Below are positions 1 to 64,000 of a DNA stretch of 64,000 nucleotides, in pieces (position 1 is the stretch's first letter; each line of letters opens with the position of its first letter). The translations under genes and the position numbers were made by a program. The stretch is from assembly GCA_964630305.1 (NCBI GenBank), contig CAZVTR010000005.1, positions 7,153 through 71,152 on the forward strand, given 5' to 3'. Source of the stretch: an uncultured Treponemataceae bacterium. GTDB lineage: Bacteria; Spirochaetota; Spirochaetia; Treponematales; UBA12059. The notes beneath the pieces are model-generated. The model was not told the origin of the DNA and did no database searches. It saw only the letters and a list, made by a program, of their open reading frames with translations.

Positions 1-817
1 CTGGCCGCGCAAAATAGATGAGTTCAAAAATACAGTGAGACAGCTGCATCGGTGCTGATGTATTAAGCATATGCGACTGCAGACCATCCTGATTTATAAT
101 AATGATTTCACCGGGTTTAACTTCATGTATGTTTTCTGCTGCTATGCTGTAGAGCGCACAGGGTTCACTTGCTGTGTACCAAGCTGAGTCCTTTTGAGCG
201 TAGTAGAGCGGCCGGAAACCGCAAGGATCCCGCACTAATATAAGCTCATTGTCCCAGAGCATGCATAGGCTGTAAGCACCTTCAATTCCATGCAAAGCCT
301 CCTGAAGAATATCAATTTTGCTTTGCTTCATACTGTGGCTTATTCGGTGCAAAATGATTTCGGAATCAGTAGTTGTCTGAAAAATATTTCCGTTATTAAA
401 AAGCTCTGCTCGGAGTTCATTAGCGTTGGAAAGATTTCCGTTATGTGCCAGCGCAATGTGGCCTTTGTTGCAGTAAATGGCAATAGGCTGAGCGTTGATG
501 ATGCCGCTCCCGCCGTGTGTAGCATAGCGGACATGCCCTATAGCACTGGTTGAAACTTCCTGAGTGGTAAGCCAGGCTTCCATTCGCTGAGAGACCATGC
601 CGAGTGTCTTATCGGTTTTTATGCGGGTATCATGCTGCCAGGCAATTCCGCAGGCTTCCTGTCCGCGGTGCTGGAGCGCAAAGAGCATGTAAAAGGTATA
701 TTTGTGTACATTGATAGGAACAGGTGACCAAACGCCGCAAATGCCGCAAAAATGGCCAGGTTTTTCGAGTATGTCCAGAGTGGAAGTTGCTTCAGTCTGC
801 ACATAAATATCTAGCAT
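1..817 (-). CDS. purF: amidophosphoribosyltransferase, N-terminal portion (3' end lies beyond the window edge)
   Basis: Manual translation of the minus strand from the ATG at 817 to base 1 is open throughout. It reads MLDIYVQTEATSTLDILEKPGHFCGICGVW...FALQHRGQEACGI...GHVRYATHG...ALAHNGNLSN...TDSEII...RDPCGFRPL. This is a class-II (Ntn) glutamine amidotransferase domain with a propeptide before the catalytic Cys, as in PurF. It is absent from the ORF track because it runs off the edge. Confidence 0.85.
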   Translation of the reverse strand, partial: MLDIYVQTEATSTLDILEKPGHFCGICGVWSPVPINVHKYTFYMLFALQHRGQEACGIAWQHDTRIKTDKTLGMVSQRMEAWLTTQEVSTSAIGHVRYATHGGSGIINAQPIAIYCNKGHIALAHNGNLSNANELRAELFNNGNIFQTTTDSEIILHRISHSMKQSKIDILQEALHGIEGAYSLCMLWDNELILVRDPCGFRPLYYAQKDSAWYTASEPCALYSIAAENIHEVKPGEIIIINQDGLQSHMLNTSAPMQLSHCIFELIYFARP

Positions 818-845
818 ATACCGGCCATGCTGGTCAACTCATTCA

Positions 846-2420
846 TTATTCTTCTTGAATTACAGTTCCCCGAACGGTAACAAATGAGCGCATTACCTTT
901 ATAAAAAGTTCGAGTGTGTCTTTGCTTTGATTGAGCGAAGCAATGAGTTCTCGGTTGTGAAGTCCTCCAATTGTCCGGATATTGCTTAAAATATCAGGAT
1001 TAGGCTTTCGCTGGTCATTGAGGAGATCATTGATTGCTAAATACAGCATTAAAAAAAGTCCTGATTCATCTTCGCAAATCTCATTTGCTTCGGAGTTAAT
1101 TTCATCGATAATCTTTTGGAGGAATTGACTGATATCCTTACCATGTTTCATTTCGTCCACATACCGTTTGATTGAAACTATGGTCGATCGTCCCGTTCCT
1201 TTAAGGTTGCGTTCAAATGCACGTATCCGATTCATTGTTTTATCACACTGATAGACGAGATTAGCAAGATTGTTTTGAAAGCTTTTATTATCGAAATATC
1301 CTTCAATGAGAATTTTTTTTATAATATCACGAATTTCTGTGTCATACTTGTTTTGAACAAAAGTTTTTAAAATACTCAAGGGACGAATATGGGTAAAGTG
1401 AAATGGCGTATCTTGACTGATACGGAGGTTGGTTTCTTCATTGTATTCTTCGACAGGAATAATCTGTGTGTTTGCAAATAATTTTTGAATGTCTTTATTG
1501 ACAGTCATTTCTCGCATTTCCCGCTGCAGCTTATTTCTGACTGTTTCAAAATTTTCAGTAATGCGAATTTTGTAGTTTAAAAAAGTGTTCTGGCGTTCAT
1601 GAAGCAAATTAGGCGTATATTCAGAATTCTTTTTTGCGAGACGTACCAGCGTTAAGAGTACTACTCCGCTTAACTTGTAATTTAAGAATTTATTGAGAAT
1701 GTTACAGATTTTTTGAAGTGCTTCGAGGTTCCCTGTGCTTTCGGGGTGTATTTTGCCAAGAAGCAATCCCAAATTATTAATGAGCTGCGGTGTAAAAAGA
1801 AAATTATTCAAAAGGTAGTGAATATCAATAAGCTCATTCTCAAGGTGCTCAGCTTCACAGGGTTGGGGATTATAGGCATAGTCTTTTTGTGTAAGGTTAA
1901 CTCCTGGATCAAAAAAGCTTAAAACTCGCTCCCAGTCAAAGCGGCAGATTTCAACAAAACATTGCAGCTGAAATATTTCTTCATTAATTTTATTGCTGTC
2001 AAGCTGGTCCAGTTTTTGAATAAGTTTTTGAAAATCTTGATTGAGTTTTTCTACTTCCTGATCTAACATCACGGCATTTTCAAGTTTTGATTTTATATTT
2101 TCTGGCAAGAACTCAGATTTGAGTTCAAGCACTTCATCGGGTAAATGCATGTCTATGACATAATCGATAAACTTTTTTGACATGCGGATATCGGGGTGGC
2201 CAATACTGTGGTCAGATAAATCAATGAGAGGACGCAGCGCAGACACAAATAGAAAAAGGTCTTTAGCAAAGTCTGTGGTTATTAGGTGATTGTGGATACT
2301 GTAATAATGGAGATCTTTTTGTAATAGAATTTTATTAAGTCTCCGAACTTCTTGATATGATGGGTCGTTAAATTTGAGTAAACTTTTAAAAAACTCAATA
2401 ATTTTTTTGAAAAAATTCAT
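846..2420 (-). CDS. hypothetical protein (~524 aa, helical and Lys/Asn/Leu-rich; no motif I recognise)
   Basis: Long uninterrupted ORF (track 846..2456) in visibly AT-rich DNA. I prefer the first ATG (MNFFKKIIEFF, 2420), because the GTG at 2456 lies inside a good -35 hexamer. It ends 28 nt upstream of purF on the same strand. Confidence 0.6.
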   Translation of the reverse strand: MNFFKKIIEFFKSLLKFNDPSYQEVRRLNKILLQKDLHYYSIHNHLITTDFAKDLFLFVSALRPLIDLSDHSIGHPDIRMSKKFIDYVIDMHLPDEVLELKSEFLPENIKSKLENAVMLDQEVEKLNQDFQKLIQKLDQLDSNKINEEIFQLQCFVEICRFDWERVLSFFDPGVNLTQKDYAYNPQPCEAEHLENELIDIHYLLNNFLFTPQLINNLGLLLGKIHPESTGNLEALQKICNILNKFLNYKLSGVVLLTLVRLAKKNSEYTPNLLHERQNTFLNYKIRITENFETVRNKLQREMREMTVNKDIQKLFANTQIIPVEEYNEETNLRISQDTPFHFTHIRPLSILKTFVQNKYDTEIRDIIKKILIEGYFDNKSFQNNLANLVYQCDKTMNRIRAFERNLKGTGRSTIVSIKRYVDEMKHGKDISQFLQKIIDEINSEANEICEDESGLFLMLYLAINDLLNDQRKPNPDILSNIRTIGGLHNRELIASLNQSKDTLELFIKVMRSFVTVRGTVIQEE

Positions 2421-2429
2421 ATAAAGTAT

Positions 2430-2458
2430 ATTGTATTCAAAATTATTAATTTTCACAA
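2430..2458 (-). promoter_or_regulatory. candidate sigma-70 promoter TTGTGA-17nt-TACAAT, ending 9 nt before the ATG at 2420 (near-leaderless transcript)
   Basis: The reverse complement of 2430..2458 reads TTGTGA AAATTAATAATTTTGAA TACAAT. No Shine-Dalgarno sequence precedes either candidate start. Confidence 0.35.
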
Positions 2459-2530
2459 GAACATTTTTTAAGATTGACCCGATACTCTATATGAATTAAA
2501 ATTAAACTGATAGGCGGCAGTAGATTTTTT

Positions 2531-3337
2531 ATGAATAATATATTAAGTGATGCTGATTTTGAATTGTATCGAAAACTCATTTACGATGAAAGCGGTATCC
2601 ATTTTTCTGCTACAAACCGGGCAATCCTTGAAAGCCGGCTGGCAGAACGATTGCGCGAGAAAAAACTGCAGAACCTTCGAGAGTACTATCAAATTATTAT
2701 TTCTGACAAAGATGAGCTAAAAGTACTGCTTGATTCCGTTACTACTAATTTAACTCGGTTTTTTAGGAACCAAGGGCATTTTGATGCTCTTGAGCATCAT
2801 GTGATACCGGAGCTCATGAAACAGAAAAAAGAAAAAACATTAAAAATCTGGAGTGCCGGTTGTTCTACAGGCGAAGAACCGTATTCAATTGCAATGTTGC
2901 TGGAAGATAAGCTGCCTTCGGGCTGGACCTATCAGATAACGGCAAGCGATATAAGTCTTAAATCACTCATGGTTGGCAAAGAGGGCTTCTATCCAGAAAC
3001 GAGGATACAGGGAGTACCTGAACCATATCTGGCACGATTTTTTGAGAAATTGCCTAATGGTTTTCAAGTCAAAGATTCAATAAAAACTAAAATAACCTTC
3101 GATTACCATAACTTGAAGCATGATTCTTCACAGAGAAATCTTGATGTTGTATTTTGCAGAAATGTATTAATTTATTTTGATGAAGCTGCACAAAAGGCAA
3201 CAGTAGAGCGCTTTTGGCAGGCAATGGCAGATAAATCGTTTTTATTTATCGGACACTCAGAAAGTCTATTTGGCATGAATACAAAGTTTGAGTTTGTAAA
3301 AACCGATTGGACGTGCTTATACCGTAAATGGCTTTGA
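2531..3337 (+). CDS. cheR: chemotaxis protein methyltransferase CheR
   Basis: 268 aa with LTRFFRN, KIWSAGCSTGEEPYSIAM and VVFCRNVLIYFD, the typical CheR SAM-methyltransferase motifs. It sits directly upstream of cheB. Confidence 0.92.
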   Translation: MNNILSDADFELYRKLIYDESGIHFSATNRAILESRLAERLREKKLQNLREYYQIIISDKDELKVLLDSVTTNLTRFFRNQGHFDALEHHVIPELMKQKKEKTLKIWSAGCSTGEEPYSIAMLLEDKLPSGWTYQITASDISLKSLMVGKEGFYPETRIQGVPEPYLARFFEKLPNGFQVKDSIKTKITFDYHNLKHDSSQRNLDVVFCRNVLIYFDEAAQKATVERFWQAMADKSFLFIGHSESLFGMNTKFEFVKTDWTCLYRKWL

Positions 3338-3380
3338 AATACTATACAGTTGTTTTAGATAGAAAAGTGTTGGAGGTTTT

Positions 3381-4508
3381 GTGGGAGAGCCCATTTCTGT
3401 ATTGATTGTTGATGATTCTGCACTGATGCGTAACCTCATTGCAAAAATCATAGAGGCAACACCAGGTCTTGTTGTTGCAGATAAGGCAATGAATGGTCTC
3501 TTTGCATTGCAAAAAATTCCCCGCTGTAATCCAGATGTTATTGTGCTTGATCTGGAAATGCCTGAAATGAATGGGATTGAATTTCTTAAAGAACGGCGCA
3601 AGCTTGGAATAGAAATTCCCGTAGTGATTCTTTCCAGTATAGCAAAACGTGGTGCGCAAATAACCATGGAAGCATTGGCGCTTGGGGCATCGGATTTTAT
3701 TACAAAACCTTCCGGCTCAATTTCCACGGATATTCATACGGTAGCTGGTGAACTGGTGCGCATGCTGGTAGCATATGGCAGTCAGTATCAGCGTGTCAAA
3801 GGAAAAGAGCCGCCCCATTACTGTTTTGACATGCCTGAGCGTATGTTTGAAATTGCGGTATATGGAGAGCCAGCAAAGAAAATAGAACCGCAGCAGCCTG
3901 TTCAGCCTGTGCGTCAGCCTGGTAATACCGAGATTGTTGCAATAGGTATCTCTACCGGCGGTCCTAATGCGTTAAGAGAGCTTCTTCCGCAACTACCTGG
4001 AGATATAGGAGTGCCCATAGTGGTAGTTCAGCATATGCCTCCAGGTTTTACGGAAGAATTTGCCAATAGTTTGAATAAGATTTGTCAAATGGAAGTAAAA
4101 GAAGCTAAAGAAGGAGATATCCTGAAGCCTAATAGAATCCTTATAGCGCCAGGCGATTACCATATTGCGGTTGAAAAAAAGAGCCTCGCGGGCATTGTTC
4201 ATATTCATCAGGATCCGCCTGAAAATGGGCACCGCCCTAGTGCCGATGTTTTGTTCCGTTCAGTAGCGCAAGAATATAAAAATCGTGCCCTCGGAGTAAT
4301 AATGACTGGTATGGGGAAGGATGGTGCTCGAGAATTGGGCAGTATTAGGCGGGAAGGCGGTATCACGCTGGGACAGGATGAACAAACCAGTGTTGTCTAT
4401 GGCATGCCTAAAGTTGCTTTTGAGTTAGGACATGTTCAGGAACAACTGCCGCTCAATAGTATGGCAAAAAGAATCTATGAACTTGTGAAAACTAAACGGG
4501 AATTATAG
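3381..4508 (+). CDS. cheB: chemotaxis response regulator protein-glutamate methylesterase CheB
   Basis: N-terminal receiver domain (VLIVDDSALMR...DVIVLDLEMPEMNG) plus a methylesterase domain (GISTGGPNAL, VVVQHMPPGF, MTGMGKDGA). The GTG start follows GGAGG. Confidence 0.93.
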   Translation: MGEPISVLIVDDSALMRNLIAKIIEATPGLVVADKAMNGLFALQKIPRCNPDVIVLDLEMPEMNGIEFLKERRKLGIEIPVVILSSIAKRGAQITMEALALGASDFITKPSGSISTDIHTVAGELVRMLVAYGSQYQRVKGKEPPHYCFDMPERMFEIAVYGEPAKKIEPQQPVQPVRQPGNTEIVAIGISTGGPNALRELLPQLPGDIGVPIVVVQHMPPGFTEEFANSLNKICQMEVKEAKEGDILKPNRILIAPGDYHIAVEKKSLAGIVHIHQDPPENGHRPSADVLFRSVAQEYKNRALGVIMTGMGKDGARELGSIRREGGITLGQDEQTSVVYGMPKVAFELGHVQEQLPLNSMAKRIYELVKTKREL

Positions 4509-4516
4509 TTGACAGC

Positions 4517-4741
4517 TTATGCCTGAATTACTTCTGTAACTGAAGGCACCTGTTTTTTAAGATAGGTTTCAACAGTTTGTTTAATAGTCATTAACGAGTA
4601 TGGGCATGAGCCGCAGGCACCGGTCATGCGTACTTTTACTTTTCCGTCTTCACTGCAAGAAACAAACTCAATATCGCCACCATCAGCCATCAGCATAGGG
4701 CGGATATCCTGAATAGCTCGCTTTATTGCATCTATATCCAT
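4517..4741 (-). CDS. NifU-like (Nfu C-terminal domain) Fe-S cluster scaffold/carrier protein
   Basis: MDIDAIKRAIQDIRPMLMADGGDIEFV...MTGACGSCPYSLMTIK carries the CxxC Nfu motif. I chose the ATG at 4741, which is preceded by GGAG at 8-nt spacing; the track ORF extends to 4762. Confidence 0.8.
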   Translation of the reverse strand: MDIDAIKRAIQDIRPMLMADGGDIEFVSCSEDGKVKVRMTGACGSCPYSLMTIKQTVETYLKKQVPSVTEVIQA

Positions 4742-4883
4742 AGTTCGTGCTCCATTGTGCATTATGGTTTAAGTACTGTAAATCTACTCAAACAAGGTAA
4801 GGAGGTCAAGCTATAAGTATAGAATCATACAATAAAACATGCTATACTGCCTGCAAGTATAAATAGAGGGAGAAAGGATTCTC

Positions 4884-5639
4884 ATGAGCCGCATAATTGT
4901 ATTTGTCAACCAGAAAGGCGGAGTCGGAAAAACCACAACGGCATTGAACCTTGGTGCGTATATAGCACTTTCGGGTAAAAAGGTTTTACTGGTTGATTTT
5001 GATCCACAGGCTAATTTAACAAGCGGTGTTGGTTTAAGCGGTAAAACAAAAAATGTTTATAAAGTATTAACGGGTGCCTGTTCTCTTGATGAAGCTATTA
5101 TGCAGACAGAGTTATTAAACCTTTATGTGCTTCCTTCATCTATTGATTTATCTGGTGCAACGGTAGAACTAGTAGAACGTGAAGATAGAAACTATTTACT
5201 TAAAAATTTATTAGAGCCTATAAAAGATAACTATGATCTCATACTCATCGATTGTCCTCCTTCTCTTGGAGTGCTTACCTTGAATGGTCTCTGCGCTGCA
5301 CAGGAAGTAATTATTCCGCTGCAATGTGAGTATTTTGCACTGGAAGGACTTTCATTGATTTTACAGACAATAAAACTTGTACAAAAAAGTTTTAATAAAG
5401 AATTAAAAATCTCAGGTATTGTATTTACTATGTATGATTCCAGAACCAATTTGGCTCAGGATGTGGTTTCTCAGGTTACGGGTTATTTTGAAGAAAAAGT
5501 TTATGAGACTATTATTCCAAGAAATGTACGCTTGTCAGAAGCGCCTTCTCATGGTAAACCCATTTGTCTTTATGATAATTCATGTGTTGGTGCTAAGAGT
5601 TATGCAAAATTAGCAGATGAGGTGCTTGCTCGTGGGTAA
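4884..5639 (+). CDS. parA: chromosome partitioning ATPase ParA/Soj
   Basis: Deviant Walker A motif NQKGGVGKTTT, plus LLVDFDPQAN and DLILIDCPPSLG. parB follows immediately. Confidence 0.93.
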   Translation: MSRIIVFVNQKGGVGKTTTALNLGAYIALSGKKVLLVDFDPQANLTSGVGLSGKTKNVYKVLTGACSLDEAIMQTELLNLYVLPSSIDLSGATVELVEREDRNYLLKNLLEPIKDNYDLILIDCPPSLGVLTLNGLCAAQEVIIPLQCEYFALEGLSLILQTIKLVQKSFNKELKISGIVFTMYDSRTNLAQDVVSQVTGYFEEKVYETIIPRNVRLSEAPSHGKPICLYDNSCVGAKSYAKLADEVLARG

Positions 5640-6510
5640 AAGCGGTGGTCTAGGCAAAGGTTTACATGCGCTCATTCCTCAAGATGTTTTGGATGATGAA
5701 GATTCAGCTTCAAGTGTTGTTACGCTGCCTCTGGAATCAGTAGAACCAAATCCTGAGCAGCCTCGAAAACAATTCGATGAACAGGCGTTGCAAGAGCTGG
5801 CTGATTCTATCCGAAAGCATGGTGTGATACAGCCGATCATTGTTGAGCGTATTAATGAAAAGTACAGGATTGTTGCCGGAGAGCGGCGCTGGAGAGCTTC
5901 AAAACTGGCTGGCTTGAGAGAAATACCTGCGCTTGTACGGGAATATGGCAGAGAAAAACGTTTGGAAATAGCCTTAATTGAAAATATTCAGCGTGAAGAT
6001 TTAAATCCCATCGATGAAGCTGAAGCATACAGGCAGATAATCGAAATTACCAATATAACACAAGATGAACTCGCTGAACGAGTCGGTAAAAGCCGCCCAG
6101 CGGTTGCAAATGCACTGAGGCTGCTCAATTTGCCGGAGTTTGCAAAAGAATCGCTGAGAAATGGCTCCATTACAGCTGGTCATGCACGAGCAGTACTCAG
6201 CGTGCTTGAAAATGCAAAACGGGAAGAACTTTTAAAAAAAATTATCAATGAAGGTTTATCAGTGCGGGAAGCAGAACAGCTTGCTTCGTCAATGAACACA
6301 GCAAGAACGGTAAAATCTGGATCCGCCGCTCAAAAGAAAATAGCGCAGGAAGATGCCGATCTGGAACATATACGGCAGGTCTTGATAGAAAAACTTGGCA
6401 CGAGAGTTACAATTAAGGGTTCTCAGAAAAAAGGAGTGATATCATTTGAATACTACTCGCTGGAGGATCTCAATAGACTCTATGCTCTGCTCTGTGGAGA
6501 GCAAGAATAA
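5632..6510 (+). CDS. parB: chromosome partitioning protein ParB/Spo0J
   Basis: GLGKGLHALIP start region, ParB box IQPIIVER...IVAGERRWRA, and HTH QDELAERVGKSRPAVANALRLL. The GTG at 5632 has GAGGTG 7 nt upstream and overlaps the parA stop; the ATG at 5617 is an alternative start. Confidence 0.9.
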   Translation: MGKSGGLGKGLHALIPQDVLDDEDSASSVVTLPLESVEPNPEQPRKQFDEQALQELADSIRKHGVIQPIIVERINEKYRIVAGERRWRASKLAGLREIPALVREYGREKRLEIALIENIQREDLNPIDEAEAYRQIIEITNITQDELAERVGKSRPAVANALRLLNLPEFAKESLRNGSITAGHARAVLSVLENAKREELLKKIINEGLSVREAEQLASSMNTARTVKSGSAAQKKIAQEDADLEHIRQVLIEKLGTRVTIKGSQKKGVISFEYYSLEDLNRLYALLCGEQE

Positions 6511-6632
6511 GAGATATTGATTACTGCATAAAATAAACTATACTTATCACTATGCATCAATAATAAGCGATGTTTTTACTTTATATTAATAAAATGTTCT
6601 TCCTGTGAACTAGAATGGTAGTGAGGTATAGT

Positions 6633-7721
6633 ATGAAAAAAATAGGTATTCTTTGTTTAGTTATTTTGCTTGCAGCATGTGTAACCACGAAACCCGACGA
6701 GAAAACGTTTGTGGGTGTTGAAAAACAAGAACTTCCTGATGAATTCAAAGGAAATCCCGATCAAACCAATACTAGTTCGGCCGATACTTCGACTCAGCAG
6801 GAAGATGGTGGCACAGTACAGCCAGATCAGGAAGGTGCAATACAACCAGTTCCGGAGGATACTGGTGAACCACCTGTTCAGGAAGGTGCTGACAAAACAC
6901 AGGAAGCTAGTGAAGAAATAATAGTAGTCACAGAATCTGACACAGAAGTCACAATTGTACTAGATGAATCAGAGGATCAGGATGCTGTTGTTGTAGAAAC
7001 ACAGAGTAATGCTGTTTCGGTTCCGGAAACTTCACTGGTTACAATACGAAGTACCGATGCTGAGCGCTTAGGTGTTATTTTTGCAGATATGTTTGCACTT
7101 AGAAATTATGAAAATATGCTTAAAACTGCAAATACACTTGATGTAACGCAGGTAATCATACTGTGCAATTCGAATAATCAAGCAGTCTATACTGAACTGT
7201 TTTTAAAATTGCAGGATGCCGCAATAAAATTTTATTTGTTGTTTTCTGATTATATGGTTTTTTATAGAAATCGTGAGATTATAAAAAATAACTCATCAAT
7301 TAAAGGCGTTATTTTCTGGTATGAATATTGGAATTTTATTCAATTCAACTATAAATCCAGGACAGAGTCATTTGAAGAGTACCTGAAACAGTTAAATATT
7401 GTTTCTGCAACAGCAAAACAATATGGTCTCATGTGCTATACAATTGTCGACTGGTTTACAATAGATGAACTAAAACAGATACTTGCATTCCCTCTCCTTG
7501 GTTTGCTCCTTGCTGTTAATGATAAACGAATAGGCATAGCGGAATACATTGATACGAATATACAGCTCGTTCGTTCAACTGGGATCCCAGTATATTGGGG
7601 CATTTTTTTAAATTATAAACCTGGATACAATATGAATACGGGGACAGACAATGATGTCATTAAGCTCATGAAGCTGTACCGTGACGATCCTCGGTTTCAA
7701 GGAATTATTTTTTTGTATTAG
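6633..7721 (+). CDS. lipoprotein of unknown function (acidic low-complexity N-terminal half, AT-rich aromatic C-terminal half)
   Basis: MKKIGILCLVILLAAC is a signal peptide with a lipobox (LAAC). GAGG lies 6 nt upstream of the ATG at 6633. I recognise no catalytic motif. Confidence 0.65.
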   Translation: MKKIGILCLVILLAACVTTKPDEKTFVGVEKQELPDEFKGNPDQTNTSSADTSTQQEDGGTVQPDQEGAIQPVPEDTGEPPVQEGADKTQEASEEIIVVTESDTEVTIVLDESEDQDAVVVETQSNAVSVPETSLVTIRSTDAERLGVIFADMFALRNYENMLKTANTLDVTQVIILCNSNNQAVYTELFLKLQDAAIKFYLLFSDYMVFYRNREIIKNNSSIKGVIFWYEYWNFIQFNYKSRTESFEEYLKQLNIVSATAKQYGLMCYTIVDWFTIDELKQILAFPLLGLLLAVNDKRIGIAEYIDTNIQLVRSTGIPVYWGIFLNYKPGYNMNTGTDNDVIKLMKLYRDDPRFQGIIFLY

Positions 7722-7830
7722 CTGCTGTAAGGTTACAGTAGACCTCGACTAAAAATACTAATTTTGCTAGTATTTTCTCATATTTGTATATGCTAACAGT
7801 TCAAGTAACCCTAAAGTAGTAAGGAAAACC

Positions 7831-9084
7831 ATGAAAACACTGATTCTTGGAAATGGTGCCCGTGAGCACGCTTTAGCATGGGCAAACGCTAATAGCAAAA
7901 GAAATAGCGGATTGTTTTGTCTTCCAGGTAATGCCGGAACTATGGATATTGCATTGAACATTCCAGGCAGTGTAACCAATATTCCATTTATCGTTTCTAT
8001 GGCTAAACGTTCAGAAGCTAAAATTGTTGTTGTTGGTCCTGAGACTCCGCTGGCATTAGGCGTTGTTGATGCCTTGAGAGATAATGGCATCCTCGCATTT
8101 GGTCCTGAACAGCGTTCTGCACAATTAGAATCAAGCAAAATGTTTGGCCGTGAGCTTGCACAACGCGCTGGAGTTCCTACGGCAGTATCCAAGTACTGTA
8201 AGTCTGTTCAAGATGTGATGGATTTTGTAAAAAGCAATGCGGGTAAAAAGATCGTTGCAAAAAAAAGCGGATTAGCAGCCGGTAAAGGCGTGTTAGAATC
8301 CGATAACCCTGATGAAATAAAGCAGTTTGCAGAACATGTTATACAGGAAGAACAAGATTCTATAGTAATGGAATCGTATCTCACTGGCTATGAGCTTTCG
8401 ATATTTGCCATTTTAGATGGCCAGGACTACCTTTTGCTTCCTGCATGCGCTGATCATAAAAAAGCTTTTGAGGGAAACAAAGGACCTAATACAGGCGGTA
8501 TGGGCGCTGTATGCCCGATTCCATCTGCTGATTCAAAATTACTTGGTATAATAGAAGACACCATCATACAGCCGACAATTAGCCAGATGAAAAAAGAACA
8601 GCTCATGTACAGCGGAGTTTTATTCTTTGGCATAATGGTAACCAGTGAAGGGCCAAAATTGCTTGAATATAATGTGCGTTTTGGTGATCCAGAAACCCAA
8701 TCATTGCTGCCATTGCTCAATTGTGATATTGCAGACCTTTTAGAGGCAGCAGTGACCCATAGCATAAAAGGATTTCACTGCGAGTTTGCAGATAAAACAG
8801 CAGTTGGCATTACTATTGCCGCACCAGGTTATCCTGGCACTTATGAGAAAGATATTCCAGTAGATGCTCTTCCAAAAACTAATAAGAAAACATTATTGTT
8901 TCATGCTGGGACGACAATTGACAGAGCTGGAAAACTCTATACCGGTGGCGGCCGCTGTTTTACCGCTGTCGGTATTGGTCATGACTATTTTGAAGCACAT
9001 GCTGATGCGCTTGAGCTTGCTTCAAAGGTAAAGTTCAATGGTGCCTGGTATCGTCATGATATTGGGAAATTCTTCTTTGAATAG
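7831..9084 (+). CDS. purD: phosphoribosylamine--glycine ligase
   Basis: 417 aa. MKTLILGNGAREHALAW, an ATP-grasp core (KKSGLAAGKGV, PNTGGMGA, LLEYNVRFGDPETQ) and a C-terminal GGRCFTAVG motif. Confidence 0.93.
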   Translation: MKTLILGNGAREHALAWANANSKRNSGLFCLPGNAGTMDIALNIPGSVTNIPFIVSMAKRSEAKIVVVGPETPLALGVVDALRDNGILAFGPEQRSAQLESSKMFGRELAQRAGVPTAVSKYCKSVQDVMDFVKSNAGKKIVAKKSGLAAGKGVLESDNPDEIKQFAEHVIQEEQDSIVMESYLTGYELSIFAILDGQDYLLLPACADHKKAFEGNKGPNTGGMGAVCPIPSADSKLLGIIEDTIIQPTISQMKKEQLMYSGVLFFGIMVTSEGPKLLEYNVRFGDPETQSLLPLLNCDIADLLEAAVTHSIKGFHCEFADKTAVGITIAAPGYPGTYEKDIPVDALPKTNKKTLLFHAGTTIDRAGKLYTGGGRCFTAVGIGHDYFEAHADALELASKVKFNGAWYRHDIGKFFFE

Positions 9085-9094
9085 CTCTTGGCTC

Positions 9095-9862
9095 TTATTG
9101 CTCATATAGCTTAGTTTCTAGCCAGGAGTAGACTGCTGTAATGCGGTTTTGCAATGATGAAATGTATCTCTCACTAATTCCTGGAAATACAAGCGGCCGA
9201 ACGCTCATGACAGCATAAAACAGTATGCCTTCGTCGGTTTGTATAGCTAGATAACGCAAGAAGAGGCGCTTAGGTTGAATAATAGGAACAATACCATAGA
9301 CAACAGTGGAAACATTATGTGCAGTACTAGTAATCCAGTTGGTGCCGCTCTGTAATGTAACAGTATAAGCAATGCCGCCCAGTGTGGCATCTTTTTGCCA
9401 CATCATATAGCTTGCTTGCGCGGGCATCGAAGTAAAGACAGGATCGCTCAGCTTTTTTTTCTCTTGCAGATTATTAATGAGCCATGATTCTTCATACAAA
9501 ACACGGATCTTTTTTTTGCTATTGGAGTAGTAGGTTATTCCTTGCATACTGCCTGCTGCATGCAGAATAGTAAAGAGTTTATTCATTGCTATTTTACCCG
9601 GATAGAACATGAGCGCTTCAATAGCAAAATCCGGCTTTTCTTGCTGGATGGCAGCATGTATGCGTTGTGCTTCTGGGTGCTTAGGAAGTAATGTCAGACT
9701 GATGGTTCCTGTTTTATCAGGTGCTAAAGTATTTTCTATCTTGACCGGTTTAGATGAAACCTGTACCAATCCAGTATACTGATTGAGGGGTTGCCCAAAA
9801 GCTAGCGGTTGTATGTACATGAGGATAGCAAGCGCTGTTGCAATATAAAATGGTTGTTTCAT
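9095..9862 (-). CDS. secreted hypothetical protein
   Basis: 255-aa ORF with an N-terminal signal peptide (MKQPFYIATALAILMYIQPLAFGQ). No recognisable catalytic motif. Confidence 0.6.
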   Translation of the reverse strand: MKQPFYIATALAILMYIQPLAFGQPLNQYTGLVQVSSKPVKIENTLAPDKTGTISLTLLPKHPEAQRIHAAIQQEKPDFAIEALMFYPGKIAMNKLFTILHAAGSMQGITYYSNSKKKIRVLYEESWLINNLQEKKKLSDPVFTSMPAQASYMMWQKDATLGGIAYTVTLQSGTNWITSTAHNVSTVVYGIVPIIQPKRLFLRYLAIQTDEGILFYAVMSVRPLVFPGISERYISSLQNRITAVYSWLETKLYEQ

Positions 9863-10057
9863 GTTGTCAGTATATAAAAAAAATATGTCCGTGTCAGGTA
9901 ACAGTTTTTATAATCTAGAGTGCGTTAGATGTACGGGCGCTGTGGCATGGGCAAACAACCTTGCTTGAATTTTTTATAGGTATACTGCACAATATGGCCA
10001 ATGTATCTTAGCAATATATTAATATATGCTTAATACTATTTTAATGTAGAGGTTACC

Positions 10058-11713
10058 ATGAGTATTCTGACTACAATAGCTACGATGATTGGCTCATTAG
10101 GGTTGTTTCTGTATGGAATGTCTGTGCTTTCTGCAGGCATACAAAAAGCCGCTGGTGACACCTTAAAACGTGCATTGCGCGTTATAACCGATAACCCGGT
10201 TAAAGGTGTGCTCACAGGTACATTTATTACGACTATTATTCAATCATCGTCTGCAACAACAGTAATGGTGGTAACCTTTGTAAATGCAGGCCTTTTGACA
10301 GTATATCAAGCTGCGGGAGTTATATTCGGTGCCAATATCGGTACTACCATAACAGCATGGATTGTGTCGCTCATAGGATTTAAGTTTAAGATTTCAGCAC
10401 TTGCTCTGCCCATGATTGGAGCAGGCTTTCTGGCAATGTTGTTTACGAAAACTAAAAATAGGGCAAGAGATTATGCCGAAGCCGCAATTGGATTTGGCCT
10501 TTTATTTTTAGGACTTGAATATCTAACACATGCGCTGCCAAGACCGGAAGGCAGTGTGCTGTCGTTTTTAGGTACCATATCAAATCATGGCATTATTACA
10601 ACATTGTTTGCAGTATTTATTGGAATGGTCTTTACAATAATTCTGCATTCATCGAGTGCAACTACTGCAATTGTTATTACGCTTGTTGTGCAAAATGTTA
10701 TTAATTTTGAATTTGCAGCAGGCCTTGTGTTAGGCTGTAACATTGGTACTACTATTGATGCTCTATTAGCTTCTATTGGAGCAACGGTAAATGCAAAACG
10801 CGCTGCTCTCATTCATACACTCTTTAATGTTTTTGGAACGATAATTGTTGTATTCATTATAAAACCGTTCATGCAGCTTGTACTTTTAGTTACGGGCGGA
10901 TCTGCTGTAGCTCAGCAGGTTGCTATGTTCCATACGCTGTTTAACGTATTTACAACTTTGCTTATATTGCCGTTTACAAAGCAATTTTGTAATCTTGTTT
11001 CCTATCTAATTAAGGATAAAGAAGCACAGCTTAAACCCGCGCACACTGAACTGACCTATATATCGCTTCCTTTTATGAACAGCCCGGAACTCAACTTAAT
11101 GCGGGCACAAAAAGAAATTGCAGATATGTCTCAGCTTGCGCTCAATATGTTTATCCAGTTCCGTCACTATATTGAAGGAGCAGAAACAGATTTTAATGAG
11201 CTAAAGACACAGTTTTCCCGCTTGGAAAACTATGCCGATGAGATGCGGGAAGAACTTACTCGATTTTTACTGCAGTGTGCTCAGCAGGAATTATCACCCA
11301 GCAGCAGCCAAAATATCAGTGTGTTCTTGCGAATGGTTGTAGAACTTGAGGATATTACCGACGATTGCTATCGCTTGCTCATGCTCGTAGAGAAAGCTCA
11401 AAAAAGGGATATGCGTATTGATAAAAATGATTTCAATGCGCTGCTTCCTTATGTAACACTAGTTAATGAGTTTTTAGTGTTTGTTTCTAACAACATCAAT
11501 GATCGTATTTCCGAAGAACAATTCAATTTTGCAAATTCATATGAAGATAAGATTGATGAGTTCAAATCGGTTCTTAAAAAGGAAACCCGCAAGAAAATTC
11601 AGACAGGCGCAGATGTAAAGTACGAACTTTTGATGCTCGATATGATTCGGCACATTGAAAAAATAGGGGATCACGCTTTTAATGTAGCACAAAATCTGAG
11701 AGAGCTGCAATAA
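10058..11713 (+). CDS. Na+/phosphate cotransporter family protein (NptA-like with PhoU-like C-terminal domain)
   Basis: Duplicated membrane repeats (QSSSATTVM... / HSSSATTAI..., GANIGTT / GCNIGTT) are followed by a helical C-terminal region ending in IEKIGDHAFNVAQNL, which is PhoU-like. Confidence 0.85.
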   Translation: MSILTTIATMIGSLGLFLYGMSVLSAGIQKAAGDTLKRALRVITDNPVKGVLTGTFITTIIQSSSATTVMVVTFVNAGLLTVYQAAGVIFGANIGTTITAWIVSLIGFKFKISALALPMIGAGFLAMLFTKTKNRARDYAEAAIGFGLLFLGLEYLTHALPRPEGSVLSFLGTISNHGIITTLFAVFIGMVFTIILHSSSATTAIVITLVVQNVINFEFAAGLVLGCNIGTTIDALLASIGATVNAKRAALIHTLFNVFGTIIVVFIIKPFMQLVLLVTGGSAVAQQVAMFHTLFNVFTTLLILPFTKQFCNLVSYLIKDKEAQLKPAHTELTYISLPFMNSPELNLMRAQKEIADMSQLALNMFIQFRHYIEGAETDFNELKTQFSRLENYADEMREELTRFLLQCAQQELSPSSSQNISVFLRMVVELEDITDDCYRLLMLVEKAQKRDMRIDKNDFNALLPYVTLVNEFLVFVSNNINDRISEEQFNFANSYEDKIDEFKSVLKKETRKKIQTGADVKYELLMLDMIRHIEKIGDHAFNVAQNLRELQ

Positions 11714-11815
11714 AGCTTATTGAGCTATATTTTTGCTAGGCGTTTTGTTTGCACGGGAGCGTCGCAGATGCAGATTAGCAGTTTACTATAGGTAGTGCCA
11801 ATCTGCTTTATAGCT

Positions 11816-13087
11816 TTAAAAAGGAAGCGTGGGCTGCTCAGGTTCAGGTGTTCCAACAGATTTTTGCAGTTTTTTCACGATTTGTTCACGGTTATCAAGC
11901 AGGGAAGAAACACTGCGGTTGTCGTGGACACTGGAGATAATCTGAGCAAAGAGACTTGTAATATCAGCTTCGATATACCATGGTTTTTCAAGAAGTTTGC
12001 CATGATGAATTGAGTTCGTGCCAATAATTTTATAAAAGTAGCCTTCCTGATAGGCTTTGTCAAAATCTTCGATTGCGGTAGACGAAAAGAGCGGCAGCGA
12101 TACTGCACAGATAATTTTTGCAACACCTAGCTCGCGTAAATATTTCATTGCCTTAAGAATTGTTCCGCCGGTTCCGAGCATGTCATCGGCCATGAATACA
12201 GTTTTCCCCCGAACATCTCCCAGGAGCTTCATTTCAGTTATATTAGATTCACTTGCACTTTTCCCAACCCGTGAATAATCACGCTCTTTGTAAAGCAGCG
12301 CGAGCGGTTTCTGGAGTGTGCTTGCATAAAACTTATTGCGGTCTACAGCTCCAGTGTCTGGCGCAACTACGACAATGTCTTCGTGTTTTAAGTCAACGAT
12401 ACTGTTAAGCGTTTCGATTATCTGGAAAGAAGCATGCAGGTTTTCGAGCCTGAGCTTGTTAAAGCAGTTTTCAATTTCGCGGCTATGAATATCAAGGGTG
12501 ATGATTCGTGCAACACCAAAGAATTCTACAATTTGTCCAAAACGGGCTGCGGTAAGACCTTCTCTTCCTTTCTTTTTGTGCTGGCGCGAGTAAGGATATG
12601 TTGGAAGCACCAGACTTATTCTTCCTGCACCAGATTGCATAGCTGCATCGATTGCAGTAAAAAGGCAAAATATATGATCGTTAATGCTGAGTTTTTGCAT
12701 GTCCTTTCCGTCATTAAAACGGACAGGCTGATGGTTTTCTATATCTTGAAAAATATAAATATCTTTGCCGCGGATGGAATCGAGAATTTCTGTTTTAATT
12801 TCTCCATTGGCAAAATATGAAAAGCGGGCATGAACTTTTAGGTTAGGAGCCTTATATTTATGTATATTCTGTGAAACATACAACTGCCTGGCTTCAAGAT
12901 CATTATGGAGATTGAGCGTTTCAAATGCCTTTTCGCGAGTCATGTTATACCGATCGATGAGCATTTGTACTTTTTTATTAAACCGTTTTCGGTAAATACC
13001 ATTGAGCCGGTTTAACACAAGATCGGCAAAATGTTCTCCGCCGGGACAAGCAATAATGCCAAGTGCTGATGGATCTGAGTAATTCAT
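11816..13087 (-). CDS. prs: ribose-phosphate pyrophosphokinase (long form, 423 aa)
   Basis: PYSRQHKK (the PRPP synthetase ribose-5-P/flexible-loop region), VVAPDTGAV, and the PRPP-binding loop VFMADDMLGTGGT. An N-terminal insertion accounts for the extra length. Confidence 0.85.
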   Translation of the reverse strand: MNYSDPSALGIIACPGGEHFADLVLNRLNGIYRKRFNKKVQMLIDRYNMTREKAFETLNLHNDLEARQLYVSQNIHKYKAPNLKVHARFSYFANGEIKTEILDSIRGKDIYIFQDIENHQPVRFNDGKDMQKLSINDHIFCLFTAIDAAMQSGAGRISLVLPTYPYSRQHKKKGREGLTAARFGQIVEFFGVARIITLDIHSREIENCFNKLRLENLHASFQIIETLNSIVDLKHEDIVVVAPDTGAVDRNKFYASTLQKPLALLYKERDYSRVGKSASESNITEMKLLGDVRGKTVFMADDMLGTGGTILKAMKYLRELGVAKIICAVSLPLFSSTAIEDFDKAYQEGYFYKIIGTNSIHHGKLLEKPWYIEADITSLFAQIISSVHDNRSVSSLLDNREQIVKKLQKSVGTPEPEQPTLPF

Positions 13088-13324
13088 ATAATACCTTATC
13101 TGGAAGAAAATATATCAGTATACTAATGGGTAATATAAAACATTTCAAGGTGGTGCTAATAAGTTTTAAATTATGAAATATCTTAAAATTAGAGCAATAA
13201 ATATGTATTATAAAGCTCTACAAAGAAATACATGATTCTCTGATGGAAAAAATAGCTTTTATATATTCAATGTTTTGCAGTTTTCATGTATAATTATGCA
13301 TGAGTATGGAGGATAACATTCCAG

Positions 13325-14752
13325 ATGGAAAAATATGATGTCTGTATTATTGGAGCAGGAGTATGCGGGGCAAACATTGCACGAAAACTCTCTGCGTATG
13401 AAGTGAGTGTTGCTGTTCTGGAAAAAGAAGCCGATGTATCGTTTGGTGTTTCCAAGGCAAACTCAGGAATCGTTCATGGAGGCTTTCATCATAACAAAAA
13501 ATATTTGAAAGCCAGATTGGAAATTCAAGGCGCACTCATGTTTGACAGGCTCAAACAGGAACTAGATTTCCCGTTTAAGCGCTGCGGTATTGTTGTTGCT
13601 GCGATGCACGAAGATGAAATGCGTGCAATAGAACAGCTCTACCTGCAAGGTATTGAAAATAATGTCATTGGTATTGAGATGTGTTCTAAAGAACGCATAC
13701 TCGAGCTAGAACCAAAACTCAATCCAGATGTGCTCGGCGGTTTGTGGGTACCCGGAGGCGGTATTGTCGAACCGTATCGATTTGTATTTTCACTCATTGA
13801 GAATGCGCAGAAAAATGGTGTGGTGATAAAAACTAACTATCAGGTAATTAAGAGTGAACGCAAAGGTGATGAGTGGATACTGCATTCCCGTGATGGCAGG
13901 ATGGTTGCTGCAAAGTATGTCGTAAATGCTGCTGGTCTCTATGCAGATGAAGTTTCCAGCCTTATGGGTGCTGAACAGTTTTCTATAAAGCCACGAAAAG
14001 GTGAGTATTATCTTTTAGATAGATTGGCAAAGTGCCGCCCGACACGAGTAATATTCCCGGTCCCGACAAGTGTTTCAAAAGGTATGCTGGTTATTCCCAC
14101 TGTAGAAGGCACGGTACTCATTGGTCCCACTGCTGACAGCGTTGAAGACAAACGAGATTTAGGAACCACCCGTGAAAATCTCGAAAAAATATTGAGCTCT
14201 GCTAAGCTCATGGTACCTTCAGTATCAGAAGCCGATGTAATTACCAGCTTTGCAGGACTCCGGCCTGTACATGATGAAGATTTTTATATTGATATCAGCA
14301 GCAAGGTTCCGGCTTTTATACAGGTCGCTGGCATTCAATCACCCGGATTAACTGCCAGCCCGGCAATTGGAGAATATGTAAAAGAACTCTTAAAAAAAGC
14401 AGGGCTTAAACTGGTAGAAAAAGTTGATTTCGATCCCTTTATCGAAAAAAGGCCTCATGTTAAAGATTTGAGTGTCTTTGAAACCGATGAACTGGTACAA
14501 AAAGATGCAGCATACGCAAACATGATCTGCCGGTGCGAAAAAGTCTCAGAAGCGGAAATTGTAGCTGCAATTCGTGCGGGGCACACAACACTTGATGGCA
14601 TAAAGTATTTTACCCGTGCACAAATGGGACGCTGTCAGGGCGGTTTTTGCACCTATAAAATTATTAAAATTATTATGCGTGAAACAGGTATGAGCTGGGA
14701 TGAAATCACAAAAAATAGTGCAGAGAGTGCAATATTGAGGGATACACTATGA
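13325..14752 (+). CDS. FAD-dependent oxidoreductase, GlpA/LhgO-like, with C-terminal BFD-like [2Fe-2S] domain
   Basis: Dinucleotide fold YDVCIIGAGVCGANIA. C-terminal ICRCEKVSEAEIVAAI...GRCQGGFC. First gene of a conserved three-gene set. Confidence 0.85.
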   Translation: MEKYDVCIIGAGVCGANIARKLSAYEVSVAVLEKEADVSFGVSKANSGIVHGGFHHNKKYLKARLEIQGALMFDRLKQELDFPFKRCGIVVAAMHEDEMRAIEQLYLQGIENNVIGIEMCSKERILELEPKLNPDVLGGLWVPGGGIVEPYRFVFSLIENAQKNGVVIKTNYQVIKSERKGDEWILHSRDGRMVAAKYVVNAAGLYADEVSSLMGAEQFSIKPRKGEYYLLDRLAKCRPTRVIFPVPTSVSKGMLVIPTVEGTVLIGPTADSVEDKRDLGTTRENLEKILSSAKLMVPSVSEADVITSFAGLRPVHDEDFYIDISSKVPAFIQVAGIQSPGLTASPAIGEYVKELLKKAGLKLVEKVDFDPFIEKRPHVKDLSVFETDELVQKDAAYANMICRCEKVSEAEIVAAIRAGHTTLDGIKYFTRAQMGRCQGGFCTYKIIKIIMRETGMSWDEITKNSAESAILRDTL

Positions 14753-16005
14753 AAGAATTACAGTATGAAGGTGTAGTAATAGGCGGCGGTGCCGCTGGAA
14801 TGGCTGCGGCACTGGAACTCATAAAAAATGGGATATCCTGTGCCATCATTGAACGAGAGCCGCATCTTGGCGGAATTTTAACACAATGCATTCACAATGG
14901 CTTTGGTCTCATCGAATTCAATGAAGAACTTTCAGGACCGGAATTTGCAGAAAAATTTGAAGAACAGGTAACAGCGCAAAATATTACCTATTTTCTTTCC
15001 ACAACGGTAATGGAAATTCAGAATGCTGAGGGAAAGAAAGTGCTGTACTGCTATTCCTCGGAGTGGGGAATCCTTAAAATATCCTGTGATGTCCTTATTC
15101 TTGCAATGGGATGCCGAGAGCGCAACAGAGGCAATATCAGAATCCCGGGGGACAGACCAGCTGGAGTCTATACAGCAGGATTAGCACAGCGGCTTGTCAA
15201 CATAGAAGGCTATATCCCAGGGAAAGACATCGTGATTATTGGCTCAGGCGATATTGGTCTCATTATGGCCCGGCGTATGAGCTGGGTAGGCTGTAAGGTG
15301 CATGCTGTTGTAGAAATCCTTCCCTATCCGTCGGGCATAACGCGCAATATCGTGCAGTGCCTCCATGATTTTAACATCCCGCTGTATCTTTCGCACTTAA
15401 CAACACGAATTATCGGTAAAGATCGCGTAGAAGCTGTTGAGATAACACCGCTCGAAAACGGAGCGCTCATGACTGAAAAGGCGTTTACCATTCCCTGTGA
15501 TACGGTGCTGCTTTCTGTCGGTTTAGTGCCGGAGAATGAGCTTTCGAAAATGGCTGGTGTAGAACTCCATCCCATGACCAATGGTCCTGTTGTTAATTCT
15601 ATGCTCATGACTTCGGTGCCGGGTGTGTTTGCGTGCGGCAATGTACTCCATGTTCATGACCTTGTGGACTACGTTGTGGAAGAGAGCAGACGCGCAGGCG
15701 CAAATGCTGCTCAATGGATTAAAGGAAAAAAGCCAAGCCATGAAGTGAGAGTAAAGGCTGGCCCAAATATTCGCTATACAGCGCCAATGAAAGTAGATGC
15801 CATGGCTAACAATAAATTGTACATGCGGCCGCTCATTGTAAAGAACAGTGCTGTGCTGGAAGTAAGGGTAAATAACCAGGTAGTGAAAACAGTAAAAAAG
15901 AATCATGTTCAGCCTTCTGAAATGATTATGCTGGATTTAACACCAGCAGACCTCGAAGCAGTGTTGCATGCTCCGGATCCAGTTGTTGAGATTGCTTTGC
16001 AGTAA
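14749..16005 (+). CDS. NAD(P)/FAD-dependent pyridine nucleotide-disulfide oxidoreductase
   Basis: VVIGGGAAGMAAA and a second Rossmann motif, VIIGSGDIGLIMA. Its ATGA start overlaps the upstream stop codon. Confidence 0.85.
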   Translation: MKELQYEGVVIGGGAAGMAAALELIKNGISCAIIEREPHLGGILTQCIHNGFGLIEFNEELSGPEFAEKFEEQVTAQNITYFLSTTVMEIQNAEGKKVLYCYSSEWGILKISCDVLILAMGCRERNRGNIRIPGDRPAGVYTAGLAQRLVNIEGYIPGKDIVIIGSGDIGLIMARRMSWVGCKVHAVVEILPYPSGITRNIVQCLHDFNIPLYLSHLTTRIIGKDRVEAVEITPLENGALMTEKAFTIPCDTVLLSVGLVPENELSKMAGVELHPMTNGPVVNSMLMTSVPGVFACGNVLHVHDLVDYVVEESRRAGANAAQWIKGKKPSHEVRVKAGPNIRYTAPMKVDAMANNKLYMRPLIVKNSAVLEVRVNNQVVKTVKKNHVQPSEMIMLDLTPADLEAVLHAPDPVVEIALQ

Positions 16006-16017
16006 GGAGAAAACATT

Positions 16018-16404
16018 ATGGAATTAATTTGCATTACCTGTCCAATTGGCTGTCATCTTACTGTGGAAAAACTTGCTGATAACAAGTTATCTGTGAGCGG
16101 CAATCGGTGCCCGCGCGGTGAAAAATATGCGTATGAAGAGCTTTTAGAGCCTAAACGAGTTGTTTGTACGACGGTGCGAATCGCAAAAGCCGATGTTGAT
16201 CCCTCGCTTGCAGGCATTGCGCGGCTTCCTGTCCGCACCGATAAGGCTTTCCCCAAAGAACGCATTCAGGATTTGCTAAATCAGCTGCATAGCATGGAAG
16301 TAAAGCTTCCTGTTAAACGCGGCACAGTTGTTGTGCAGAATGCAATGGGAACAGGTATCAATGTAATAGCGACGCGCACGATACATAAAAAACAGCAGGC
16401 GTAG
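16018..16404 (+). CDS. DUF1667 domain protein (small Cys-rich subunit of the oxidoreductase trio)
   Basis: 128 aa. MELICITCPIGCHL...GNRCPRG cysteine motif. AAGGAG lies 8 nt upstream. Its position after the two flavoproteins is typical. Confidence 0.8.
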   Translation: MELICITCPIGCHLTVEKLADNKLSVSGNRCPRGEKYAYEELLEPKRVVCTTVRIAKADVDPSLAGIARLPVRTDKAFPKERIQDLLNQLHSMEVKLPVKRGTVVVQNAMGTGINVIATRTIHKKQQA

Positions 16405-16463
16405 AACCTTAAATGGTTTTGTGAGAGAAATCTAAGCTGTTTTGATAGTATACTAATAGAATA

Positions 16464-16503
16464 AATAACAAGGGCTGCCGCAATCTGGGCAGCCCTTGTT
16501 ATT
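16464..16503. terminator. bidirectional intrinsic terminator hairpin
   Basis: Perfect 16-bp inverted repeat AATAACAAGGGCTGCC / GGCAGCCCTTGTTATT around an 8-nt loop. It lies between a convergent gene pair (16018..16404 + and hsp20 -). Confidence 0.8.
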
Positions 16504-16532
16504 GGGTTACAAACTATTAACTTTGAGTGTGT

Positions 16533-17066
16533 TTACTGGAATGAAGGATTATCGTTGTCTTCCTCGCGGATGATGCAAATCTTAATGCCTTCTTGTTGCT
16601 CCGGCTGTTCTTTGGGCGGTACAGTGACGCGGAGTATACCATTTTTAAACACAGCTTTTACTGCTTGCTGATCAAACTTGTCAGTAGGGACATAGTATTT
16701 TTGTTTTTCGATGTCTTTAAGTTTGAGACGGCGTTTGAAATAGCGGATATCCTGGTTTTCTGCGGCGGTAGGTGCAATTCGTGCAGAAAAATTCATATAG
16801 TCGCCAGTAAAACTAAGATCGATATCCTTTTCATCAAAGCCAGCAAGCGCAAACTCAAAAACCAATTCGCGGTTTGCAGTGAGATATATGTTCATTGGCG
16901 GGTATGAATAGCTTGGATACCAATCGATGTTCTCATGGTCTTCATTCCATGAGAAAAATGGGTTTCCCTGTCCAAATGTCTGTTGTGCCTGCTCAGAAAA
17001 GTTCTTTGCAGCCTCGAAAATTTCGTCCAGCATGGACCCAATGTCAAAATACATCCTGTTTTTCAT
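16533..17066 (-). CDS. Hsp20/alpha-crystallin family small heat-shock protein
   Basis: Alpha-crystallin core: PMNIYLTANRELVFEFALAGFDEKDIDL...AVFKNGILRVTVP. The ATG at 17066 is preceded by AGGAGG; the track ORF extends spuriously to 17144. Confidence 0.88.
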   Translation of the reverse strand: MKNRMYFDIGSMLDEIFEAAKNFSEQAQQTFGQGNPFFSWNEDHENIDWYPSYSYPPMNIYLTANRELVFEFALAGFDEKDIDLSFTGDYMNFSARIAPTAAENQDIRYFKRRLKLKDIEKQKYYVPTDKFDQQAVKAVFKNGILRVTVPPKEQPEQQEGIKICIIREEDNDNPSFQ

Positions 17067-17148
17067 GATGATCCTCCTTATAGGCATCATAAATGTGCCC
17101 CCCACTACTGGCAGGGCAGTACAGCTTTGCTGTACTAGTACCAATATA

Positions 17149-17667
17149 CTATAAATCTATTTGTGTGGCAATTTTTTGCGCAAGATCCTTGAGCCCAAGC
17201 GTTTCATAGGTGTCTCGCAAGTTAATGAGCGCATCCTGATATGCAGGATTATAGGCTACTGCTTGCTCAAAAAAGTGTCTGGCTTCCTTGTAATTACCTT
17301 GAACAAAATTGAGCACCCCAAAATTGTTGAGCGCTTCTGGAAAAGCCGGGTTTACTAATAACGATTGACTGTAACACTGCTCAGCCTGTTCATAGTTCTG
17401 GAGATTGTACCAGGCAAGACCCATATTGTTATAGAGCTCTGCGGTTCGCTCTCCAAGCGATTCCGCTTTTGTAAAAGCGTTCAGTGCTGCTTCTGGCTTA
17501 TTTGTTGCAAGGTATTCGATGCCAAGATTGTACCAGAGCACACCAGCTTCAGGTTCGAGCTTGCAAGCTTCTTTGAGCAGCGTTTCAGCTTTCTCATGGT
17601 TACCATGAACGGAAGCCGTTAGTGCTTGCAGTGAATATTCTTCTGCTCGTTTAGCCCTGGATGACAT
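17149..17667 (-). CDS. tetratricopeptide (TPR) repeat protein
   Basis: Repeated W/Y-N-L-G...A...F..A motifs (WYNLGIEY, YNNMGLAWY, LNNFGVLNF, AYQDALINL). The ATG at 17667 has GGGAG 9 nt upstream and overlaps the upstream gene by 17 nt. Confidence 0.8.
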   Translation of the reverse strand: MSSRAKRAEEYSLQALTASVHGNHEKAETLLKEACKLEPEAGVLWYNLGIEYLATNKPEAALNAFTKAESLGERTAELYNNMGLAWYNLQNYEQAEQCYSQSLLVNPAFPEALNNFGVLNFVQGNYKEARHFFEQAVAYNPAYQDALINLRDTYETLGLKDLAQKIATQIDL

Positions 17668-18196
17668 TGGGGTTAACTCCCAGTGCAGGCATGAGGAAAA
17701 TACCTGCAAGGATAATGAGAGCAACCGGCAGCACGATGAGCAGTAATAAATCTAAAATGAGCTTGCCGCTCTTTATAGTGCTTATGCCATTTCCGAGGAG
17801 CACAATGAGCATTGCTGCAGCGCAGTTTACTGGATCAAATGAGAAAAAATTCACAGTGTGTGTAAGATTATAGAGCCACTGCATAAATCCTATGGTGGTA
17901 AAGCTCATAGAAAACAGCAAAAAGCTCATAATGTAGCTAATGAAAACAGGGGTCAGCCTGACATCGGAACCAAAGAAAATGCGGAGGAAATGAAGCGCAT
18001 AGAAGTATACAAGAATCATGGTTGTACTTCCCCATGTTCCGAGTTTTTCTGTTAAAAAGGTGAGCGGTGCTGTAATCCCGAACATTGAGAGTATGGGTGG
18101 TATGAGCAGTAAATAAGCAATGAGGCCAATAATATCAAACAGTTTCATGCGCAATGAAGGTTTTGGGTTTTCTTTTTCTTTAGCATTGTCAGCCAT
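17651..18196 (-). CDS. integral membrane protein, unknown function
   Basis: 181 aa with about five hydrophobic spans. AAAGGAG lies 6 nt upstream of the ATG. Confidence 0.65.
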   Translation of the reverse strand: MADNAKEKENPKPSLRMKLFDIIGLIAYLLLIPPILSMFGITAPLTFLTEKLGTWGSTTMILVYFYALHFLRIFFGSDVRLTPVFISYIMSFLLFSMSFTTIGFMQWLYNLTHTVNFFSFDPVNCAAAMLIVLLGNGISTIKSGKLILDLLLLIVLPVALIILAGIFLMPALGVNPNVIQG

Positions 18197-18208
18197 GGGG
18201 AACTCCTT

Positions 18209-18991
18209 TTAGTTTTGTGATGCTTTTACGGCTTGCAGTATAACATCGGGTTTGTTAGTAATAATACCTGTGCAGCCTCGTGCAATCAAGCTCTGTGCTG
18301 TTTCAGGATCATCGACGGTCCAGGGAACAACCGGATAACCGCCTAACAAAGAATCAAGGAAATGAGTTACCGGAGAAACATTGACATGTTCTGGTTTTAG
18401 GTAATCACAATGAGCTATGTATCTGCCTGAGCCTGATCGTAAGTACCAAGGCAGTTCTTTGCTTTTGCAATAAATAACAGCTGTTGCATATTCCGGCGCA
18501 AAAGCTTTAAACCGTTTGAGCGCAATTGGATTAAAAGAAGAGACAGCTGCGTGCTCTGGAGTGATTTTCATATTAGCAAGCAGTTCTGCAAGAGCTTGTT
18601 CCGCGCCCTTGTTTTCTGTTGTGCGGGCTTTAATCTCAATATCGTAATACAGAGAAGATCCAAACTCTTCAAAGAGTTCAGCAAGCAGTAGTGGCCGCTC
18701 CTGTGAAAATTGACTACCTTTCCATGAGCCAATATCGAGTGTCTTTAGCACACTCCAGGGAGTATCAATGATAGAGTAGTCAGTGCCGGGACAAAGACGC
18801 TTTGTTGTATCATCATGAAATACAACAAGCTCTCCCGATGCGCACCGGTGAATATCAAGTTCGATACCTGGCGCACCGAGTTCTTGCGCTCGTTTGAACG
18901 AAGCCATGGTGTTTTCAGGAGCATACGCAGAGGCGCCGCGGTGCGCGAACACTAAAGGACGATCCTGTCCAGGCAGCAAAGGATTTTTCAT
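18209..18991 (-). CDS. glpQ: glycerophosphodiester phosphodiesterase
   Basis: VFAHRGASAYAPENT, GIELDIHRCASGELVVFHDDT and DIEIK are the GDPD catalytic motifs. Confidence 0.88.
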   Translation of the reverse strand: MKNPLLPGQDRPLVFAHRGASAYAPENTMASFKRAQELGAPGIELDIHRCASGELVVFHDDTTKRLCPGTDYSIIDTPWSVLKTLDIGSWKGSQFSQERPLLLAELFEEFGSSLYYDIEIKARTTENKGAEQALAELLANMKITPEHAAVSSFNPIALKRFKAFAPEYATAVIYCKSKELPWYLRSGSGRYIAHCDYLKPEHVNVSPVTHFLDSLLGGYPVVPWTVDDPETAQSLIARGCTGIITNKPDVILQAVKASQN

Positions 18992-19000
18992 GAGAGCCTC

Positions 19001-19468
19001 TTATTCACTATCTTGATTGGAAAGCTTTTCTTTGAGCTTCTTGAGTTCTTCATCAGCATTCATTGTATTGATAGAGCTGTTAAGTTCTTTTTCTTTGAGG
19101 ATATCCTCTGCGGATTTTCCAAGCGTCATTTCCATTTCTGCTAAGAGGAGATCGGGATCCACAGATCGTTCACGTGCTTTGAGGAGCGGGAGCTGCTGTT
19201 TCATGGTATCAATTTTTAGCGCTAAGTCAGCTACTTCTTGCTCAAGCTTTGTTTGCTTAGCTGTAAGTTCCTGCAGTTTGCCTTGGACAGCCTCGACAAG
19301 ATCCGCCCTGCCCTGATTTTGCGCGAGCTGTTGCTTTTGCAGCCATGCAGCGATTTCCGATTTAACAGATTCTAATTCCTTTTCTGCAAGTTTTTTACTG
19401 GTCGCATATTCTAAAATGTATGCATGAGCATCTTCTGGCGTAAGTCCCTGTAGATTGGTTTCTTCCAT
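19001..19468 (-). CDS. coiled-coil hypothetical protein
   Basis: 155 aa, E/K/Q/L-rich with heptad-like stretches. It shares an operon-like arrangement with glpQ (9-nt gap). Confidence 0.55.
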   Translation of the reverse strand: MEETNLQGLTPEDAHAYILEYATSKKLAEKELESVKSEIAAWLQKQQLAQNQGRADLVEAVQGKLQELTAKQTKLEQEVADLALKIDTMKQQLPLLKARERSVDPDLLLAEMEMTLGKSAEDILKEKELNSSINTMNADEELKKLKEKLSNQDSE

Positions 19469-19517
19469 AGTGGCTGTCCCTTTAGATTATAGATTGAGTA
19501 TTTAAAGTATACAATAC

Positions 19518-19548
19518 AACAAGGCTCTCCGCAACGGAGAGCCTTGTT
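19518..19548 (-). terminator. intrinsic terminator hairpin
   Basis: AACAAGGCTCTCCG-CAA-CGGAGAGCCTTGTT is a 14-bp perfect stem. It lies 48 nt downstream of the stop of the 19596..20915 gene. Confidence 0.7.
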
Positions 19549-19595
19549 TAGTATTTTATCTTATATGTTTTGCTTGTATGAGCTTCCTTGACAGG

Positions 19596-20915
19596 TTACT
19601 TGAATGTAACTCCTATACCGATACTGGTAGCGGAATAATTATTAAACCATTCTCCCCAGCCGTCAAGCAAGCCTAGCATTAAGTCATACTGGACAGAAGC
19701 ATAAATCTTAGTGTCTCGAGAAAGGAGCCAGGATACATATGCTCCTGCATTGAGACCATAGTGGGTAAAGTAGGTATCATCAGTATTGCTTAATTGATCT
19801 TGAAGCCATGTTATGAGTACGCAGCTTGAGCCAGCAAGACCCACGCGGGCTGCAAGTTCTAGTCTGCCAAGATATATTGCATACTCACCACCAACACCGA
19901 AGCCAATTGGATACCCTTTGGGTTCATCAAAAAGAATTTGCGCAAAGGCATACGGCATGAGTCCGAAATAACCGCGGGTAAGACTGACTTTTAATCCCAC
20001 TGCAATGGAACTCTGAGACGTTGAATTAGCATCTAATGAAACAAGATGTGCATAGAGCGAGGCTTCACCGTCACGGCGCGGAATTTCACGGAGCTGAGTG
20101 TCTTTTTCTATTTTAACATCAGAATAGAGTACAACACCTTCTGAGCTTGTCGTGCCGACATCTTTTATTTTAATAAGCCCTACTTCCCGTTCGTTGGTAT
20201 AGCCTTCTATGTTTTCTGTTACGATAATAGCATACTCATCGCCTTTTTTTACGCCCATGTTCTGACCAAGCAGCATGGTAACAGAACCAAATTTAGAGGA
20301 AACTACTTTTGTCTGGTTCTGGAACTGCGGTATTTTGCGAATTTCATACTGCAGCTGACCTGGAATGCCATCGATTGCGCTTTTAATAGACTTAAACTGT
20401 GTTTCTTTGCTGGTTCCGGAACTTTCGACATCGGCAATACCAATCATGTTGCCGGTTGCCGCTTCGATAAAGGTAACTGTTGTTTTGATGTTAGTTTCGT
20501 ATTGATTTTTAGAGTTGTTGTACTGGCTGTTATAGCTTGTTACAACCGGTATCACAATGATAAAAGCACCAATTAATTTATTAAAATCGGCCTCTGTGAA
20601 TACTTCTTCACCAAATCGATACTTTTCTGGCATGACAAAATTCTGTTCCTTGACTTTTTTGATAAGGGAAATGAATTCATTAACATCGTTGGATGAAAAG
20701 CGTTTGTCCATGCCAATAACGGTAAAACGACCAAGGTCCAAAAATACTTTCTGGATTTCTACATCAATGGTAGCAAGAGCTTCTACTGGTATTTTGTACC
20801 CATAGTATCCAAGTGCAAAAATCGCAATTTCTTGCTTTTCGCTGACTTTAGGCTGTGCTATTACTGCGGTGAGGGTGACGAGCAGAGCCAGTACTATTGC
20901 AATAGTTTTCTTCAT
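19596..20915 (-). CDS. secreted, probably outer-membrane-associated protein of unknown function
   Basis: Signal peptide MKKTIAIVLALLVTLTAVIAQ. The C-terminal ~150 aa show alternating hydrophobic/Gly-rich, beta-strand-like patterns and end in ...GIGVTFK. AAGGAGG lies 7 nt upstream. Confidence 0.6.
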   Translation of the reverse strand: MKKTIAIVLALLVTLTAVIAQPKVSEKQEIAIFALGYYGYKIPVEALATIDVEIQKVFLDLGRFTVIGMDKRFSSNDVNEFISLIKKVKEQNFVMPEKYRFGEEVFTEADFNKLIGAFIIVIPVVTSYNSQYNNSKNQYETNIKTTVTFIEAATGNMIGIADVESSGTSKETQFKSIKSAIDGIPGQLQYEIRKIPQFQNQTKVVSSKFGSVTMLLGQNMGVKKGDEYAIIVTENIEGYTNEREVGLIKIKDVGTTSSEGVVLYSDVKIEKDTQLREIPRRDGEASLYAHLVSLDANSTSQSSIAVGLKVSLTRGYFGLMPYAFAQILFDEPKGYPIGFGVGGEYAIYLGRLELAARVGLAGSSCVLITWLQDQLSNTDDTYFTHYGLNAGAYVSWLLSRDTKIYASVQYDLMLGLLDGWGEWFNNYSATSIGIGVTFK

Positions 20916-21068
20916 TGATTTTCCTCCTTAAGAGTATAGATACTGTAAACGTATAAGTATCATTGTCATTATGTAACATAATAATGCACCAGACTGGTAA
21001 ATGCAATGCTGTTGGATGGGTTTTATGCGCTCTTGCACTCAAAAGTGCATAAAGAGTACTATTACAGC

Positions 21069-22466
21069 ATGTCATACCTTGCTGTTGATGATGATATTTG
21101 TGCACTTGCGACCGTACCAGGTGTTTCTGCATTAGCAGTTATTCGCTGTGCAGGGCCGCAGTGCATAGAAAAAATAGCTTCGCACACGAGTAAACCGCAT
21201 GCTTTTAGGAAGCTTTCAGGCTATAAAGCACTATTTGCGGATATACGTGATGGTTCTCTCCTTGTTGATGAATGTGTGTTTTTAGTATTTCGAGCTCCTA
21301 AAAGCCCTACCGGACAAGATGGCGTGGATATCATGTGCCATGGCGGCTCAGTCACTGTGCGGAAAATAATGTCCCTCCTTATGCAAAACGGTTTTCGTGA
21401 AGCATTGCCGGGTGAGTTTATGTTCAGGGCCGTGTACCATGGAAAAATCGATGTGCTTAAAGCGGAAGCCGTTGATGAACTTATTAAGGCAAGGACTGAA
21501 TCGGCACAGGAAGAAGCAATTAAAAAACTTAAAGGCGGTTTAAAAGCTGAGTTTGAGGTATTGCACAGCCACCTCATAGCGTGTGCTGCAGCCTGCGCTG
21601 TCCAGCTTGATTACGGAGAAGAAGAAGCAGGAGAAACAATTGATGTAATGACTGCTGAACTGGAACAGGCATATACACTATGCTCTGAACTTGCTGCATC
21701 GTATGCCAGAGGGAGGCTCATGCAGGATGGCGCTCTCGTTGTGCTTGCCGGGAAAACCAATGCGGGTAAATCCTCGCTTTTTAATCGCATACTTAAAGAA
21801 GAACGCTCAATCGTTTCCGATGTCCATGGTACGACGCGAGACTATGTCGAAGCTTCAATCGATATTGGCGGCATTCCAGTACGGCTCATAGATACAGCTG
21901 GACTCCGTGATACAACGGATATAATTGAGGCAGAAGGTGTGCGGAGGACGGAACTCCTCACTGATTCTGCTGATATTGTGCTCTATGTGGTTGATGCTAC
22001 ACGCGGCTGTACCAAGGATGATGCAAATCGCATACAAAGCTTTAAGCGGTGTATCGGTGTTTGGAATAAGGTAGACAATGCTGATGCATTGCCTGTCCCC
22101 GGCTGTCTGAATGCGTCCAATCAGGCTGCCTCAAAGACAATACCGTGGGTAAAAACAGCAGCAAGGACCGGCGCGGGAGAACATGAACTCATACAGGCGT
22201 TGTATACCATGCTCGTTTCCGAAAGTAATGCCGGCGCTGTGCTGAATTGTTCGGTATCAACACGGCGGCAGTATGAGGTGTTAGCGCGTATTGCTCTGCT
22301 GCTTAATAATTTGCGTGAAAAATTGCGCTGTGCAAAACAGCATGTTTTTGATATGTATTATGTCGACATAGAGGAAATACTGGCAGTGTATGCTGAGCTT
22401 GTTGGAGAAACTAATCCAGAAATGATATTAGATTCGGTTTTTTCGCAATTCTGTGTCGGGAAATAG
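21069..22466 (+). CDS. mnmE: tRNA uridine-5-carboxymethylaminomethyl modification GTPase MnmE
   Basis: N-terminal DDICALATVPGVSALAVIRCAGP. G domain GKTNAGKSSLFN, DVHGTTRD, DTAGLR, NKVD. C-terminal ...FCVGK (C-[IV]-G-K motif). Confidence 0.92.
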   Translation: MSYLAVDDDICALATVPGVSALAVIRCAGPQCIEKIASHTSKPHAFRKLSGYKALFADIRDGSLLVDECVFLVFRAPKSPTGQDGVDIMCHGGSVTVRKIMSLLMQNGFREALPGEFMFRAVYHGKIDVLKAEAVDELIKARTESAQEEAIKKLKGGLKAEFEVLHSHLIACAAACAVQLDYGEEEAGETIDVMTAELEQAYTLCSELAASYARGRLMQDGALVVLAGKTNAGKSSLFNRILKEERSIVSDVHGTTRDYVEASIDIGGIPVRLIDTAGLRDTTDIIEAEGVRRTELLTDSADIVLYVVDATRGCTKDDANRIQSFKRCIGVWNKVDNADALPVPGCLNASNQAASKTIPWVKTAARTGAGEHELIQALYTMLVSESNAGAVLNCSVSTRRQYEVLARIALLLNNLREKLRCAKQHVFDMYYVDIEEILAVYAELVGETNPEMILDSVFSQFCVGK

Positions 22467-22533
22467 CGCGTAAAACTGTTCTGAGACAGTTTGCTGTGTG
22501 AATAATGTGTATGCATGTGACGGAGTATTGGTA

Positions 22534-24378
22534 ATGGATTTTGATATTATTGTAATTGGAGGCGGACATGCCGGAATTGAAGCGTCGCTTGCAGGTGCAC
22601 GGCTTGGCTGCCGTACACTGCTCATAACGCAAAATCCGGACACAATTGGCAAAATGTCCTGCAACCCGGCAATAGGCGGGCTCTCTAAAGGCAATCTGGT
22701 ACGGGAAATCGATGCGCTCGGCGGCGAAATGGGCATCCTTATTGATGAAACGCTCATACAGTGGCGCATGCTCAATCGATCTCGAGGTCCTGCTGTACAA
22801 GCGCCGCGGGCACAGGCCGATAAGCTTGCGTATTCGATGCGTGCTCGCAGTCATCTAGAACAGCAGAGCAACCTCACAATTTTTATGGATACGGTGACTG
22901 GTCTTATAGAACACGAAGGGACAGTCCAGGGTGTTATCACAGAACGAGGTAATCGGATTTCCTCCCAGGTTGTTGTAATAGCAAGCGGAACGTTCATGGA
23001 AGGGAGAATTTTTATCGGGCCGTACAGGGCAGATTCCGGTAGACTCGGGGAACCCAGCGCAAAAGGATTGGGAGATTGGCTCCGTACACATGGGTTTCCG
23101 GTAGGACGCTTGAAAACCGGTACACCTGCACGCATTAAGGCAGAGAGCATCGATTTTTCGGTGCTGGAACGCCAGGACTCGGATACTGACATGCGGCCGT
23201 TTTCCTTTATGCATGATGAGCTAAAGTTTGATGATCAGCCCTGTTACATAACCTGGACTAATGAACGGACGCATGCAATTATCAGAGCGAATATCGATAA
23301 ATCACCGCTCTTTTCTGGTGATATTGTCGGGGTCGGTCCCCGCTATTGTCCCAGTATCGAAGATAAGGTCGTTAAGTTTCCGCATCGGCACCGGCATCAA
23401 ATATTTGTGGAACCAGAAGGCACGTATACGAATGAAATGTATCTCAACGGCCTTTCTTCCTCGCTTCCGGAGGATGTCCAGCGTGAGTTTATTAAAACAA
23501 TGCCGGGGTTTGAGTCTGCGGTCATGGTGCGCCCTGGCTATGCAGTTGAGTACGATTATGTAAATCCGCAAGCGCTCTACGCAACGCTCGAATCGAAGCT
23601 GCTCAAAGGGTTGTTTATTGCGGGACAGACGAATGGCACTTCGGGGTATGAGGAAGCTGGCGCGCAGGGACTCATTGCTGGTATCAATGCGGCAATGAAG
23701 GTTATCGGTGGAGAACCGCTCATAGTTACAAGAAATTCATCGTATATTGGCGTGCTCATTGATGATTTAGTGACACTTGGCACCAAAGAACCTTATCGTA
23801 TGTTTACAAGCAGAGCAGAACGAAAACTTTCATTGCGGCAGGATACTGCGGACAAGAGACTGACCCCGTTCGCTGAGCGTATTGGCTTAGCTTCCGAAGA
23901 ACGGCTCATGCGTTTTAAGAACAAAATGCAAGCGCTGGAAACAATTCAGGAACTCATGAAACAGCGGAAAGTCGCACACAGTGATTCGGCAATCACCAGC
24001 AGGCTCAGTGTCCATGTAGGAAAATCGGTCTATGAAGCATTGCGGGATCCTGAACTCCAGGAGCTTGAACTCAGCAAGCTCATCCCTGCTTTAGAAAGCT
24101 ATCCGCGAGAGTGGGTAGAAACCCTTTACCTCGATATCCGGTACAGCGGCTATGAAGAACGAGAGGCGCGCTTATCATCGCGGCTTTCCCGGCTCGATAC
24201 AGTTAAAATTCCAGAACAGCTTGATTATGCGCTCGTGACGGGGCTTTCCAATGAGGGGAGGGAAAAACTTGCACAGGTGCGTCCGGCAACGCTGGGGCAG
24301 GCAGGAAGAATTTCGGGTATGAGACCTGCCGATATTGCGCTCCTTGCTGTCTGGCTTACGAAGAACAAACAGAAATAG
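22534..24378 (+). CDS. mnmG: tRNA uridine 5-carboxymethylaminomethyl modification enzyme MnmG (GidA)
   Basis: DIIVIGGGHAGIEA, MSCNPAIGG, GPRYCPSIEDK and GQTNGTSGYEEA. The ATG at 22534 has GGAG 8 nt upstream. Confidence 0.95.
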   Translation: MDFDIIVIGGGHAGIEASLAGARLGCRTLLITQNPDTIGKMSCNPAIGGLSKGNLVREIDALGGEMGILIDETLIQWRMLNRSRGPAVQAPRAQADKLAYSMRARSHLEQQSNLTIFMDTVTGLIEHEGTVQGVITERGNRISSQVVVIASGTFMEGRIFIGPYRADSGRLGEPSAKGLGDWLRTHGFPVGRLKTGTPARIKAESIDFSVLERQDSDTDMRPFSFMHDELKFDDQPCYITWTNERTHAIIRANIDKSPLFSGDIVGVGPRYCPSIEDKVVKFPHRHRHQIFVEPEGTYTNEMYLNGLSSSLPEDVQREFIKTMPGFESAVMVRPGYAVEYDYVNPQALYATLESKLLKGLFIAGQTNGTSGYEEAGAQGLIAGINAAMKVIGGEPLIVTRNSSYIGVLIDDLVTLGTKEPYRMFTSRAERKLSLRQDTADKRLTPFAERIGLASEERLMRFKNKMQALETIQELMKQRKVAHSDSAITSRLSVHVGKSVYEALRDPELQELELSKLIPALESYPREWVETLYLDIRYSGYEEREARLSSRLSRLDTVKIPEQLDYALVTGLSNEGREKLAQVRPATLGQAGRISGMRPADIALLAVWLTKNKQK

Positions 24379-24425
24379 CAGTGTTTGTACTGCAAAAGGA
24401 TTCTCGGACGCTGCGCTTATTTTGT

Positions 24426-25034
24426 TTATTGCGTTTTGATATTGCAGATGCGCGCGAGGTCCTGCTTAATGCGGTCCAGATATTCCTGATACTGCGATTT
24501 AATCCGATTGATGTTTTGTGTATAAAATTTATTAAACTCAGGATCGCTCATTGGATTGATTTTAACTGGCTGTCCGAGTCTTGCTGACATTTCCTGTTCC
24601 TTCATTTTAAGGCGCGGAGCGTATTGTTTTTTGATAGCTTCATCTGCCTGCTGTAAATCTTCTGTGTATTGCTTGAGAAAAGTTTCGATTTGAGGAACTA
24701 CAGTTTTTAATTGGGCTGTGGCAGTTTTTCCGGCAATTGCTGCAAGACCCTCGGATATTAATTTGAGCCGTGCTTGCGCTTGTGCCGGAGCTGTCGTTAC
24801 AGGGAGCTGGAGGTTTGCAAGCAGTATTTCAAAAATGCCTGTTCGTACATAGTCGAGCTTTTCTTCCGGAATTTTCTTGAGAGCTTCGGCGAGGTTAACT
24901 GCTTCGGGATCGTTTAAAAACGAACCGGCAAGTTTTTTACCCTCAGTTTTTGCTTCTTGTTCAAGCAGTGCCTTTTTATCAACCTGAAGGCTCTTTGTTT
25001 TTTCCATGGCTATTTCAAGTGCCGATTTAATCAT
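24426..25034 (-). CDS. hypothetical helical protein, translationally coupled to the upstream phosphatidyltransferase
   Basis: The ATG at 25034 is preceded by GGAGGA (8 nt) and overlaps the upstream stop (ATGATTAA). 202 aa with no recognised motif. Confidence 0.55.
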   Translation of the reverse strand: MIKSALEIAMEKTKSLQVDKKALLEQEAKTEGKKLAGSFLNDPEAVNLAEALKKIPEEKLDYVRTGIFEILLANLQLPVTTAPAQAQARLKLISEGLAAIAGKTATAQLKTVVPQIETFLKQYTEDLQQADEAIKKQYAPRLKMKEQEMSARLGQPVKINPMSDPEFNKFYTQNINRIKSQYQEYLDRIKQDLARICNIKTQ

Positions 25035-25863
25035 TAGCCTTTCCTCCATTAGAGCTAGTTTGTTTTGCAACGGTAAGAAATTTTCGGAGTACTATAAATT
25101 TTTCGATTATTGATACACATAATATACCAATAAGCAGTTTTTCGAGCAAATCATACACCTGATACGGAACAACATAGAAAAACTTAATGAGAATGATAAA
25201 AAAGTATACCATTGTAGAGGCAACCGCTATTTTCCCAAAAATAGTTGTGCGGATATTAAAAGAGCTTGTTTTCACTAGTCCTACGATTTGTATAAAACCC
25301 TGGGTAAAAAGCCTGAGCAGTAAAACAAAAAATAGGAGCATGCTTATCATGTGGTAATAGAGGTAAGAAACACCGACAACGAATAAAATAAGGTAATCGC
25401 TCGTTGAATCAAGAATTTTGCCAATATGGGTTATTTCTTTGAGCTTGCGTGAAATAAAGCCATCAAAGAAATCGGATATAAATACTAAAAACACATAAAT
25501 AACAAGGATGAGCTTAATCTGGTAGTCTTTGCTGGCTATGATAAGCACAAGGAGTGAGGGCATAGCACTGATGCGAAACAGCGTAAACAGATTGGCCAGA
25601 TTGATTTTTTCTACCGGTTTATCGGTATCACAGTAGCGAAACTCGCTGCGCAGAGTAAAGAGAAAATAGGTGATGAGCGCATGGTATAAAATAGCTGCAG
25701 GAATAAAAAGAGCAGAATACAGCGGATCAAACTTTTTTAGTAATGCAGTGATTGTAAAAAATGCAATTTGAAATATGCAGAGTACGGTCATAACCGCTAC
25801 GAGGTTTTTAGGACCATTGTATTGATGTGTATGCTCTTTTGTTTTAATTATCTCATTGCTCAT
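25027..25863 (-). CDS. CDP-alcohol phosphatidyltransferase family protein
   Basis: Polytopic membrane protein with DFFDGFISRK...GKILDSTSD, i.e. the DG(x)2AR...G(x)3D(x)3D-type motif. Confidence 0.8.
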   Translation of the reverse strand: MSNEIIKTKEHTHQYNGPKNLVAVMTVLCIFQIAFFTITALLKKFDPLYSALFIPAAILYHALITYFLFTLRSEFRYCDTDKPVEKINLANLFTLFRISAMPSLLVLIIASKDYQIKLILVIYVFLVFISDFFDGFISRKLKEITHIGKILDSTSDYLILFVVGVSYLYYHMISMLLFFVLLLRLFTQGFIQIVGLVKTSSFNIRTTIFGKIAVASTMVYFFIILIKFFYVVPYQVYDLLEKLLIGILCVSIIEKFIVLRKFLTVAKQTSSNGGKAND

Positions 25864-25929
25864 GAAAGCCGCCTTTACTGTAACTATACAAACTTGACAA
25901 TATGGTTGTCAAATAGCCATACTGTTACT

Positions 25930-26505
25930 ATGAAACAGGCAGATAGCATTACAGCAAGCCGTATAGTGCTTGCACCATTGTTTTTTATTCTTTTTAGCTG
26001 GGGCATACCCGTGGGCATTCCGCGGCTCATCGTCGTCGTAGTACTCTGGGTACTGTTTGCAATTATTGAGCTGAGTGATCTTATTGATGGTGCTGTCGCA
26101 CGAAAGACTAATCAGGTCAGCAGTTTTGGAAAGCTTTTTGATCCTTTTGCGGACGTGCTTGCTCGGCTAGGGTACTTTATTTGTTTTATGAGCGTTGGGC
26201 TCATGCCATATTGGGTGTTTTTTATCATCTTGTTCCGAGAATACTCGATGCTGTTTATGCGCTTGCTCCTTGTGCAAAAAGGCGTTGCAATGGGCGCGCG
26301 CAAGGGCGGTAAGCTCAAATCATTTATGTATGCCGTTTCCGGCGGGGTGTCCTTGTTTATCTGGTCATTGGGTATGCTGTCCATCGATACCGGCATAAAC
26401 AATGTTTTTATTATTGGGAATTATGTACTGTATTGCATTGCCGCGCTGCTCGCGCTGGTATCCTTCATCGATTATTTTAGAGAGTTCAGGAAAGTAAATA
26501 AGTAA
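25930..26505 (+). CDS. CDP-alcohol phosphatidyltransferase family protein (PgsA-like)
   Basis: SDLIDGAVARKTNQVSSFGKLFDPFADV is the canonical D-G-x2-A-R-x8-G-x3-D-x3-D motif. I chose the ATG at 25930; the track ORF extends upstream through the divergent promoter region. Confidence 0.85.
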   Translation: MKQADSITASRIVLAPLFFILFSWGIPVGIPRLIVVVVLWVLFAIIELSDLIDGAVARKTNQVSSFGKLFDPFADVLARLGYFICFMSVGLMPYWVFFIILFREYSMLFMRLLLVQKGVAMGARKGGKLKSFMYAVSGGVSLFIWSLGMLSIDTGINNVFIIGNYVLYCIAALLALVSFIDYFREFRKVNK

Positions 26506-27309
26506 ATGAAACTAATTACAAGTGAAGCTCCCGAACAGTTTGCGAGTGTAGATTATATTCTATTTGATATCGATGATACGATTACTCATGAAGGACTTTT
26601 AGAGCAGGAGGCGTTTGATACACTCTGGGATTTGCGCCGTGCAGGGCTTCATGCAATACCGGTAACGGGTCGTCCGGCAGGCTGGTGCGACTGTATTGCA
26701 AGGCAATGGCCGGTGACAGGTGTCATAGGTGAAAACGGCGCTTTTATTATGTATATGCATAAGGGCAAGCTTGAACGACGCTATAACCCGCTTGCTCCCG
26801 CGCTTGAAGCTGTGCAGGAACGGCTTGCGCTACTAAAAACAAAAATCTTAAAACAGTTTCCGGAAGCGCGGATTGCGAAAGATCAGCCGTTTCGTCTTTT
26901 TGACGTTGCGTTTGATTTTGCAGAAGAAGAACCAATACTCAGCCTCAAGTATGCAGAGAGCATCGCTCGCGCGTGTGAAGCAGAAGGCGCAACCGCAAAG
27001 ATAAGTTCCATTCATGTGAATGCATGGTTTGGCACCTACACAAAGCGAAGCATGGCAGAGTATGTGCTCCCAGAGCTTTTTAATGTACACCCAGATGCGT
27101 TTGGAAAACGGGTCATGTTTTTAGGCGATTCGCCAAATGATGAACCGATGTTCAGTTTTTTCCCATTAAGCTGCGGTGTTGCAAACCTCATGAACTTTAA
27201 GGAATACATACAGCATTATCCTTCGTATATCACAGAAGCGCCATCAGGGCGGGGGTTTAGGGAGGCATGCAGGCATGTGCTTGCCTGCAGAAATAAAGAA
27301 GCGCGTTAG
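26506..27309 (+). CDS. HAD-superfamily (IIB-like) phosphatase
   Basis: Motif I ILFDIDDTIT, and motif IV FLGDSPNDEPMF. The start codon abuts the upstream stop (TAAATG). Confidence 0.8.
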   Translation: MKLITSEAPEQFASVDYILFDIDDTITHEGLLEQEAFDTLWDLRRAGLHAIPVTGRPAGWCDCIARQWPVTGVIGENGAFIMYMHKGKLERRYNPLAPALEAVQERLALLKTKILKQFPEARIAKDQPFRLFDVAFDFAEEEPILSLKYAESIARACEAEGATAKISSIHVNAWFGTYTKRSMAEYVLPELFNVHPDAFGKRVMFLGDSPNDEPMFSFFPLSCGVANLMNFKEYIQHYPSYITEAPSGRGFREACRHVLACRNKEAR

Positions 27310-27329
27310 CAGACACAGGCAGGGACACA

Positions 27330-28283
27330 ATGGAGCACGGAAAACAGTATCAGTATTGCATTGTCGATGTTTTTGCAGAAGCTCCCTATCGAGGGAATCA
27401 GCTCGCTGTGGTATTTGATGACGGCACGCTCTCAGATGCTGCCATGCTCATGATTACGCAAGAGATGCACTATTCCGAAACCGTTTTTATTGATACACAG
27501 ACACTGCTTGCGTGCGAAAAAAGTATACGTATTTTTACTCCCCCTGCGGAGGTGCCGTTTGCCGGGCATCCCTGTCTTGGTGCTGCGTTTTGCATCAGCA
27601 GAACACTTGCAATGAACAAGACTGACAGCATGACTGGTACAGCTCAAAGCTCAGCAAGCAGCGCTGATAACAGTAATAAAAACCTAATCTTGCGCACCAA
27701 AGCTGGCGCAATTCCAATTGTAAACAAGCAGAACGGATCGAAGTCTGTTTGGTGGATGGAACAGCTCCAGCCAGAGTTTGGAGCTCATGTCTCTGCATCG
27801 CTCATGGCTCGTATACTGGGACTCTGTGAAGATGAGATTGATACTGCATATCCGGTCCAGTGGGTGTCTACCGGGCTCCCGTTTTTGCTTGTGCCGCTCA
27901 AGAACCTCTCTGCAGTGCGCGCTGCATTGGTGAACTGGGAAATCTTTCATAAGGAGCTGCCTGGTATGCTTGGAGATGTCATGATCTTTACACGGGAAAC
28001 CGAAGACAGCACCAAAGACCTGCATGTGCGGGTGCTTGTGGATTTCCCCGGCATTCCGGAAGATCCAGCAACAGGGAGTGCAAACGGATGCCTTGCAGGC
28101 TATACTGTGAACTATGGTTACCTGGGGTCAGATCATGTAAATTATACCGTGGAACAGGGGATAGAAATGGGACGTCCCTCAGTGCTGCACGTTGCTGCAT
28201 CAAAGCACAATGAACGCTACTCGATACAGGTTGGCGGCGAGGTGCATCTCATTGCCGAGGGTACGCTGTGGTGGGGGATGTGA
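27330..28283 (+). CDS. PhzF-family isomerase/epimerase-like protein
   Basis: VDVFAEAPYRGNQLAVV, SETVF, FAGHPCLGAA and DPATGSANG. It carries an S/A/N-rich insertion (approximately residues 95-118). Confidence 0.82.
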   Translation: MEHGKQYQYCIVDVFAEAPYRGNQLAVVFDDGTLSDAAMLMITQEMHYSETVFIDTQTLLACEKSIRIFTPPAEVPFAGHPCLGAAFCISRTLAMNKTDSMTGTAQSSASSADNSNKNLILRTKAGAIPIVNKQNGSKSVWWMEQLQPEFGAHVSASLMARILGLCEDEIDTAYPVQWVSTGLPFLLVPLKNLSAVRAALVNWEIFHKELPGMLGDVMIFTRETEDSTKDLHVRVLVDFPGIPEDPATGSANGCLAGYTVNYGYLGSDHVNYTVEQGIEMGRPSVLHVAASKHNERYSIQVGGEVHLIAEGTLWWGM

Positions 28284-28307
28284 GTAGGGGATAATTATTT
28301 TGCTTTA

Positions 28308-30104
28308 TCATAGTCTTTCATAATAGTTTTTGATTTTTAATGAAATGAGCTTTCTTCTTTCTTTTAGAAATTCATCGTAATGTTCGATTGTTTTGTTTTC
28401 CATACCGTCAGGTATACAATGCATTTGAAAATTTTCTTTCATTTCATCAATATCTGTTATTGCTCCATATGATGAAATGCCTTTTTTACAATTATGAAGT
28501 AGTTCAGAAAAATATTCAGAAGGAGCTCTGTCTTTTATTGCAATATTGATTTCACTTTGCATCATAACATAATTTGCAATTTGGTTATATTTGTTTTTAG
28601 AAAGACCATGTTTCTTTAAATAATTTTTGGGAAACAGGTGATGAACATCTCCACGATGGGTAATTAAGTCTCTAACAGTTATATCACGAGATAAAAAACC
28701 ATTATCGTTAGATTTGACCTGTGCAGCTAGGTAAACGCTAAAGTATGGACTTGATGCAACTGAAGTATCCATTTGTTGTGGCAAACCAGCATTCCAAAAT
28801 GCATCAGATAATTGAGACTGTTCAACATCAATTATATAATTTTCTATTCCAATTTCGCTTATCCTGCGGACATCAAGATCAATTTGAGATTCAGGAGAAC
28901 CTGAATACCTTCCAGTAAGAATAGACATTACAAGCCATTTTCTAACAAATGTTTCAACTTTATTTGAATTTATCTTTTCAGAGACTAGTAAAAGATATAG
29001 TATATATGCAAAGTTTAGAGCGTTTTGTGACCTAATCATGCCTGGATCAATAAAACCAGCAGAACGAACAATCATTAAAAATCTTTTAAAATTAGTTTCA
29101 TTCATAAATTTTAATATTCCAGTTTTAAGCATTTTAAATGAGTTTTCTGCAATATATTCTTCATATGTTCGTGTTTCGAAGTTTCTTCCAGACAATAATG
29201 CTACAAGATCTTCTAGGCGTCCACGTTTAAATTCTGAAGTGAACGATACTCTGAGCATATCTGTATAGGAAGGATCATAGAGATCATCATTTTCATCTTT
29301 TAACCAAGCCATTTTATTGAAATAATCTGTTTTTGCGAATTCAGGATCTAATTCAATAATTTGCTGGTAAAATTCAGGAGCTACCGCTAAGTGGCAAAAA
29401 TAATCTATAATTTTCCTGATTGTATGTCCGCCATATATTTCGTTTGCAGCAATTTTTGACATTGCAAAATCTGCTTGACTTAGGACAACTCCTTGAGAAT
29501 TTATTCGAATAAAAATATCAGTAACTGTTTCAATATCAAGTTCAGAATTTAATTCAATAAGACCAATTGGGTTGTTAACAATAGATTTTAATAATTCAAG
29601 ACTCTCATAAATATCATCTGGCTTTGTGTCTGGATTAAGTTGGCAATAGTCCTGAACTAGCTTTAGCATTTTTACTTCTGGGGATATTATTAAGGATATA
29701 TCAGCAATCCACGCATTGTCTTTTTGAATAGCAGGGTTGGAAACTTCAAATCTTCTTTCTTTAGGATTAAATGCTATAATGATCCGTGTTTTCTCATAAT
29801 CACTATTAATAATTTGTGCTCCAAGCAATGAAGCCATTAACGCGGTGACTCTCTGTTGTCCATCTATTAAAATTCTTTTTCCTTGAGATAATGTGCCATC
29901 TTTTAGTCTAATTGATGGATTTCGCCATGCTATTAAATAGCCAATTGGATACCCTTGATAGAGACTGTCAATTAAATCACGAACCTTTGTATTGTTCCAT
30001 ACAAATGGTCTTTGTATTTCAGGAATTGCTATCTCACCAGAATTGATCCAGCTAAGAATAGTTTGAATAGGGTGCTGATTAACAGAATATTTTTGTATGC
30101 TCAT
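28308..30104 (-). CDS. DUF262 (ParB/Srx-like NTPase) + C-terminal His-Me-finger nuclease protein; GmrSD-like type IV restriction/defence candidate
   Basis: N-terminal [10 protein letters not shown]...[12 protein letters not shown]...[11 protein letters not shown] (DUF262 hallmarks). C-terminal [16 protein letters not shown]...N...(DUF1524/HNH-like). The DNA is strongly AT-rich relative to both flanks. GGAGC lies 6 nt upstream of the ATG. Confidence 0.8.
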
Positions 30105-30455
30105 ATGTATGCTCCAAAGATATTTTAATAGTCAAAAATCTACTACATTATAGTTAATAATAAGAAAAATTTAAAATTTTAAAATTACTCCATTAAAAAT
30201 CTTACATCAATTAAGTTAGTTGTTTTATCGTAAATTTTACCTGAATTTATGTCAACTATACGAACTGCCTCATCAAAAATCTTACCCAAATGAGGTCAGA
30301 TGCCTCATCATAAATTCTTACCAAAATTTATGTACACTATATCTTCCCCCATCTTCCTGCCACTTGACTATATTATACAAACATAGTACATAACAGTAGC
30401 CATGATGTACGATCATAGCGCCTGTGCTTACTCCTGGTATAGCACAATATTGTGA

Positions 30456-30538
30456 GCCGGCATGGCGGAATGGCAGACGCGATGGACTCAAAATCCATTG
30501 TTCGCAAGGATGTGTGGGTTCAAGTCCCACTGCCGGCA
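30456..30538 (+). tRNA. tRNA-Leu (anticodon CAA), type II with long variable arm; CCA not encoded
   Basis: Hand-folded cloverleaf. Acceptor GCCGGCA/TGCCGGC, anticodon stem ATGGA/TCCAT with loop CTCAAAA, 16-nt variable arm, T arm GTGGG-TTCAAGT-CCCAC, discriminator A. Confidence 0.9.
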
Positions 30539-30582
30539 CTATTGAGCTTTTTGTAGTACAACTGTACTATCCGACAATCACT

Positions 30583-30891
30583 ATGAACCAATCCAACGAT
30601 ATACATCAGGAATCGCATATTGTCTGCAGACCAGGCTGCGGTGCCTGCTGTATTGCGCTATCGATTGCTTCCTTGATCCCGCCACGGTTTTCTGGAGAAC
30701 AGGCAGAGCCCAAACCTGCCGGGGTTGCCTGCAGGTGGCTTGATGATGAGTATCGCTGTATGCTCTATGGCAGCAGTTTGCGGCCTCGCGTGTGTGAGTC
30801 ACTCAAGCCGGAACGAGAAATGTGCGGCACATGCCGTGAAGAAGCGCTCAGCTATCTTGCAATGCTCGAAGAGAAAACCCGTCCTGAATAA
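30583..30891 (+). CDS. YkgJ-family (CxxCxxCC) zinc/iron-chelating cysteine-cluster protein
   Basis: MNQSNDIHQESHIVCRPGCGACCIALS... plus C-terminal Cys residues. I chose the ATG at 30583, because the longer track ORF (30424) would overlap the tRNA. Confidence 0.75.
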   Translation: MNQSNDIHQESHIVCRPGCGACCIALSIASLIPPRFSGEQAEPKPAGVACRWLDDEYRCMLYGSSLRPRVCESLKPEREMCGTCREEALSYLAMLEEKTRPE

Positions 30892-30967
30892 TTCAGCATA
30901 ACGTGTCTATCAAACGGTCGCTTCTAATGAGCGCTAAAGAAAGTTGTTAAAAATCATCTAAATTATG

Positions 30968-30996
30968 TTGACAATTGGTTTGTGTCGCAATATACT
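30968..30996 (+). promoter_or_regulatory. sigma-70 promoter TTGACA-17nt-TATACT
   Basis: A perfect -35 hexamer (30968..30973), a 17-nt spacer and a near-consensus -10 (30991..30996). It lies 45 nt upstream of the ATG at 31041. Confidence 0.6.
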
Positions 30997-31016
30997 TTGA
31001 ACAACAAAGTACTTTG
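30994..31016 (+). promoter_or_regulatory. overlapping palindromes ACTTTG-aacaa-CAAAGT-ACTTTG (candidate operator at the -10/+1 region)
   Basis: CAAAGTACTTTG (31005..31016) is a perfect 12-bp palindrome. A third ACTTTG half-site overlaps the -10 hexamer. Confidence 0.35.
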
Positions 31017-31040
31017 ATATTGTGAAAAAAGGAGATTGCG

Positions 31041-31652
31041 ATGTATTCCGAACAGGAACTCGATCGGGTTCAAAAACAGCTTGCTGTCATGCGGGATATG
31101 GTTAACCAGTGCCAAAAGCTCGTGCTTGAAGACGGAACGCTGTACATACTCTGGGGCAGTCTTGCAGTTATTGCCTCGCTCGTAACCTATGCGCTCATGT
31201 GGATCAATGCGCCGGTATGGACAGTGGTTGTGCTCTGGATTGCTGTGTTTTACGGTCCGGGAATGCTGGTCACCTATCTCAAAGTGCGCAATAAAAAGAA
31301 GCATGTAGTGACATTTGGAGAGCGAGTCATTGGCCGGCTCTGGCTGGGGGTAATCATCATATCGATACTCAGCGCCATACTAAGTTCGCTCCAGGTACTG
31401 CCTTGGCAGGTAATTGTTGTAATTCCGTTTAGCTTTGGGCTCGTCTATTTCCCGCTCGCTGTGCTCCTCGACTGGAAGCCGCTCTCGTTTTTTGCGCTCG
31501 TCTGGATAGCAGGCGGTGTTGTCATGCTCTTTGTGCCGTTTGTCTATTCATTCCTGGTGCTCGATGCGCTCATTATTGTCTGTGAGATTATTCCTGGGAT
31601 ACTCATAAAACAGCGGGCGCGTAAGCAAATTGATGCAGCGCAAGTAGAGTAG
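31041..31652 (+). CDS. integral membrane protein, unknown function
   Basis: 203 aa with about five transmembrane segments. AAGGAG lies 6 nt upstream. It is immediately followed by a winged-helix regulator gene. Confidence 0.65.
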   Translation: MYSEQELDRVQKQLAVMRDMVNQCQKLVLEDGTLYILWGSLAVIASLVTYALMWINAPVWTVVVLWIAVFYGPGMLVTYLKVRNKKKHVVTFGERVIGRLWLGVIIISILSAILSSLQVLPWQVIVVIPFSFGLVYFPLAVLLDWKPLSFFALVWIAGGVVMLFVPFVYSFLVLDALIIVCEIIPGILIKQRARKQIDAAQVE

Positions 31653-31664
31653 AGCAGGCCGGCT

Positions 31665-31997
31665 ATGAGCGATGCTACTGACGGAATCGGTTTTAACCCT
31701 GATGCTGTTGATGAACTCCTGCACAACCCCGTAAGGCTGGCAATTATGACTGCGCTCTCACAGGTGGAGCAGGGAGATTTTAATTGGCTTAAAGAGCTTA
31801 CGAAGGCTACCGATGGCAATCTCGCGACACATCTCAGAAAGCTTGAGGAAGCTGACTATATCAGGGTTACAAAAACGTATAGCGGGCGCAAACCTGTGAC
31901 TTACTACGCGCTTACTAATAAAGGAAGCAATGCGTTAAAGAATTATATCACTATGCTTGCGTCTATTGTAAAGAATTTTGAAGCAGGTTCTTGCTAA
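31665..31997 (+). CDS. winged-helix DNA-binding transcriptional regulator (HTH_34/ArsR-like)
   Basis: LHNPVRLAIMTALSQVEQGDFNWLKELTKATDGNLATHLRKLEEADYIRVTK...YYALTNKG is the typical wHTH pattern. Confidence 0.75.
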   Translation: MSDATDGIGFNPDAVDELLHNPVRLAIMTALSQVEQGDFNWLKELTKATDGNLATHLRKLEEADYIRVTKTYSGRKPVTYYALTNKGSNALKNYITMLASIVKNFEAGSC

Positions 31998-32029
31998 TTG
32001 AGAACCTTGAAAAACTAAGGAGGTTGTAT

Positions 32030-32572
32030 ATGAAAACAAGGAAACAAGCTGTTGTGCTGGCGGTTTTACTTGCTGTTGCCGCAGCGGCTGGGTTTGCAGA
32101 GGATGTGAACACGCCTCAAGGCTTTTCAGTGTCGTACATGTTAACAGATCTTGCGGATAACTTTGGCATTGGTCTTGAAGTGCAATCGCCGCTGTTCTTT
32201 TCGTTTGCTGCATTGCGGATAGATGCATTTGCATTCTGGCTCAATGCACCGGAGAGCGCAGAGCTCTGGTACCCATTTTTAGCAGTACGTGCAGGACTCG
32301 CGGGTTATTCGTTCATCCAAAATCAAATTGTTCGCCTCTATGGCTATGGTGGTGTTGAGTGTGTGTTTCCGGGACTCTGGACTGACTACATCGATATTGA
32401 GCAATTCCGTATAGGCGGCTTTGGCGGGTTTGGCTTTGAGTTCTTCTTTATGCCGCAAGCATGCTATTTCATCGAGCTTGGGTCAACGGGCTCAGGCGCA
32501 ACAACGAGGTACGACACGAGGCTCTATCGGAATGGGTTCGAAGTGCTCGTCGGGTTGCGCTGGTACTTTTAG
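32030..32572 (+). CDS. small secreted protein, beta-barrel-like (ends in aromatic F)
   Basis: The ATG at 32030 has AAGGAGG 6 nt upstream. Signal peptide MKTRKQAVVLAVLLAVAAAAGFA. Gly/aromatic-rich strands and a C-terminal ...LVGLRWYF. Confidence 0.6.
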   Translation: MKTRKQAVVLAVLLAVAAAAGFAEDVNTPQGFSVSYMLTDLADNFGIGLEVQSPLFFSFAALRIDAFAFWLNAPESAELWYPFLAVRAGLAGYSFIQNQIVRLYGYGGVECVFPGLWTDYIDIEQFRIGGFGGFGFEFFFMPQACYFIELGSTGSGATTRYDTRLYRNGFEVLVGLRWYF

Positions 32573-32634
32573 GCTGGTGACAATATTACGGTAAGCAGTA
32601 CTGTGAACTCCAAGTAAGAACAATGAAGAGTAGC

Positions 32635-32672
32635 GGCACAGGTTGCAGTAAAACCTGTGCCGTGCTTTTTTT
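32635..32672 (+). terminator. rho-independent terminator
   Basis: GGCACAGGT-(9 nt)-ACCTGTGCC followed by GTGCTTTTTTT. Confidence 0.8.
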
Positions 32673-32721
32673 AAGCAGGTGATGTATACTGTGTGTACTA
32701 TCGATTTGCAGGAGGTTACAC

Positions 32722-33363
32722 ATGCAGGAGGTACACAGCTGGCATGCTGAGGCACTGGGAAAGCAGGCTGCAGCATCGCTTGTTAAAAATGGTTTTACCG
32801 CAGAATATTTTGATACTCGAGAGAAACTCATTAAGGCTGTTGATGCAATGCTCGCGCCAGGCATGAGTATTGGTTTTGGCGGTTCAATGACAGTGCGAGA
32901 ATTAGGCATTCTAGACAAAGCTAAAGAGCGCGGCTGTACCATTCTTGATCACAATGCGCCGGGAATCGATGCGGAAACCCGCATGAGCATCTTGCGCAAG
33001 CAGCTGACAGCCGATTTATTTATTTCCAGCACGAATGCGCTCACGCTCGATGGTGAGCTTGTGAATGTCGATGGCAATGGCAACCGTGTGGCTGCATTGA
33101 GTTTTGGTCCCAAAAAAATACTGGTGATTGCTGGCATCAACAAAATAGTGAGCACACTCGATGATGCCTTTGCGCGCATCGAACTCACTGCATCGCCCAA
33201 AAATAATAAGCGGCTCAATAAGCCCAATCCCTGCACCAAAACTGGATACTGCATGGATTGCGACACAGATACGAGAATTTGCCGCATCTACTCAATACTC
33301 AAGCGGAAGCCCGCAGCATCGGATTTTACCGTGCTCATAGTCGGAGAAGCGCTCGGATTCTAG
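32722..33363 (+). CDS. LUD-domain (lactate-utilisation LutB/C-like, DUF162) protein
   Basis: 213 aa. GFGGSMT...LDHNAPG...SSTNALTLDGELVNVDGNGNRVAA...K, plus a C-terminal Cys cluster (CTKTGYCMDCDTDTRIC). AGGAGG lies 6 nt upstream. Confidence 0.75.
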   Translation: MQEVHSWHAEALGKQAAASLVKNGFTAEYFDTREKLIKAVDAMLAPGMSIGFGGSMTVRELGILDKAKERGCTILDHNAPGIDAETRMSILRKQLTADLFISSTNALTLDGELVNVDGNGNRVAALSFGPKKILVIAGINKIVSTLDDAFARIELTASPKNNKRLNKPNPCTKTGYCMDCDTDTRICRIYSILKRKPAASDFTVLIVGEALGF

Positions 33364-33435
33364 TGCATGGTGCATAGTTAGCATGCAGCAAGGCAGGCTA
33401 GCTCCATGCTGCACTGCTGGCAAAGTACACGCTGG

Positions 33436-35670
33436 CTAATCGAGCACCTTCTGCCGCACCTCGGCTGCATAGCCAGGATCGGGTGCTTGCAAAACGGGTA
33501 TATCATCATAGCGTCCGACATTGTTCCAAAAGGTCATTCCCTGATTGACTGCCTGGTAAACACCTTCTACTTCTTTTGCAACATAGGCAGGTGAGTAGTA
33601 AAGCCTGTCGTAGGATACGTTCATGTAAAATGCCTGCACATAGGGACGGACCACAATCCGGTTTTTGCCGATAGTCCAGGTTCTGAGGCTGCCGAGCTTA
33701 TAAATTCGATAGGGCCGCATCTCTGCAGGGGCAAAGGCTAAAAAGTTTTGCTCAAAGTGCGATGGATAAAACATTGGGCAGATGACATCAACATAGCGGG
33801 AAAGGAGTTCAACATCCTGCCCGGTACGCACGCCGGATCGATACCAGCCATTGACACCGTAAATATCAATGCTGATGGGACCGGGAATCTGTTCTCGCGC
33901 ATAGTTGAGAAATGAGATGAGCGCGCTCTCTTTGTCCATTCCCGCGTCTTTCCAGCGATAGGATGCATCGCCAATGTTGACACCGTCGGTCGGGAAGCGG
34001 ATATAATCAAACTGGACTTCATCAAAACCGCGTGCCAGCACTTCTCGTGCTATTGCAACATTGTATTCCCAGATGCGTTCGCAGTAGGGGTCAACCCAGT
34101 ATTCTTTGTAATAAATTTTTTCCTGTGATGATTGTGTGCCGGTAGCCGCTGGCTGATTGGCTCCCTGTGGGCTTGCGGTGTTTGCATTGCTTCCAGCGGC
34201 TGGGGCTTGCGGAGCAGGCGCAGCTGCTCCAGTTTGAGTTTCTTGAGCAGTGCTAGTGTTTGCTAACCGGTACCCCTGCCAGGGTGTTTTGTTTTTCGCA
34301 TCGTATACAGCATATTTCCCGTTTCCATATTGATACATATGCTGATCCTTAAACACGACAATGCGAGCGACAAGATAGATCCCCTCGGCTTTCATTTCTT
34401 TTGTAAATGCATCAATGTCGATGGTGGCACCTGGTTTGTACATAGACTTAACGAGCGGATCATTTGATATGTATCGAAGCTTTCCGTAGTCGTCTTTAAG
34501 ATCGATCGTGAGCATGTTAATATTGTTGCGTTTCATGAGCTCAATGTATTTTTTTCTGGTCTGCTCGTTGATGATGTAGCCGGTCTGGAGATAAATCCCA
34601 TTTTTATTAGCTGCTCGTGCAGTATACGGGTTAAACTCTCTTTCTGCAAAAAACCAGAGTTCAGAAAGCGAAAGAGCAGGCAGTGCACTAAATGTGCTAA
34701 CACCGGGTTTAACGGTGATTGCCGAAGGCGGCTTCGGTTCACTGGAATTATTTCCGCTGCTATAGAGTGCAAGCAGCCGTTCCGGTATGAGGGTTTTAAG
34801 CTTTTCTATGAGAGCCTGTTCTTGAACCGCCTGTGTGAGTCCTGCGGCTGCGCTGTATTGCAAAAGCTGATGGTTAGAAACAGCATAAAAACCTGTGTTA
34901 GTGAGCGAGAGTGAGTCCATGCTAAAAAAATCAGTCTGCGCTGTAAAAACACGTTCAAACTTGCAGTCTGTCCCTAATGCCCGGTATATGACAGGAAGAA
35001 AGCTGTTGACAGCCCAGATAACAGGAGCTTGTTCCCCTTTTGCAACTTGTATGTCTGCAATTTCATCGGGGCTCGTTGTTGGGCAGCTTTGAGCAAAGTT
35101 GCCTGCTGCTTTTCTCCAGGAGCCTTTAGGGAGTTCGCGTATGAAAAGGCCGCGTATTGCACTTGAGAGCAGAACAGTGAGTTTGGGTGAGCTGAATACC
35201 GCAACAGCTTTAATACCGTTTGAATCGGATGGATTGCCGAGGCTGGTCCAGTTTTTGCCCCCGTCATAGCTAATATATGCAGCATCTTTAGTGCAGGTTA
35301 CTAACGTTTCATGGTTATAGGGATCAAACTCCAGGTCTTTGAGTTCATGGATAATTTCAACAAGTTTTTTTTGTCCGTTGTTGATGAGCTTAATGGTCTT
35401 TACGGGCAGTTTGTTGCTTCTCGTTTCGTAAGATTGCAAGTCTTTGGAAAAAAGAATTCCCTGATTGGTTAAAAAATACCAGCCGAGATTGGTTTTGAGT
35501 ATCTTTCTGCATTCGATATCAGGAGGAAATGCGGTGAGCTGGACGGGCTTACCGTCACTCACAGCAAAAATTCCCTTGCTGGTGCCCACGAGAAGTTCCT
35601 GGGCGGTAACTGCCGGCATAATCAAACAAATGAGTGTGATGATGCATATGTGATGTGACAAACGCTTCAT
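33436..35670 (-). CDS. secreted putative glycoside hydrolase (DUF4015/GHL-type TIM barrel) with N-terminal beta-propeller-like domain
   Basis: Signal peptide MKRLSHHICIITLICLIMPAVTAQ. C-terminal half: NMLTIDLKDDYG...GIYLVARIVVFKD...WVDPY...GFDEVQFDYIRFP. An A/P/Q/T-rich linker interrupts the barrel region. Confidence 0.7.
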   Translation of the reverse strand: MKRLSHHICIITLICLIMPAVTAQELLVGTSKGIFAVSDGKPVQLTAFPPDIECRKILKTNLGWYFLTNQGILFSKDLQSYETRSNKLPVKTIKLINNGQKKLVEIIHELKDLEFDPYNHETLVTCTKDAAYISYDGGKNWTSLGNPSDSNGIKAVAVFSSPKLTVLLSSAIRGLFIRELPKGSWRKAAGNFAQSCPTTSPDEIADIQVAKGEQAPVIWAVNSFLPVIYRALGTDCKFERVFTAQTDFFSMDSLSLTNTGFYAVSNHQLLQYSAAAGLTQAVQEQALIEKLKTLIPERLLALYSSGNNSSEPKPPSAITVKPGVSTFSALPALSLSELWFFAEREFNPYTARAANKNGIYLQTGYIINEQTRKKYIELMKRNNINMLTIDLKDDYGKLRYISNDPLVKSMYKPGATIDIDAFTKEMKAEGIYLVARIVVFKDQHMYQYGNGKYAVYDAKNKTPWQGYRLANTSTAQETQTGAAAPAPQAPAAGSNANTASPQGANQPAATGTQSSQEKIYYKEYWVDPYCERIWEYNVAIAREVLARGFDEVQFDYIRFPTDGVNIGDASYRWKDAGMDKESALISFLNYAREQIPGPISIDIYGVNGWYRSGVRTGQDVELLSRYVDVICPMFYPSHFEQNFLAFAPAEMRPYRIYKLGSLRTWTIGKNRIVVRPYVQAFYMNVSYDRLYYSPAYVAKEVEGVYQAVNQGMTFWNNVGRYDDIPVLQAPDPGYAAEVRQKVLD

Positions 35671-35920
35671 ACAAATTCCTGACTATCGTGATTGGATTTG
35701 GCGCACTGCATTATATATCGGTATGCATATAAATTCATAGTGGTTTTTCATAGGCTTGCTTGAGAAAATTTAGTATATTTGCTTACATACTAGCACAAAC
35801 AGAATAACTCAGGCATTTTCAGGATGGCTTGGGCTACAGGGGGAGCGCAAGCTCGTTTTGAATTGCGAGTGTATCTGGATGTGCTTTATTGAGCATGAGT
35901 ATTTTTTAGAGGAGTATGTA

Positions 35921-36553
35921 GTGAAGAGGAAAGAGCACACAGTGAACTGGGAAGCCGTCGATGCAATTATCGATGAGGCATTAGCCGCCGTTCAATCCGC
36001 CAATGATATTGAGTTAATTCATGAGTGCAGAAATCGATTTAGGATAAAAGTACCATTGTTCAGCCGTGCCTATACCGCTGCTGTCATGGCTCTGATGCTC
36101 TCTGGGAATTATGGTTATACGAGAGGAAACCGAAAAACTTCGCACTTTAGTGCAAAGGGGAGCGAGCGAAACACTTCAGACGCAAAGCAACTGATGCCGC
36201 GCTTTACGGGTGAGGGAACTACCATTTTTATCAGTGCTGGCAGAAGACAGCGCATGTTCCCGAGGATTATTATTAAAATGATAGCATCAATACCCGGTAT
36301 GGATCCTTCTAAAATAGGAAATATCCGCATTATGGATAATTACAGCTTTGTAATAGTAGAGCCATCGAGCGCAGAGACGGTGATTGCAGGTTTAAACGGA
36401 AAAATGTACAAAGGAAGACCGCTTGTAGTGAATCATGCACGCAAAAAAGATGAGTTAGAAGCTGCTGTTGAAGAGACTGATTTAGAGAATGATATGCTCG
36501 ATGATGCTATGAGCACTGCTGATACGGATGAGTTGAGCGATTCAGAGGACTAA
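35921..36553 (+). CDS. stand-alone DbpA-type RNA-binding domain protein with acidic tail
   Basis: The GTG at 35921 follows GAGGAG. C-terminal GTTIFISAGRRQRMFPRIIIKMI...IGNIRIMDNYSFVIVEPSSAETVIAGLNG..YKGRPLVV resembles the DbpA/DeaD C-terminal RNA-binding domain. There is no helicase core. Confidence 0.7.
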   Translation: MKRKEHTVNWEAVDAIIDEALAAVQSANDIELIHECRNRFRIKVPLFSRAYTAAVMALMLSGNYGYTRGNRKTSHFSAKGSERNTSDAKQLMPRFTGEGTTIFISAGRRQRMFPRIIIKMIASIPGMDPSKIGNIRIMDNYSFVIVEPSSAETVIAGLNGKMYKGRPLVVNHARKKDELEAAVEETDLENDMLDDAMSTADTDELSDSED

Positions 36554-36580
36554 ACGTTACTACTTCCCCCTGGTGCTAAT

Positions 36581-36622
36581 GACTTTCGGTTGTATACATT
36601 GTGTTAGCCGAAAGTCTTTTTT
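36581..36622. terminator. intrinsic terminator hairpin
   Basis: GACTTTCGG-(18 nt)-CCGAAAGTC followed by TTTTTT, between convergent genes. Confidence 0.7.
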
Positions 36623-37556
36623 ATATCAGCGTTCGGAGTATGATAAATACAATTACTGCATTTATTGTATACCCTGCCAAAAAAAAGAACCCGCTTAAAA
36701 GAAAATTTATCAAAGCAAGCCGTTTCCAGTATGCAATATTCTTTTTTGATGGATATGGATGCAGCACTGTTCCAGCGCTATGCAGGAGCGTGACATCCCT
36801 TCGCGCTCTAAAGTAGCGGGCGCGGCGCCAGAACCTGCGATAGAGGGCAAAACCAGCAACTCCAGGCGGAAGAAACGGGAGTATCGGAGAAAAAGCCAGT
36901 GTGAGGCTAATTGCTGCAATGAGCGAAATTACTTTAATGGACATAACGCCCACGACGACCCCTGTCATTGCGAAAATGCCTGCGGCGAGAGCTATTTTGG
37001 TAAACGGATTCCAGTATTCATTAACTGGTCTTCCTGCAAAAACGCCAAGATAGATGACATGCTTTTCCGGAACATCATGGATGAGAATGAGTGGTTTGGT
37101 ATCTGATGAGCAAAACAGAGGAGTCCCGTTGCTATACAAGAGTGTCCCTGTAATAAAAATTGAGCTTCCTACAGGAATAGAGGGCAGGGTATTCCAGGTG
37201 CACCGTTCAACAGTGTATTCCTGCTCGCGGTTTCTGATGCGTCCATACCGCAGCGATCCTGAGAGTATGTAAATGGGTGTGTCTTTTAAACAAACTTTGA
37301 TGCTGGCTCCATCGACAGTCACCCAAATTGACTCATCAACGCCAATGGCATTTATGATTCCATACGCTCTGCAAGCAAAAGGAGTCTGTGATGCGTTTAA
37401 AATAGCTTTTTTTGTAAGCACAGGAAGTGTTTCGGATGTGATGAGCGTCTGTCTAAACATATGCCATTGCGAACGTACAAAGAGGGCTCCTGCAATGGGG
37501 AGGAGAACAAAAAAGAAGAGCGCAAAGAGTAGTGTCAGAAACGGTAAAAAAAACAT
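36621..37556 (-). CDS. integral membrane protein, unknown function
   Basis: 311 aa with hydrophobic N- and C-terminal segments flanking a soluble central domain. No recognised motif. Confidence 0.6.
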   Translation of the reverse strand: MFFLPFLTLLFALFFFVLLPIAGALFVRSQWHMFRQTLITSETLPVLTKKAILNASQTPFACRAYGIINAIGVDESIWVTVDGASIKVCLKDTPIYILSGSLRYGRIRNREQEYTVERCTWNTLPSIPVGSSIFITGTLLYSNGTPLFCSSDTKPLILIHDVPEKHVIYLGVFAGRPVNEYWNPFTKIALAAGIFAMTGVVVGVMSIKVISLIAAISLTLAFSPILPFLPPGVAGFALYRRFWRRARYFRARRDVTLLHSAGTVLHPYPSKKNIAYWKRLALINFLLSGFFFLAGYTINAVIVFIILRTLI

Positions 37557-37624
37557 GCATGATCCTTTTTGCTAGTTGTGCTTACTACTTGTACCAGGTG
37601 TGCTTCTCTTTGTAGTATATCAGT

Positions 37625-38284
37625 ATGATTGATAAAATTCGAGTCGGACCTATCGGTCTAAACTGTTACTTCATTAAACAGCAGGCTGCACCGCTTGTTA
37701 TTGTCGATCCTGGTGCAGAGGCAAAGGTTATTGCAAAACGAGCGCTCGAACTGCAAGCGCGAGGACTCGTGCTCATCGCGCTTACGCATGGGCACCTGGA
37801 CCACACAGGAGCGCTCCCTGAACTCAAAGCCATACTGGAAGCTCAAGGCAGTACAGTGCAGGTTGGCATTCATACGCTCGATGCGCAGTACCTAGGGAAA
37901 ACAGCACGCGATATCAATGAGCGTATTTTTCGCGGCATCAATGCAGTGGGATACTTTAAAAAATTTTTCACCGAAATGCCTGAACCGGATTTTGTCTTTG
38001 AACATCGGGGTGTGCTTCCGGAAACGGCGATACAGGTACTGCATACGCCGGGACACACGCAGGGGAGCTGCAGCTTTTACATACCTGATGAACAAACAGT
38101 ATTAACGGGAGATACGCTGTTTTTGGATGGACGTGGCCGCACCGATAATTTTGATTCCGATGAAATTTTGCTTTTGGAGTCGATTACTCAAGTTCTGTTT
38201 TCATTGCCGGACAATACCCGTGCTTTTCCTGGTCATGGCGATGAAACAGTGCTCCGGCATGAAAAACGCTACTATACTTTATAA
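37625..38284 (+). CDS. MBL-fold metallo-hydrolase (glyoxalase II-like)
   Basis: THGHLDHTG (HxHxDH motif), HTPGHTQGS, and GDTLF...GR. Confidence 0.85.
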   Translation: MIDKIRVGPIGLNCYFIKQQAAPLVIVDPGAEAKVIAKRALELQARGLVLIALTHGHLDHTGALPELKAILEAQGSTVQVGIHTLDAQYLGKTARDINERIFRGINAVGYFKKFFTEMPEPDFVFEHRGVLPETAIQVLHTPGHTQGSCSFYIPDEQTVLTGDTLFLDGRGRTDNFDSDEILLLESITQVLFSLPDNTRAFPGHGDETVLRHEKRYYTL

Positions 38285-38299
38285 AACAGGAATACCATT

Positions 38300-39343
38300 A
38301 TGACTGGTACAACACGGAAAAATAGAAGCATTATTTTTTTATTACTCATTATAATTGCAGTATGTGTAACCATTGTAAGCTGCCAGCAGCGGCCGCTCGA
38401 GCGCACCGATTTTGTATTAGGGACAGTCTGTTCAATTAGGATTTTGCATGGCGGCAATCAGAAACTCCTCGATGATTGTTTTACGTATTTGCGCCAGTTA
38501 GATGATGCTGTCAGTGCAAACAAAGAAGATACCTATGTTGATAGAATCAATAAAAATGCAGGACGAGAGGCGGTAAAAGTGCCAGCTGAAGTGCTGGAGC
38601 TTATTGTTCAAGCGCTTACCTACGCAGAGCGTTCTCAGGGGGCGTTTGATCCTACCGTGGGACCGCTTGTCAAATTATGGGGAATTGGCACCGATGCCCA
38701 GCGAGTTCCTGTTTCGCAGGAACTCCAAGCCGCATGCGCGCTCGTAAATTGGCGGGATGTTGTTATAAACAAGGCAGAGAGTACCGTGTACTTAAAACGG
38801 AGCGGTATGCGGCTTGACCTTGGCGCGATCGCCAAGGGCTGGGCGTCAGAGAACCTGGCACGGATGCTCGATGGAGCACATGTTACAGCAATTATCGATC
38901 TTGGGGGGAATATCCAGCTTGTTGGACAGAAACCGAATAAAAAGCCATGGAAAGTAGGCGTGCAAAATCCTTTTGGAGAGCGTAATAACTCTATAACCAT
39001 ACTTACACTCGATAAACCAATGGCGGTTATTACAAGCGGCGTGTATGAACGGTATTTTATAGAAAACGATAAAAGTTATCATCATATTCTGGATGCAAAA
39101 ACTGGTTACCCTGTAGATAACGGACTCGTATCGGTAACTATTATCGCAGATTCCGGCACAAAGGCCGATGCGCTCTCCACCACACTGTTTGTGCTTGGTA
39201 TTGAGAAGGGTCTTGCACTAGCAGAGCAGGAAGGGGTAGAAGCTGTATTTATCGATACCGGGTACAAGGTGTACACAACACCTGGTGCCCGTGCGCTTAT
39301 TACTGACGGGCTTGACGAGGAGTTTTCTTTTGCAAATCAATAA
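38300..39343 (+). CDS. apbE: FAD:protein FMN transferase (ApbE family) lipoprotein
   Basis: Lipobox IVSC, GAFDPTVGPLVKLWG, LDLGAIAKGW, HHILDAKTGYP and ADALSTTLFVLG. Confidence 0.88.
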   Translation: MTGTTRKNRSIIFLLLIIIAVCVTIVSCQQRPLERTDFVLGTVCSIRILHGGNQKLLDDCFTYLRQLDDAVSANKEDTYVDRINKNAGREAVKVPAEVLELIVQALTYAERSQGAFDPTVGPLVKLWGIGTDAQRVPVSQELQAACALVNWRDVVINKAESTVYLKRSGMRLDLGAIAKGWASENLARMLDGAHVTAIIDLGGNIQLVGQKPNKKPWKVGVQNPFGERNNSITILTLDKPMAVITSGVYERYFIENDKSYHHILDAKTGYPVDNGLVSVTIIADSGTKADALSTTLFVLGIEKGLALAEQEGVEAVFIDTGYKVYTTPGARALITDGLDEEFSFANQ

Positions 39344-40211
39344 GCCTAAGACTTTTAAAGAATAGCGGGCTAGCAAACGATACCCAGAAACCTAAGAGAA
39401 AATATCTCAAGAACCTGAACAGTGAATATACCGATGATCCTTCTTTTGGAAAAACGGTTTTTAATCCGATATAGAGCCCGACGAGTGTGCCTAATCCAAG
39501 TAGTACTCGCAGCAGTTTTTGCGCGGGGGTGCCGTTTTTTGCATCATAAGCGAACTTTTCAGTTAAGGTAACATAACCAGTGCCTGTTCCAAAGAAAAGC
39601 GCGCTCAATGCAATCCCTTCCATAAAGAGCGCATTCATAATGAAGCTGGAAAGCGCAATGAGAATAATTTTAAGCCGTATATCCCAGCGTGCAATGGCTG
39701 GACCAAATTTTCGTTCTCCAAACAGCCAGATGAGCGTAATGAGTATGCCGAGCAGCCAGCCGCCAAACACATCGGTTGGGAAATGTACTCCGAGATAAAT
39801 CCGTGAGAAACCGACGAGGAGCACAAATACGCTGAGCAGGACCCATGTGCTCAATCGTTTAAGTTTACTTCCAGCATAGCCGGCCAGGGTGATTGTGCCT
39901 TGAGCGTGACCTGACGGGAGGCCATAGCTGGATTCCGTTGCAAGCTGGATAGAAGGATCGAGCTGGTATGGCCGCGGCTGAGCGAGTATGTTTTTTGCAA
40001 GCCCATTGGTATAGCTGGATACAAAAATCAGCATGGATAGTTTAAAACCTGCAGCACCGTCAACAATCCAATATACGATTGGGAGAATAATCAGATAAGC
40101 TTCTTCGGTTCCTAGAAAAGTAATGCCTTTCATAATTGCAGTAAGCAGGGGATTTGCTATTGTCTGGACTAATTTAACAACTTCCAGACCCCATGCAAGT
40201 ATTTGCTGCAT
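39300..40211 (-). CDS. PAP2-family phosphatase (membrane)
   Basis: KxxxxxxRP (KNILAQPRP), PSGHAQG and SRIYLGVHFPTDV, the three PAP2 motifs. Its 3' end overlaps the apbE 3' end by 44 nt. Confidence 0.85.
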   Translation of the reverse strand: MQQILAWGLEVVKLVQTIANPLLTAIMKGITFLGTEEAYLIILPIVYWIVDGAAGFKLSMLIFVSSYTNGLAKNILAQPRPYQLDPSIQLATESSYGLPSGHAQGTITLAGYAGSKLKRLSTWVLLSVFVLLVGFSRIYLGVHFPTDVFGGWLLGILITLIWLFGERKFGPAIARWDIRLKIILIALSSFIMNALFMEGIALSALFFGTGTGYVTLTEKFAYDAKNGTPAQKLLRVLLGLGTLVGLYIGLKTVFPKEGSSVYSLFRFLRYFLLGFWVSFASPLFFKSLRLIDLQKKTPRQARQ

Positions 40212-40322
40212 AGTATGCTCCTAAAACAGTGGTGATATGGTTGTTATTCAGTGTAATGCTAAAATGAAAACAGGTAAAGCGTCTCCTTGACAGCTCATTC
40301 TCGAGCTCATTAAGATAGTGCA

Positions 40323-41084
40323 GTGAAAAAATTATTTATAACAATCATTACTCTTGTTTGTTTTACGGTACTACTTGCGCCAGCAGATATAAGTACAAAA
40401 ATAGAGCAGGGTATTAAGGCTTTGCCGGAACCGTATCGGGGTCAGGTGTTGGTATCTATTCAAAAACAGTATAGTGATTTTTATAGGGAGCTTAGTGCTG
40501 TACTGGAAAACACCGATGGAGAATTGCTCGTGCTTGTTGATAAAACTCATGCGCTTCCTGCATCATATATACCGAAAGATCTTGTACTGCTTGAATCTGC
40601 GCGGGTTGTTCTCAATAAAAAATATATGCAAGCCAGACGCAGCGCAGCGCAAGCTCTATATACAATGGCGCAGGCTGCGCGAGCTGAAGGGATACCGATT
40701 TCGGTATCATCTGCGTATCGGTCTTACACATATCAAGAAAACCTGTTTGCACGGTATGTAAAAGAAATGGGCGAAGAAGCAGCATCGCGAGTTTCTGCTC
40801 GGCCGGGACATTCGCAGCATCAGCTTGGGACAGCATTTGATTTTGGCTCAGTGACCAATGAGTTTGCGGTAACGAGAACGGGCAAATGGCTTATGCAGCA
40901 CGCACGGGAGTATGGCTTTTCGCTTTCGTATCCAGAAGGACTTGAAGAGCTCACCGGGTATTCCTGGGAAAGCTGGCACTATCGGTATGTTGGTGTGGCT
41001 GCTGCTCAGTTTGAGCAAAAGTATTTTTTGGGAATTCAGCAGCTCATGCTAGTGTTTTTGCACGCTTACGGTGGAACAAGCTGA
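40323..41084 (+). CDS. D-alanyl-D-alanine carboxypeptidase family (peptidase M15B/VanY-like)
   Basis: SAYRSYTYQ, ARPGHSQHQLGTAFDF and ESWHYRYVG (Zn ligands H-x6-D ... H). GTG start and a signal-anchor N-terminus. Confidence 0.85.
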   Translation: MKKLFITIITLVCFTVLLAPADISTKIEQGIKALPEPYRGQVLVSIQKQYSDFYRELSAVLENTDGELLVLVDKTHALPASYIPKDLVLLESARVVLNKKYMQARRSAAQALYTMAQAARAEGIPISVSSAYRSYTYQENLFARYVKEMGEEAASRVSARPGHSQHQLGTAFDFGSVTNEFAVTRTGKWLMQHAREYGFSLSYPEGLEELTGYSWESWHYRYVGVAAAQFEQKYFLGIQQLMLVFLHAYGGTS

Positions 41085-41103
41085 CTAAACTTACTTACCT
41101 TAC

Positions 41104-42621
41104 TTATCGATGCCGCTCTTTTTGCGCTGCAAGTTCCTGCGCAAAAGCGTTTTTAAATTGTTCAGAAACACGAGCAAACTGTTTTTCGCTTAGGAATCCA
41201 AAATCCTGGAGCACTGCCGGGCTTATTTGTTCGTAATTCATGTTGCCGCTTTCGAATTCGCAGAGCACATTTGCAAGGTAGACGGTAAAGACAATGTCTT
41301 TATAGTCTGTTGTCATGAGCTCTGGTTCATGATGGTAGCGGATGGCAGCAACGAGGGTGTCCGGGAAGTTCCATTTTTCTGCGACACGGGCTCCTATTTC
41401 CGGATGGCTCATGCCGCCCGCAACATCCTCGAATAGTTTTGTATCGATATTCTTTGATACGCAAAAGCTCTTTATGTGTTCAAGGAGATCCGGATGAACT
41501 GCAGAGAACAATATTTTCCCCATATCGTGCAGCATGCCTCCGACGTATGCGTCGTCATGGAGCGCTCTGTTTCCAGGCTTAAAGTTCTTAGCGAGATTAT
41601 ATGAATAATATGCACAGCGATAGCTGTGATCCCAGAGCGCTTTTTGATCGACATTGCGTTCCTGTGCAAGGATCTTTTGCGTTCCATAGGAGTAGAGCAG
41701 GTTACGGATACCGCGAAGTCCAACAAGCTTTACAGCATCGATAATGTTATCAACCTTTTTGGGAAGCATGAACTGAGCAGAGTTTACCAGTTTGAGTAAA
41801 TCTGCTGTCATTGCAGGGTCTGTTGCAATGTGCCGTGCGATATCAACCATTTCTGATTTTGGGTCGTTGATGAGGCGCTGAATAGCGATAATATTTTCCG
41901 GAAACTGCGGAAGCCGGGTGATTTTGCTCACAATTTCATTGGTGAGCATGGAGAGTGTTTCAACTTTTGTAGCGTTAACGGGTATATTGAGCCGTGCGAT
42001 GGTTTCCCCATTCTCGACTTTGATTTCAAAACAGTCTTCTTCCAGCCCAATTTTCTTGAGCATGAGAACCAGGATAACGAGCCCAAGCCCTGCGCCTTCA
42101 GAAGAATCAAGCACTTTTGCCATTGCTTCTTCAAAACTTGTATATTTTCTGCTCCGTGCAATTTTATCCTGTACACGCATGAACTCGGTTTTGGTCATTT
42201 CTGCATTGTTATGAACTTCTACAATAATATTTGTACCGCGTGCAAGAAAAATTATTTTTATGTAATACTGTTTTTCTTTTTGCTTTTGCAGGTAAAAGTT
42301 GATGTTTTCAAGCGTATCAGCCTTAAAGTTTCTCATGCCTTCTTCGTATTCTACGGGGTCGTTAATATTGAGTCCTTGGAGATCAAAATAAACCCGTTTG
42401 GTATTAGCTTTTTTTGCATTAACGGCTAATTCTCGGAGGCAGTAGGATACATAATCTTTGATTTTTGTCTGGCCAAGTTCATTGAGGAATATATCGATTA
42501 CCTGCTCCATATACACTTCTACTTCATGAGGGAGTGTGTATGTGGTAATGGTTAGCGGGATAGAAGAATGCACCGCTTTTCGAATTTTTGCAACATCGAC
42601 AACAAGTTCAGGTGCGCTCAT
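41104..42621 (-). CDS. HDOD-domain signalling protein with N-terminal GHKL (HATPase_c/anti-sigma-kinase-like) domain
   Basis: N-terminal LRELAVNAKKAN (N-box) ... SSEGAGLGLVILVLMLKKIG (G2 box). C-terminal FPENIIAIQRLINDP..., LLKLVNSAQF, and HD-like GGMLHDMGKILF. Confidence 0.75.
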   Translation of the reverse strand: MSAPELVVDVAKIRKAVHSSIPLTITTYTLPHEVEVYMEQVIDIFLNELGQTKIKDYVSYCLRELAVNAKKANTKRVYFDLQGLNINDPVEYEEGMRNFKADTLENINFYLQKQKEKQYYIKIIFLARGTNIIVEVHNNAEMTKTEFMRVQDKIARSRKYTSFEEAMAKVLDSSEGAGLGLVILVLMLKKIGLEEDCFEIKVENGETIARLNIPVNATKVETLSMLTNEIVSKITRLPQFPENIIAIQRLINDPKSEMVDIARHIATDPAMTADLLKLVNSAQFMLPKKVDNIIDAVKLVGLRGIRNLLYSYGTQKILAQERNVDQKALWDHSYRCAYYSYNLAKNFKPGNRALHDDAYVGGMLHDMGKILFSAVHPDLLEHIKSFCVSKNIDTKLFEDVAGGMSHPEIGARVAEKWNFPDTLVAAIRYHHEPELMTTDYKDIVFTVYLANVLCEFESGNMNYEQISPAVLQDFGFLSEKQFARVSEQFKNAFAQELAAQKERHR

Positions 42622-42683
42622 GATTGCTCCATACTTTTATAAAATTACTTATTTTATAATAATAATTGGAGATGCTGATATTT

Positions 42684-43481
42684 TCAAGTTTTTTCGTGCG
42701 AATCTGGCTGCTTTTTTTTGTAAATTTGAGCAGTCGCTTGTTCAAAAAAATCGAAAAGGCGCTGCAGTTCTTTTTGTGAACAGTAAGCTCGTGAAAAAAC
42801 TGATCGCATCAGTATTTTAATGTCTTCTTTTTTTTGTTTTTTATATACAGAAAATGGCTCAAACCTGGTGAGCAAGGTATCAATGTGGGTTTCAAGCTCC
42901 TCTCGGGTAACGGCTGCAGCATGGTTTGGGATTGATGCGACTGGAATAGAAGTGATTTGCTCTGAATTGATCAGAACCTGACGCCTGCATTCCCAGAGAG
43001 CAAGCTGGACAGCCTGCGCAAGATTAAGGCTTGGCTGACCTTCTGCCGTGGGAATGAAAATACTTTCATCGCAGCAGGCAAGCTCTTCTCCGGTAAGCCC
43101 GTGCTGTTCGTTCCCAAAAATCAAAGCAAAGCGGGCTTGCTCGCTAATTTGTGTTTTTGCCCAATCGATAATATTCCGTGAAGTCTGTCTATGTGAGCCT
43201 ATGCGGCGGGAAAAGCCAGCTGAATATGCATAAGATGCGAGAGCATCATGCAAACTGTTAAAACGGAGCGCTTGCTCATAAATCCAAAAGGATTTGAGCG
43301 CATACATTTTTACGGTATTGAAATCATAGTCCGGGCATTGAACGAGTATTAAACGAGAAAACCCCATGCTCTCCATTGCTCTGCATACTGCTCCGACATT
43401 CCCTCCCTGTTCGGCACGGCAGAGCACGACTGCGGCTTCATCAAACTGCGGATTGCCTGTAGCAGTAAGAGGTGTTTGCAT
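42684..43481 (-). CDS. SpoU/TrmH-family RNA 2'-O-methyltransferase (TrmJ-like) with C-terminal extension
   Basis: GNVGAVCRAMESMGF, LIFGNEQHGLT and IPTAEGQPSLNLAQAV (SPOUT knot motifs). Confidence 0.82.
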   Translation of the reverse strand: MQTPLTATGNPQFDEAAVVLCRAEQGGNVGAVCRAMESMGFSRLILVQCPDYDFNTVKMYALKSFWIYEQALRFNSLHDALASYAYSAGFSRRIGSHRQTSRNIIDWAKTQISEQARFALIFGNEQHGLTGEELACCDESIFIPTAEGQPSLNLAQAVQLALWECRRQVLINSEQITSIPVASIPNHAAAVTREELETHIDTLLTRFEPFSVYKKQKKEDIKILMRSVFSRAYCSQKELQRLFDFFEQATAQIYKKKQPDSHEKT

Positions 43482-43510
43482 AGCATCATCATAATGAATA
43501 TAGTGAGAGC

Positions 43511-44407
43511 ATGCAAGAAAACAACAATGATACAGTAAATCAGTCTAGTGAATGCAAACGCAGGGCGGTAATCATGGGCGCAAGCGGCGGAATTGGAAAA
43601 GCTATCTCTCGCGAGCTTGCACTGAGAAATGCCGAGCTCACACTGATTGGAAGAAATCAGCATAAGCTTGATACCTTTGCTCAAGAACTGCGGACATGCA
43701 GTGAGCGGAGTGAAAAACGTCAAACTGAGAACGCTGAGATGGAGATGGGCAGGAGGCAGATTGATGGAGAGATTGACGGTGGACAGGTATCAGTAAAGAC
43801 TATTGCAAAGGAATTAGTCCCCGATGATGCTGACTTGCGCTCATTTTTTGTACAAACGCTCGATTCAGAACTCCGTCAGGCTGATATGTACTTCCATGTT
43901 TTGGGTCCGTTTTTACAAAAGCCAATTTCAGCATCCACAATCGAGGACTGGAACGAGATGCTGTTTTATAATCTGAAGCTGCCGGCACTCTGCGCCGGTC
44001 ATGCAGCCCGTTCTATGGCAGAACGCTGGGAATCACATCAGTGCGTGAAACAGCGGCAACCTGGTGTCATCGTGCTCTTTGGCGGAACTAAAACCGATAC
44101 TGTCCATGCGTATAAAACCAACGCAGTCTATGCCAGCGCAAAAACAGGGCTTGCGGTTTTTGCAAAATCGCTTGCGCGCGAATATGCAGGGAAGGGTGTG
44201 GCTGTGATTATGGTCTGTCCCGGAATTGTAGAAACTGAGTACATGACGGAAGAGAAAAAACTTGCATGGAAAAAACATGTGCCGCAGGGAATGCTTACAC
44301 AGCCAGAACAGTTTGCTCGTGCTGTCTGTGATATTGTGCTTTCTCCTTCGGTTTTGCTCTTTTCCGGCAGTGTTATAACGCTCGATGAAGGATTGTTGTT
44401 CTCATAG
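43511..44407 (+). CDS. SDR-family oxidoreductase (with internal charged insertion)
   Basis: AVIMGASGGIGKAI (TGxxxGxG-type), YASAKTGL (YxxxK) and VMVCPGIVETE. Confidence 0.8.
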   Translation: MQENNNDTVNQSSECKRRAVIMGASGGIGKAISRELALRNAELTLIGRNQHKLDTFAQELRTCSERSEKRQTENAEMEMGRRQIDGEIDGGQVSVKTIAKELVPDDADLRSFFVQTLDSELRQADMYFHVLGPFLQKPISASTIEDWNEMLFYNLKLPALCAGHAARSMAERWESHQCVKQRQPGVIVLFGGTKTDTVHAYKTNAVYASAKTGLAVFAKSLAREYAGKGVAVIMVCPGIVETEYMTEEKKLAWKKHVPQGMLTQPEQFARAVCDIVLSPSVLLFSGSVITLDEGLLFS

Positions 44408-44477
44408 CATTTAATGGAATTTAACATGCAAGCAAAGAGAATTGACACAAAAGGCTTTGCATGCTCAAATAGTAAGC

Positions 44478-45962
44478 ATGAATAAACTAGAACCCAAAGC
44501 AGAGCTCTTTCAAAAGAAAGCTCTTGTTCCGTTTGTAGGTACTTTTATGGTACTGGCTCTCGTGCTGACATTCACACTGGTTGCAGTTCCTCCAGTGAGT
44601 GCTCAGGATCAGAATGTTCAGGAGTATCTTTCGTTACTGCAAAGTGTCTATTTGTATGTGCTCCAGAACTATGTTGATGAAGTTGATCCCCAGGTGCTCT
44701 ATGAAGGTGCGATGAAGGGTCTTTTTGAAGCTCTGAATGATCCCTATTCGGTGTTCCTCGATGAACAGATGATGAATGATTTGAATGACACGACATCAGG
44801 GAAATTCGGCGGCATTGGTTTATATATTTCTAAACCGCTTCCGGCAAATCTTCCGGCTGGGAAAAAAGCATGGGTGGAAGTGGTATCGCCCATTGAGGAT
44901 ACTCCCGGGTGGAAAGCAGGTATTCAGCCTGGTGATTATATTACCCATATCGATGGTGAGTCTACAGAAGAAATGACCATGGAACAGGTCTTAAATAAAT
45001 TACGCGGTGAACCCAATACAAAAGTTACAATAACAATTCAGCGCGGAGCAAATATCCGTTTCAACGAAACAATTACGAGAGCAATCATCGAAATACCCAC
45101 AGTAAAAAAAGCCATGGTCGAAAAAACCATCGGCTATCTGCGTATTATCGAGTTTACTCCGCAAACTGCGCAGCGGGTAAAAGAAGCGCTTGATTGGCTC
45201 AGGCAGAATGGAGCCACCTCATTAATACTCGATCTTCGCAATAACCCGGGCGGTCTGCTTTCTTCTGTTGTCCAAGTTGCCGATATGTTTATCGATAATG
45301 GTGTTATTGTTTCCACTAAGTCTCGCAATAAATATGATAACAATGTCTACAAAGCAAAGAGCTCCATAGCAGTAAGTAAGGATATGCCGATAGTAGTGCT
45401 CATCAATAAAGGTTCTGCAAGTGCAGCAGAAATTCTTGCTGGTGCGCTCAAAGATAATAAACGTGCTTACCTTGTTGGGGAAACTACATATGGTAAAGGT
45501 TCTGTGCAGCAGGTTATTGCTCCGGTTGGCAAGACTGGTTTTAAACTAACCATGTCCCGCTACTACACACCAAGTGATGCAAATATTGATAAGCTGGGTA
45601 TAATACCGGATCTCCTCATAAAAGAACCGGAACTCACAGAGCAGGAAGAAAAAGATCTTACCAAGCTGATAGAGCAGAATGCATTTGGAAGTTTTGCAGA
45701 AAAAAATCCTGATGCGTCTGAAAAAGAAATAAACGCATTTGTTCAAGGGCTTAAGAGCAGCGGCATAACCGTCTCTGAACGAGTGCTCCGAAAGATGGTA
45801 CAGAACGAGCTTAATAGAACAAAACTGAGTCCCGTGTTTGATCTTGAATATGACTTACAGCTCCAGGAAGCGTTAAAAGTACTCAAGAGCGGGCAATATT
45901 CCATGCTGGTAAATCAGTCGCTCACAGTGCTTGAACTTCAGCAAAGGTCGCAGACTAAGTAG
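44478..45962 (+). CDS. S41-family C-terminal processing peptidase
   Basis: PDZ region (GGIGLYIS...GDYITHIDG), then LILDLRNNPGGLL and VVLINKGSASAAEILAGALKD (Ser/Lys dyad context). The start is uncertain (ATG 44478 versus TTG 44442). Confidence 0.85.
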   Translation: MNKLEPKAELFQKKALVPFVGTFMVLALVLTFTLVAVPPVSAQDQNVQEYLSLLQSVYLYVLQNYVDEVDPQVLYEGAMKGLFEALNDPYSVFLDEQMMNDLNDTTSGKFGGIGLYISKPLPANLPAGKKAWVEVVSPIEDTPGWKAGIQPGDYITHIDGESTEEMTMEQVLNKLRGEPNTKVTITIQRGANIRFNETITRAIIEIPTVKKAMVEKTIGYLRIIEFTPQTAQRVKEALDWLRQNGATSLILDLRNNPGGLLSSVVQVADMFIDNGVIVSTKSRNKYDNNVYKAKSSIAVSKDMPIVVLINKGSASAAEILAGALKDNKRAYLVGETTYGKGSVQQVIAPVGKTGFKLTMSRYYTPSDANIDKLGIIPDLLIKEPELTEQEEKDLTKLIEQNAFGSFAEKNPDASEKEINAFVQGLKSSGITVSERVLRKMVQNELNRTKLSPVFDLEYDLQLQEALKVLKSGQYSMLVNQSLTVLELQQRSQTK

Positions 45963-45965
45963 CAC

Positions 45966-46832
45966 ATGCGCCGATTGATACTTCCTGAGCAATACGATGG
46001 TTCAGGGCATGTGCTGCTCTCCGGGAAGGAAGCCAAAAGGTTAATAAAAGTTTTAAGGCTTGTGCCGGGTGATACCCTCCCCGCACTCGATGTGCAGGGA
46101 AGACAGTATGTCTGTACAATAGAGAAAGTTGATGATGGGACGGTAGCGCTCAGTATAGAGCAATGCGGATCCAGTGCCGATGAGCGCAGCCAGCACTACA
46201 GCGATATCAGGCGTAACAAGCACGGTCTGAAGAAAACAGACAGTACTAGTACAGAAAATAGTGCTTCAGAGACTGCTGATGCCCAGCAAGCATCTACTAG
46301 CAGTAATAGTCCTGAACTCGTACTTGCGGTAGGGATTCTCAAGGGGCAAAAACTGGATGATGTTGTAAGAGCTGGAACAGAGCTGGGTTTTAGCACAATT
46401 CAGCTCCTCGAGACTGAACGGAGTGTCGCGCGGGAAACAAGCTCTGGAAAAATGATACGATATGAGCGGATAGTAAAAGAAGCGCTGGGACAATCCGGTT
46501 CTGCGGTAGTTACAAAAGTATGCCCTCCCTGTTCCATTCAGCAGTTTCTAGCGCATCCGTTAGAGGAGTCGGTTTGCGGTTTAGTTTTTCATGAAAAACT
46601 AACAGTGACAAGTACTATACACGGTGCAATAAAAGATAGTTATAAAAAGTTTATACTATGTGTTGGTCCCGAAGGCGGATTTTCTGACTCGGAATTAGCG
46701 CAATTTTTACGACAAGGCTATGTGCCGGCATGGCTTGGGCCAACAATTTTGCGAGCGGATACAGCAGCCATAGCAGTTATGGCTATAACCAAATTATTAC
46801 TTGTGGAGCGTGAATCATGGCAGGCAAAATAG
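45966..46832 (+). CDS. rsmE: 16S rRNA (uracil1498-N3)-methyltransferase RsmE (with ~45-aa low-complexity insertion)
   Basis: Ends with the SPOUT knot CVGPEGGFSDSEL...LGPTILRADTAAI. The N-terminal PUA-like domain is followed by an S/T/A/Q/E-rich insert. Confidence 0.82.
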   Translation: MRRLILPEQYDGSGHVLLSGKEAKRLIKVLRLVPGDTLPALDVQGRQYVCTIEKVDDGTVALSIEQCGSSADERSQHYSDIRRNKHGLKKTDSTSTENSASETADAQQASTSSNSPELVLAVGILKGQKLDDVVRAGTELGFSTIQLLETERSVARETSSGKMIRYERIVKEALGQSGSAVVTKVCPPCSIQQFLAHPLEESVCGLVFHEKLTVTSTIHGAIKDSYKKFILCVGPEGGFSDSELAQFLRQGYVPAWLGPTILRADTAAIAVMAITKLLLVERESWQAK

Positions 46833-47569
46833 AAAACATTCAGCGGATTACCATACTCAATGTGCCTGTTGATATATTGCCGGAAGAAAAACTCGAAGAA
46901 GCAATAAAACAATTATACGCTGACGGGAAAAATCATCAAATAATTTTGCTCTCAACATTTGATTTGCTTAAAGCGCGGCGCAGCGGCGAATTTAGAACAA
47001 TGGTTCAGACAGCAAGTTTGGTTATACCTATTTCAAAATCAATTATAAAAGCAGCGGCCTTTTTAAAACGTCCGCTTCCGGTACGGTATGAACCTTTCGA
47101 CTTTATTATTAGAGTTCTTGCGATATTGGAGCACTACGGAAAATCATTGTATATTTTTGGCGGTACACGGCATCTTGTCAATCGGGCTGTAGAAAACTTG
47201 CGGAAAACATTTCTGCAGCTTAAAATTGTTGGAAAACATGAGGGACATTTTCCAAAACAGTATCACGCAAACATAATCCAGGCAATCCGCAAAGCGACGC
47301 CTACGTTGCTGCTTACCGGAAAGGGAATACCCTGGGGTGAGCGGTGGATTTACAGAACAATGAATCATTTTGCTTCCGGTATGTACCTCTGGGGGTCAGA
47401 TGTGCTTGAAGTATTTGCAAAAAAGCGAGAGCGGCCGAACCGTGCGATGTTTGATAAGGGAAATGAATGGATGTACTATGTTGTTCGGAAGCCATGGAAA
47501 CTTTTTAGAATCTTTCCATTTATCTGGTTTAAAATGCTGGTGCTGTTGTACCGAATGACGGGCAAATAG
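46817..47569 (+). CDS. WecB/TagA/CpsF-family glycosyltransferase
   Basis: ILNVPVD..., a size of ~250 aa, and LYIFGG...VGKHEG.F...II..I....P.LLLTGKGIPWGE.W, typical of the TagA/WecG family. It overlaps rsmE by 16 nt. Confidence 0.78.
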   Translation: MAGKIENIQRITILNVPVDILPEEKLEEAIKQLYADGKNHQIILLSTFDLLKARRSGEFRTMVQTASLVIPISKSIIKAAAFLKRPLPVRYEPFDFIIRVLAILEHYGKSLYIFGGTRHLVNRAVENLRKTFLQLKIVGKHEGHFPKQYHANIIQAIRKATPTLLLTGKGIPWGERWIYRTMNHFASGMYLWGSDVLEVFAKKRERPNRAMFDKGNEWMYYVVRKPWKLFRIFPFIWFKMLVLLYRMTGK

Positions 47570-47602
47570 AGAATATTTTATAACAATAAGGGAGTTGAAA
47601 GT

Positions 47603-48721
47603 ATGAGCGTATATCAAGAACGGGTCAAGAAAGTTGCAGAAGAACTGGCAAAGCGTCAGCTTGCGGTATGCATGTTTGAAGACACAGAGGGGAGAAGAAA
47701 TCCATCTATCCGCTATCTCTCAGGACATCCCTCCGATGCGCTGCTTTTCATTAGCGCAAGCGGAAAATCAATACTTGTGCCGTGGGATATCAATATGGCT
47801 CATGCTATGGCAGAAGCCGATGAAATACTACCATACACTGATTTTGCCCGATCGGTACCCGAAGCAATTAACGGTATTGGCAAACATCTCAATCTGCATG
47901 AAGGCGATATTATCGGGCTCCCGTCAGCTACGCCGTATCCGCATTTTGTTTCGTATATGGAAAAATGCGAACCCTATGATTTTTCCTGTACCGATGACGG
48001 CATGGATGAGTTTGTTGCTGGCATGCGAGCGATCAAGGATGCAGAAGAAATCGGTATATACCGGAAGGTGTCTGCTATCACTGACTCGATAATGGATGCA
48101 ATTGAAGCACGTGTCCGCGCAGGGGAATTTAAAACAGAAACCGATGTAGCGCTTTTTATTGAACGGGCACTGCGCGAAGCGGGCTGTGAAGCTACAGGTT
48201 TTGATACGATTGCAGCAGGACCCTCACGCAGTTTCGGAATCCATGCATTTCCCTCCTATTCGGCAGCTGCATTCGGTACTGACGGTTTTTCCATTTTGGA
48301 TTTTGGCGTAGTGTATAAAGGATACACCTCCGATGTAACTATGACATTTGTGCGAGGAGCGCTCTCGGAAAAACAAAAAACAATGCTTGCCCTTGTGCAA
48401 AAAGCGTATGATGAAGCCGTAGCACTCTGCAAGCCAGGCATTCAGGCCAAAGAACCAGGCAAGCATGTTGATGCGCTCTTTAAGGAAGCAGGGTTTACAA
48501 TGCCCCACAGCCTGGGACACGGAGTAGGCCTTGAGGCTCACGAAATGCCGATTATGCGAAGCAGAGAGGATAATACCTGGGAACTCAAGCCGGGGCAGAT
48601 TATAACCATTGAGCCAGGACTCTATGATGCTGAAGCCGGCGGCGTGCGCCTGGAAAATGATGTCCTCATCACCGAAACCGGGCACGAAGTGCTGACGCAT
48701 TCACGAATTGTGTTTTTGTAG
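47603..48721 (+). CDS. M24-family Xaa-Pro aminopeptidase/dipeptidase
   Basis: Pita-bread fold ligand context: FDTIAA..., ILDFGVVYKGYTSDVTMTF, HSLGHGVGLEAHE, ITIEPG, and VRLENDVLIT. Confidence 0.88.
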   Translation: MSVYQERVKKVAEELAKRQLAVCMFEDTEGRRNPSIRYLSGHPSDALLFISASGKSILVPWDINMAHAMAEADEILPYTDFARSVPEAINGIGKHLNLHEGDIIGLPSATPYPHFVSYMEKCEPYDFSCTDDGMDEFVAGMRAIKDAEEIGIYRKVSAITDSIMDAIEARVRAGEFKTETDVALFIERALREAGCEATGFDTIAAGPSRSFGIHAFPSYSAAAFGTDGFSILDFGVVYKGYTSDVTMTFVRGALSEKQKTMLALVQKAYDEAVALCKPGIQAKEPGKHVDALFKEAGFTMPHSLGHGVGLEAHEMPIMRSREDNTWELKPGQIITIEPGLYDAEAGGVRLENDVLITETGHEVLTHSRIVFL

Positions 48722-48831
48722 TCTGCTGAAATGATGGAGAGAAGTAAGCTGTATAAGGAACTGCATGCGATACATAAGGGAAATGCAGAGTAAGATGTTT
48801 AAATCTAGAATGATGCAATTTAATAAACTAA

Positions 48832-48856
48832 GAGCAGCGGTTTGTGGCCGCTGCTC
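48832..48856. terminator. bidirectional terminator hairpin
   Basis: GAGCAGCGG-tttgtgg-CCGCTGCTC between convergent genes. Confidence 0.7.
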
Positions 48857-48879
48857 CAATGTAAATGTGTTATATTTTC

Positions 48880-51294
48880 TCAATCCACCGTTATCGATTT
48901 GCTCACGTTTTTAGGCGCGTCGGGATGTACGCCGTGATCTTCGACATGGAGCGCATCGAGCTTAGCTTTTTTGAGCACTGACATTCGGAGCGCAAGATAC
49001 TGGAGCACAATTGCGCTCCCAAAAACAAAGTAATACTTGTTGCCAGTTACGGGCATATGAATAAAGCTGGATGTGTATCGGTTTTCATAACCAGCGGGCA
49101 CGCCGGTTACTGCAAGCTCAAGGTCATGGTCAGGCTCTGCAATAAGGAAAATATCTGCGCCGCGAATTTTGTGAGTGTGAATCTGGCTGATGGTAATGTG
49201 TTTATCATGTTCGTCTGGCGGGCAGATAAACACGAGCGGATAATTCTTAAACAGAGCTTCGAGTGCTGTGCCAGTTACGTTTGTGTTGCCGGATGCGCAC
49301 AGTGCTTCGAGCTGATCGAGCGAGAATACGGTGTTTTTACCCAAAATGGTATTGGGTCCGTGTTTAAACTCAGCTGCATCGTACCCTTCGGCATGGTTGA
49401 GCACAACCTCGCGGATTTTGAGTGCACCTTCGCGTGCAAGTCCGATAAGGCCGGTACCAAGGAGATGAATGGAAGGCACCAGGTAGAGTTTTTCTGCAAT
49501 TGCATCGATTGAAGGAAATGCAGAGCTGATTGTATCGGCAAGCAATTTTTTGATTGCTCCAAGATCGTTCGCAAGTTCTGGATCTTTTTTTACCCATGCG
49601 CCGGCGAGGAGATAGAGCACGACAAGCTGGTTAATAAACGATTTTGTTGCGGCAACCGCAATTTCTGGTCCGCAGAGTATGGGGAGGTAAAAATCCGATA
49701 ACTCCTGCGGTATGCGGCTGTTTTCATTGTTTACAATTGCAATGCGTTTAATTTTAGGTTCAAGTTTTTTTGCATCCTGGAGTATATCAACGAGATCTTT
49801 TGTTTCTCCTGATTGCGATATTGCGATGATGAGATCATCCGCCTTGAGTGTGGAAAGATAGTTTCCGCGGAACTGGCCGGGGTTACAGGGAAATACTGCC
49901 AGCCTGGCAAGTCCGCCAAAGAAATATGAACCAATGAGCGCTGCATGATAGGATGTTCCCGATGCAAGTATATAAATGGTGCCTTTGCGTTTTTGTGTTT
50001 GCTGCATGGTTGCAACACATCGCATATACGAAGTGCGGATTTCCTGGCGCTTTCGTTCTATTGCAAGCGCATCGAGAAGGACAAGCGCTTCTCTATGTTC
50101 GGGCGTAAGCCGTGATAGTTCATCAAGAATAAAAGCAAGCTCTGAGACAAAAGCGGTGTGAGTGTTCAGTGTGTTGGAGCCAGCCTGCTTTGCCTTGTTT
50201 GCAAATGCAAGCCACTGTGGTGATGCAAAGAATGCTTTTGCTGATACCTGTAATGCTTCGGTGCTCGCCGTTTGAGCAAGGTTTTCAATAAACTCAAGAG
50301 CTGCAATCGCTTGATGCGTGCTGGCAAGTTTTGTTAACCAGGCAAGATCAGGATCGGGGAGATAGTATCGAGCCAGCTCTGTAATGTTTGTGGGTGCGGA
50401 TTCAATTTCCTGATGCATGAAAAACTTATAGGGTTCATGGAGCCCGGTGTCCTGCACCGAAAGCCGCGATCGCATCGGAACAGGTTCTGAAAATTTCAGG
50501 GGACCAGTTAATGAGAACACTGCATAGGCAGTATGGTTGTACCAGATTCCCTGTCCTTCGAGGAGCGGAATCAAGATTTTTGTTTTAGAGAGCACAGAGC
50601 TCAAATCACTTGAAACAACAACAAAGCTGCCATTGGTATCGGTGCCAATACCGGCATAGAGTGAAGAACCGGATTTAATTGCAAAGACACCTTCGATATC
50701 GGGATCTGCAACGCAAGCCGCATAAGAGCCTACAGCCTCTGCTTCTGCCCTGCGGATTGCTTCTATCATGGCACAGTGTTGAAGCGATAGATCGGCACGA
50801 ATGCCCGTTTTCTTATAGAGTGCATGTGCATTTTTAGCGGCATCCATATCGTTCTGTAAGATTTCGACATAGTGCTCTTCGATGAGGTGCACGAGCATCT
50901 CGCCATCGTTATCAGATTTTGGGCTATGGCCTGATTCTATAAGCCGTTTTTTGAGCGCATCGGTATTAGAAATATTGCCGTTATGCGCGCCAACGAGTTC
51001 TTTTTTGCACAGCACATGGTGCGGCTGGCTGTTGATATCGGTCACGGCACCATACGTCGCCCAGCGCACCTGTCCAATAAAGCGCTGGCCGCCATATTGC
51101 GGTATGTTGAGTTCTCGGGTTACTTTGCTCGGCGAACCTACTTTTTTTACGAGTGTTATTTTTTTATCAGTTGTGATAAATGATGCGCCAGTAGAATCGT
51201 AGCCTCGGTATTCAAGCCGTTTGAGGAGTTCTGATGCCTCTTTACCTAATGAGTCAGTGTCTTTGTCATAAACCAATGATACAACGCCGCACAT
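48880..51294 (-). CDS. glmS: glutamine--fructose-6-phosphate aminotransferase-like protein (class-II GATase + two SIS domains), unusually long at 804 aa
   Basis: MCGVV start with catalytic Cys2, RLEYRGYDSTG and HNGNISN. Two SIS domains follow (ILASGTSYHAA...SQSGETKD; HLLGTGL...EGALKIRE). The C-terminus SKSITVD resembles the GlmS KSVTVE. AAAGGAG lies 6 nt upstream. Confidence 0.75.
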   Translation of the reverse strand: MCGVVSLVYDKDTDSLGKEASELLKRLEYRGYDSTGASFITTDKKITLVKKVGSPSKVTRELNIPQYGGQRFIGQVRWATYGAVTDINSQPHHVLCKKELVGAHNGNISNTDALKKRLIESGHSPKSDNDGEMLVHLIEEHYVEILQNDMDAAKNAHALYKKTGIRADLSLQHCAMIEAIRRAEAEAVGSYAACVADPDIEGVFAIKSGSSLYAGIGTDTNGSFVVVSSDLSSVLSKTKILIPLLEGQGIWYNHTAYAVFSLTGPLKFSEPVPMRSRLSVQDTGLHEPYKFFMHQEIESAPTNITELARYYLPDPDLAWLTKLASTHQAIAALEFIENLAQTASTEALQVSAKAFFASPQWLAFANKAKQAGSNTLNTHTAFVSELAFILDELSRLTPEHREALVLLDALAIERKRQEIRTSYMRCVATMQQTQKRKGTIYILASGTSYHAALIGSYFFGGLARLAVFPCNPGQFRGNYLSTLKADDLIIAISQSGETKDLVDILQDAKKLEPKIKRIAIVNNENSRIPQELSDFYLPILCGPEIAVAATKSFINQLVVLYLLAGAWVKKDPELANDLGAIKKLLADTISSAFPSIDAIAEKLYLVPSIHLLGTGLIGLAREGALKIREVVLNHAEGYDAAEFKHGPNTILGKNTVFSLDQLEALCASGNTNVTGTALEALFKNYPLVFICPPDEHDKHITISQIHTHKIRGADIFLIAEPDHDLELAVTGVPAGYENRYTSSFIHMPVTGNKYYFVFGSAIVLQYLALRMSVLKKAKLDALHVEDHGVHPDAPKNVSKSITVD

Positions 51295-51385
51295 ACTTTG
51301 CTCCTTTTTGCATCACTATGCAACGAAAATGGAAAAATGGCAACTAGAAGATAGTTTTACTATGTGCAATGCATGTTGCGCGCTG

Positions 51386-51417
51386 GTATTTTAAAGGGAG
51401 GTATTTTAAAGGAGGTG
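51386..51417 (+). repeat. tandem 15-bp duplication GTATTTTAAAGG(G)AGG, creating two Shine-Dalgarno-like blocks
   Basis: GTATTTTAAAGG occurs at 51386..51397 and 51401..51412, each running into GGAGG/GAGG. Confidence 0.8.
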
Positions 51418-51482
51418 CTTTATATGGAAGGGGTGTTTCCAATAGCTTGAGTAAGCAAGTAATTCCATACTATGATAGTCCC

Positions 51483-52319
51483 ATGAAAGGTGTTATTGTT
51501 GCTGCAGGTTATGGGACGAGATTTTTACCGGTTACAAAGACTGTCCCTAAAGAGATGCTGCCGCTCATTACAAGACCGGCAATCGATTTTATTATAGAAG
51601 AGTTTGTAAACGCAGGAATTCATGAGGTAATTATCATCACAAGCAGGCGCAAGAAATCGCTCGATGATTATTTTGATCATGAAGTCGAGCTTGATGGTGT
51701 GTTTGAACGTGAAGGCAATACAAATAAGCTCAAGCTTGTAGAGCCGCCTCGAGTTCATGTGAGTTTTGTACGCCAGCAGGCAATGCGTGGAACGGGTCAT
51801 GCACTCCTCATGGTAAAGCCGCTCATAGGCACTGAGCCCTGCGTCGTAGCGTACCCTGATGATATTCATCTGGGTACACCGCCATTAGCTCGCCAGTTAA
51901 TCGATCTGTATGAGCAAACAGGCTGTTCGGTGCTCGCTACAATCCATGAACCCGGTGATGTGAGCCGATATGGTGTTGTTGCCCCCGATGCTGATGGTGT
52001 GCATGTTAAAGGTTTTGTAGAAAAACCGGCACCAGGCACTGAGCCAAGCCATGAAGTTTCGATAGGCCGCTACCTCTATACGCCAGAGTTTTTTGACTAT
52101 CTCGAAGAAGGCTGGAATAAGCATACAGGCGGCGAGTATTACCATCTCTTTGCGCTCAATACCTTGATTGCTCAGGGTAAGGTTGCATGGAAAGCAACTG
52201 AGGGTGTGCGGCTCGATACGGGTGAGCCGTCAGGATACCTGGAAGCGATACTCACTTATGCTTGGGATATTCCTCAGTATCGCAGTGTCATTGAGCGGTT
52301 TATCGCACAAAAAAAATAA
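51483..52319 (+). CDS. galU: UTP--glucose-1-phosphate uridylyltransferase
   Basis: MKGVIVAAGYGTRFLPVTKTVPKEMLP is the canonical GalU N-terminus, followed by VRQQAMRGTGHAL. I chose the ATG at 51483, although it has no SD of its own. Confidence 0.88.
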   Translation: MKGVIVAAGYGTRFLPVTKTVPKEMLPLITRPAIDFIIEEFVNAGIHEVIIITSRRKKSLDDYFDHEVELDGVFEREGNTNKLKLVEPPRVHVSFVRQQAMRGTGHALLMVKPLIGTEPCVVAYPDDIHLGTPPLARQLIDLYEQTGCSVLATIHEPGDVSRYGVVAPDADGVHVKGFVEKPAPGTEPSHEVSIGRYLYTPEFFDYLEEGWNKHTGGEYYHLFALNTLIAQGKVAWKATEGVRLDTGEPSGYLEAILTYAWDIPQYRSVIERFIAQKK

Positions 52320-52457
52320 AAAATTTAGCCATAATTTTTGTAACGTTCTTTGAATTGAGTTATGTTATTAAGAGAGTTTGAAAATAAATAGCCTAGATTC
52401 ATACTCTATGAGCAGATGTTCTGCTTGTTAGTCAAATAAAGCTGAAAGGATGTATGC

Positions 52458-55379
52458 ATGAAAAAATCTAAAGTACTCAATGTGCTCATTATTGTTGGGT
52501 TTGTAGTACTCGGTCTTTTGAGCTGTGTTGGCACACAGGCTAAAGGCAGTGATGCAGCTCAGGTTCAGAGTGAAGAAGTGCAGCAAACGCCAATTGCGGT
52601 TACAGAAGTAAAGCAAAAGTATGATCCCTATCAGGCAATGCCAGATGATTTGCTGCCGCTTGCTCCTGAGCTCACAAAAGGTGTTTTTGATAATGGGATC
52701 ACCTATTATGTAAGAAAAAATGGCAATCCTGCTAAGCGTGCTGTCATGTATTTAGTCGTTAAAGCGGGTTCTGTGCATGAAACCGATGAAGAACGTGGCT
52801 ATGCACATTTTGTTGAGCACATGGCATTTAATGGCACAGCATCCTTTCCGGAGAACCAGTTGGTAGACTATTTTAGATCAATTGGTATGGAATTTGGTGC
52901 AGAAGTCAATGCGTATACATCATTTGATAGAACTGTTTACATGATAAAAATGCCGCTTGATAAGCTTACGTTTTATCAGAAGGGGTTGCAGATTCTCAAG
53001 GAGTTTGCGCTTGATATTACATTTGATCCTATTGAAGTAGAAAAAGAGAAAGGCGTTATCCTTGAAGAAATGCGGCTCGATAAAGGCAGCAGGGAGCGCG
53101 CAAGCAATAAGGAACTAGAAGCCATGCTCGGCGGAACGCCCTATGCAAACCGCAGTCCCATAGGAACAGAGGCATCTATTAGGAATGCTACAGCCGAAAA
53201 ACTCAAAGCGTTTTATACAAAACACTATACGCTGAATAGGATGGCAATTATTGTGGTTGCGGATCAAACGCCAGCCTACATGATACGTTCAGTTAATGAG
53301 GTATTTGAAAAACTTCCTGCTCAGCCTCAAGCTTTAACTAATTTTGTTTATAAAATTGACAGTATTCCTGATCTTAAATACTCGATAAGCACTGATGATG
53401 ATTTTGGTATGGCAACAGTAGGGTATGAACAGATAACTCCGCTTAAGCCAGAAAAAACACTCCGCGATTATAATAATTTTGTTATTCGCAATCTTACTGA
53501 ACAGGCAATTAATTTCCGGCTCAATGCATTAATAAATAGCGGCAAAGCCAATTGGGAAGATGCCTATTTTGGCACTGACTATTTCTTTGGCCAAACACGT
53601 TCACTCGATCTTGTTATGCGGGCAAAAGCCGGTAAGGAATTAGAAGCTTTTAAAATGCTCATGGAAGAGATTGAGCGGCTAAAACAGAATGGGTTTACTG
53701 TGGGCGAATTTAACCGCGCTATTTCCAGCCACAGAGCATGGGTAAAGACGCTCGATGTAGAAGATATGGATCTAAAGAGCGATGATTTTGCAGAAGAGTA
53801 TACCCGCAATTTTATGTATGATGAACCAGTGCCTGGTGTTACCAATGAGCGTGTGTATATTACTAATGTGCTCAATACGCTGACACTCGATATGCTTAAT
53901 AACTACATGCGGGAGATGCTTAAGGATTTTACTAAAGGCTTTATTTATGTACGAACAAAACCGCAATTTGTATCGCTTAAACAGGAAGATTTTGCAAAGC
54001 TTATCGCTGGAGCAATCAGCAAAAAGTATGAACCCTTTGTTTCAACTGAAAAAGAGATAGGTTTATACGATAATTTATTGCCTCCTGGGAAAATAACAGC
54101 AGAAGAAACATTTTATAATGATTTTACTAAACTGGTGTTAGCTAATGGCGCTGTAGTATATGTAAAACCTACAAGCTTTGATAAGGATGCTGTAAAAGTA
54201 TTTGCTTTTGCGCAGGGCGGGTACTATGCGTTACCAGAACAGGATGTTATGCCTGCCCGGTTGTTAAGTTTCCTTATGAATGCTGCTGGTTACAGTGATA
54301 TTTCTGCAGATAAACTTAATGAACTTCTCGCTCCTTATCGTGTCAGCTTAAAATGGAATGTCGATAGCACAAGCCAGTATCTTGTTGGGGAAACTAAAAC
54401 CAATGATGTTGAACCGCTCTTGCGGCTCATTTCGCTCTTGCAGGCAAGCCCGGGCAAGGATATTGCAAACTTTAATCGGAATAAACAGCGGCTTTTTGAT
54501 GAAATTGAAAGCATACAGGAAGATCCTGAGTATCGCTTTAGAAATGACTGGCAAAAAGTGCTTTATGGCAGTTCTGAGTATGTTAAAGGTTTTGGAGTTA
54601 ACGAATTTGACGCAATTACGTATGCTCAGTGTGCAGAATTAATGAAAAAGCTCTTTGGCAATGCCGGCAAGTTTACCTACGTTATTGTTGGCGATGTAAC
54701 AATGGATAGCTTGAAACCTCTGCTCGAAAAACATATTGGTTCTTTGCCCGGAAAACCAGATTCAAGCAGGGTTGTCTGGAAAGAACCAAAACCACAAAAA
54801 CCAACACAGCAGAAATACATATTTAACTATGCCAAAGAAAATAAAGCCGATGTGCTGCTTTATTTTACAGGACCAATACAATATACCTGGGAAACAGAGC
54901 AAAAATTTGAAATTCTCAAAGCCTCTCTGAATAATAGGCTTCTCGATAGAATACGAGAGGAACTGAGCGGCACCTATGTAATAAGCTGTGATGGTTCAGT
55001 AGAAGTACTTCCTACACCGCAGTATAGCTTTATTATACAATTCAGTACCGATCCGGCACGTGTTGATGATCTCATCGCTGCTGTCCGCCGTGAAATTGAT
55101 GCATATGTTTCGGGTAATTTTGATGATAAATATGTCAAACAGATAGCTTCTCAGCTCAGCCGGACTACAGGATACATATATACCAATGATTTCTGGCTTT
55201 GGTATACTGGCCTTACACTGCTTAATGGCATTGATGACTTTTCGTTTGTACAACAGTGGTCATTACGTTCTGTGTTGGCAACCAAAGAAAATATTCAGCA
55301 GATGGCGGAAAAGGTATTTAATACTGAGTATCAGTATGTATTTGTGTTACAGCCGCCTGCAGCAACAGAGCAAAAATAA
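52458..55379 (+). CDS. M16-family (pitrilysin-like) zinc peptidase, probable lipoprotein, 973 aa
   Basis: HFVEHMAFNG (inverted HxxEH zinc motif). Double M16 active/inactive module length. N-terminal LGLLSC lipobox. Confidence 0.85.
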   Translation: MKKSKVLNVLIIVGFVVLGLLSCVGTQAKGSDAAQVQSEEVQQTPIAVTEVKQKYDPYQAMPDDLLPLAPELTKGVFDNGITYYVRKNGNPAKRAVMYLVVKAGSVHETDEERGYAHFVEHMAFNGTASFPENQLVDYFRSIGMEFGAEVNAYTSFDRTVYMIKMPLDKLTFYQKGLQILKEFALDITFDPIEVEKEKGVILEEMRLDKGSRERASNKELEAMLGGTPYANRSPIGTEASIRNATAEKLKAFYTKHYTLNRMAIIVVADQTPAYMIRSVNEVFEKLPAQPQALTNFVYKIDSIPDLKYSISTDDDFGMATVGYEQITPLKPEKTLRDYNNFVIRNLTEQAINFRLNALINSGKANWEDAYFGTDYFFGQTRSLDLVMRAKAGKELEAFKMLMEEIERLKQNGFTVGEFNRAISSHRAWVKTLDVEDMDLKSDDFAEEYTRNFMYDEPVPGVTNERVYITNVLNTLTLDMLNNYMREMLKDFTKGFIYVRTKPQFVSLKQEDFAKLIAGAISKKYEPFVSTEKEIGLYDNLLPPGKITAEETFYNDFTKLVLANGAVVYVKPTSFDKDAVKVFAFAQGGYYALPEQDVMPARLLSFLMNAAGYSDISADKLNELLAPYRVSLKWNVDSTSQYLVGETKTNDVEPLLRLISLLQASPGKDIANFNRNKQRLFDEIESIQEDPEYRFRNDWQKVLYGSSEYVKGFGVNEFDAITYAQCAELMKKLFGNAGKFTYVIVGDVTMDSLKPLLEKHIGSLPGKPDSSRVVWKEPKPQKPTQQKYIFNYAKENKADVLLYFTGPIQYTWETEQKFEILKASLNNRLLDRIREELSGTYVISCDGSVEVLPTPQYSFIIQFSTDPARVDDLIAAVRREIDAYVSGNFDDKYVKQIASQLSRTTGYIYTNDFWLWYTGLTLLNGIDDFSFVQQWSLRSVLATKENIQQMAEKVFNTEYQYVFVLQPPAATEQK

Positions 55380-55394
55380 AACGAGGAACTGCGT

Positions 55395-55931
55395 ATGGAA
55401 TGGTATACGACATGGGTGAGAGAAAATATCATCCTTTCTTCATTTATACAATTTTTTATACTTGGTACGGTCGGCGAAATCCTCGGGATGGTAATTGCGC
55501 GGAAACAAGTCTCTGCTAATGTGGTTGAATGGCTGTTTAAGGCTGTGGTCTGGGGACTCTTGGGTATTCTCATCAAATATGCGTTTAAAGGGTACACGGG
55601 CTTTATAAACATCCTTGTGGAATATAATTTACTCCCGGCGGTCGTTGGTCCGAATTCAAATATCGCACTGCTCAGAGCTTTTGCGCTTTCATTTGTGATG
55701 AATGCTCAGTTTGGACCAGTTCTTATGTTTTTGCATCGTACTACTGACAATATCATTATGCGGACTAAAGGTTATGCTGGAATCGATAGAAGTTTTTGGA
55801 CATTGCTCTGGTTCTGGCTCCCGGCCCATACCCTGACATTTTCACTTCCCGCTGATTATCAGATTGGTGTTGCAGCACTGCTTTCGGTAGCGCTTGGAAT
55901 AATCATGGGGTATACTAAGCGCAAAAGCTAG
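55395..55931 (+). CDS. integral membrane protein, unknown function
   Basis: 178 aa with about four transmembrane segments. ACGAGGAA SD-like sequence upstream. Confidence 0.6.
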   Translation: MEWYTTWVRENIILSSFIQFFILGTVGEILGMVIARKQVSANVVEWLFKAVVWGLLGILIKYAFKGYTGFINILVEYNLLPAVVGPNSNIALLRAFALSFVMNAQFGPVLMFLHRTTDNIIMRTKGYAGIDRSFWTLLWFWLPAHTLTFSLPADYQIGVAALLSVALGIIMGYTKRKS

Positions 55932-56001
55932 TGTTTGTCTGAGTAGCCTACAAGCAATCAGTGTTTACAGTGCTGATTGGTGGTGCAATGAAGCATTATG
56001 A

Positions 56002-56032
56002 AGCCGCTCGTGAGGGGCGGCTTTTTGTTTTT
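56002..56032 (+). terminator. rho-independent terminator
   Basis: AGCCGC-tcgtgagg-GCGGCT followed by TTTTGTTTTT. Confidence 0.8.
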
Positions 56033-56104
56033 ATGCATGATGGAGTGATTTTTTTCTGCTTATGTACAGACAAAACTATATATTTTTAGCGCAAATTGTA
56101 AAAA

Positions 56105-56120
56105 TGGCATAAATTTTGCT
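56105..56120 (+). promoter_or_regulatory. sigma-54 (-24/-12) promoter TGGCATaaattTTGCT upstream of iadA
   Basis: It matches TGGCACG-N4-TTGCW with exact GG-to-GC spacing (GG at 56106-07, GC at 56118-19). It lies 56 nt upstream of the iadA ATG, and a sigma-54 activator is encoded next door. Confidence 0.7.
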
Positions 56121-56175
56121 TATAAATATTTCAAGTGAATAACCAAATTATGAGTCTGAGACAGGAGTAAATACT

Positions 56176-57357
56176 ATGCTGGTAATAAAAAATGCACAAG
56201 CTTTTACACCAGATAATGCAGGCGTAGTAGATATACTTATTGCTGGCAGCCAAATTGTGTTTATAGGTACAAATCTGGCAATTCCTGAGAGTCTTGTTAC
56301 GGCAACTATCGATGCCAAAGGACTATATGCGGTGCCAGGTTTTATTGATGGCCATGTCCATACGATAGGAGGCGGCGGAGAAGGCGGATTTGCAACACGG
56401 ACTCCGGAGCTTCAGGCGGGCACGGCGTTTACCTATGGTGTGACTACAGTAATTGGCGTACTCGGAACAGATGGAATAGCTCGTTCAATGGAGACTTTAG
56501 TTGCAAAAACCTATGGCCTCAGAGCAGAAGGCTTATCGGCATATTGCCTCTCGGGCTCATACCGTGTTCCGCTTACCACGCTTACTGGAGAACTGGTTCG
56601 CGATATTATGTTTATTGAGCCTGTGTTAGGCGCAGGGGAAATAGCAATAGGCGACCATCGATCAAGCTGGCCAGCTGATGACGAACTTACAAGAATAATT
56701 GCCGATGCCCGTCTCGGCGGCATCCTTTCCGGCAAAGCTGGTATAGTAAACATTCATCTTGGCGATGATACTCGTGGGTTTATGCAATTAGAACGCATTT
56801 TTGCTAATGTGAGCATACCTCGCCAGCAAGTATTACCGACACACTGCAATCGTTCACCTGAAGTTTTTAAACAGGCGCTGGCATGGAGCAGGGGAGGTGG
56901 TTGCATCGATTTTACTGCAACAGAAACGAATGATCAGCTTTCTGCCGCAGAGGCTCTGACGGAATACTTCAAGACTCTGCATACTGAAGCATCGCATCGG
57001 GATAAGCCTGGTAGTGTACCAGGTAGAGTGACTATTACGAGTGATGCGCAGGGGAGTTTGCCTCGGTTTAATGAACAGGGCGAGTGCATTGGGCTCGATG
57101 TCGGAACGAATAGGGCTTTATTAAAAGCAGTTCAGAAAGCAGTGTTAGACTATGACCTTTCGCTTGATTTTGTGCTCAAAGCAGTAACGAGTACACCTGC
57201 AATGCTGTATAAACTCAATCGTAAGGGTAGGCTCAAAGAAGGTATGGATGCCGATATTGTATTGTTAGATGACAAGCTCAATGTCGTTACGGTTATTGCA
57301 AATGGTACGATTGTTGTAGAAAACGGAGTGCTAATAAAAAAAGGTACGTTTGAATAA
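56176..57357 (+). CDS. iadA: isoaspartyl (beta-aspartyl) dipeptidase
   Basis: GFIDGHVHTIGGGGEGGFATRTPE is the IadA hallmark. Amidohydrolase fold of 393 aa. CAGGAG lies 8 nt upstream. Confidence 0.88.
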   Translation: MLVIKNAQAFTPDNAGVVDILIAGSQIVFIGTNLAIPESLVTATIDAKGLYAVPGFIDGHVHTIGGGGEGGFATRTPELQAGTAFTYGVTTVIGVLGTDGIARSMETLVAKTYGLRAEGLSAYCLSGSYRVPLTTLTGELVRDIMFIEPVLGAGEIAIGDHRSSWPADDELTRIIADARLGGILSGKAGIVNIHLGDDTRGFMQLERIFANVSIPRQQVLPTHCNRSPEVFKQALAWSRGGGCIDFTATETNDQLSAAEALTEYFKTLHTEASHRDKPGSVPGRVTITSDAQGSLPRFNEQGECIGLDVGTNRALLKAVQKAVLDYDLSLDFVLKAVTSTPAMLYKLNRKGRLKEGMDADIVLLDDKLNVVTVIANGTIVVENGVLIKKGTFE

Positions 57358-57560
57358 TATGATTTAATACAGCAATTTCTATACAGTTTATGACTGCGGA
57401 GCTATGTAATGGAGAACTTCATGCCGGTTTGTAGTTTTAAGCATCTGGGACTACAATAAAAGTTGTGCTTGATACTGTGATTGGATGCAGTAAAACAAAA
57501 TTCTGCTGATAAGTAGTGCAATCACGAAAATCTAAGTCGGAATATAAGTGTGGATTGTAT

Positions 57561-59708
57561 ATGAGAACTGTTTGGATAATTGGAGGTAGTGAGCGGACAT
57601 CACGGGTACTTGCCGAGCAGGTACAGTCCTATGTGCAAGACAGAGCATCTGTCATGAGCGCATCGGTAGATGCTGTCATGCCTGTATGGAAACCAGATGA
57701 TATTATTGTAGTCTCAAGTTCTTTGATTATAGGCAACCTTGCTGATATTGGCATTACGGTTCCAGAGGAACAGCTTATTATTGGCCGGAGAACCGTTAAT
57801 CCTGATAAGCTGGAAAGTGTAGTCGCACTTCCTCCAGGAACCAATGTTGTATTTATTAACGATACACAGGAGACAACCGAGGCATGTGTGCAATCGTTAC
57901 TGGAGCTCGGTATCAACCATGTAAATTGGCACACCTGGTACCCCGGCTTAGATGTATTTCCCGAAAAATGCATGATCGCGGTTGTAGCAGGAGAACCTCA
58001 GCTTGTTCCTGCTCATATCACAGAGATAATCGATATTCATGTTCGTATTTTTGATTTTGGAACCATAGCAGAAATTTTGCAGCGCTTACAGATTCCCTAT
58101 GAGGATATTACGACATTTTCACAGCGGTACCTAGCAAAAATTGTCAGTTTGGCCCGTAACCTTGCCCGTAAAAGCGAAGAAGCACAGCGTTTATCTCAGC
58201 ATCTTGCTTCAGTTATCGACAGTTTGAGCCATGGAGTCCTAGTATACGATGAATATGGCAGAGTAAGTGTTTGCAATGAAGAGGTGCGCTCATTGCTTGC
58301 ACTTCGTCCCACACAGGGCGTCGGGGACACTCTTCCTCAGCTTGTACGGAATAGAGAATTGCTCGAATTTCTCGAGTGCAGGTGCGGGGAAGAAGAACGC
58401 GTGTTTAAGCTTGCATCGGGATCGGTTGTGGTGCATCGGTTTGATTTACAGGAAGATGCGCACACGGTTGCTGTATTTAAATCAGAGCAAAATGAAACCG
58501 AACAGTTTAAGCTTGGCAAAGAGTACCGAAAGCGCGGCCATGTAGCAAAATATACCTTTGATGACATCATAGGTACCAGTGAACTCATACTTAATGCAAA
58601 GCGGATCGCATCAAAACTTGCAGAGACTGATTTGTCAATTCTCATTCAGGGAGAAACAGGGACAGGCAAGGAACTTTTTGCTTCTGCCATTCATTCAGCA
58701 AGTTCGCGTGCGCGCGGACCCTTTCTGGCAGTAGACCTTGGCAGTCTTTCCGATGAACTTATCGAGAGCGAACTCTTTGGTTATGAAGAGGGGGCTTTCA
58801 CCGGGGCACGCAAGGGCGGTAAGCCGGGGCTGTTTGAATTAGCGCATGGAGGGACACTCTTTCTTGATGAAATAGGGAATATTTCTGGCAAGGTGCAGAC
58901 ACGTCTGTTGCGGGTGCTTCAGGAAAAAGAGCTTATGCGTGTGGGCGGCAGTGATATTATGCGCGTTGATGTGCGCGTTATAGCTGCAACGAATGAAAAC
59001 TTGCTTGAGAAAGCGCGCGCGGGACTTTTCCGAGAGGATTTAATTTTTAGATTGCGGATGGGGTGGCTCCGTATCCCGCCGCTCCGCGAACGAGTCGAAG
59101 ATATTCCAGCGCTCGTTGAATATTTTATGCGGCAGGAAGGAGCAACTGGCATAACAGTTTCGCAAGAAGTTTTGGATTTCTTTGCAAAGCATGACTGGCC
59201 GGGGAATGTGCGGGAATTGAGGAATTTATTGACGTATATGCTTGCTGTACGTGAAGGGCCAGTATTGCGGGCAGAAGATATTCCTGCTTTTCCTGATATA
59301 TATACTGATGCATCTAGTGTACATACCTGCAGTGATGCACAAACAACTAATATCGATGGCACAAGACATTTAGAAAAAAACAAACTTGTCTCAGGCAAAC
59401 AGCCGCATCACATTGGTTCCGGGGGATTTATAACACTCGAAGAAGAAGATACACGGGTTTTGGAAGCAATTGCCTATCTTGAAACGGCAGGTCAGAGTAC
59501 AGGGCGTGAAAGCATATCGGGGTATCTCCATACACGGGGCATTTATCTGGGGCCAGGTTCCGTGCGCGCTGCTTTTGCTCGGCTTGCTGCGAGAAAGCTC
59601 GTTACAACACCGAGAGGACGGCGCGGGACTCAACTAACGCGTGAGGGGTGGGTAGTGGTGCAGCAGCGTTCTCCAGAATTAGCTCGCCGGCTCGGTCACG
59701 GTGCATAG
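57561..59708 (+). CDS. sigma-54-dependent transcriptional activator (bEBP) with N-terminal sensory region, PAS-like segment and atypical winged-helix-like C-terminus
   Basis: AAA+ core: GETGTGKELFA (Walker A), EEGAFTGA (GAFTGA loop), GTLFLDEIG (Walker B) and WPGNVRELRN. The C-terminus lacks the usual Fis-type HTH. The start is uncertain (ATG 57561 versus GTG 57516). Confidence 0.88.
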   Translation: MRTVWIIGGSERTSRVLAEQVQSYVQDRASVMSASVDAVMPVWKPDDIIVVSSSLIIGNLADIGITVPEEQLIIGRRTVNPDKLESVVALPPGTNVVFINDTQETTEACVQSLLELGINHVNWHTWYPGLDVFPEKCMIAVVAGEPQLVPAHITEIIDIHVRIFDFGTIAEILQRLQIPYEDITTFSQRYLAKIVSLARNLARKSEEAQRLSQHLASVIDSLSHGVLVYDEYGRVSVCNEEVRSLLALRPTQGVGDTLPQLVRNRELLEFLECRCGEEERVFKLASGSVVVHRFDLQEDAHTVAVFKSEQNETEQFKLGKEYRKRGHVAKYTFDDIIGTSELILNAKRIASKLAETDLSILIQGETGTGKELFASAIHSASSRARGPFLAVDLGSLSDELIESELFGYEEGAFTGARKGGKPGLFELAHGGTLFLDEIGNISGKVQTRLLRVLQEKELMRVGGSDIMRVDVRVIAATNENLLEKARAGLFREDLIFRLRMGWLRIPPLRERVEDIPALVEYFMRQEGATGITVSQEVLDFFAKHDWPGNVRELRNLLTYMLAVREGPVLRAEDIPAFPDIYTDASSVHTCSDAQTTNIDGTRHLEKNKLVSGKQPHHIGSGGFITLEEEDTRVLEAIAYLETAGQSTGRESISGYLHTRGIYLGPGSVRAAFARLAARKLVTTPRGRRGTQLTREGWVVVQQRSPELARRLGHGA

Positions 59709-59796
59709 TGTGGACTATATTAGGTAATTAAATAGGATAAATAGGTTTTTTAATTGGTTATTTAGGTTATTTAGGTGAAGGACTTGAGCAGGCAGC

Positions 59797-59832
59797 AACA
59801 GCTTGCGAAAACCTAACAGCTTGCGGAAACCT
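59797..59832 (+). repeat. tandem 18-bp direct repeat AACAGCTTGCG(A/G)AAACCT x2 in the activator/cyanophycinase intergenic region
   Basis: The copies at 59797..59814 and 59815..59832 differ at one position. They lie 30 nt upstream of the ATG at 59862. Confidence 0.85.
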
Positions 59833-59861
59833 GACACCCAGAAAGGAGTAATAGAACTTAT

Positions 59862-61151
59862 ATGGAAGGCAAGTTAATCATTGCTGGAGGTAATATCTCG
59901 CTCGCAGAGAAAGAAATATTTGAAACATTTGTAAAGGCCGGAATTGAGTGTCGTGATTCCACACGAAGCGGGGGAGATGCTCACGCTCACATGTTTGTAT
60001 TGGTGCCGAGTGCATCAGAAAACCCGGAAAAAAGTTATGCTTATTTTAAAGAGGTATTACTAAATCTCGGAATACCTGAAGCTTCTCTAGCCTGCGCGAA
60101 AGTCTCGGTGCGAAAAAAGGGTTGGGAACGGGGTGCATGGGAACCTGAGCAGATAAAACTGGCAGAACAAGCAGTGGGATTCTGGATTTCTGGAGGGGAT
60201 CAAAATGCAATTATGGACGCGCTTCAGGATGGACATGGCAGGGACAGTCCCTTTTTGGAAATAATGCGTACGCGAAATGCTCAAGGAGCAGTGATTGGCG
60301 GCACAAGCGCTGGCGCTGCAATTATGAGTAACCCGATGATTGGCGGCGGAACGAGTTTTGGCGCACTTGCTCTGCCTGAAGCCCTAAAGCCTGCGGATAC
60401 TGAAATTTCCGATGCGCTCTATGTGAGACAGGGGCTTGGTTTTTTTTCTCGTGGAATAGTAGACCAGCATTTTGATGTGAGGGCTCGAACTGCACGACTG
60501 CTCCGGGCGGTGAGTCTTGATCCGCAGCGGCGCACCTGGGGTTTTGGCATAGCAGAGGATACGGCTATGGTCTGGGACCCCGATAGTGCAGTCCTCAAGG
60601 TGATTGGCAGTGCGGGTGTCTATGTATTTGATACTCGTGACGCCCGCTGGCAAAAGAGTATGAACCGATATGGAGTGACTGATGTTGTTCTGCACTATTT
60701 AACGCGCGGGGACAGCCTCAATCTTGCAGCGCTTTCCTGCAATTTTGAAAATAAACAGATGCTTGAATTTGGCAAGGAGTATTATAAGCTTTCTCGGCCT
60801 TCAGCAAGTGGGGTCTTATCGCCGTATGCCAATTTGGCCAATTTTATTAGCAATTTGCTCATCGATAATGCCTGGGATGCACTTTTTAGCGATGAGGCAG
60901 TGCCAGGTATTGCACATCAGTCGCATAATAATACAGGTACGCAGCCAGTAAGAACAGCTGTAAATAAGGTTGCGAGTGCGACAGAGGAATGGCGTCATGC
61001 AAAAAGTTTTCTAATAGGGTTTGATGCAAATGGTGAGCGGCTTGAATGGGAAATACGCTGCAAGCGTTCTCAGGAGCATACAAGAGGGTATACAGCGGGG
61101 TCTGGTGTTGTCTCATTTGAAAATGTACGGCTGGATATTATTCCAAGGTAA
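59862..61151 (+). CDS. cyanophycinase-family (peptidase S51) protein, 429 aa, no signal peptide
   Basis: KLIIAGGN N-terminus, nucleophile elbow IGGTSAGAAIMS, and QHF..R...RL as in cyanophycinases. There is a C-terminal extension of roughly 150 aa. Confidence 0.8.
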   Translation: MEGKLIIAGGNISLAEKEIFETFVKAGIECRDSTRSGGDAHAHMFVLVPSASENPEKSYAYFKEVLLNLGIPEASLACAKVSVRKKGWERGAWEPEQIKLAEQAVGFWISGGDQNAIMDALQDGHGRDSPFLEIMRTRNAQGAVIGGTSAGAAIMSNPMIGGGTSFGALALPEALKPADTEISDALYVRQGLGFFSRGIVDQHFDVRARTARLLRAVSLDPQRRTWGFGIAEDTAMVWDPDSAVLKVIGSAGVYVFDTRDARWQKSMNRYGVTDVVLHYLTRGDSLNLAALSCNFENKQMLEFGKEYYKLSRPSASGVLSPYANLANFISNLLIDNAWDALFSDEAVPGIAHQSHNNTGTQPVRTAVNKVASATEEWRHAKSFLIGFDANGERLEWEIRCKRSQEHTRGYTAGSGVVSFENVRLDIIPR

Positions 61152-61180
61152 GAAAATATTTGCTTTGCGTAATTAGTTTT

Positions 61181-61196
61181 TGGTACGCTTTTTGCT
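61181..61196 (+). promoter_or_regulatory. sigma-54 (-24/-12) promoter TGGTACGctttTTGCT upstream of the ABC binding-protein gene
   Basis: Exact consensus spacing (GG at 61182-83, GC at 61194-95) with one mismatch in the -24 element. It lies 40 nt upstream of the ATG at 61236. Confidence 0.7.
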
Positions 61197-61235
61197 AATA
61201 GAAGAAATAAGAATTTTTAGTTAGGAGGATGTGTA

Positions 61236-63113
61236 ATGAAACATCGCATTATGGTTTTAATCGTTGCTCTGTCTATGGCAGTCTTTGCTGCCGCTCAGAG
61301 TAGCGACAGATACCGCATTACCTATGAGACGGAACCAAAAACGCTTAACTATTTTTACCTCATTGATAATACGAGTCAGCGTGTAGCCGCTAACACGCAG
61401 GATCATTTAGTAGAGAATGATCGGTTTGGCCGTTTTGTTCCCGCTCTTGCAGAACGGTGGACCACCAATGAAAATGCAACAGTGTGGACGTTCTATCTCC
61501 GCAAGGGAGTAAAATGGGTCGATCACAACGGCAAGGTGACAGAGTATGAAGTAACTGCAGATGACTTTTATGAAGGTTTCCGGTATGTTTCGGATCCCAA
61601 AAACGGTATTAAAAACTTTGGCTCTATTCGTTCACTCCTGGTAGGATTGGCTGATTACTATAAGGGACTCCAGGATGTTGATTCTGGCAAAGATAAAAAC
61701 CGAACTCGACAGCAGGTGCTCGATACATTCAAAAATGTTGGTATTCGGGTTATCGATAAATACACCATTGAGTATACAACTGCAAAACCAACGCCATGGT
61801 TCCTGACCTATCTCACCATGGATCTCTTTTTCCCGGTTGAAAAAGCCTTTATGGATAAGGTTGGAGCAGAAAACTTTGGTACCGCAAAAGATAAGCTTAT
61901 CTTCTCAGGCTGTTACTATATTTCCGACTGGCAGCGCGATAAGCTCATCGTGCTCAAACGCAATGAGAACTACTGGGATAAAAAGAATGTTTTTATTCGA
62001 GAAATAACCATGCAAAAAGTATCTGATCCTGCAATTGCGCTGCAGATGTTCCAGCGCGGAGAGCTTTCCAGTGCCGGTCTTAACGCAGATCAGGTAAAAG
62101 GGCTTCAAAATACAAAATGGAAAGATTATATTTATATGACAGACCGTTCATCGGTGACTTTCTGGTGGGCGCTTAATTTCCAATCAAAGAATCCAGAGTT
62201 TGCAGCCTTTGTAAAAAATATTAATTTTAGAAAAGCATTGTACTATGGCATTGATCATGTGAAATTACTTACACTTGATGATCCTTTGAATCCGCAAAAT
62301 CTATTGCGAACAACGATAATTCCTGAAGATGTTATCTTTGATGAAAAAGGAAAAGATTATACCGATTATCCTGGACTTAGAGAGTTCAAGAATGCTGGGA
62401 ATACATTCAATCCAAAGCTTGCAAAAGAATATTTTATGAAAGCGGTCGCCGAACTTACCGATGGCAAAGGAAATATTAAAGGCGTAGCTGCACAAGCTGT
62501 TGACCTAAAACCAGTTGCACAATTCAATATCGATGGTAAGCTCCCGCTTCAGATTCTGCTAATTCACTCGACGAGTTCCTCTGATACTAAATTTGCTCTG
62601 CTCATGCAGGCGATGTTTAAAGAAGTGTTTGGACCGGAAAATGTTGAGGTTGTTCTGGGTCAATATGTGGACGACCAATACGACGAAGTAATTGCGCCTC
62701 AGAAATTTGATATGGCCTATGACAGTTTCCGCTTTGCTTATGGTGATCCGCTTGCCCAGCTTGGCCGATTAATAACTGGCGGTGCTGTCAATGATGGCGG
62801 ATGGTCAGACCCGGAATTTGATGCGCTTGTTGCAGAGGCTGATAAAAAGATTAAACTCTCTGAGCGGTATGCTCTTTTTGCAAAAGCAGAAGCGATGATA
62901 TTGGACCGTGCATATATTATTCCATTCCGCTGCGGTGGCAGTGCATATGCAATTGGTAATGTTGTTCCCTATACGTACCCGCGAAGCGGTTTTGGAGTAA
63001 CACGATTTAAGTATAAAGGTATGAAGCTTGAGAGTAAACCTCTGCTTGCTTCACGTGTCGAAGAAATTCGCAAACAGTTCTATGCTGATCTTGAAAAACT
63101 GCAAGGTAAGTAA
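61236..63113 (+). CDS. ABC transporter substrate-binding protein, family 5 (oligo/dipeptide-binding, OppA/DppA-like)
   Basis: Signal peptide MKHRIMVLIVALSMAVFAAAQ. ...PALAERWTTNENATVWTFYLRKGVKWVDHNG is typical of SBP family 5. 625 aa. AGGAGG lies 7 nt upstream. Confidence 0.85.
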   Translation: MKHRIMVLIVALSMAVFAAAQSSDRYRITYETEPKTLNYFYLIDNTSQRVAANTQDHLVENDRFGRFVPALAERWTTNENATVWTFYLRKGVKWVDHNGKVTEYEVTADDFYEGFRYVSDPKNGIKNFGSIRSLLVGLADYYKGLQDVDSGKDKNRTRQQVLDTFKNVGIRVIDKYTIEYTTAKPTPWFLTYLTMDLFFPVEKAFMDKVGAENFGTAKDKLIFSGCYYISDWQRDKLIVLKRNENYWDKKNVFIREITMQKVSDPAIALQMFQRGELSSAGLNADQVKGLQNTKWKDYIYMTDRSSVTFWWALNFQSKNPEFAAFVKNINFRKALYYGIDHVKLLTLDDPLNPQNLLRTTIIPEDVIFDEKGKDYTDYPGLREFKNAGNTFNPKLAKEYFMKAVAELTDGKGNIKGVAAQAVDLKPVAQFNIDGKLPLQILLIHSTSSSDTKFALLMQAMFKEVFGPENVEVVLGQYVDDQYDEVIAPQKFDMAYDSFRFAYGDPLAQLGRLITGGAVNDGGWSDPEFDALVAEADKKIKLSERYALFAKAEAMILDRAYIIPFRCGGSAYAIGNVVPYTYPRSGFGVTRFKYKGMKLESKPLLASRVEEIRKQFYADLEKLQGK

Positions 63114-63147
63114 TCAGACTGTGTTATAAAAATATTATAAGATACAT

Positions 63148-63188
63148 GAGGGACTGCAACAATCGATGTTGGTTTTAGTCAGTCCCTC
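63148..63188 (+). terminator. intercistronic stem-loop (partial terminator/mRNA stabiliser) between binding-protein and permease genes
   Basis: GAGGGACTG-(23 nt, containing an inner CAACA/TGTTG stem)-CAGTCCCTC followed by TATTTATT. Confidence 0.55.
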
Positions 63189-63213
63189 TATTTATTACTG
63201 TGTGGGGGAGTTT

Positions 63214-64000
63214 ATGGGGAAATATATACTGCGCAGATTCTGGCAGTCTATTATAACCGTGCTGATTGTGCTCTTTGTCATGTTCATGCTGCTCCGGCTA
63301 ATGCCTAAAGAGAACTATTTTACACGTGATGATTACATTAATATGACCGAAGAGGATAGAACTGCATACCTCAGGAATTTGGGAGTGCTCGATAATCCGC
63401 TTGTGCAGTTTGTGCGGTTTTTAAGAGGATTTATCACGGGAGATCTAGGAAGATCGATTACTGTGTATCCAAAAACTCCTATAGCAGAAATACTTAAAGA
63501 AAAAATACCATATTCACTGTGGTTTGGTCTTGTATCGGTGTTGCTGAGTGTTATATTAGGTTTTCTTATGGGTATTGGCATGGCCAATAATAAGGATAGA
63601 TTGGGTGACCAGTTAGGTACTATTTATGTCGTAGCAGTACGTGCAATCCCAAGCCTTGTCTATTTATTTTTAATACAAATGTGGGTCACGCATCTTTTTA
63701 ACTTACCTATGGTTTTTTATGAAGATGAACTTGCTTCCTGGATTTTACCTGCAATTTCACTTTCGCTGTCTGGTATTGCCTGGTATGCTATCTGGCTCAG
63801 ACGATTTATGGTAGATGAAGAAAACAAAGATTATATAAAATTTGCTATTGCAAAAGGATTGCCCCGTAAATATGTGATGAGGCGGCATGTGCTTCGTAAT
63901 GCGCTAGTACCGCTTGTACAGTATCTTCCTTCACAAATTCTGCTGACCATTGCTGGTTCGCTTATTATAGAAAGTATTTACTCTATTCCCGGTATGGGAG
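63214..64000 (+). CDS. ABC transporter permease (DppB/OppB-like), N-terminal part; continues beyond the window
   Basis: Manual translation from the ATG at 63214 is open to the window end. It reads MGKYILRRFWQSIITVLIVLFVMFMLLRLMP...GDLGRSI...IPYSLWFGLVSVLLSVILG...FAIAKGLPRKYVMRRHVLRNALVPLV, which includes the EAA-loop-like motif of peptide permeases. It is not in the ORF track because it runs off the edge. Confidence 0.85.
   Translation, partial: MGKYILRRFWQSIITVLIVLFVMFMLLRLMPKENYFTRDDYINMTEEDRTAYLRNLGVLDNPLVQFVRFLRGFITGDLGRSITVYPKTPIAEILKEKIPYSLWFGLVSVLLSVILGFLMGIGMANNKDRLGDQLGTIYVVAVRAIPSLVYLFLIQMWVTHLFNLPMVFYEDELASWILPAISLSLSGIAWYAIWLRRFMVDEENKDYIKFAIAKGLPRKYVMRRHVLRNALVPLVQYLPSQILLTIAGSLIIESIYSIPGMG

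Follow-up and report, generated by a model that had tools for sequence, protein, structure and literature searches.

How might an uncultured Spirochaetia bacterium take up and break down beta-aspartyl (isoaspartyl) peptides, and what would turn the genes for this on? The question is raised by one strand of the 64,000-nt stretch of DNA analysed here (the window), which carries iadA, the gene of a sigma-54 enhancer-binding protein (bEBP), an S51 cyanophycinase-family peptidase gene and the beginning of an Opp/Dpp-type importer (Table 1). These would form an eight-gene catabolic unit for such peptides, a reading to which, together with the whole mechanism set out below, we give a probability of roughly 0.7.

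Table 1 Features of the locus in window coordinates
Feature	Position	Strand	Remarks
Intrinsic terminator of upstream 178-aa membrane-protein gene	56000..56034	+	10-bp stem, 6 GC pairs, then T-run
PiadA, sigma-54 promoter TGGCATAAATTTTGCT	56105..56120	+	-24/-12 match 55 nt before iadA
iadA, isoaspartyl (beta-aspartyl) dipeptidase, 393 aa	56176..57357	+	contains HVHTIGGGGEGGFATRTPE; Amidohydro_1/3 domains
bEBP, sigma-54 enhancer-binding protein, 715 aa	ORF 57516-59708; likely ATG start 57561	+	Sigma54_activat 1e-61; GAFTGA
Array of six same-orientation half-sites WAAWWGGYTW	59718..59778	+	candidate enhancer (UAS) of the bEBP; kept in 11/11 spirochaete loci
S51 cyanophycinase-family peptidase, 429 aa	59862..61151	+	GGTSAGAAIMS; CphE-sized, C-terminal extension ~140 aa
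PSBP, sigma-54 promoter TGGTACGCTTTTTGCT	61181..61196	+	-24/-12 match 39 nt before binding-protein gene
SBP_bac_5 family-5 (OppA/DppA-type) periplasmic peptide-binding protein, 625 aa	61236..63113	+	8e-54; N-terminal signal peptide
First permease (DppB/OppB type)	63214..64000, cut by window end	+	reading frame

This gene set had been proposed in a sequence-only reading, and profile scores bear it out. The iadA product scores 416 bits against the TIGR01975 equivalog (cutoff 331) and the S51 peptidase 164 bits against the TIGR02069 cyanophycinase profile (cutoff 126.6), alongside the Sigma54_activat and SBP_bac_5 matches and the two diagnostic motifs listed in Table 1. The importer does run on past the window edge, as had been expected: a contig with 100% identity to the window across 8.6 kb (L173) supplies the remainder, with BPD_transp_1 found twice and ABC_tran+oligo_HPY twice (two permeases, two ATPases) before a convergent gene. 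The binding protein is 92-95% identical in three other loci (L081, L083 and L085). On the other side, the terminator hairpin, which has an equivalent in L081 and L003, is predicted to insulate iadA from transcription coming from upstream. No cphA-sized ORF was found in the window, whose four ORFs longer than 700 aa proved on scanning to encode an M16 peptidase, a SIS/GATase protein, a DUF4015 protein and the bEBP. Nor does the window encode an RpoN-box peptide. The absence of cphA had been presented as unusual; the observation stands, but such absence is the published norm for clusters of this kind (PMC10206079).

Clusters of cyanophycinase, iadA and transporter are a known type, described as cyanophycin-scavenging by Ben Hania et al. 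2017, cited in Sharon and Schmeing 2023 (PMC10206079). In the passages of the latter that concern the cyanophycin utilization locus, these genes likewise lie together with no cphA1 nearby, and the role proposed is likewise the use of cyanophycin from other organisms. The examples given there, from Bacteroidetes and RefSeq genomes, have secreted enzymes and amino-acid-type transporters, and those passages describe no regulator. In contrast, the locus studied here combines a peptidase without a signal peptide, a five-component Opp/Dpp transporter and a dedicated sigma-54 activator encoded inside the operon. In the literature searched we found no description of how such a cluster is regulated and no link of cyanophycinase or isoaspartyl dipeptidase to sigma-54, in agreement with the earlier remark that this control appeared to be undescribed.

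Sigma-54 control is well supported by the two promoters. PiadA and PSBP, both already proposed, are the only matches to TGGYAYN5TTGCW on either strand of the 64 kb. Each occupies one of the two 5' intergenic regions, on the coding strand, with predicted start sites near 56130 and 61207; from the background rate we estimate a chance of ~2e-7 that both matches would fall in the 100 nt preceding iadA and the binding-protein gene. PiadA recurs as TGGCAY-N5-(T/C)TGC immediately 5' of iadA (L081, L001, L003, L168, L169, L172 and L176); among the spirochaete loci whose sequence extends upstream of iadA it is kept in 7/7, and it is also kept in L176. PSBP recurs as TGGTAYG-N4-TTGC shortly past the S51 stop codon in 11/11 spirochaete loci, being the top PWM match in most of them and within the top two in all. 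About a dozen spirochaete loci share the two promoters and the order of the eight genes. The motifs persist in genomes of 43-72% GC amid diverging spacer sequence, and the gene order stays strictly the same as S51 identity drops from 83% to 37%. The control also appears, with good support, to reach beyond the present organism, since the same activator family flanks iadA and a transporter, with sigma-54 promoters, in Bacillota. Orthologous bEBPs there (39-60% identity, 78-98% coverage) adjoin iadA, a transporter and sometimes S51, in neighbourhoods taken from Bacillus, Gottfriedia, Neobacillus, Paenibacillus, Fusibacter, Brevibacillus, Fictibacillus, Thermohalobacter and Tissierellaceae. The S51 gene is absent beside the orthologue in Fictibacillus, Thermohalobacter and L176; iadA and a transporter are the constant partners. 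Conservation in spirochaetes and the association in Bacillota thus uphold the original proposal of a sigma-54/bEBP-controlled beta-aspartyl/cyanophycin-peptide locus.

The activator had been called non-standard, with good reason. From the likely start, which agrees with the public 715-aa call (P0145) and with orthologue N-termini, it consists of an N-terminal alpha/beta domain (about residues 1-180) and a long helix, PAS, AAA+ with GAFTGA, lid, a linker of ~50 aa and a C-terminal winged helix. No HTH_8 domain was found in it; the winged helix, modelled at pLDDT 86, takes the place of the usual Fis-type domain, matches the DNA-binding domains of HrcA, DtxR, PadR and MarR at probability 1.0, and is accompanied by matches of the orthologues to PF08461 above its cutoff. 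For the N-terminal 215 aa there is no related Pfam or PDB entry, and Foldseek with the N-terminal domain gave TM-scores of at most 0.34 and no fold match. This domain and PAS are presumed to sense a ligand. The best NCBIfam match is PrdR, but 312 bits against a cutoff of 795 led us to reject that identity, and membership of an uncharacterised subfamily appears to be the best explanation. PrdR and other bEBPs of amino-acid catabolism in Firmicutes (Nie et al. 2019, PMC6615313) share the core of PAS, AAA+ (GAFTGA) and lid, and their genes likewise adjoin the catabolic operon that they would activate. However, the present protein differs in its N-terminal 215 aa, its winged helix replaces a Fis-type domain, and the PrdR-type site is TGT-N10-12-ACA (PMC6615313), as against WAAWWGGYTW arrays here.

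Two inverted repeats had been suggested as its binding sites. Both sequences exist, but they are not conserved and were rejected in favour of the candidate array in Table 1: CAATCAG-N11-CTGATTG occurs only in the window and the identical L173 and is absent from the syntenic L081, and ACGCTGCAAGCGT is a by-product of R-C-K-R codons, is broken in L085, and encodes a peptide motif missing in distant relatives. The array lies between the bEBP and S51 genes, its GG pairs at 59723, 59735, 59744, 59756, 59765 and 59774 (mean spacing 10.2 bp), and it holds the same place in every spirochaete locus. In GC-rich loci it contains 3/3, 4/4, 6/6 and 6/7 of all strong motif matches in 8-21 kb. Taken by itself, the window has the half-site motif no more often than chance predicts (73 matches, 73 in shuffles), and its cluster of three strong matches was reached by 3/20 shuffles; the argument for the array therefore depends entirely on what other loci show. 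A PWM built from the spirochaete arrays was applied to Bacillota loci as an independent test. At -150 to -30 of 14 Bacillota sigma-54 promoters it found 24 sites where 3.2 were expected (p ~1e-13); six unrelated ones from these loci gave 1 match. Because these half-sites lie 56-139 bp upstream of sigma-54 promoters, the array is probably the enhancer of this bEBP family. In L176, an S51-less relative, the array occupies the stretch from ~135 to 85 bp before the transporter promoter.

In the present clade the S51 gene stands between array and PSBP, and no separate array accompanies iadA. PSBP lies 1.43 kb downstream of the single array and PiadA 3.65 kb upstream of it, so that activation would need long-range looping. 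As 10/11 spirochaete loci have no strong motif site within 320 bp upstream of either promoter, the enhancer role needs action over 1.2-3.7 kb, which is uncommon in nature. NtrC/NifA-type enhancers likewise place several activator sites 5' of a -24/-12 promoter and act by looping. Natural sites of that type normally lie 80-200 bp upstream, are inverted repeats and are bound by a Fis-type HTH; NtrC sites moved kilobases away in experiments reportedly still work, as Reitzer and Magasanik are said to have found in 1986. Here, by contrast, there is a single direct-repeat array inside the operon, one gene away from PSBP and downstream of PiadA.

With neither promoter having motif sites close by, the promoters may alternatively be activated by the bEBP from solution, as some bEBPs (e.g., Borrelia Rrp2 and Helicobacter FlgR) act without binding DNA, or via weak unrecognised proximal sites. 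The array might then have a local role at the bEBP/S51 junction (e.g., autoregulation, a roadblock gating read-through into the S51 gene or control of an unrecognised S51 promoter), and it does abut the S51 ribosome-binding site in L169, L172, L001 and L003. Single motif sites are present in the window at 56140 and 61012. We consider these two accounts, taken together, unlikely. Against them speaks the position of the motif in Bacillota and L176, at classical enhancer distance; within 250 bp of the spirochaete arrays, sigma-54-like sites reach at most 6.3 bits, as against 16.6-23.3 bits for the real promoters, the spacer holding the array has no sigma-70-like site on the + strand, and the array has been retained over deep divergence despite having no adjoining promoter.

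What the unit would act on can be approached through the S51 peptidase. It aligns to the CphB structure 3EN0 (alignment over residues 34-265, 72 bits); S149, H203 and E232 match the catalytic residues, and Q114, D201, Q202, R207, R209 and R212 match pocket residues, as listed in PMC3235067, where mutagenesis found six CphB pocket residues critical for cyanophycinase activity. The S51 fold, Ser-His-Glu triad and arginine-rich pocket are common to it, CphE (Pseudomonas anguilliseptica / P. alcaligenes; PMC3235067) and CphB (Synechocystis, 3EN0). Its size and C-terminal extension resemble those of the extracellular, ~420-aa CphE (PMC3235067), from which it differs in having no Sec signal peptide. 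The Gln beside the catalytic His recalls CphB, although the window protein is ~150 aa longer, has low identity to it and has a predicted activity. With no signal peptide, the enzyme would have no access to insoluble external polymer. A complete route for scavenging cyanophycin, as first stated, is therefore doubtful: the enzymes and importer are present, but use of the insoluble external material does not follow. The substrate is most plausibly soluble cyanophycin fragments, e.g., (beta-Asp-Arg/Lys)n.

Generic isoaspartyl peptides from protein ageing or peptide turnover might be handled instead, with the S51 protein a broader or different Asp-specific peptidase. This fits the missing signal peptide, the promiscuity of IadA enzymes (PMC10206079) and the presence of the dipeptidase PepE in the same family (PMC3235067). 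The inducing signal, at least, may be generic isoaspartyl dipeptides, because the core partners of the bEBP family are iadA and a transporter, without S51 in several genomes. As an account of the substrate we hold it improbable, given a peptidase above the cyanophycinase equivalog cutoff that retains the triad and all six critical pocket residues, in a cluster without cphA that matches the published signature of cyanophycin scavenging (PMC10206079). Mobilisation of the cell's own cyanophycin in the manner of CphB, with cphA elsewhere in the genome and the importer unrelated or secondary, would suit a cytoplasmic enzyme that keeps Q202, the equivalent of CphB-type Gln173. It is very unlikely: cphA1 and cyanophycinase are clustered in 81% of genomes having both, cyanophycinase-iadA clusters are typical of genomes lacking cphA1 (PMC10206079), every spirochaete locus retains the importer, behind a promoter of the same type, and the S51 length and extension are of the CphE type. 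Chance -24/-12 matches with transcription from ordinary sigma-70 promoters are effectively refuted by the comparative data, for although two matches against 0.56 expected are not rare by themselves (11/100 shuffles gave at least two), position and strand are exactly as required, both motifs persist amid diverging spacers, the bEBP is co-encoded, and none of the three 5' spacers, that of PiadA included, has a sigma-70-like + strand site.

In the preferred reading of a sigma-54-controlled unit for soluble fragments, PiadA would drive iadA, the bEBP gene and, via read-through, the cyanophycinase gene, and PSBP would drive the importer (binding protein, two permeases, two ATPases). Imported peptides would be cut at alpha-bonds by the cytoplasmic CphE-sized cyanophycinase, and IadA would split the resulting beta-Asp-X dipeptides into free amino acids. 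The bEBP would recognise arrays of 4-6 half-sites, about one helical turn apart, a number and spacing that would fit an active hexamer assembling on DNA, and the array would reach both promoters by looping. With the bEBP gene in the PiadA unit, the circuit would thus be positively autoregulated. The aot operon of P. aeruginosa with CphZ/AotO likewise encodes an ABC importer, a dedicated dipeptidase and a transcriptional activator together, and allows growth on beta-Asp-Arg without cyanophycin synthesis (PMC9974463). Its parts differ, however, with an M14 CphZ, an amino-acid ABC system and the AraC-type regulator ArgR there (PMC9974463), and an amidohydrolase IadA plus S51 peptidase, an oligopeptide ABC system and a sigma-54 bEBP here.

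The operon at the end of the window carries, on the plus strand from 55.9 kb to the window end, the isoaspartyl dipeptidase gene iadA, the gene for a sigma-54 enhancer-binding protein (bEBP), a gene for a cyanophycinase-family peptidase (S51), a family-5 binding-protein gene and a first permease gene. Both IadA and the S51 protein exceed the thresholds of curated equivalog models (TIGR01975 and TIGR02069), and the bEBP start listed in the table agrees with a public 715-aa gene call and with the N-termini of orthologues. L173, a contig 100% identical to the window over 8.6 kb, holds what remains, two permeases and two ATPases with oligo_HPY, followed by a convergent gene; because L173 supplies the genes beyond the window end, the unit can be counted as eight genes. 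Taken together, the window and L173 give a complete Opp/Dpp-type importer: a family-5 binding protein, two BPD_transp_1 permeases (one with OppC_N) and two ABC_tran plus oligo_HPY ATPases. Cyanophycinase, isoaspartyl dipeptidase and transporter genes thus lie within 8 kb on a single strand, the arrangement by which a cyanophycin-scavenging cluster is recognized. The remainder of the window is ordinary chromosome. It includes a 598-aa GmrSD_N restriction-endonuclease-domain protein, encoded in the window's lowest-GC stretch (0.347 vs about 0.43), which may be a horizontally acquired defence gene. Directly upstream of the operon lie genes for a secreted 973-aa M16 (insulinase-type) peptidase and a 178-aa membrane protein without a family match, both also syntenic in the close relative L081 and both separated from iadA by the terminator.

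Features of the operon region and of other parts of the window, in order of position
Feature	Position	Strand	Evidence or remark
GmrSD_N protein gene	28308-30104	-	
M16 peptidase and 178-aa membrane-protein genes	52458-55931		
Intrinsic terminator of the 178-aa membrane-protein gene	56000-56034	+	
PiadA (putative sigma-54 promoter)	56105-56120	+	55 nt before iadA
Single half-site AATTTGGTTA	56140-56149	-	just downstream of PiadA
iadA	56176-57357	+	TIGR01975, 416.4 bits vs cutoff 331.25, residues 2-393 of 393 covered
Sigma-54-like TGGTACGATTGTTGTA	57303-57318		3' end of iadA
bEBP gene	ORF from 57516; likely start ATG 57561	+	Sigma54_activat, E = 1e-61
Half-site array (candidate enhancer)	59718-59778		six same-orientation half-sites
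18-nt tandem duplication	59797-59832		between array and S51 start
S51 peptidase gene	59862-61151	+	TIGR02069 cyanophycinase, 164.1 bits vs cutoff 126.6
Single half-site TAATAGGGTT	61012-61021	+	within S51 coding sequence, 169 bp upstream of PSBP
PSBP (putative sigma-54 promoter)	61181-61196	+	39 nt before binding-protein gene
Family-5 binding-protein gene	61236-63113	+	SBP_bac_5, E = 8e-54
Stem-loop GAGGGACTG...CAGTCCCTC	63148-63188		between binding-protein stop and permease ATG
First permease gene	from 63214, on to window end	+	

The stem-loop between the binding-protein and permease genes may attenuate transcription within the operon or stabilise the mRNA, giving surplus binding-protein message. 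In one public gene call the permease begins at 63166, within this hairpin; the ATG at 63214, preceded by the G-rich tract GGGGGAG, looks the more likely start.

The S51 protein also matches Peptidase_S51 (29.6 bits vs 23.9), and alignment to the cyanophycinase CphB (3EN0) places its triad at S149/H203/E232. Residues Q114, D201, Q202, R207, R209 and R212 correspond to the CphB pocket residues Gln101, Asp172, Gln173, Arg178, Arg180 and Arg183, all six of which were shown by mutagenesis to be critical in CphB (PMC3235067); in alignment A1 each triad and pocket residue shows either full invariance or conservation of at least 90%. By these comparisons the predicted protein is a member of the cyanophycinase family. 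It resembles CphE in length and in its C-terminal extension, but CphE is extracellular and defined by a Sec signal peptide, whereas the window protein, judged by eye, has none and begins MEGKLIIAGG at the first beta-strand. Nor was a signal peptide seen by eye in any spirochaete S51 orthologue; Caloramator P0105 has a leader peptide. The pairing of a cytoplasmic enzyme and an Opp-type importer suggests that what is imported is soluble, namely cyanophycin oligomers or dipeptides rather than the polymer, and IadA would complete the breakdown. Two less likely substrates are generic isoaspartyl peptides and endogenous cyanophycin. No cphA-sized gene was found in the 64-kb window.

Two sequences in the 64 kb, counting both strands, match TGGYAY-N5-TTGCW (0.56 expected), at 56105 (PiadA) and 61181 (PSBP). 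Both lie on the coding strand with exactly 10 nt between GG and GC in a TGGCAC-N5-TTGCW-like context. In 11/11 spirochaete loci the PSBP form TGGTAYG-N4-TTGC stands immediately 3' of the S51 stop codon, and the PiadA form TGGCAY-N5-(T/C)TGC immediately precedes iadA in all seven loci that cover the region, as well as in L176, a relative without S51; both are kept in orthologous loci although the flanking spacer diverges. They are also the two best position weight matrix (PWM) hits in each locus covering both regions (16.6-23.3 bits, the next best at most 14 bits), a ranking that is partly circular because the PWM was derived from those same sites. By position and conservation, the two predicted sigma-54 promoters are probably real features. 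No RpoN-box peptide is encoded within the 64-kb window, and RpoN is present in other spirochaetes such as Borrelia (PMC3037356). Sigma-70 promoters for the operon were rejected, as no sigma-70-like site was found on the plus strand of the three 5' spacers and the whole-region count was at chance. A third sigma-54 promoter, for S51, was likewise rejected: GGCAGCAACAGCTTGC has a spacing of 12 nt, not 10, and the best sigma-54 PWM score within 250 bp of any array is 6.3 bits. At the 3' end of iadA, the sigma-54-like TGGTACGATTGTTGTA scores 14 bits with GT instead of GC in its -12 element and may act as a weak promoter of its own for the activator gene, or have no role; after it comes a 203-nt gap between iadA and the bEBP gene (57358-57560), missing from the relatives, in which these genes adjoin directly or overlap. 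The 5' leader that follows PSBP is about 95-130 nt long in GC-rich relatives, compared with 30 nt in the window. Common to these leaders and absent from that of the window are the hairpins GGGGC-TTGCCCC and CGGCACCGTCCG...CCGG (L170 2866-2945; L172 7208-7291), which may add RNA-level control in that subclade.

The activator has a weak PAS domain at its centre, followed by an AAA+ domain with GAFTGA (PF00158) and a lid domain (AAA_lid_14, 3.5e-18); the motifs GETGTGKE, LFLDEIG and EEGAFTGA in its translation are invariant in alignment A5. Its best named relative is PrdR (NF041552), but at 312 bits vs a cutoff of 795 it is not PrdR by the equivalog test, and the match begins at model position 127, leaving the N-terminal domain unmatched. 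The N-terminal 215 aa or so are predicted with confidence as an alpha/beta fold with a long helix (pLDDT 84), to which Pfam assigned no family. Neither phmmer nor a 12-sequence profile found a relative among PDB sequences, and Foldseek against the PDB gave weak two-lobed alpha/beta matches only (TM <=0.34). A Fis-type HTH_8 domain is typical of bEBPs, though not obligatory, and here it gave no match even at E<=10. Instead, beyond a low-complexity linker of about 50 residues that follows the lid domain, the C-terminal 90 aa or so are modelled as a winged helix (pLDDT 86), matching the DNA-binding domains of HrcA, DtxR/MntR, PadR, MarR and CggR with probability 1.0 and TM 0.55-0.64. The C-termini of Bacillota orthologues match PF08461 above its cutoff.

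Related loci were found via the S51 protein and the bEBP, the spirochaete loci by exact-protein look-ups; among the matches listed, S51-alignment scans of a genome collection and of metagenomes returned mostly distant S51 proteins, and the window's own species was not among them. Every spirochaete locus of sufficient length keeps the order iadA-bEBP-S51-SBP-permease-permease-ATPase-ATPase, while S51 identity drops from 83% to 37% and GC spans 43%-72%. By tblastn of window proteins against fetched loci, the full-length activator, including its N-terminal 340 aa, adjoins S51 and/or iadA in many Bacillota (Bacillus, Gottfriedia, Neobacillus, Paenibacillus, Fusibacter, Brevibacillus, Peptostreptococcaceae and Tissierellaceae), where sigma-54 promoter matches adjoin the activator, S51 or iadA genes. 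In Fictibacillus, Thermohalobacter and L176 (a GC-rich metagenome contig) activator orthologues accompany iadA and a DcuC-family transporter without S51. These S51-less loci point to a constant core of activator, iadA and transporter, with the cyanophycinase added in some lineages.

Neither of the palindromes that the sequence-only reading had put forward as activator sites held up. CAATCAG-N11-CTGATTG (55955) is confined to the window and the identical L173 and is absent from the syntenic L081, and ACGCTGCAAGCGT (61055) is a by-product of R-C-K-R codons whose arms track codon choice and are broken in L085, another close relative, the peptide motif itself being missing from distant relatives. 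Several loci have no room for a proximal enhancer at PiadA, because the terminator or upstream gene abuts it. The bEBP-S51 spacer holds a conserved AT-rich block. The window's version comprises six half-sites spaced 10.2 bp apart on average; that of GC-rich relatives combines two to three forward with two to four reverse half-sites, and that of L171 is a perfect 17-bp inverted repeat. A PWM refined on 11 arrays gives the consensus WAAWWGGYTW (TAATTGGTTA); the array is too degenerate for a generic repeat finder, which did not detect it. Single PWM matches in the window alone are at chance frequency (73 vs 73 in shuffles), and in GC-rich loci the array contains 3/3, 4/4, 6/6 and 6/7 of the strong matches in 8-21 kb. 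An independent test can be made in Bacillota: between -150 and -30 of 14 sigma-54 promoters beside the orthologous activator, the spirochaete-derived PWM found 24 sites vs 3.2 expected (Poisson p about 1e-13), and at six unrelated sigma-54 promoters in those loci it found 1. Fictibacillus and L176 share this motif-promoter layout. On the strength of the Bacillota test and the shared layout, the motif is very probably the activator family's enhancer, read by the conserved predicted winged helix. An RNA element is unlikely, since the spacer folds no better than shuffled sequence (z = -0.61), Rfam gives no match at E<=1, and it is orientation rather than pairing that varies between clades, the palindrome of GC-rich relatives being direct repeats in the window, so that sequence and not pairing is conserved.

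Beside the array, the window carries an 18-nt tandem duplication, AACAGCTTGCG(A/G)AAACCT, absent from L081, L083 and L085. The two single strong half-site matches listed in the table lack conserved counterparts in the other ten loci and are for that reason probably chance, although they could be weak auxiliary sites in the window's organism.

The position of the array differs between groups. It lies at a classical promoter distance in Bacillota and in L176, where the order is iadA - bEBP - array - promoter - transporter. In S51-bearing spirochaetes it lies 1.22-1.43 kb upstream of PSBP, with the entire S51 gene between, and 3.3-3.7 kb downstream of PiadA. Comparison with L176 suggests that the S51 gene was inserted between enhancer and promoter. 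The ancestral arrangement would have been iadA - bEBP - [array - promoter] - transporter, an order that L176 and Thermohalobacter still show; entry of the cyanophycinase gene between the array and its promoter would have followed, and the clade would have retained the split arrangement. About six winged-helix half-sites on one DNA face, possibly one per hexamer subunit, would activate both promoters, PSBP at a distance of 1.2-1.4 kb from the upstream side and PiadA at 3.3-3.7 kb from the downstream side. NtrC sites can act experimentally over such distances. Alternatively, the promoters are activated without the array, which would have another role. The array does lie far from both promoters, and in 10 of the 11 spirochaete loci no motif site was found within 320 bp upstream of either; a sigma-54 PWM gave 6.3 bits at best within 250 bp of the spirochaete arrays, and the motif accompanies sigma-54 promoters beside the orthologous activator in Bacillota. 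To a single intra-operon enhancer serving both sigma-54 promoters over kilobase distances, split from them by an S51 insertion in an ancestor, we give roughly one chance in three. If true, bacterial enhancer action that is both long-range and bidirectional would have been conserved here in nature, and the bEBP subfamily exerting it would have a new sensor domain for beta-aspartyl dipeptides. With whole genes between the enhancer and its promoters, this clade would show in a natural experiment how far bacterial enhancers can reach.

Clusters of cyanophycinase, iadA and transporter genes without cphA are described in PMC10206079, citing Ben Hania 2017, and Pseudomonas grows on beta-Asp-Arg via an importer and a dipeptidase (PMC9974463). 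In the literature searched, which left most subscription journals outside its scope, we found no report linking cyanophycinase or isoaspartyl dipeptidase with sigma-54 and none on how cyanophycin-scavenging clusters are switched on; two sigma-54 regulon surveys, and the supplement of one, mention neither enzyme. The gene set is of a known kind; the regulator subfamily, its predicted binding motif and the putative split enhancer geometry appear to be new. Every functional statement on the operon is drawn from sequence. Cyanophycin and isoaspartyl peptides are widespread nitrogen-rich resources, and a dedicated activator conserved in Spirochaetota and Bacillota offers a way to test what signal induces such clusters, which may be beta-Asp-Arg itself. 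The activator would also be a genome marker for such regulons and could become a biosensor for cyanophycin breakdown products. For the study of sigma-54, the interest lies in an uncharacterised sensor domain and in a predicted winged helix reading half-site arrays in variable orientation.

The relatives offer some further observations. Identity to the window in L081, L083 and L085 is uneven across 56176-63113 (binding protein 92-95%, S51 67-83%, IadA 67%), which points either to very strong constraint on the binding protein or to recent exchange of its gene. In L176 (10321-13210), an MR_MLE gene, enolase-superfamily and dipeptide-epimerase-like, comes after the sigma-54-driven gene for the DcuC-type transporter, a hint that in some versions the regulon includes D/L-isomer handling of dipeptides. 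In Thermohalobacter berrensis the region upstream of iadA (L175 5480-5700) has tandem repeats of about 38-40 nt around AAGTAACGG(A/T)C.
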